From: an uncultured Phycisphaerales bacterium
Lineage (GTDB): Bacteria > Planctomycetota > Phycisphaerae > Sedimentisphaerales > Anaerobacaceae
Direction of reading: 5' to 3'
Length of the DNA stretch: 28,163 bases
NCBI GenBank assembly: GCA_937868145.1
Contig: CALMMH010000636.1
Location: 1 to 28,163 of the forward strand
Below the pieces are notes generated by a model. It was not told the origin of the DNA and did no database searches. It saw only the letters and a list, made by a program, of their open reading frames with translations. Made by a program: the position numbers and the translations under genes. This document shows, in pieces, positions 1 through 28,163 of the stretch (position 1 is the stretch's first letter; each line of letters opens with the position of its first letter).

Positions 1-992
1 GCGCCGACTCCGAGGACCGCCACCGAAACCGAATCCGCGCTCGGCTGGGATTGACCGCCAAGGTCAGCGATGAGTGGAACCTCGGGTTCCGCATCGCCAC
101 CGGTCAAGGGGAAGTCTCGGGCGATCCAGTTTCCACAAATCAAACGTTTGATCAGGCGTTCTCAAAGAAACCGATCTGGCTGGATCTGGCGTTCTTCGGT
201 TATCGCCCGGAGTGGTTCAAGGGCTTCAACGTGATCGGCGGCAAGATGGAGAACCCGTTCTACAAGCCCGGCAAGAACCAACTGATTTGGGACGGCGACC
301 TGACGCCGGAGGGCGGTGCCCTGACCTACCTGCGCCCGTTCAACGACAAAACCAGCCTCAATCTGGCGGCAGGCGGCTTCTGGGTCAACGAGGAGTCCAG
401 CGGCGGCGACACGTCCCTCTGGGGTTTTCAGGGCTATCTCAAACACCAGATCGACAAGCCGACCTACATCCTCGGCGGCGCCGGCTGGTACGACTACGGC
501 AACATCCAGGGCGAGGAGAGTCTGGCGGACGAATGGGATGACGCGGGAGACGAATTCTTCGGCAATACCACGACGCCGGGGGATGTCTATGCTTCTGACT
601 ATGACCTGTTCGAACTCTTTGCCGAGTTCGGCACGGAGATCGCCAAGACCCCGGTGGCGGTCTTTGGGGACTACGTCCAGAACGCAGCGTCCGACGACGA
701 GGACACCGGCTGGCTCGTCGGCGTTCACGTCAACAAGCTTGAGGCCCCCGGCTCCTGGCAACTCGAGTGGGATTACCGGGACATCGAGCGGGACGCGGTC
801 GTCGGGCAGTTCAACGACTCGGATTTCATCGCCGGCGGCACCGGCGGGAAGGGGCACCGTTTCGCAGCCGGATATCTGCTTGCCAAGAATGTGACGCTGG
901 GTCTGATCTACTTCATGGCTGAATTCGACCGACCCGGAATTGAAGGCGAAGACTACGACCGAGTCCAGGCCGATGTGGCGTTCAAGTTCTGA
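1..992 (+). CDS. Putative outer-membrane porin, 5' partial (phosphate-locus associated)
   Basis: The frame is open from the window edge (ADSEDRHRNRIRARLGL...). Alternating aromatic beta-strand pattern and a C-terminal Phe (ADVAFKF). Sits directly upstream of pstS. Confidence 0.75.
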   Translation, partial: ADSEDRHRNRIRARLGLTAKVSDEWNLGFRIATGQGEVSGDPVSTNQTFDQAFSKKPIWLDLAFFGYRPEWFKGFNVIGGKMENPFYKPGKNQLIWDGDLTPEGGALTYLRPFNDKTSLNLAAGGFWVNEESSGGDTSLWGFQGYLKHQIDKPTYILGGAGWYDYGNIQGEESLADEWDDAGDEFFGNTTTPGDVYASDYDLFELFAEFGTEIAKTPVAVFGDYVQNAASDDEDTGWLVGVHVNKLEAPGSWQLEWDYRDIERDAVVGQFNDSDFIAGGTGGKGHRFAAGYLLAKNVTLGLIYFMAEFDRPGIEGEDYDRVQADVAFKF

Positions 993-1010
993 GCCGAAGA
1001 TATTCCCCGA

Positions 1011-1050
1011 TGTTAACGGAATCGTAACACGAAATTAATCCACACCTAAT
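1011..1050 (+). promoter_or_regulatory. Pho-box-like array of four direct repeats with 11-bp period
   Basis: TTAAC at 1013, GTAAC at 1024, TTAAT at 1035 and CTAAT at 1046, about 50 bp upstream of the pstS start. An 11-bp period is characteristic of OmpR/PhoB-family binding sites. Confidence 0.6.
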
Positions 1051-1099
1051 GGTTCTCAAGTAAACAACAAGAGTGAAGATCATAGAAAGGGACGTTCGT

Positions 1100-1915
1100 A
1101 TGAAGAAGATGATTGCGAGCATGATTGTGTCGGTCCTGACAATGGGCGTGGCGGCACACGCCCAGACGCTCCAGATCGACGGCTCCACGACGGTCGGACC
1201 GATCGCGGATGCGTTTGCCGAGTACTTCAAGAGCGTGCAGCCGGACCTGGCCATCACGGTGAAGAAGACCGGCAGCGGCGATGGGGCTGCGGCCCTGATC
1301 GACGGCCGGTGCGACATCGCGACCATGAGCCGATTCATGAAGCCGGAGGAATTCCAGAAGGCCGTGGCCGGCAACGTGCTGCCCGTCGCCCATGTCGTGG
1401 CGATGGACGGCGTGTGCATCGTGGTGCATCCGTCGAATCCGGTCAAAGCCCTGACGGGCGCCCAGGTCCGCGACATCTACACAGGCAAGATCGCCAACTG
1501 GAAAGAGGTCGGCGGCTCGGACACCCCGATCGTGGTCATCAGCCGGGACACGTCCTCGGGCACCTACGAGACCTTCGAAAGCCTGGTGATGAAGAAGCAG
1601 CCGATGGGTGCGGGCGTCGAGTACGTCAACGCCAATCCCCAGGCCCAGTCGCGAGTCCGCACCACGGCCGGCGCGATCGGGTACGTCGGGCTGGGATTCC
1701 TCGAAGGCGTCAAGGCCCTCTCGATCGACGGAATCTCGCCGACCCGGCAGACGGTGGCCAACGGCAGCTACCCGGTGACTCGGCCGTTGTTCCTGTTCAC
1801 CAACGGCTATCCCAAACTCGGCTCGGTGGTTCACAAGTTCGTCACCTTCCACCTGACCGAGAAAGGGCAGGAACTGATCGAATCCAAAGGCTTTGTGCCG
1901 CTGACCAATTATTGA
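1100..1915 (+). CDS. pstS: Phosphate ABC transporter substrate-binding protein
   Basis: Signal peptide, IDGSTTVGP, TGSGDG, SRDTSSGT and YPVTRPLFLFT motifs. SD-like AGAAAGGGA precedes the ATG at 1100. Confidence 0.95.
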   Translation: MKKMIASMIVSVLTMGVAAHAQTLQIDGSTTVGPIADAFAEYFKSVQPDLAITVKKTGSGDGAAALIDGRCDIATMSRFMKPEEFQKAVAGNVLPVAHVVAMDGVCIVVHPSNPVKALTGAQVRDIYTGKIANWKEVGGSDTPIVVISRDTSSGTYETFESLVMKKQPMGAGVEYVNANPQAQSRVRTTAGAIGYVGLGFLEGVKALSIDGISPTRQTVANGSYPVTRPLFLFTNGYPKLGSVVHKFVTFHLTEKGQELIESKGFVPLTNY

Positions 1916-1947
1916 CAATCGCACACGAGGAAGGACAACCAACCAGG

Positions 1948-2922
1948 ATGAGCAATGCCCAGATCAGTCTCACACTGGAGCCAGCGGCCGACACCCGTCG
2001 GCCGATGGCATTGACGCCCGGCGAGGATTTCAGGGGATATCTCGCCTCTCACCTCGGCCGGGCAGTCCTGTTTCTCATGACGTTTACCTCCGTCCTGGCG
2101 GTGCTGTTGATCCTGCTGTTCGTAATTCTCCGGTCCTTCTCTTTCTTGTCCGGCTACAGTCTCGTCGAGTTTCTGGCGAGCCGCGATTGGCGTCCGACGG
2201 CGGAGAGCCCGGTCTTCGGTTCCCTGGCGATCATCGTCGGGTCGCTGTACGTGTCCTTCGCCGCCCTGCTGTTTGCGGTGCCCCTGGGCGTCCTGGCGGC
2301 GGTGTTCCTCAGCGATATCCTCTCCTGGAAGGCCCGGAACGTCGTCAAACCGGTGGTCGAGATCCTGGCCGCGATTCCGTCGGTGGCCTACGGCTTCTTT
2401 GCAGTCCTGGTCCTGGCGCCCTGGATGCAGAAGCATCTGGGCCTGAGCACCGGGACCAACGCCCTGAACGCCTCGCTGATCCTGGCGATCATGGCGCTGC
2501 CGACGATCATCAGCGTGGCGGAGGACTCGATCTCCGCCATCGGGAGGGAGCTTCGCGAGGCTTCGTACAGTTGCGGCGCGACCCGCATGGAGACGATGAT
2601 CAAAGTGATAATCCCGGCGGCGCACAGCGGCATCATCGCGGCGGTGGTCCTGGGCATGATGCGGGCGATCGGCGAGACGATGGTCGTCTGGATGGCTTCG
2701 GGAAACGCGACCCAGATCCCGCACCCCTGGTGGGACGTTTCCCAATCGATCCGCACGATGACCGCGACGATCGCGGGCGAAATGGGCGAAGCGCCGGAAG
2801 ACTCCGAGCATCGCGGCGCGTTGTTCGCCATCGGCGTGCTGTTGTTGATCCTGACATTCAGTCTGAACATCGTCAGCGAGTACTTCCTCTCGCGGGCCAA
2901 GAAAGCGACGGGCAAGACATAG
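1948..2922 (+). CDS. pstC: Phosphate ABC transporter permease PstC
   Basis: VEILAAIPSVAYG, EASYSCGATRMET (EAA loop) and MRAIGETM motifs. The start is placed at the ATG at 1948, within the 1309..2922 ORF. Confidence 0.93.
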   Translation: MSNAQISLTLEPAADTRRPMALTPGEDFRGYLASHLGRAVLFLMTFTSVLAVLLILLFVILRSFSFLSGYSLVEFLASRDWRPTAESPVFGSLAIIVGSLYVSFAALLFAVPLGVLAAVFLSDILSWKARNVVKPVVEILAAIPSVAYGFFAVLVLAPWMQKHLGLSTGTNALNASLILAIMALPTIISVAEDSISAIGRELREASYSCGATRMETMIKVIIPAAHSGIIAAVVLGMMRAIGETMVVWMASGNATQIPHPWWDVSQSIRTMTATIAGEMGEAPEDSEHRGALFAIGVLLLILTFSLNIVSEYFLSRAKKATGKT

Positions 2923-2923
2923 C

Positions 2924-4564
2924 ATGAACCTCAGGATTCGCGGCACACTCGACCGATTCTTCACCGCAGCCACGGGACTGTCCGTCGTCCTGCTGATGCT
3001 GGTCCTCGTCGCCATTCTGGGGCCCATGCTCTATCGCGGCAGCAACGCGGTCTTTTTCCAGGGCACGGTCGAGTTTCGCAAGATGCAGCGGGACCTCTTC
3101 AGACGGTCCGATGAAGCGACCCTGAACGCCGAGATCGCCGAGACGGAGGTCTTCCACCGGCGAATCAGCGAGATGATTGACGAGTTCCGCAAAGGCGTCG
3201 ACATCGAGGCGATGTCGAGCCAGGTCCGGGACATCCATCGCACATTCGGCCAAGAACTGCGGGCCAAGGCTGTCGCCGACGACCGGTACACCGAATTGCG
3301 GAACCTGACGCGCGACATTCGGGACAGCCTGGAAGCCGCCTTCGCCAAACAGGACATCCGGGAGATCCGCCCCCTCCTCGATGGCGTCCTTCTGCACGCG
3401 GAGAATCCCGCCTTCCAGGGCACCGCCGCCGAGAAGTTCTTCGAGATTGCCCGCAGCTTTCTTGCGACGGCCGAAACGGTGGATCTGAACCATCAGCAAG
3501 AGTACGCCGCGGCGTTGCGGGAGCTGCAAGGTATTCTCTTTCACACGCAGGATCTGCCCGGCCTGCTGGGTCCGCGTCCCGACGAGCCACAACCGTTGCT
3601 GGTGATGCTGCGCTACGGAGCAACGCGATGGGACCAGGCACAGCAACTGCTCGACCGCTTCTTCTGGGTCGAGGAATGGGTCGAAGAGAAACCGGGCGAG
3701 CCGCTGGTGATGCGTAAAGAACCTCGGGCGGATCTCTTCCCGGAAACGCTGGGACCCTTGTTCGCCTATGTCCAAGAGAACGCCGACAAGATGCTCAAGC
3801 CGAAGTTCACCGCCTACTGGCAGTTCTTCCTCGACGACAATTTCAACAGCCACTACTTCGGCGGAGTCGGTCCCGAGATCCTGGGCACCCTGTTCATCAC
3901 ACTCGTCGGCATGCTGTTCGTGATTCCGTTCGGCATCGTCTCGGCCGCCTACCTCGTCGAGTGCGCCACGGACGGGCAGGTGATCCGAATCATCCGCATG
4001 TGCATCAACACGCTGGCCGGGGTTCCGAGCATCGTCTTCGGGTTGTTCGGCCTGGCGTTTTTCGTGCTGTTCTTGTTCCCCCTGCTGGGTTTCGAGCCCA
4101 AGCCGTGCATCCTCGCGGCGTCCATGACGCTGGCGGTCCTGACGCTGCCGGTGATGATTCGCGCCAGCGAAGAGGCCATTCGCGCGGTCCCGCGACACTA
4201 CAAGGAAGGGGCGCTGGCCCTGGGCGCCAGCCGGTTTCACACGTTCGTGACCATCACGTTGCCGGCGGCGTTGCCGGGCATCCTCACGGGAGTCATCCTC
4301 AGTCTGAGCCGAATCGCCGGCGAGACCGCGCCGATCCTCTTCACCGGCGCAGTCTCCATGGGCGACGTGCCCCGCTCGGTCTTCGATCCGACGCGAACCC
4401 TCTCCTACGGAAGCTACGACATGGCCGTGGGCGACCGCCTGGCGATGATGGTGCCGCACAATCAGTACGGCATGGTCGTCACGCTCGTGGCGCTCATTCT
4501 GATCCTGAACACGGTGGCCATCGTGCTGCGAACCCGTGTGTATAGGAAGCTCCGAGGGCAATGA
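2924..4564 (+). CDS. pstA: Phosphate ABC transporter permease PstA with a large N-terminal soluble insertion
   Basis: C-terminal core with LAGVPSIVFGLFG, EGALALGASRF and LSRIAGETAP. About 275 extra hydrophilic residues follow the first TM segment. Confidence 0.9.
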   Translation: MNLRIRGTLDRFFTAATGLSVVLLMLVLVAILGPMLYRGSNAVFFQGTVEFRKMQRDLFRRSDEATLNAEIAETEVFHRRISEMIDEFRKGVDIEAMSSQVRDIHRTFGQELRAKAVADDRYTELRNLTRDIRDSLEAAFAKQDIREIRPLLDGVLLHAENPAFQGTAAEKFFEIARSFLATAETVDLNHQQEYAAALRELQGILFHTQDLPGLLGPRPDEPQPLLVMLRYGATRWDQAQQLLDRFFWVEEWVEEKPGEPLVMRKEPRADLFPETLGPLFAYVQENADKMLKPKFTAYWQFFLDDNFNSHYFGGVGPEILGTLFITLVGMLFVIPFGIVSAAYLVECATDGQVIRIIRMCINTLAGVPSIVFGLFGLAFFVLFLFPLLGFEPKPCILAASMTLAVLTLPVMIRASEEAIRAVPRHYKEGALALGASRFHTFVTITLPAALPGILTGVILSLSRIAGETAPILFTGAVSMGDVPRSVFDPTRTLSYGSYDMAVGDRLAMMVPHNQYGMVVTLVALILILNTVAIVLRTRVYRKLRGQ

Positions 4565-4597
4565 GCCTGGAGCCCAAGGCCGGAAGGAATCATCGAA

Positions 4598-5476
4598 ATG
4601 CCACAAGAGAGCGACGATATGCAGACGACAGCAGACTCCATCAGAAAGTCCAATATCCGAACCACACTCGCCGTAAGCAACAAGAGAACGCCAGCGGCCG
4701 CGATGACGGCCGAAGCTTGCGAGTGCGCGGTGATCCGATCGAAGAACTTCAGCCTTTATTACGGCTCGAAGGCGGGCGTCAAGAACATCACGATGGACAT
4801 CTACCCATGTTCCGTCACGGCGATCATCGGTCCCAGCGGCTGCGGCAAGAGCACTTTCCTGCGAAGCATCAACCGGATGAACGACCTGATCCCGCACGTG
4901 CGAACCGAGGGCCGGCTGGCGGTGGATGGCCACGACATCTACGACAAGCGAACGAATCTCGTGAACCTCCGCCAGCAGGTGGGCATGGTGTTCCAGAAGC
5001 CGAATCCCTTCCCCAAGAGCATCTTCGACAATGTCGCCTACGGCCCGAATTTGCAGGGAGTCCGGCGCAAGGACGAACTCCAGCACATCGTCGAGCAGAG
5101 TCTCCGAGGCGCCGCTCTCTGGGACGAGGTCAAGGACGATCTGAAGAAATCCGCCCTGGCCCTCTCCGGCGGTCAGCAGCAAAGGCTGTGCATCGCAAGG
5201 GCCCTGGCCACAAGGCCGCGGGTGCTCCTGATGGACGAGCCCTGCTCGGCGCTCGACCCGATCGCAACGGGCCGGATCGAGGACCTCATGGGCCAGCTCC
5301 AGAGCACCTACACCATCGTGATCGTCACACACAACATGCAACAGGCGGCCAGGGTCAGCGAACGGGCCGCCTTTTTCTGCCTGGGCGAGCTGATCGAATA
5401 CGATCATACCTCCAAGATCTTCAGCAACCCCGGCAAGAAGGAGACGGAAGACTATGTTACAGGTCGGTTCGGCTGA
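4598..5476 (+). CDS. pstB: Phosphate ABC transporter ATP-binding protein
   Basis: Walker [19 protein letters not shown], signature LSGGQQQRL, Walker B LLMDEP and the C-terminal [10 protein letters not shown]. The start codon is uncertain. Confidence 0.95.
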
Positions 5477-5597
5477 TCCAGTTTCACAGCACGGTGATCG
5501 CCGACAAACCCGGCCAGGTCCTCTTCAGAAACAAGCAATACTTCTGCCCCATCGGCCGGGATTCCGAGCCCAATGACTGACGGAAAGGTACCTCGCT

Positions 5598-6317
5598 ATG
5601 CCTGTGCATCTGGCCAGAGAAATCGAGAATCTCAAGAAATCAATCCTCACGTTGGGCGCGATGGCTGAGCAGGCCGTGTATGAGGCGACCTCCGCCATTG
5701 AGAATCGCGACGAGTCCCTGGCCCGGCATGTGATCGAGAACGATGTCTCCCTCGATGAGACGGAGGTCCGGATCGAGGAAGACTGCCTCAAGACCCTTGC
5801 CCTTCATCAGCCGGTCGCGATCGATTTGCGGTTCATCGTTGCGGTTCTCAAGATCAACAGCGACCTGGAACGCGTCGGCGACCTGGCCGTAAACGTGGCC
5901 GAGAGGGCCGCATTCCTGGCTACGCAGCCCTCGGTCGACCTCGTATTCGACTTCCGGGCGATGGCCCGAAAAACCCAGGACATGCTCAAACAAAGCCTCG
6001 ATTCCCTGGTGAATCTCAGTGCGGACCGGGCACGCCAGGTGCTCCGGAGCGACGACGAGATCGATGCCATGAATCGCAGGACGTATCGAATCGTCCAGGA
6101 AGCCATCCATGCCCATCCGAATCAGACCGAGCTGTTCATCCACATGCTCTCGGCGGCCAGACATCTCGAACGAATCGCCGATCACGCGACCAATATCGCC
6201 GAGGACGTGATCTACATGATCGAAGGGGTGATTGTCCGACACAACCATTCGCGATTGGATCGGAGGACTCAGAACCTATCGCACGTCCAGGATCCGGACC
6301 GCGAGTTCCTCGACTGA
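5598..6317 (+). CDS. phoU: Phosphate signalling complex protein PhoU
   Basis: Two repeats, QPVAIDLR...DLERVGD and ARHLERIADHATNIAEDVIY. Last gene of the pst run. Confidence 0.95.
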   Translation: MPVHLAREIENLKKSILTLGAMAEQAVYEATSAIENRDESLARHVIENDVSLDETEVRIEEDCLKTLALHQPVAIDLRFIVAVLKINSDLERVGDLAVNVAERAAFLATQPSVDLVFDFRAMARKTQDMLKQSLDSLVNLSADRARQVLRSDDEIDAMNRRTYRIVQEAIHAHPNQTELFIHMLSAARHLERIADHATNIAEDVIYMIEGVIVRHNHSRLDRRTQNLSHVQDPDREFLD

Positions 6318-6444
6318 GGAGCGAGGCGATGCTCGTCGCGTCCGTAAAGGGCACGTGTTGCAGAGAATGGATTCTCCTACGGATTGGCCACCCTTTCTGT
6401 ATCCGGGCTTTCACCGGCTCCCATGTCCCGGCCGGCAACGCCGT

Positions 6445-6750
6445 CTACGAGTCCATCAAGAACTCCGTCGCGGGTTCTCCCGCTTCGAGCGCATCGAGCA
6501 CGGCTTCCGCCTTCTGTTCGGTCATTTCGCCATACCACCAGCCGGCCGGGTAGACGACCATCGCCGGGCCGCGCGTGCACACCTTCAGGCAGCCGGTGCT
6601 GGAGACCTGGGCGTCCAGGCCGCGATTGATGATTTCCTCTTCGAGGTATTGAAGCAGGTCCCTGGCTCCCTTTTTGTTGCAGACGCCCTGGGGTTCTCCC
6701 GTGAGACGAAAACTGTTGCAGACAAAGATGTGATACTGAGGTTTAGCCAT
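6445..6750 (-). CDS. Thioredoxin-like [2Fe-2S] ferredoxin (nif-associated type)
   Basis: Cys11, Cys24, Cys54 and Cys58, with HIFVC and GCLKVCTRGPAMVVYP. This resembles the Clostridium pasteurianum-type 2Fe-2S ferredoxin. SD AGGAGAG. Confidence 0.88.
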   Translation of the reverse strand: MAKPQYHIFVCNSFRLTGEPQGVCNKKGARDLLQYLEEEIINRGLDAQVSSTGCLKVCTRGPAMVVYPAGWWYGEMTEQKAEAVLDALEAGEPATEFLMDS

Positions 6751-8107
6751 GTTGCTCTCCTGTCATGGGGACGGTTGCCGGACAGGCGGGACGCCTGCTT
6801 TCCGCAAAGAGCATCACTCCCGCGCATCCGATCAGACCGACCAGAAAACTGTAAAGATAACAGCTCATGTAATCGACCTGACGGGGTCCGCCGGAAAAAA
6901 CATGGACGAGATGCACCCATAGCCCCATCAGATTCGTATTGACGAATTGCACGCAGCCGGCGACGAGCAGGAACCCTGAATTCATGAAGCCCTTCCTCGC
7001 CGGATCGATCTGATCGAACAGGAAGGGCCACAGGGCCAGCAGAGCCGTGCGGTCGAACACCGCGTCGGCCACGTTGAAGACGACGATGGCCGAGACGGGC
7101 GGGACGCCCTGCGGCGCGACATACTTGACGTACCCCCAGAAGACCGCCGGGTGCAGCGTGGACAGCAGAAGACAACCGGCAAAGAGTTTGAATTTGTCCA
7201 CACGGTCGATGAACACCGCCAGCAGCGGCAGGACCAGAACCGTGTTGATCAGCATGGTCGTCCCGTGCATGTTTCCGAGCATATGTTTGGTGTAGCCGAA
7301 CTGCTCGGTGATCAGCAGAGGCCGTAGATTCATCGGCTGCGTGGCCATCAAAACAGAACTGACGACCAGAATGCACAGCAGGCGGTTCTGGCGCATCAGG
7401 AACATCTGACGCAGATACGCCGCCAGACCCATGCGTTCTCTGCTCTCGCAGGGTCGCGGGCGTTCCCGGACGAAGAGCAACACGATGCAAAGAGAGACAA
7501 CCACGAGAACCGCAGCCGAGAAGTAGATGACCTGTTCTCCCGTCAGGCTGGCCCACCGAGATTTCGACAAGGCCGCAGACGCCATCTTGGCGCCCACGTT
7601 CTCGTCGAACCGGCCGATCAGGAAGAACATGAAGACGAATCGCGCGGCGATCGAGGCGTAGCGGTTGATGACCATCGCCCGGCCTCGTTGCTCCGTGGGC
7701 ACCAGGTCGAAGTAGAGCGGATTCCACGGCCCGGTGTAACCCAGATCGACCGCAAACTGATACATCACGATCACCGCGATCAGCGTGACGAGATTGGACG
7801 TGCCCGGGATCAGGACCAGCGAGACCGCCAGGAAGGCGAAGCCCGCCGCGATAAAGGTTTTTCTGCGGCCCAGGAACGTCCGCACGGAATCGCTGCGGTA
7901 CGCAACCCAGGGCGCGATGACCACCGCGAACAGGCTGTTGAGGCTCCCGATGCAGAGAATCCAGGCGGGGTTGCTGATGTATTTCTTGAGCGTGAACGTC
8001 AGCGCCGTGCCGCTGCACTTCTCGACGAACGCGAACGTCGCCACCGGGATGCTCAACAGCACCAGCCAACCCCAAGGAATTCGTTTCTGTCCTGCATGAA
8101 TCGGCAT
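6743..8107 (-). CDS. MFS transporter
   Basis: About 12 hydrophobic segments. Loop motifs SDSVRTFLGRRKTF, LYFDLVPTEQRGRA and IDRVDKFK. The stop overlaps the ferredoxin start by 8 nt. Confidence 0.85.
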   Translation of the reverse strand: MPIHAGQKRIPWGWLVLLSIPVATFAFVEKCSGTALTFTLKKYISNPAWILCIGSLNSLFAVVIAPWVAYRSDSVRTFLGRRKTFIAAGFAFLAVSLVLIPGTSNLVTLIAVIVMYQFAVDLGYTGPWNPLYFDLVPTEQRGRAMVINRYASIAARFVFMFFLIGRFDENVGAKMASAALSKSRWASLTGEQVIYFSAAVLVVVSLCIVLLFVRERPRPCESRERMGLAAYLRQMFLMRQNRLLCILVVSSVLMATQPMNLRPLLITEQFGYTKHMLGNMHGTTMLINTVLVLPLLAVFIDRVDKFKLFAGCLLLSTLHPAVFWGYVKYVAPQGVPPVSAIVVFNVADAVFDRTALLALWPFLFDQIDPARKGFMNSGFLLVAGCVQFVNTNLMGLWVHLVHVFSGGPRQVDYMSCYLYSFLVGLIGCAGVMLFAESRRPACPATVPMTGEQHG

Positions 8108-8114
8108 GGCGTTC

Positions 8115-9074
8115 TCATTCGACCGTGGTCGGCTGGGTCTCGGACGGTTCCCAGTATGTCATGAATTCGATAAGGTCCTGGAGGTCGATGACGCCGTCGC
8201 CGCCCAGCGGCACGATGTCTCCGACCAGGCCGTCTCCGGTTTCCTGCCAGTGATCGACGATGCAGGACAGGTCGGCCGAGTCGATCCTTCCGTTCGAGTC
8301 GAAATCGACCGCGCCGGCCGCCAGGGTGGTCTCGACCTCCAGGTACGGTCCTGTGTCCCGGATCGTATAGGTTCCGTTCTTGTTGCACTGGACATAGGCG
8401 CGAATGTTGAAGCACGCGCCGCTGTTCAGGGGAGCGTGGAGCATGAACGTCACGATCTCGTCGTTCTCGATCGCGACGACCAGTCCGGCATAATTCGGGT
8501 CCGTCAGATCGAGCTCGAAAGCAAACCAGTTCTCTCCCGCCGAGTAGGGATGTCTCGCATCATAGTGGAGCGTTTCAAGATACGTGGGAGTCGTGCTGTC
8601 CAACAGGGACACAAGCTCTGTGTAGGTAATCCCGACGTCCGGGCCGGCCGTCACGCTGGGGGTTCCGTAACCCTGCTGCCAATCGTTCGAGATCCACAAC
8701 AGATCGAAGTCGCCGGGGCTTCCCAGGTAGTTGAAGGCTCCGTTGGCCGACTGGTTGCCGCTGGTGATCGCCAGTTTCAACGTCATCCGGGAAAGCGTCG
8801 TGCCCTTGCAGAGAGAGGCGTCGAACTTCAGCAACGTGATGAACTCCCCCTTGGGCTGATGATCGATTCCCTCATTCGGGTCATAGGCCCGCGCGGTCGA
8901 GGAAGACACGCACAGGGAGCCCGACCCGCCGAAGTTCCGATCGTTGGCGTCGGGCAACGGAGACCCGACGCCCGGACTGAGCACGAACGTGTTGTTGACG
9001 GGACGCAACGAGCCGGTGACCGCGAAGCCCCGAACCGCCGGCAACAACAGAACTGCAATCAATGCTCTTCTCAT
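8115..9074 (-). CDS. Secreted protein with DNRLRE/CBM96-like domain and C-terminal dockerin/EF-hand-like repeats
   Basis: Signal-like N-terminus and strong SD (AAGGAGG). NTFV...DRNFGGSGSLCV...LLKFD pattern. Ca-loop repeats DFDSNGRIDSADL and DGVIDLQDL. The domain names are assigned from motif resemblance only. Confidence 0.65.
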   Translation of the reverse strand: MRRALIAVLLLPAVRGFAVTGSLRPVNNTFVLSPGVGSPLPDANDRNFGGSGSLCVSSSTARAYDPNEGIDHQPKGEFITLLKFDASLCKGTTLSRMTLKLAITSGNQSANGAFNYLGSPGDFDLLWISNDWQQGYGTPSVTAGPDVGITYTELVSLLDSTTPTYLETLHYDARHPYSAGENWFAFELDLTDPNYAGLVVAIENDEIVTFMLHAPLNSGACFNIRAYVQCNKNGTYTIRDTGPYLEVETTLAAGAVDFDSNGRIDSADLSCIVDHWQETGDGLVGDIVPLGGDGVIDLQDLIEFMTYWEPSETQPTTVE

Positions 9075-9098
9075 GGATTCCTCCTTCTTCGCTCCCGA

Positions 9099-10493
9099 TC
9101 AATCGATGTTGTTCTGACCGGTAAGACTGTAAATCTTGTCGCCCCATTGAAAATCGGTCTCCTCGATCGTGAGGTAGACGCTCTTGGACTCGACGTGGCC
9201 GTCGAGATAGAAAAAGCTGCTCGCCTTGAGATTCTTGCGGGTGGTCAGTCCCCCGTGATTGCGTCCGACCCAATCTAACCGCGGCGGGAAACGCCGTGAT
9301 CCGCTCGGGACGTTGGACAGGTCTTCCGGCGCAACTCGCCTGTAGTTGCCGGTCGACAGGCAGGGACGTTCGGTATCCACCGCGGTCATATTCAGATCGT
9401 ATCGGTCCGGCCCGACCATCAGCCCAAGGCTTCGAAAGCCATGCACCGGCAGATAGCTGCACGACAGAGTCAAATCAGGACCGGAGACAATCCGCCAATC
9501 CGCGGGCCACTCCGTCAGAAGGATCGTTCCCTGCTGGCGGTTGACTCGCGAGAGCTGGACGAGCCGAGACGGCTTCTGCGCGTCCTCGAATCCCGTCTTG
9601 AACCGGTTCCTGGGACACAGGACTTCGTTGACGGTAAAAGCGCAGCGTTTCGCCTGTTGATCGACGATTCCTGGAAGCCCCATGGCCTGCCCGGTGTCGA
9701 GATTCGATTCCTCGGTGTTCCGCGGCACGAGGCCCCCCTCCGGAATCTCGGGACAGTGCAGAGCGTCCTCCGTCGTGTATCGCGAACCGAGCAACAACCC
9801 CGACCAATGACGGATTCCATGGATAGGCTCTCGCGGCTGCGCGTTCAGGCCGGCTTCGGGAACGTACGTGTACGCCGGCGGCAGATACCCATTCTGGGAA
9901 TCGCAGTAGGCCAGGAATGCCAGGCCGGCCGAACGCAGGTTGCTCCGGCACACCAGGGCCCGTGCGGTCTTGCGGACCTGGCCGAGAACCGGCAGCAGAA
10001 TTCCCGTCAGCACTGCGATGACCGCCAGAACCGTCAGGAGTTCGGCCAGGGTGAACCCTTCGTCGCTCGGCCCGCAGCCGCAACCCTCCGTCGGGTAGTA
10101 GACGCTCAGGTCGCCGCCGCCGTAGACGGCGTCGAGGATCGGTGCGATGGGCCCTTCGACGATCGCGACCTCGATCCCGGCGGCCTGCAGAGCCTGCACC
10201 GGGCTGACCCCGGCCGCCGCGGCGAGCAGGGTCCGGCAGTCCGACAAGAGATCGGCAAGCTGTCGCCAACGTTGGACGCCGCCGCCCCGAGGCGGAGCCT
10301 GTCGGATCTCGATCAATTCGTACCCGTTTCCCTTTGGGCCAAAGATCCACAGGCCCCCTGCGTGGCCCAGGTGTTCGTTGACACATCGCCCCTCCAGGCT
10401 GGCCACCGCCACGTAGGACCTGTCCTGCATCGCAGGCGCGCGGGTGGTGTCATCGGCAGGAGAGTTCAGATCTCGATCCATGGGTCTTCTCAC
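9099..10493 (-). CDS. Fusion of a NifB C-terminal/NifX-like cofactor-binding domain and a prepilin-type N-methylation protein with a DGHV C-terminal motif
   Basis: N-terminal YVAVASLEGRCVNEHLGHA...RWRQLADLLSDCRTLL...EGPI followed by GCGCG. Then G146|F147-TLAELLTVLAVIAVLTGILLP...ARALVCRSNL and C-terminal NH...FFYLDGHV. Single uninterrupted frame. The start is GTG 10493 or ATG 10481. Confidence 0.8.
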   Translation of the reverse strand: MRRPMDRDLNSPADDTTRAPAMQDRSYVAVASLEGRCVNEHLGHAGGLWIFGPKGNGYELIEIRQAPPRGGGVQRWRQLADLLSDCRTLLAAAAGVSPVQALQAAGIEVAIVEGPIAPILDAVYGGGDLSVYYPTEGCGCGPSDEGFTLAELLTVLAVIAVLTGILLPVLGQVRKTARALVCRSNLRSAGLAFLAYCDSQNGYLPPAYTYVPEAGLNAQPREPIHGIRHWSGLLLGSRYTTEDALHCPEIPEGGLVPRNTEESNLDTGQAMGLPGIVDQQAKRCAFTVNEVLCPRNRFKTGFEDAQKPSRLVQLSRVNRQQGTILLTEWPADWRIVSGPDLTLSCSYLPVHGFRSLGLMVGPDRYDLNMTAVDTERPCLSTGNYRRVAPEDLSNVPSGSRRFPPRLDWVGRNHGGLTTRKNLKASSFFYLDGHVESKSVYLTIEETDFQWGDKIYSLTGQNNID

Positions 10494-10500
10494 ACATCCG

Positions 10501-11883
10501 TTACATCACCAATTCGAAACTCTCCTCGGGGCTCTCGCGATCCTCCCGCGAAAGGACCGCGTCGAGGATCTTCTCCAACAGACGCATCGCCCCGGCGTAT
10601 CCTACGGTCGGGAAGTACGAGTGCCCGATCCGGTCGAGGATGGGGAACCCGTGGCGGATCAGCGGAATGCCGTCGTCGCGGGAGATGTACTTGCCGTAGG
10701 TGTTGCCGATCAGCAGGTCCACGGGCTCATTCTTGATCCATTGGTGCATCAGGAACATGTCGGCGCCGGGGCCTTGCCGGACCTTCGCTTCCGGCACGCG
10801 CCCGTCCAGTGCCTTGTCGATGCGTTTGAGGAACTTCTTGCCGGGAGTGCCGGTGACGATGTACACCGGGCGCATGTCCAGATCCACCAGGAACTCCGTG
10901 AGCGAAACCAGTTGGTCGGGGTCGCCCCAGAGGGCGACGCGCCTGCCGCTGAAATACTGGTGCATATCCGTGACGATGTCCACGACGCGGCCCCGCTCAT
11001 CCTCGACGTACTGGGGAACCGTGACGTTCGTCGTGCGCCGCAAGGCGTCGACGAACCGGTCCGTCGCGGACAAGCCGATCGGCAGATCCAGGATCTCGCA
11101 GGGCACGCCGCACTTGGTGTCCAGGGCGCGGGCCGCCGCGGACGACGCGGTGTGGCCCAGCGCCAGCGTGGCCATCGCCGACCCGGTTTGCTTGAGTTCG
11201 CCGACCGTGACGCCCCCTTTCGGATAGAATTCGTATTCGCCCGTCTGGGGAGCGTCCAGCACGTCGCTGGTGTCGGGGAAGACAGTCGCCTCGACGCCCA
11301 TCTGCCAGCAGAGACGCTTGATTTCCCGCATGTCCGACGGCTCGACCCAACCGGGAATGATGTTCACAGCCTGCGTCTTGGCCGCCGACGGCTCGGCCAG
11401 GTAATCGACCATCGCCCGGACCATGGTGGAGAACCCCGTCACGTGCGAGCCGGCGTAGCTGGGCGTGTTCGCGTGGATCACGTATTTTCCCGCCGGAATG
11501 AGGCCCTTTTCGCGGGCTTTGTCCGCAATCTGGGGAATGTCGTCCCCGATGGTCTCGGACAGGCAGGTCGTGTGGACCGCGACGACATCCGGATCGTAGA
11601 CGGTGAACAGATTGTCCAGCGCCTGGAGCAGGTTCGACTGGCCGCCGAAGACGGAGGAGCCCTCGGTGAAAGAACTGGTCCCGGCCATGACCGGCTCCTT
11701 GTAGTGCCGCGTCAGCGTGCTGCGATGGTAAGCGCAACAGCCCTGGGAACCGTGGCTGTGCGGCAGACACCGGTGGATGCCCAAGGCCGCGTACATGGCC
11801 CCGATCGGCTGGCACGTCTTGGCCGGGTTGACCGTCAGAGCGTTTCGTTCGACGACATTCGTGGATGTATGTCTAAGCAGCAT
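10501..11883 (-). CDS. nifK: Nitrogenase MoFe protein beta chain (short, group II type)
   Basis: P-cluster cysteines in TCQPIG, HGSQGCC and TTCLSETIGDD. SD GAGGAA/AGGAA precedes the ATG at 11883. Confidence 0.95.
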   Translation of the reverse strand: MLLRHTSTNVVERNALTVNPAKTCQPIGAMYAALGIHRCLPHSHGSQGCCAYHRSTLTRHYKEPVMAGTSSFTEGSSVFGGQSNLLQALDNLFTVYDPDVVAVHTTCLSETIGDDIPQIADKAREKGLIPAGKYVIHANTPSYAGSHVTGFSTMVRAMVDYLAEPSAAKTQAVNIIPGWVEPSDMREIKRLCWQMGVEATVFPDTSDVLDAPQTGEYEFYPKGGVTVGELKQTGSAMATLALGHTASSAAARALDTKCGVPCEILDLPIGLSATDRFVDALRRTTNVTVPQYVEDERGRVVDIVTDMHQYFSGRRVALWGDPDQLVSLTEFLVDLDMRPVYIVTGTPGKKFLKRIDKALDGRVPEAKVRQGPGADMFLMHQWIKNEPVDLLIGNTYGKYISRDDGIPLIRHGFPILDRIGHSYFPTVGYAGAMRLLEKILDAVLSREDRESPEESFELVM

Positions 11884-11899
11884 GTTCCTGATTCCTCGG

Positions 11900-13537
11900 T
11901 TACGAATTGCACACCAGTTCCGCATCGAGCGTGGGCTTGCCCTGTGTGTTCCAGGGCGCCTTCACGAGCGACCAGATCCTGGCATGGATCATCCGATCGA
12001 TGGTTCGGTAGAAAGTGACCGCGCCGCGGAAAGCGGCGAACGGGCCGCCGTAGTCGTAGCTGTGCAGTTGCAGCATGGGGACGCCGCTCTTCTGGACGGA
12101 GTACTTCTCCTTGATGCCGGCGCAGAAGATCGCGGGCTTGAAGATCGCCAGGAGCTTCTCCGTCTCGGCCTGGCTGATGTTGTCGATCACGAGTGTCCCG
12201 CTGTCCATGGCGGCCATCATGCCTTCGTACTCCTTCGGCGCGACGCCCTGGACCGCCAGTTCGGCGAGCTGCTCGGGACTCCTTCGCGGACGATACTCCT
12301 GCGGATCGGCCTCGACAGTCAGTTCCTCGATGTTGCGGCTGTCGGCGTCGACCTTGATCGTCGACAACACCCGGCGGCCTTCGTAGTCGTCGCGGTGACC
12401 GAACTCATAACCGGCCGCGACCGTCTTCATCCCAATCTCCGCCAAGAGATCCTGGTAATGATGGGCCCGCGAGCCGCCGACGAAGAGCATCGCCAGCTTG
12501 CCCTCGCAGCGGGCGCGAATCTCCGCCTGCGCCGCCAGGACGTTCACCATCTCCTCCGCAATGACTTTCTCCACCCGCTCGGTCAGGGCCGCGTCGTCGA
12601 AGTACCGGGCGATTTTCCGCAGCGACTTGGCGGTCGCTTCGGCGCCGAGGAAGTTCACCTTGATCCACGGAATGCCATACTTCTTCTCGATCATATCGGC
12701 CACATAGTTGATCGAGCGGTGGCACATCACGCAGTTGAGGTCCGCGTGATGGGCGTTCTCGAAATCTTCGTAGGTCGAATTCCCACTGAATGTGGAGACC
12801 AGGTGAATGCCGCAGCGTTTGAACAAATCGTCGATCAGGAATGCGTCGCCGCCGATGTTGTATTCGCCCAGCATGTTGATCTTGAACTCGGCCTCGGGCG
12901 GCTTCTGGCCCCGGCCGATCACATGCTTGAACAACTGGTTGTTGGCGATGTGGTGGCCCGCCGACTGGCTCACGCCCTTGTAGCCTTCACAACTGAAGCC
13001 GAAGATGTTGATGCCCAGCTTTTCGGACATCTTCCAGGCCACGCTGTGGATGTCGTCGCCGATCAGGCCGACGGGACAGGTGGCAAAAATACCGATGGCC
13101 TTGGGCTTGAACAGGGTGTAGGCCTCCTGGATCGCCTCGGCCAGTTTCTTCTCTCCGCCAAAGATGATCTCGTTTTCCTGCATGTCCGTGGAGAAACAGT
13201 AGGTCATGAAATTCTGATCGTCGTCGGATTCCGGCCTCGTCTGATTGCGGCGGGTCAGCCATGAGTAGAACCCGCAGCCGATGGGCCCGTGCGTCAGGTT
13301 CAGGATGTCCCGCGTCGGACCCAGCACGACGCCCTTGCAGCCGGCGTAGGTGCAGCCCCGCTGGGTGATGATCCCCGGCATCGTCCGCGTGTTGGCCACG
13401 ATCTCGGGAACCGCGTCGCAGCCTTCTTTCTCGTTGACGACGATCTGCTGGGTCCTCTTGCGCGCCACTTTCGCCGGGTATCCCTTGAGCAGTTGGTCCT
13501 TGACTGTATGCATATCGGTTTGTCGTGAAGACGACAT
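11900..13537 (-). CDS. nifD: Nitrogenase MoFe protein alpha chain (group II, with insertion)
   Basis: RGCTYAGCKGVV, HGPIGC, TCPVGLIGDD, GVSQSAGHH, VMCHRS, VGGSRAHH, YEFGHRDDYEG and LHSYDYGGP. Carries the group II insertion after HRDDYEG. Confidence 0.96.
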   Translation of the reverse strand: MSSSRQTDMHTVKDQLLKGYPAKVARKRTQQIVVNEKEGCDAVPEIVANTRTMPGIITQRGCTYAGCKGVVLGPTRDILNLTHGPIGCGFYSWLTRRNQTRPESDDDQNFMTYCFSTDMQENEIIFGGEKKLAEAIQEAYTLFKPKAIGIFATCPVGLIGDDIHSVAWKMSEKLGINIFGFSCEGYKGVSQSAGHHIANNQLFKHVIGRGQKPPEAEFKINMLGEYNIGGDAFLIDDLFKRCGIHLVSTFSGNSTYEDFENAHHADLNCVMCHRSINYVADMIEKKYGIPWIKVNFLGAEATAKSLRKIARYFDDAALTERVEKVIAEEMVNVLAAQAEIRARCEGKLAMLFVGGSRAHHYQDLLAEIGMKTVAAGYEFGHRDDYEGRRVLSTIKVDADSRNIEELTVEADPQEYRPRRSPEQLAELAVQGVAPKEYEGMMAAMDSGTLVIDNISQAETEKLLAIFKPAIFCAGIKEKYSVQKSGVPMLQLHSYDYGGPFAAFRGAVTFYRTIDRMIHARIWSLVKAPWNTQGKPTLDAELVCNS

Positions 13538-13597
13538 GATGTCACCTCCGATCCGTGATCGGTCTTGAAGAATCTTTCCTCGGCGGATGCGATCGCT

Positions 13598-13996
13598 CTA
13601 TTGGGCGACGATTGGATCCTGGTCGGCCACGGCGGCGTCGCCCGTTTCGCCCGTGCGGACGCGGATCGCGTCGGTCACCGGGCCCACGAAGATCTTGCCG
13701 TCGCCGGGCGAGCCGGTCTTGTTGACCCGGATGATCGTGCGGACCACGAGGTCCACCTTGTCGTTGGGGGTCACGATGGTCAGCATCCGCTTGGGGATCA
13801 TCTTGGGGCCGGAACCGAGCTGATTGATCGCTTCGTCGTGGCCTTCCTGGGCGCCCTGGAGCAACAGGAAATCGACCTTGCCCTTGCCCCGGCCGACCAC
13901 CTTCCTGGCGGTGAGCGAGGAGACGCCGGCGTCGGCCAGCGCCCGTTTGGTTTCGTTCATCTTGTTCATGCGAATGATCGCGAGAATCTCTTTCAT
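13598..13996 (-). CDS. nifI2: P-II family nitrogenase regulator NifI2
   Basis: MKEILAIIRMNK, GRGKG and GDGKIFV. Lies between nifH and nifD. Confidence 0.88.
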   Translation of the reverse strand: MKEILAIIRMNKMNETKRALADAGVSSLTARKVVGRGKGKVDFLLLQGAQEGHDEAINQLGSGPKMIPKRMLTIVTPNDKVDLVVRTIIRVNKTGSPGDGKIFVGPVTDAIRVRTGETGDAAVADQDPIVAQ

Positions 13997-14013
13997 GGCG
14001 GCACCGTCCGATG

Positions 14014-15011
<998 letters not shown>

Positions 15012-15073
15012 CTACATTTCTCCTGGAAACCAAACCTGTGAGCGTCATGTCTTTTCGACATCACGGATACCTT

Positions 15074-15090
15074 ATGCAACCCTCGTGCCA
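15074..15090 (-). promoter_or_regulatory. Sigma54 -24/-12 promoter of the nifH operon
   Basis: TGGCACGAGGGTTGCAT on the minus strand (GG-N10-GC), 63 nt upstream of the nifH ATG. Confidence 0.9.
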
Positions 15091-15219
15091 GACTGCGTTC
15101 GCATCGAGACTTCCCGCGTGACAATGACGCCGGGGCCCGCAAATCAGGCAGGATTGCGAATCGAGCGGCCCAGCAGTCGCTCGCCTGCCATGCGAGCGGG
15201 AGGTTCCTCTCGGAAAAAA

Positions 15220-15238
15220 TTGTCGCTCGCGCGGACAA
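15220..15238. promoter_or_regulatory. Candidate NifA upstream activator site (TGT-N11-ACA variant)
   Basis: Inverted repeat TTGTC-N9-GACAA, about 130 bp upstream of the -24 element. The canonical site is TGT-N10-ACA, so the spacing is off by one. Confidence 0.4.
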
Positions 15239-15392
15239 CATCCCGGGCACAGTCCCTCGGCAACCGCGAAATACGCTTCCGCAACGATCTTGTGACGAAT
15301 CTGTCGCGCCGGCGGGACCTTGTGACAATTCTGTAACAAAGCGGAGTGACTGGCCCAATGAGGACGGACGTGAGAATGACCGACGGGCGGAG

Positions 15393-16976
<1,584 letters not shown>

Positions 16977-17175
16977 ACAATTCTGTAGACCGCCTCTCGT
17001 ATGCCCACATTTTCGTAACCCGCCTCCAAAGAGCAACACGCGGGCCTATGCCCCCCGAGCGATACGAAACGCACGAATTCGCTTCTCAGGCAGCGAAAAT
17101 CTACGATTGGGACCCTGCATGACTGCCTCTTGGGGCCGATCGCCGGCAGGTCTTCCCCGCCATAGAACAGGACAG

Positions 17176-17191
17176 TGCAACTTCCATGCCA
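17176..17191 (-). promoter_or_regulatory. Sigma54 -24/-12 promoter upstream of nifA
   Basis: TGGCATGGAAGTTGCA on the minus strand (GG-N10-GC), 200 nt upstream of the nifA ATG. Confidence 0.7.
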
Positions 17192-17375
17192 ACTGTCTCA
17201 CACACACGCGGTTCGTTCGAACCCGTGAAACGCCGGTCGATGACGCTTACAAACCGACCTACAAAGAACGTACAGAAACGGCTTACTCGGATGGTGCGTG
17301 TGCGGCTGCAATTGGCACGGGACTGATTCCCTCAGAGGCTGGTGTAGACCGGGCTGCGGATGGCGGTAAGCCCAT

Positions 17376-17415
17376 AAAAAAAAGAGCACTTAGGCAACGA
17401 TTGTCACCTAAGTGC
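17376..17415 (-). terminator. Intrinsic terminator after tRNA-Ser
   Basis: GCACTTAGG/CCTAAGTGC stem followed by TC and an 8-T run on the minus strand. Confidence 0.75.
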
Positions 17416-17426
17416 GTTTGGAACAA

Positions 17427-17516
17427 CGGAGAGGTCGGGATTCGAACCCGAGGTAGGGGTTTACCCCCTACAACGGTTTAGCAAACCGTCGCCTTAAGCC
17501 GCTCGGCCACCTCTCC
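17427..17516 (-). tRNA. tRNA-Ser(GCT)
   Basis: GGAGAGG/CCTCTCC acceptor stem, TGGCCGAGCGG D-arm, ACGGT-TTGCTAA-ACCGT anticodon arm, long variable arm and GGTTCGAATCC T-arm. CCA is not encoded. Confidence 0.96.
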
Positions 17517-17695
17517 AAAGTATTCACTTGTAACAACTTACGTCAGAACCAAGCAGTCCGCCCGGATGCGACGTGCCCCAGCCGGCAAAGGCTAAAGCTT
17601 CTAAAGTTTACACCGAACCTGCCGGCTGTACAAGAAAATTTGTGGGAAGTTCCACCGGCGCGGTTCGGTACGCACTTGTTCAACCGTACGGGCGG

Positions 17696-20491
17696 TCATT
17701 TTGCATTCCGCGTCACAACACCAACCTGCGGCATCGCGACAGTGAATTCCACCTTTTCCTGCTCCTGGCCGAAGTAGCCACCCCACCCGATTCGAATGTC
17801 GCTCACACGTCGCAGGTCCAGGACGCCGTCGGCGTCTTTCGACCAGCCCGCGAGCTGGAAACGGCTCATGGCGACGAAGCTGCGTTCACCGCCCGAGGCG
17901 GCCAGCGAACGGCCGGTCTCCGCAAGAAAGTCGCCGCCATCCTGCTCGTGGAGGATCACCAGGATCTGGTTCGGCGTGGATTGGCCGTCGGGCACCCAGG
18001 TTTCGAAGGCGAGGCAATCGGCATCGCTCAAATCCAGCGGTTGAGCATAGTGGAACAACGTGAAGAGGTGGGTATCCACCTTGGCCTTGGTCAAGACCGC
18101 GGCGGCCCGCCAGATCGTGGAATCGGCGTCGGAACCGGCGACCTTCGTAAGCTCGGCTTGGACGAACTCGCCATGGCCCATCGTCGGCTCCACGGTCGGA
18201 ATCGCACGCAAGGCAAGGTTCGGCAGTGCCCCGCCGGAAAGGCTTCGCCGCTGGGGCGGTTTCGCCGAGACGAAGCGGAAGAAGGCGGCGCCGTACGGTT
18301 CGAGGCTCAACTGGCCACCATTGCCGGTCAGGGTCTCTTCCATTTTGCCCGTGGCGGGATTCCAGCGTTCTCCGGTCCCCGCCGCAGCGAACTCCACACG
18401 GCCCGTCCACGGCTTGACGCTGTCGTTGATGACAAAGTAGACTTCGCGGTCCTCAAGACGCCTGTGCGTGACACGCAGCGGCGACTTCGCCTCGGCCACT
18501 TTCACGTCGGACTCCAACAAACCGTTGAGGACCAGAGGCAGCAGACTCTCCAAACCATAGGGCAAGAAGACGCCGATGCCGCCTGCGGCGTTCGAGTGGG
18601 ACTGCGGCTCGCGCGTGGACGCCTGCCCCGCTCGGCCGGCCCCGAAAATCTCTTTCGCGAGGGACTGAACGCGCGAGGACGGAAACTCGCTTTCGCTGTT
18701 GGTCGGGAGATCGCCTAACGCAATCACGGCGCCGCCCTGCCGAACAAACCGGGCAAGGTTCTCCCAAGCCGCCAGCGGCATGGTGTCGGCGCCCGGCAGA
18801 ACGACAACACGCCAACGAAGCCGGCCGTGACCCAGCGTGGACGGCTCGGCCGCAGCATCTTCAAGCAAGCGGCTGTCCACAAACGTGAAATCTCGCTGAG
18901 AGTTGAACAGGCTGTCCGCGGCGGCCCGGTAGAGGCTCTCGATTCGCGACGCCGCGGCGGCCTCTCTCGCCCAGTGACGAGAAGGGACGAATCGGGTCCA
19001 GAGGCTTTCCGAAGGATAGAGCACGGCTATATCGGCAACTTGATGCCCGCCGCGCAATGCCGTGCAGCAGCGGCCTACCCACTCGTTGATGCGGCGAAGC
19101 TGCTCGTCGGACAGATCGGCGAAGCTGTAGTAGCTCGTGATGCAGTTGATGCCCGCAACGATCTGGCGGTTGCAGGTCCCGCGGATCTCGGCCTCGGTCA
19201 CCGTGATCCTGGGCCGCTGGTCGCCGGTGGGCCGGTATCGCTGGCTGTGGTCGGAGGTCTCGCTCATGACGAGCGGCCGGCCTTCAAGTTCGGCGGCGCT
19301 GCTCAACAGGCGGGCGATGTACCACGGCACCTCCTGCGGCAGGCTGGTCAGGCAGTCGATGCTCGGCGCGTCGAGCCGCCGGATGCAGCGGAAGAAATCG
19401 CCATAGAGCGGGACGTGCCCGACGATCCCCTCTTCCGCCAGCAGGTGCCCGCCGGACGGGACGCCACACCGGCGGCAGTAATCCTGGATCTGGCCGAAGT
19501 AGTTCTCGGAAACGAGTTCCCCCACCGTCAGCCAGAAGTCGTATCGAATCTTCTCTCCCGCCGGGCCCGCATCGGCCGCCAACGCCGGAAGAACCGAAGC
19601 GTCCAGTTCGTACCCCCGGCGGTTCTTGAACTCGGCCGCCATGGCCGGCATCCACGGCAGCGGCCGATACGGCATCGGACGCAGAAACAGGCTCATCAAC
19701 GACGGCTCGTCGGTGAATGTCGCCATGAAGTACTTGCCAAGGTCGTTCCCGAGACGCTTGACGTAGCCGCCGTAGGTCACGTCGACGAAGCGGGCCGTGG
19801 GCTCGGCCATGAGCAGATTGACATAGGGGATCTTCTCATGAAGATTCCCCTCGGCATGCGTGCCTTCGTAGAGGCGGTCCTCGGTGATCGCCATCACGCG
19901 CCAGCGGCCTGCGGGCGCGTTCCAGTCGAGCTTGCCGTCCTGAACCTGGGCCGCAAGATCGATCCTCTGCGTCATGTCGATGTCGCCGTCGCGGACCGGA
20001 AAGGCCCCTGCCAACACCAGTTTCCCCGGCGGAAGCTCCACCGTGACGGGGCCGCCCTGCGACTCCGCATCGGCCACGAGCAGGCCGCGAGCCTCCCATT
20101 CCGGGTGATCCCGCAGCGTGATGCCGCCGGCGTTGCCGGAGGGATAGCCCCGCTCATCGTACAACCACATCGCAAAGCCGGCCTTCTTCGCCTCCTCGAC
20201 GGCGCGGGTGAACGCGGCCCACTTGGCCTCGCTTTCGAGGTACTGATCGAAAGACACGTTGCAAACGACGCCGCCAAAACCCTGTCCGCCGAGCCTGTGG
20301 ATCAATCCATCCTGAGCCTCGGACTGGTCGGGCCAGTTGTGGATGATCTTCAGGATCCGGGCATCGGCCGGCGGTTGGGCGAACCGCTCCTCCCAGCCGG
20401 CGAACGTGACACCGCAAACGATCTGAAACACCACGGCACAGACGGCCAGACGCACACATGTCGTACGACACATCCAATCGAGAGATCTCAT
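17696..20491 (-). CDS. Secreted multidomain glycoside hydrolase-like protein (GH106-like catalytic region, GATase-like middle domain, CBM-like C-terminus)
   Basis: Signal peptide, WLYDERGYPSGNAGG, FTDEPS, GGHLLAEE, VVVLPGADTM...FVRQGGAVIA and a C-terminal DLRRVSDIRIG module. The start at ATG 20491 lies just after the upstream stop. Confidence 0.65.
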   Translation of the reverse strand: MRSLDWMCRTTCVRLAVCAVVFQIVCGVTFAGWEERFAQPPADARILKIIHNWPDQSEAQDGLIHRLGGQGFGGVVCNVSFDQYLESEAKWAAFTRAVEEAKKAGFAMWLYDERGYPSGNAGGITLRDHPEWEARGLLVADAESQGGPVTVELPPGKLVLAGAFPVRDGDIDMTQRIDLAAQVQDGKLDWNAPAGRWRVMAITEDRLYEGTHAEGNLHEKIPYVNLLMAEPTARFVDVTYGGYVKRLGNDLGKYFMATFTDEPSLMSLFLRPMPYRPLPWMPAMAAEFKNRRGYELDASVLPALAADAGPAGEKIRYDFWLTVGELVSENYFGQIQDYCRRCGVPSGGHLLAEEGIVGHVPLYGDFFRCIRRLDAPSIDCLTSLPQEVPWYIARLLSSAAELEGRPLVMSETSDHSQRYRPTGDQRPRITVTEAEIRGTCNRQIVAGINCITSYYSFADLSDEQLRRINEWVGRCCTALRGGHQVADIAVLYPSESLWTRFVPSRHWAREAAAASRIESLYRAAADSLFNSQRDFTFVDSRLLEDAAAEPSTLGHGRLRWRVVVLPGADTMPLAAWENLARFVRQGGAVIALGDLPTNSESEFPSSRVQSLAKEIFGAGRAGQASTREPQSHSNAAGGIGVFLPYGLESLLPLVLNGLLESDVKVAEAKSPLRVTHRRLEDREVYFVINDSVKPWTGRVEFAAAGTGERWNPATGKMEETLTGNGGQLSLEPYGAAFFRFVSAKPPQRRSLSGGALPNLALRAIPTVEPTMGHGEFVQAELTKVAGSDADSTIWRAAAVLTKAKVDTHLFTLFHYAQPLDLSDADCLAFETWVPDGQSTPNQILVILHEQDGGDFLAETGRSLAASGGERSFVAMSRFQLAGWSKDADGVLDLRRVSDIRIGWGGYFGQEQEKVEFTVAMPQVGVVTRNAK

Positions 20492-20496
20492 CTGTC

Positions 20497-21732
20497 TCAC
20501 CGGGCCTCCCGCACGAGAACTCCGCCGCCGGGCGGCAGGACCAGTTCGACCGGGGCATCCTTCGCCCCCGCCCACTGAGCGGTTGTCGCATCGAAGCACT
20601 CCAGTTTGCCGGGTCCGACAACCGAGGTGCGAGCCTCCGCGGCGTAGTCCAGGTTCACCACCACGACGTGAACCGGCTTCTCGGCGGCTCCAAAGTAGCC
20701 GAGCAGGAAACCGCGTGGCGAAACAGACGCAGGGGCGGCGAGTCGAACACGCATATCCGTAGGCGGCCGCTCGCATCCGGCTTCCTGCATGGCCGTGTGG
20801 CACATCACGAGCGACCGCAGCGGCTGGAGCTCCTTTGCGATCGCGGCGAACTCGCGGTTGTACGACTTGACCGCGTGATAGAGCGGTCCGGGCACGCCGT
20901 CCAGATTGACGAGGCTGCCGTAGTGGTTCGGGTGGGCGTACACGTAGTAACTGATTCCCTGAGCGCCGTAGGCCGCGGTGGTGTAGACCAGATACCGCAG
21001 TTCGTCCGGATTCGGGATTCGCATCGCGTCCGGCGCCCAGGTGCAGGCCTGCACGATGTTCAGGAAAGGCACGCCCGCCTCCTGCGCCGCCCGTCGAATC
21101 ATCGCCAGGTTCAAGAAGTACTGCTGGCTGTCGCCCTTGAGTCCGAACTGATAGTGGTCGTAGCTGATCAGCGAGGGCTTGACCTGCTCGACGTAGAGGC
21201 GAAGGTGCTCCCGGTAGGCCGTGACCACGTCCCCTTTCGTGCCCAGTTGCTCGTTGTTGGCGTAGGTCGGGAACAGGTTGATGTAGGCCAGGTGCTGCGG
21301 ATCGCGATCGTGCAGGTACGCGACCAGTTTTCCAAGCGAGGGGAACTTCGCCGCACTGGGCTCGTCGACGAGGTGGTAGGCGTAGAGGGCCGGGTGCTTG
21401 CGGACGCGGGCGATCAGGGCGTCCAATTGCTCGAGACGCTGGGGGTCGTCGAGCGACGCGGGCGAAAGGAGACCGTCGGTAAGCTGGCCTCGCAGACCGT
21501 GACGTTGCGCCACGTCGAGTTCCTTCTCGTTGCACCAGACGAGATTGAAGCCGCCCTCGGCCATCTGCTGTGCGGCGGCGTCGGTCATCGCGGGCCCCGC
21601 CCAATACGTGACGATCGGCGCGCCGATCCGCCACGAATCCGTCGTCTCTGCCGCAAGCATCTGCGTCCCCAGGAACAGGCAAAGAACGGGCAGGAGTCTC
21701 GTCACGGCTGAGGAATGAATCGCGGTGTTCAT
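20497..21732 (-). CDS. Secreted putative glycoside hydrolase (TIM barrel, GH-A-like)
   Basis: Signal peptide, AYHLVDEPS, LISYDHYQF and AYGAQGISYY patterns. Confidence 0.6.
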   Translation of the reverse strand: MNTAIHSSAVTRLLPVLCLFLGTQMLAAETTDSWRIGAPIVTYWAGPAMTDAAAQQMAEGGFNLVWCNEKELDVAQRHGLRGQLTDGLLSPASLDDPQRLEQLDALIARVRKHPALYAYHLVDEPSAAKFPSLGKLVAYLHDRDPQHLAYINLFPTYANNEQLGTKGDVVTAYREHLRLYVEQVKPSLISYDHYQFGLKGDSQQYFLNLAMIRRAAQEAGVPFLNIVQACTWAPDAMRIPNPDELRYLVYTTAAYGAQGISYYVYAHPNHYGSLVNLDGVPGPLYHAVKSYNREFAAIAKELQPLRSLVMCHTAMQEAGCERPPTDMRVRLAAPASVSPRGFLLGYFGAAEKPVHVVVVNLDYAAEARTSVVGPGKLECFDATTAQWAGAKDAPVELVLPPGGGVLVREAR

Positions 21733-21787
21733 AGAGTCAAACCCTCGAATGCGAATTCGTACGTCAAATCAGACAGAACAACCTGCG

Positions 21788-22702
21788 TCACTTGGCGTCC
21801 GCCGAGGCGGCGAAGTTCTCCACGAACTTGACGCACTTGGCCACGTCGTCGACCAGTTGGGGCGACAGATGCTCGTACTCGATCGTCGCCAGGCCGCGGA
21901 ACTTCATCGCATGCATCGTTTGGAGGACCTGCGTGTAGTTCGCCTTGCCCTCTCCCAGCGGCACGTCGCGGGACTGGGGGTTGCCCATCTCGGCGGCGTC
22001 TTTCAGATGCACGACGACGATGCGTCCGTCCAGCTTCTTGAGGCACTCGACCGGGTCCAGACCCGTGCGGACATAGTGGCCGGTGTCCGGGCAGGCACCG
22101 ATCGCCTTGCTGCGCCCTTCGCAGACCTTCAGAACGTTCTCGGGACGCCAGTACTTCGATCCCGCCGCTTCCGAATGATTGTGAATCCCCAGGTTCATCT
22201 TGTACTCCTGGCACAATTTGTCGAGGGCTTCCATCACCTCCGCCGGCGGCTCGGCGACGAGCGTCTCGGCGCCCATCTCCCTGGCAAAGTCGAACACCTT
22301 GCGAAAAGCGGTCGTGTCCGCTTCGAGAGACGCGTAGTAGCTGGCCATCTTCAGCCCGCGATCTTCCAGCCGCTTCTTCATCTCCCGGCGCTGGCCCGCG
22401 GAGAGCGACTCGCTCGTCTTAAGGTCCGGGTGCTCCTTGCTCAGCGGCAGGAAGAACGCCGGCTCCACGCAGCGGATGCCCAGACCCGCGATCACGTCGA
22501 TCGCCTCGTAAAAGCTCCGATCGCGGAACGTGTACAGGTTGCACGACAGCCGCCAGCCGAGCTTCTCCGCGTGGGGCGTGCTCGATCCGCTCTTCGGCGT
22601 CTCGACGGGCGAGGCTCCGACTCCGGTCGCCAGAAACGCCCCTGCTCCCAATCCTCCCGCAGCCACCAGAAACCTGCGACGATTCATTCGATTCTCGCTC
22701 AT
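21788..22702 (-). CDS. Tat-exported sugar phosphate isomerase/epimerase (xylose isomerase-like TIM barrel)
   Basis: SD GGAGGTG, NRRRFL twin-arginine signal, GIHNHS, CPDTGHY, VVHLKD and TIEYE metal-binding motifs. Confidence 0.85.
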   Translation of the reverse strand: MSENRMNRRRFLVAAGGLGAGAFLATGVGASPVETPKSGSSTPHAEKLGWRLSCNLYTFRDRSFYEAIDVIAGLGIRCVEPAFFLPLSKEHPDLKTSESLSAGQRREMKKRLEDRGLKMASYYASLEADTTAFRKVFDFAREMGAETLVAEPPAEVMEALDKLCQEYKMNLGIHNHSEAAGSKYWRPENVLKVCEGRSKAIGACPDTGHYVRTGLDPVECLKKLDGRIVVVHLKDAAEMGNPQSRDVPLGEGKANYTQVLQTMHAMKFRGLATIEYEHLSPQLVDDVAKCVKFVENFAASADAK

Positions 22703-22918
22703 AAGATCACCTCCGGTAATCCGTCCATTTTCAATAGAAAGACGAAACGATTGCAGACGAATCCATTGTCGTCGTCCGGTCAACGGCCCGCAAGTCCAAA
22801 GACGAAACAACCCCGATTTGCCCCTCCTGTTTTGCCCCGACAACCAGGGCCGGGAAGAAGGCGCAAATCGTTCTTCCCCACCATGGAAAAAGCCAGGAAA
22901 AAATTTGCACAAAGGGTA

Positions 22919-22946
22919 TTGCTTTTCGTAGAGCCGAGCATACGAT
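22919..22946 (+). promoter_or_regulatory. Sigma70-like promoter for the acidic protein
   Basis: TTGCTT-N16-TACGAT. Confidence 0.45.
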
Positions 22947-23039
22947 GATTCCGACATTTGAAAGACGGGCTCGGCGTGGGCCCGGTTGGTAGGAGAACGA
23001 ACGCGGATGAAAAAAACGTCTTTAAGAGGTGGTAAACTA

Positions 23040-23327
23040 ATGTGTGATTCATGTGGATGCACCCCTTGTAACACGTGCGGCGCGCCCGTCGAGGATGGTG
23101 TCTGCTCGAGCTGTGGCGAGAAGCCCACGAACTGCACGTGCGAGCCGCTCGAGGAAGTACTGGATTTGGAAGAGGAGGATGAGGACGTCGAAGAAGAAGA
23201 AGAAGAAGATTTCGACGACGATGAAGACGAAGACCTCGACGAAGACGAAGACGAGGAGGAAGAGGAAGAAGAAGACTTCGAAGAGGATGAGGACGAGGAT
23301 TTCGACGACGACGGCAAGGACTGGTGA
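23040..23327 (+). CDS. Small protein with nine-Cys N-terminus and long Asp/Glu tail
   Basis: SD GAGGTGG, 95 aa: MCDSCGCTPCNTCGAPVEDGVCSSCGEKPTNCTC followed by a D/E-dominated tail ending GKDW. A promoter lies upstream and a terminator downstream. Confidence 0.8.
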   Translation: MCDSCGCTPCNTCGAPVEDGVCSSCGEKPTNCTCEPLEEVLDLEEEDEDVEEEEEEDFDDDEDEDLDEDEDEEEEEEEDFEEDEDEDFDDDGKDW

Positions 23328-23534
23328 TGAATCGCCTCGAACGTCTCCCTCTGAGTTTCCGCTCTGTCGGGACAGGTTCGAAACAGACGCAAGACGCGGG
23401 TTGGCGCGTCGATCCGGATGGGTCACACCTGGAAAAGGATCGGGCTATCCCCAGGAGGCATAGCGGACGTTGAGGTTTTGCGAGCGTTCTGCAAGCGAGA
23501 ATGAACACCGCTCTGGAAGACACGATCAGATCCA

Positions 23535-23578
23535 AAAGAAAGGCCCCGTCATGAGAATCGACGGGGCCTCTTGTTTTG
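23535..23578. terminator. Probable bidirectional terminator between the acidic protein and the cold-shock gene
   Basis: AGGCCCCGTC/GACGGGGCCT stem with an A-rich left flank and a T-rich right flank. Confidence 0.75.
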
Positions 23579-23595
23579 CAGACCAAGTCTTTCGG

Positions 23596-23799
23596 TCAGC
23601 AAGGCTTCACGTTCGTCGCCTCCTGGCCTTTCCGACCGGGAGCCGGAGTGTACTCGACCGCCTGACCATCCTGAAGAGACTTGAATCCTTCTCCTGCGAT
23701 CTTGGAGTGATGAACGAACAAATCCTCACCACCATCGTCGGGAGTGATGAAGCCAAAACCCTTCTTCTCGTTGAACCACTTCACAGTACCTCTTGCCAC
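23596..23799 (-). CDS. Cold-shock protein (CspA family)
   Basis: [15 protein letters not shown] (RNP1) and LFVHHS (RNP2). SD AAGGAG precedes the GTG at 23799. Confidence 0.95.
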
Positions 23800-24060
23800 G
23801 TTGTCTTCTCCTTGGACTTGAATGCGTCCATATAGCAAGTTCCCTCTGCGATTCATCAGGGGTATGCTCCGAGGGAGGAAAAGTATACACCTTGACACGG
23901 GGCCGTTATGGTACTGCGATGTCACGACCTTGTCAACGGAATTCCCGACGATCCAAGGGAAAAGGACGTCCCGAGACATGGGGACCAACCGGGAACGCGG
24001 CAGCCTTCCCGAACGGCGGTCCACACGAAATGCGGCATCCTGCGGGGGATCGCCGGCTTC

Positions 24061-24279
24061 CTACGGCTTGACCTTAAAACAGTCGCTTCTCCAGCAGCAT
24101 TGAGTCCAGGGACATTCTCCCGCGGACCGGCCGTAACAGGGCGTGCACCCCTCCGCGATCTGGATCGCGTGAATCAGATCGGCCTTCTTCATCTTCCCGG
24201 GTTCCACTCCCAAGGTCTTCGCCTTGGCTTTGATTTCCGTCATCGTCATACTTTTGCACGCCACGCCCACTGAACTCAT
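24061..24279 (-). CDS. Small Rho-N/SAP(HeH)-like protein with Cys-rich C-terminus
   Basis: EIKAKAKTLGV...MKKADLIHAIQIAEG followed by CTPCYG...C...CCWRSDC. Confidence 0.65.
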   Translation of the reverse strand: MSSVGVACKSMTMTEIKAKAKTLGVEPGKMKKADLIHAIQIAEGCTPCYGRSAGECPWTQCCWRSDCFKVKP

Positions 24280-24761
24280 CCTGGGTCTCCTTTTCTACTG
24301 AGGGCGTCAAAGGAATCGGCCGGTCGCAAAACATACCAAGGGCTCGGCTTCCCTTCCCGACAACCTCCAACGGTCGCCCTTTCCTCTGCTCTCACGCCGC
24401 GACATGCCATCCGAGCGTCAACGCATTCACTGCTCGACAGCACGCCTGCCGGTCTCAGTCAAGGCAGTTATTTTGCGCGCATTTTTCGCCCGGGCAAGAG
24501 CTTTCCAACAACTTTTTCCAGTTTTTTCGGGACGTGTCGTGAACATGCGGCGGAAAGACTCGATCCTGTCTTGCAGAATGTCACCCTGGGCAACAGTTGC
24601 GTGGATACGACAGACGGGATACCACAGCCGGAGTCTTTCATGACGCTTCGCGGAAACACCGGAACCGTCGACAGAACAGGCTCAAAGGAACTCTGAGCAT
24701 GGCGGCCCCTATTCTGTCGAGACAACCACCGGCTCGGAGCCGCCGACGCGTGGGATCAAAC

Positions 24762-26576
24762 TCAGCTCTTCGCCTGGTCGAGGATCAGATCCTTGACCTT
24801 CTGGCTGGGCAAATTCAACGCCCCATACGAAGCCGCAGCGGCGGCTCGCAGGACCGGATCGGTCTCGGTCGACTGGATCAGCGAATAGATGGCGTTGACC
24901 GTCACGTCGGGCAGCATGTTGCCGTAGAGCTTGGCGGAATCAACCAGGGCGCCGAAGGCCGCGATCTTCACAGGCATCTCAGCGCCGGTCTCCATCGCCA
25001 TCTCCGCGATGGCCCGCTGGGCGTTCGGACTGTTCAGATAGGCCAAGACCTCGGCGGCCAGGACCTGAACCTCCTGCTGCGAATCCTTGGTGGCCTGCAC
25101 CAAGGCCGGAAGGGCCAGCGACAGATCGACAACCGGATTGCGGCTCACGGCCAGTTTATGCATGGCCTGGACCGCCCGCAATGCGTAGCTCTCGGCCAAT
25201 TCCGGCGTCCACTGCTCGGTCGATGCAGTCTGTTGACCACTGCGAGAGAGAGCTTCCGCCAGGTTCTGCACGACCACTCGGCTTTCGACGAACTCCTGCC
25301 GAGGCCCGGCGTTGCCGATGGCGATCGCCGCACTGAAACGAACCGCGCGATCCTGGAACGTCAGGGCTTGCATCAAAGGTTGCGACGGTCCGAACGCATA
25401 CATCAGAGACCTCTCGCCGGCGGTGGTCGCCAGAGCCTCGACGGCTCCCAGCGCCACGGCGGCGTTGCGATCGTTGACCGCGCGGGCCAGGGCCTGATGC
25501 AGATACTCAGGACCGGCCGTCGTCGCGTAGACCAATGCGTCGGCATGGCTCTCCCCGAAATATTCGGGCATCGGGATTCCGGTGGCCTCGGCCTTGAAGA
25601 AGGAGGCCAGCCACAAGCCGATCGCCAGGCCGAACTGCTCGTCGGACCGCAACGACCATTCGCAGCACCGCATCGCCATCAACTCATGGAAAAAGGCCTG
25701 ATCCACCGGCGTGCGGGACAGACGATTGGCCTGGGCGTCCCAGAACCAGATGTTCGCAAAGCTCACATCCTTGGCCGGAGCGAGGGACTCGTCGTGATAG
25801 TAGTACCTCTCTCCGAGCTGGTAGAACATGGCCGCGGCCGTCGAACCGGCGGACCGGGCGTCGATCTGGCGAATGCTCTCGGCGGCCAGGGACCTCAACT
25901 CCATCGACTGAGAAGTCTCGGCGACGTACTTGAGGTACGGCAGCGACTGGGGATATCCGATCTTGCCCAAGGCGCGGATGATTTCACTTTTGAGTTGATC
26001 GTTATTCGTCTGGAGAGCGGCCGTCAAAGGCCGGATCGCGGGCCGACCGATCTGCGGCAGAACCTCGATCATGTCAGACAACTTGGTTTCGTAGTCGGGG
26101 TTGCGGATGGCCTCGCCCATGGCGTCCAGCAGGAAAGGCACGGCATATTCGCCGGCGTCCTGCAGACGACGCGTGGCGGTCATCTTGCCTCGCAGAGTGG
26201 TGCTGAGCCGCTTGATCTCCTCGACGATCAACGTCGGCTCGGTCCGCCGCTGGAAACGGCCCTGATCGACGACGGCCAGAAGCTTCTGGGTCAACTGGGC
26301 CAATTCGTCGTCGTGAGCGGTCTCGGCCACCTTCATCGCCAGCTGGTAGCCCTGGGGGTTCTCCTCGACGAGCTTGAACAGCTCGGCCGGGTCGGGATTG
26401 CTTTCAAGAACGGCTTGGCCATACCCCTTGGCCAGGTCGAAGCGGCCGATCTTGGTGTAATGCAGGAAATCATTCCAGTTATCGGCGAGAGTCGGGGGTT
26501 GAGTCTGTGCAAAACCGGTCCCCAAGGTGCAACATCCGATAATCAGGATCAATGCGACGGTTCGTCCGCTCAACAT
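24762..26576 (-). CDS. Exported HEAT/PBS-repeat protein
   Basis: Signal peptide, SD GGAG, and helical repeats such as IIRALGKIG, AVEALA and VRFSAAIAIG. Confidence 0.8.
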   Translation of the reverse strand: MLSGRTVALILIIGCCTLGTGFAQTQPPTLADNWNDFLHYTKIGRFDLAKGYGQAVLESNPDPAELFKLVEENPQGYQLAMKVAETAHDDELAQLTQKLLAVVDQGRFQRRTEPTLIVEEIKRLSTTLRGKMTATRRLQDAGEYAVPFLLDAMGEAIRNPDYETKLSDMIEVLPQIGRPAIRPLTAALQTNNDQLKSEIIRALGKIGYPQSLPYLKYVAETSQSMELRSLAAESIRQIDARSAGSTAAAMFYQLGERYYYHDESLAPAKDVSFANIWFWDAQANRLSRTPVDQAFFHELMAMRCCEWSLRSDEQFGLAIGLWLASFFKAEATGIPMPEYFGESHADALVYATTAGPEYLHQALARAVNDRNAAVALGAVEALATTAGERSLMYAFGPSQPLMQALTFQDRAVRFSAAIAIGNAGPRQEFVESRVVVQNLAEALSRSGQQTASTEQWTPELAESYALRAVQAMHKLAVSRNPVVDLSLALPALVQATKDSQQEVQVLAAEVLAYLNSPNAQRAIAEMAMETGAEMPVKIAAFGALVDSAKLYGNMLPDVTVNAIYSLIQSTETDPVLRAAAAASYGALNLPSQKVKDLILDQAKS

Positions 26577-26785
26577 CAAGACGTCTCCAAATTCCTTCCG
26601 TTGCCCATTTCTGATGAGCACCCGACGCAGATGCCGCAACCGGGGGCCCTGGACCCTGCCCGACTGCAAACGACGGGAGAAACGGCACAAAAACCCTTAC
26701 CTCGCGGCGATTGCAGTCGAGTGGTCCATCCTTCAAGACGGTTACAAACAACAAGCCGTCGTAACTATTCGGCACCAACGCAGTT

Positions 26786-26814
26786 ATACTAAACTGAAAT
26801 GACGCCCCTGTCAA
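26786..26814 (-). promoter_or_regulatory. Sigma70 promoter upstream of the HEAT-repeat gene
   Basis: TTGACA-N17-TAGTAT on the minus strand. Confidence 0.65.
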
Positions 26815-27078
26815 TAAAAAACCCATTCATCCGAAGTTCCCCAGCTTAGCGGATCGGCATAACAAAGACAGGTTGTACCCCTAAAGGCATAGAAGCTTCC
26901 GCGGCTTTTACATCGTGGCTCCCATAGCATGATTCACAGGACGATCCAACCTCGGGGGCACGGAGAACGGAAGTCTCGGAAACGTAAGTGATCGGGAAAT
27001 TGGCCGTAGGAACCTCCCTGCATCAGCGCCCCTGCGGGTCTGACGTGAATCAGTGCGACCGAGTGTCGGACTCACCGA

Positions 27079-27324
27079 TTATGAGTCCTTGTAATGCCGC
27101 ACTTTGTCGTGAGCGAGACCTTCACCGACCAGGGCGAAGAATGCCAGTTCCGCCGAGATCAGCAGGTACAGGGGGCCAAGCAGAATGCTGCACGCCAAAG
27201 CGCATTCCCGCGTCCCCCGGTCCCACATCTGCCGGTCACAGTGATGGACCGCTACCTCCGTGGCGAAGTAGGCCAGCACGCCCGACAGAATCCAAACTGA
27301 CACCAGCACTACCCAGAGAGCCAT
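27079..27324 (-). CDS. Small hypothetical membrane protein
   Basis: SD GGGAGG, two hydrophobic segments, and TATAAT at 27412-27417 upstream. Confidence 0.55.
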   Translation of the reverse strand: MALWVVLVSVWILSGVLAYFATEVAVHHCDRQMWDRGTRECALACSILLGPLYLLISAELAFFALVGEGLAHDKVRHYKDS

Positions 27325-27496
27325 GGTTGCATCCTCCCGATCTCAGGATCAATGGCTTCACCAGTGCATACGTCAGCACACAATCAGATGACAACCGCTT
27401 CCACCCTCTTCATTATACCCATATCCCGGAAAAAAGTGCGGACTTTCGATCGCTCCCGGGGATTTCTTCCATTTTCCCGCCATCCGGCGTATCCCG

Positions 27497-28162
27497 CTAA
27501 GGCTCGCATGCCTCCTCCCAACGCAGACGGGGATACCCCTCCCCTTCGCTGCGGCGCCAGATCGCATCAAAATCCCATCCGTTGAAGCTGGCTTGGGACC
27601 GCATCTGTGCGTCCGAAAGAGGCGCGCCAAGACCGTTGTCCGGCCCGCCGCCATCCGTCTCGGCCAGGAAGTACGAGTTCGTGATCGTCCCGCCTGCATT
27701 TTCGCTCACCAGACCGCCCCTGCCTTTGCCGGAGGGAACGATAACCGCCGCATAGCAGTTCGTGACCTTGCCATGATTCGAATAGACCAGGCCCGCAATA
27801 GCGCTGTAACCATCAGCATAGCAGTCTGCGACGATCCCATCGTTCAGTCCTACAAGAGCGGCACACCGGGCGATCTCGCCGCCCACCAAAGCGGAGGCGT
27901 GGCACTCGGCGATGCTGCCGAGATTGTGTCCGGCGATTCCTCCCCAGTAGGTCAAGCCGCCCCGATCGAATTTTCCCATGGCCGCCCAGGAGACAGAGCA
28001 ACGGCGAATCTCGCCGTCGGCTTCATTGACGGCAACCAATCCGCCGATGTAGTCGAGACCTACGCGAAACCCACAGTCCGCACTGGTAGAACAGTCATGA
28101 ATTCTGCCGTGATTGCGTACAGCCAAGACCCCCATCAGTCCCGCAGCAGCATTCTCGACATG
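27497..28162 (-). CDS. GLUG-motif repeat protein, 5' partial
   Basis: Repeated GGLV/GGIAG-x-N-x-G-x-I-x-x-CY units and the C-terminal GWDFDAIW...YPRLRWE. The frame is open to the window edge. Confidence 0.8.
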   Translation of the reverse strand, partial: HVENAAAGLMGVLAVRNHGRIHDCSTSADCGFRVGLDYIGGLVAVNEADGEIRRCSVSWAAMGKFDRGGLTYWGGIAGHNLGSIAECHASALVGGEIARCAALVGLNDGIVADCYADGYSAIAGLVYSNHGKVTNCYAAVIVPSGKGRGGLVSENAGGTITNSYFLAETDGGGPDNGLGAPLSDAQMRSQASFNGWDFDAIWRRSEGEGYPRLRWEEACEP

Positions 28163-28163
28163 C

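Follow-up and report, generated by a model that had tools for sequence, protein, structure and literature searches.

A NifX-like domain descended from NifB stands where the leader of a DUF1559-like pseudopilin was, in a nif island of Phycisphaerae-type Planctomycetota

DNA and protein alignments show that a gene directly downstream of nifK in an uncultured Phycisphaerales bacterium is a fusion of single origin, joining nifB to the gene for a DUF1559-like pseudopilin, 11 nt further downstream. An in-frame deletion removed the radical-SAM core of NifB and a 50-nt deletion joined the two frames just before 'EG|FTL', leaving a stub of ~15 residues and a NifX-like domain where a leader of ~10 residues had been. 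The fusion gene occupies 9099..10481 on the (-) strand of the window (the whole 28,163-nt stretch of DNA analysed) and encodes 460 aa plus a stop codon (ORF listing and gene call P0002). On the same strand the open frame extends from 10493 to 9099 and comprises 464 aa if counted from a GTG at 10493, 4 codons 5' of a conserved ATG at 10481 that is the start in four orthologues and in gene call P0002 and gives the 460-aa product. Both numberings are used below, G142|F143 of the 460-aa protein (ATG) being G146|F147 of the 464-aa protein (GTG). The 460-aa protein consists, in order, of a Nitro_FeMo-Co/NifX-like domain, a Cys-rich linker, the sequence G|FTLAELL with Glu at +5, a pilin helix and a DUF1559-like globular domain. 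The initial annotation had described a frame directly after nifK with a NifX-like domain, a GCGCG tail, G146|F147 (nt 10058-10053), Glu+5 and a FFYLDGHV motif, and all of these are present at those positions, with nifK ending at 10501 and the tail of the NifX-like part reading 'EGCGCGPSDEG' in the 464-aa protein.

The NifX-like domain (10113..10427, (-) strand; Pfam and NCBIfam matches) derives from the C-terminal domain of NifB. Membership of the NifX/NifB_C family, proposed in the initial annotation, is confirmed by Pfam Nitro_FeMo-Co (PF02579), which matches aa 37–123 (464-aa numbering) over profile positions 4–92 of 94 with an E-value of 3e-10 and 40.7 bits against a cut-off of 26.3. The NCBIfam nifB model TIGR01290 matches through its positions 324–423 only, at aa 20–111 (464-aa numbering), and scores 43.5 bits against a cut-off of 343.65. 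The solved NifX 9ian_E was matched by phmmer at E 4e-4, with 'NEHLG' of the fusion opposite 'DQHFG' and its His (H37 in the 460-aa and H41 in the 464-aa numbering; nt 10371–10373) opposite H35, which in the 'HFG' motif of A. vinelandii NifX is a NifB-co ligand (PMC13128457). The H35-equivalent His is invariant in 4 fusions and 28 NifB C-domains, and 19 of the 21 columns that are invariant across the 28 intact NifB C-domains, His included, are also kept in the fusions. Against the C-domain of NifB in L049, the closest unfused relative, the domain shows 64% identity, and fusions share 56–59% identity with the parental NifB C-domain, with one single-residue gap in the core. A model of the parental C-domain (pLDDT above 90) retrieved NifX 9ian_F at E 5e-8 in Foldseek, and also NafY 1p90, and the Atlas model reached TM 0.50 to a NifB/NifX cluster. 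The confidence of 40–70 for the N-domain in the AF2 model of the fusion is uninformative because the alignment rows for this domain were misplaced; degeneration of the domain, as that confidence might have suggested, was rejected, since not one NifB C-domain row out of 28 was aligned with it.

None of the five motifs of the radical-SAM core (Cx3Cx2C, ExRP, AGPG, TxTxN and Cx2CRxDAxG; PMC5715403) was found in the fusion; in the intact NifB P0093 they stand at residues 30, 46, 81, 134 and 257, within the segment of about residues 19–289 that the fusion has lost. With the core and all five motifs missing, the fusion cannot make NifB-co. About the first 15 codons ('MDRDL..PADD'; 10437..10481, (-)) are a stub of the NifB N-terminus that aligns with 'MDRDLSNHPCFNADV' of P0093 at both the DNA and the protein level. 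On the other side of the domain, a Cys-containing linker, 'GGGDLSVYYPTEGCGCGPSDE' (10059..10112, (-); DNA alignment), is a remnant of the NifB C-terminal tail and keeps two Cys that every or almost every one of the 28 intact NifB tails carries; the final Cys went with the 50-nt deletion, whose junction lies at the 3' end of the linker. Both parents are seen side by side in L049, which has nifN and an intact nifB of 417 aa, the latter 11 nt from the orthologous pilin gene (74% identical), and DNA alignment shows the ribosome-binding site and ATG region of the fusion to be homologous to those of this nifB. The 50-nt gap is the same in 5/5 fused copies and accounts for the final seven codons of nifB with its stop, the spacer, the pilin ATG and most of the pilin leader; because its own ATG was deleted, the pilin-like part can be translated from the nifB start only. 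Fused N-domains form one clade (support 100/100), nested beside L049-type NifB sequences (95/90), with a long stem branch (0.5 changes per site).

The prepilin-type site G|FTLAE (sequence G|FTLAELLTVLAVIAVLTGILLP) lies at 10041..10058 on the (-) strand, with Gly-1 at 10056-10058, Phe+1 at 10053-10055 and Glu+5 at 10041-10043. Of the two pilin-related profile families that the initial annotation had named, the class III signal motif was recovered, marginally by Pfam N_methyl (21.4 vs 21.2 bits) and also by TIGR02532 (22.0 vs 16.3 bits), and the H-X9-DG family was not: PF07596 scored 14.9 bits on the pilin-like part against a cut-off of 23.3, and TIGR04294 gave no match at E up to 0.05. A chance match behind the marginal N_methyl score is ruled out because the unfused orthologues (326–329 aa) carry an ordinary 9–10-aa leader, ending in G or A, before the same FTL.EL helix. 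Among 12 orthologues Glu+5 is invariant and Phe+1 nearly so; the fused copies differ at the site by synonymous changes only and retain Gly-1, Phe+1 and Glu+5. The leader of the fusion, at 141 residues including a domain, is of a different kind from a short N-terminal one. No in-frame ATG, GTG or TTG occurs within 47 codons 5' of the site in the window gene, and the nearest in-frame alternative start upstream of the site is at 11–47 codons in the four full-length copies and at 37 in the core-deleted copy L007, so that, with no in-frame start near the site, a normal short leader is impossible. These observations support the original proposal that the leader before a prepilin-type site, here a conserved one, is an entire NifX-family domain. 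A prepilin peptidase (A24) fragment with a GLGDVHLMG motif is present in the same genome (contig C889).

Downstream of the site, AF2 predicts a hydrophobic alpha1-N helix as the membrane segment (9990..10055, (-)), forming part of one continuous helix over residues 145–195 (pLDDT above 90), and a globular pseudopilin domain (9102..9989, (-); pLDDT mostly above 90) with 'NHGG..FFYLDGHV' at about 9195-9260. The Atlas structure search placed the pilin-like part with a Planctomycetota cluster carrying N_methyl and SBP_bac_10 (TM 0.81), and Foldseek of the full AF2 model against the PDB returned nothing significant for the pilin head. The DG spacing is H413-X17-D431 G432 (464-aa numbering) and not H-X9-DG. 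Judged largely by its modelled fold, the pilin-like part is a divergent relative of the DUF1559/H-X9-DG proteins.

The same gene and gene order are found in at least four other independent assemblies at 73–80% identity. Five further versions were recovered from NCBI, JGI and SRA assemblies, three of them full-length (460–464 aa), one a 238-aa fragment (P0213) and one L007, and synteny is the same in all five versions located on contigs (nifA-nifH-I1-I2-D-K-fusion-319aa-MFS-ferredoxin). The initial annotation had held that a fusion seen in no other genome and not expressed would be accidental; the architecture recurs in independent assemblies, and its domain is under purifying selection (below). 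That the fusion might stem from an error of assembly or gene calling (contig chimerism, a spurious frameshift or an overlooked stop) could be suspected from the source, a fragmented metagenome-assembled genome of 1150 contigs, but the probability of this is negligible and the idea is already refuted: the junction is identical to the nucleotide in a MAG from NCBI, a metagenome contig from JGI and several assemblies of SRA runs that differ from the window in 20–27% of residues, and the contig flanks are syntenic with 15 same-genus genomes. Misbinning of the contig was likewise rejected, since both flanks share 77–85% nucleotide identity with the syntenic same-genus genomes. In a read search for the window's own junction and its nifH deletion, the best indexed runs shared at most 0.16 of words, and four runs, once assembled, yielded no more than short pieces of low depth. 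One of these, a contig of 254 nt from an RNA library, covers 10235-10488 at 96% identity; it stops short of the junction and is no proof of transcription.

No other NifX-pilin architecture of this kind was found among 1.84 billion representative proteins; three apparent long-leader pilins from that search (P0351, P0352 and P0274) are pilin-pilin read-through ORFs and were discarded as NifX fusions. A scan of all GTDB species genomes with a single fusion protein as query gave no match, and with an alignment it gave unfused orthologues only, at no more than 57% identity. In a search of 40 relatives, the 23 same-genus species covered gave neither an orthologue exceeding 40% identity nor any nif genes.

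The genomic setting is that of a nitrogenase gene cluster. Upstream lies nifK (10501..11883, (-); TIGR01286, 437.6 vs 427.3 bits), which is 90–97% identical among island copies with dN/dS of 0.05–0.10. Downstream follow, all on the (-) strand, a 319-aa secreted protein with a dockerin-like C-terminus (8115..9074; assigned by synteny, with weak EF-hand/dockerin matches), whose gene always adjoins the pilin-like gene, an MFS transporter as the third member of this conserved trio (6743..8107; PF07690 on orthologues, and synteny) and a thioredoxin-like [2Fe-2S] ferredoxin of the nif-associated type (6445..6750; NF041612 fdxn_Clost, E 3.9e-24), the gene for which comes after nifB in the canonical clusters L052 and L015. 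nifH (14383..15011, (-)) is broken at about 14565 by a 199-nt deletion between two copies of a 9-bp repeat, TGCAGCGGG, both of which are present in the intact nifH of L003. nifE, nifN, the nifB core, nifV and modAB were not found in the source genome (a 90%-complete assembly). From its gene content, the nif island is defective in the source genome, and a carrier would there have nothing to carry, because nifH is broken and these components were not found.

Judged by its substitutions, the NifX-like core is under purifying selection, with dN/dS of 0.13–0.42 and a bootstrap upper bound below 1 in 6/6 pairs; values are 0.12–0.155 for the pilin part of fusions and 0.05–0.16 for intact NifB, the constraint on the fused core being about twofold weaker than on the latter. 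The pattern indicates that the domain has been kept by selection after the fusion, in several related bacteria. We consider it rather unlikely that the domain is a passenger relic, that is, a functionless NifB remnant that survives since the frame must stay open for the pilin and that is cut off and degraded, or tolerated. Such a relic would fit the relaxed constraint and long stem branch, the dead nifH and unfound nifENB of the source genome, and the making of the fusion by deletions as the nif cluster shrank (no copy retains nifE, nifN or the nifB core at the locus), and the pilin-pilin read-through ORFs in databases show that accidental fusions do occur in the pilin-like family. It would also fit L007, in which an in-frame deletion of 81 core residues destroyed the NifX-like core and the pilin part is still well conserved (dN/dS 0.12–0.17). 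However, an open frame alone needs no amino-acid conservation, yet dN/dS of the core stays below 1, and substitutions spare the 19 of 21 positions invariant in NifB C-domains, including the predicted cluster-binding His. The leftover leader of L007 shows what an unconstrained leader looks like: after the loss of the fold it drifted fast, its dN reaching six times the value for the pilin part where the two rates are roughly equal in the other copies, and it also demonstrates that an unfolded leader is tolerated.

The initial annotation had further suggested a link, through the fusion, from metallocluster or nitrogen status to a pilin-like protein. This is not supported: the fusion arose incidentally, through deletions that took most of nifB and the start codon of the pilin gene, and in L007 the pilin part is just as constrained after the loss of the core; the pilin therefore does not need the NifX-like domain. 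A related reading, in which the protein stays uncleaved and bitopic and a tethered cytoplasmic NifX-like domain links cluster or nitrogen status to the periplasmic part, or anchors cofactor handling near the MFS transporter, is improbable. It would account for the acidic D and E before the Gly and the basic residues after the helix, unlike a classic basic leader, and for the repeated linkage of the pilin-319aa-MFS trio to nif genes or a NifA-like activator in related genomes. The closest unfused orthologue, however, has an equally acidic short leader, MDREERNEG|F, with Glu at -2 as in the fusion, which also weakens the doubt about cleavage that the initial annotation had attached to these residues. 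In addition, constraint on the pilin part is the same whether the domain is present, absent (L006, L050 and L049) or destroyed (L007), so that no dependence is visible, and the architecture has a single accidental origin with no second instance in the representative proteins.

On the most likely reading, to which we give about an even chance, the product is a precursor which prepilin peptidase would split, setting a NifX-like protein free from an otherwise normal pseudopilin, the halves being without functional coupling. SRP/Sec would insert the hydrophobic helix as for any prepilin, the folded NifX-like domain would stay cytoplasmic, and the flexible Cys-rich linker of ~17 residues would keep the G142|F143 bond (460-aa numbering) accessible. 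Cleavage there would release the NifX-like part as a cluster carrier of ~15 kDa and leave an ordinary mature pseudopilin, which would act with the secreted protein and the MFS transporter encoded next to it. No interaction between the halves is required; an accidental fusion may have been tolerable because its peptidase site was intact, with the NifX-like domain then retained for its own sake. The weaker constraint than in intact NifB, the long stem branch and the domain loss in L007 count against this two-in-one precursor, as do the broken nifH and the nif genes not found in the source genome, and the lack of a documented leader as large as this one. The more specific proposal that the 141-residue leader is a folded, still functional NifX-like carrier, released by prepilin peptidase, is a tentative one. 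If true, a single gene would supply a periplasmic pseudopilin together with a nitrogenase-cofactor chaperone in the cytoplasm. Its product would be a naturally occurring polyprotein, separated by a class III signal peptidase, and a fourth, SAM-less architecture descended from NifB.

The fusion resembles several known systems in part. Like long-leader type IV pilins (T4bP, S. sanguinis PilE and O. meridianum ArlB), it has a hydrophilic, predicted cytoplasmic leader ending in Gly; documented pilin leaders are, to our knowledge, unstructured and reach up to a few tens of residues, and we know of none of 141-residue size, whereas the fusion leader would be of that length and contain a folded domain. 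Type IV pilin leaders differ in length, and an aspartic prepilin peptidase removes them at the cytoplasmic face (PMC10191384), and one of 26 residues has already been termed 'unusually long' (PMC12448462). The class III motif, long alpha1 helix, globular head and C-terminal ..DGH.. are shared with the DUF1559/H-X9-DG pseudopilins of Planctomycetota and Verrucomicrobiota, paralogues of which number dozens per genome; unlike these, the fusion is below the PF07596 threshold and has H-X17-DG, a nif-linked trio and a leader of 141 rather than about 10 residues. The commonest bacterial NifB architecture is the two-domain form (radical-SAM plus C-terminal NifX-like domain), in which the NifX-like domain is a separable, non-essential module (PMC5715403). 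The first 141 residues of the fusion descend from such a protein, sharing its start codon region and NifX-like domain and nesting in the NifB clade, but the radical-SAM core with all five motifs is missing and a pilin follows the domain instead of a stop; the fusion fits none of the three described NifB architectures (SAM; SAM-NifX; NifN-SAM-NifX). With the stand-alone carriers NifX, NafY and VnfX it shares PF02579, the conserved H35-equivalent His and probably the fold family; unlike them it is no separate gene and would give a free protein only if prepilin peptidase cuts, and it lacks the C-terminal tail by which NifX binds NifE, no nifEN having been found in the source genome.

As there is no sign that the halves are functionally linked, the case is less striking than the initial annotation had made it. 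In evolutionary terms it is unusually clean: sequence data show both parents, the exact deletion junctions, the product that has been conserved and a lineage that later became a 'knock-out'. Type IV filament biology gains from it a natural test of prepilin leader length and structure, and of the release of a folded cytoplasmic domain by the peptidase. For nitrogenase biology, a NifX-like domain has outlived the catalytic half of NifB under purifying selection, and its setting, a transferable nifHDK island of ~11 kb without nifENB, raises the question of the cofactor source in Phycisphaerae-type Planctomycetota.

A single open frame on the minus strand runs from window position 10493 to 9099, and the start used by orthologues and by the gene caller, the ATG at 10481, lies 19 nt past the nifK stop and yields a 460-aa protein (464 aa from the GTG at 10493). 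In the 464-aa numbering, the Pfam model Nitro_FeMo-Co matches aa 37–123 (E 3e-10; 40.7 bits versus a cut-off of 26.3), which bears out the NifX/NifB C-terminal assignment made in the initial annotation; the NCBIfam nifB model is matched only in its last part (positions 324–423). The GCGCG tail, G146|F147 at nt 10058–10053, Glu151 and FFYLDGHV are all present as described there. On the pilin side, N_methyl (Pfam, aa 145–167) narrowly exceeds its cut-off (21.4 versus 21.2 bits) and the NCBIfam prepilin cleavage/methylation model TIGR02532 does so more clearly (22 versus 16.3 bits), but the DUF1559 and H-X9-DG profiles score below threshold, and the pilin part has H-X17-DG spacing rather than the H-X9-DG of the named family. 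For this part AF2 predicts an N-terminal helix of 50 residues and, with confidence (pLDDT mostly >90), a globular head; a structure search of the ESM Atlas gave a TM of 0.81 to a cluster of Planctomycetota proteins with N_methyl and DUF1559. The N-domain part of the full-length model is uninformative because NifB C-domain rows were misplaced by MAFFT; a control model of the parental NifB C-domain is confident and matches NifX 9ian_F (E 5e-8, TM 0.63) and NafY 1p90. The minus-strand order is NifA-like activator, nifH, nifI1, nifI2, nifD, nifK, fusion gene, a secreted 319-aa protein whose end resembles a dockerin, an MFS transporter and, closing the nif segment, a [2Fe-2S] ferredoxin of the thioredoxin-like type.

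The fusion is no artefact and is not confined to this genome. A word-indexed protein search returned three full-length relatives (P0003, P0004 and P0005; 460–464 aa, 73–78% identity), a 383-aa version (P0006) and many 326–329-aa relatives without the N-terminal part. The architecture recurs in independent NCBI, JGI and SRA assemblies (an NCBI MAG, a JGI metagenome and several separate SRA runs), the contigs of every fused copy sharing the order nifA-nifH-I1-I2-D-K-fusion-secreted protein-MFS-ferredoxin. When HMMER was run exhaustively against 1.84 billion representative proteins, both parts occurred together only in this clade (P0004 and a 238-aa fragment, P0213); every other match was confined to one of the two, the NifX-like part in NifB and NifX proteins or the pilin helix. 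Three public metagenome proteins considered as NifX-pilin candidates with a distant pilin motif (P0351, P0352 and P0274) proved to be pilin-pilin read-through ORFs with two tandem prepilin motifs, a DUF1559 pilin following a fragment or whole copy of another; read-through fusions thus recur in the pilin gene family. Window 10235–10488, in the 5′ portion of the fusion gene, is matched at 96% identity by a contig of 254 nt from a metatranscriptome library of sediment; this possibly, though unproven, reflects transcription in a close relative.

Among unfused relatives, P0007 on contig L049 comes closest, with 74% identity across the pilin part; its leader is MDREERNEG|F. There nifN is followed by a nifB whose 417-aa product combines radical SAM with Nitro_FeMo-Co and then, after a spacer of 11 nt, by the pilin gene and the genes for the secreted protein and the MFS transporter; immediately upstream of nifN (L049:254–1814) are another gene of pilin-like type (294 aa) and one for a secreted protein of 217 aa. 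The ribosome-binding-site/ATG region and first ~15 codons of the fusion align with those of nifB ('MDRDLSNHPCFNADV' versus 'MDRDL..NSPADD', 'MDHHLSIDFSSPADD' and 'MEQNLSIYFCFPADN'). Missing from the fusion are NifB residues about 19–289, which contain all five NifB-defining motifs, Cx3Cx2C, ExRP, AGPG, TxTxN and Cx2CRxDAxG (PMC5715403). At the junction, 5/5 fused copies show an identical 50-nt gap relative to L049, which takes out the final seven codons of nifB with its TAG, the spacer, and the ATG and six leader codons of the pilin gene; since the nifB and pilin genes are in different frames, this loss puts both in register just before Glu-Gly|Phe. In a maximum-likelihood tree of the NifX-like domain, the four full fusions form one clade (support 100/100) beside L049-type NifB sequences (95/90), with a long stem (0.5 changes per site) and short tips (0.05–0.11). 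Taken together, the 5′ end, the missing core and the junction very probably fix the origin of the gene in a nifB and the pilin gene downstream of it. Canonical clusters of related MAGs read nifH-I1-I2-D-K-E-N-B-ferredoxin-modABC-nifV, so the fused lineage has also lost nifE and nifN at this locus. The two halves differ in synonymous divergence and nearest-neighbour relations when window 9099–10481 is compared with L003, L005 and L046: in the N-part (dS 0.15–0.53) the window is nearest L005, and in the pilin part (dS 0.6–1.4) it is the window that stands apart, L003 being nearest L005. This may be a sign of recombination in the gene or close to it.

Among the four related full fusions, Nei-Gojobori pairwise estimates over these short regions gave dN/dS of 0.13–0.42 for the NifX-like core (97 codons; bootstrap upper bounds 0.26–0.93) and 0.12–0.155 for the pilin part; values were 0.05–0.16 for the same domain in three intact NifBs and 0.05–0.10 for nifK among island copies. 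All four fusions leave unaltered 19 of the 21 columns invariant in 28 intact NifB C-domains, together with 10/12 near-invariant columns, and variable columns have freely diverged. One of the positions kept is the His of 'NEHLG', which aligns opposite His35 of the solved A. vinelandii NifX 9ian_E (phmmer, E 4e-4), a NifB-co ligand common to NifX-like proteins according to a 2026 structural study (PMC13128457). The L007 lineage (P0006, six sequences) has a further in-frame deletion of 81 core residues; its leftover 64-residue leader has dN/dS of 0.50–0.69 and, against sister L046, a dN six times that of the pilin part, which is still constrained (0.12–0.17). In intact fusions the leader and pilin parts change at similar rates. 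By this pattern, what is constrained in the other four lineages is the domain as a whole fold, on which the pilin part does not depend. The comparison favours, without proving, a retained function of the domain; that the NifB remnant is a functionless passenger is the less likely reading. That the protein stays uncleaved and tethered and serves in some form of coupling is improbable, as the L007 pilin part remains constrained despite core loss.

The region from ferredoxin to nifA (~6430–17400) is missing from 15 genomes of the same genus, with which the porin-pst-phoU and GH106 flanks are syntenic at 77–85% nucleotide identity; this marks the nif segment as an island of ~11 kb that was acquired, with tRNA-Ser(GCT) (17426–17517, minus strand) marking one edge and phoU bounding the other side. 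The neighbourhood of the same module differs in L003, L005 and L007. Named neighbours of its PhoU, together with named loci, point to a host of the Phycisphaerae/Sedimentisphaerales type within Planctomycetota. In this host the island is apparently defunct. Its nifH (14383–15011) carries a 199-nt frame-shifting internal deletion (junction near 14565) flanked by two 9-bp copies of TGCAGCGGG, both found in the intact nifH of L003; relatives' contigs continue '..SGEMMAMYA..' at this point. In the 90%-complete assembly, neither HMMs nor tblastn found nifE, nifN, a nifB core, modAB or a close nifV; nifD and nifK (10501–13537) look intact. At the locus, nifENB is absent from all fused copies and from the unfused L006, L050, L032 and L035. 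Elsewhere nifH is intact and nifK strongly constrained, so that the island probably functions in other hosts. The genes in window 6743–10058, for the pilin-like protein, the secreted protein of ~310 aa with its dockerin tail and the MFS transporter, form a conserved cassette, found in relatives at L006, L010, L021, L032, L035, L049 and L050. Its linkage to nif takes at least four arrangements (after nifK, after nifB, after ferredoxin, divergent from nifH); in the related genome G038 it comes after a sigma-54 activator resembling NifA, L010 has it on its own, and in canonical clusters modABC and nifV occupy its place.

Gly-1, Phe+1 and Glu+5 are the same in all fusions, with synonymous site differences only, and Glu+5 is invariant in 12/12 orthologues. 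In the window, 47 codons separate the site from the nearest upstream in-frame ATG/GTG/TTG (11–47 in the four full-length copies, 37 in L007), which rules out a short leader of the usual kind. The initial annotation doubted cleavage because of acidic residues before the Gly; the closest unfused orthologue is also acidic (NEG|F), so these are no special argument against it. The genome does encode a prepilin peptidase: a fragment of it, with the GLGDVHLMG motif, lies at the end of a contig. Alongside four established points (origin, conservation, selection pattern and intact peptidase motif), a working may be proposed in which SRP/Sec would insert the helix and necessarily leave the bulky N-terminal domain in the cytoplasm, a cytoplasmic N-terminus being the normal prepilin topology (PMC10191384). 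The peptidase, with its active site at the cytoplasmic face, would then cut after Gly142 (460-aa numbering); the ~17-residue linker is poorly ordered in the AF2 model. We give the whole chain, from insertion through predicted cleavage to two restored products, roughly even chances. Such a cut would restore the two original products, which would explain how a deletion that destroyed the pilin start codon was tolerated.
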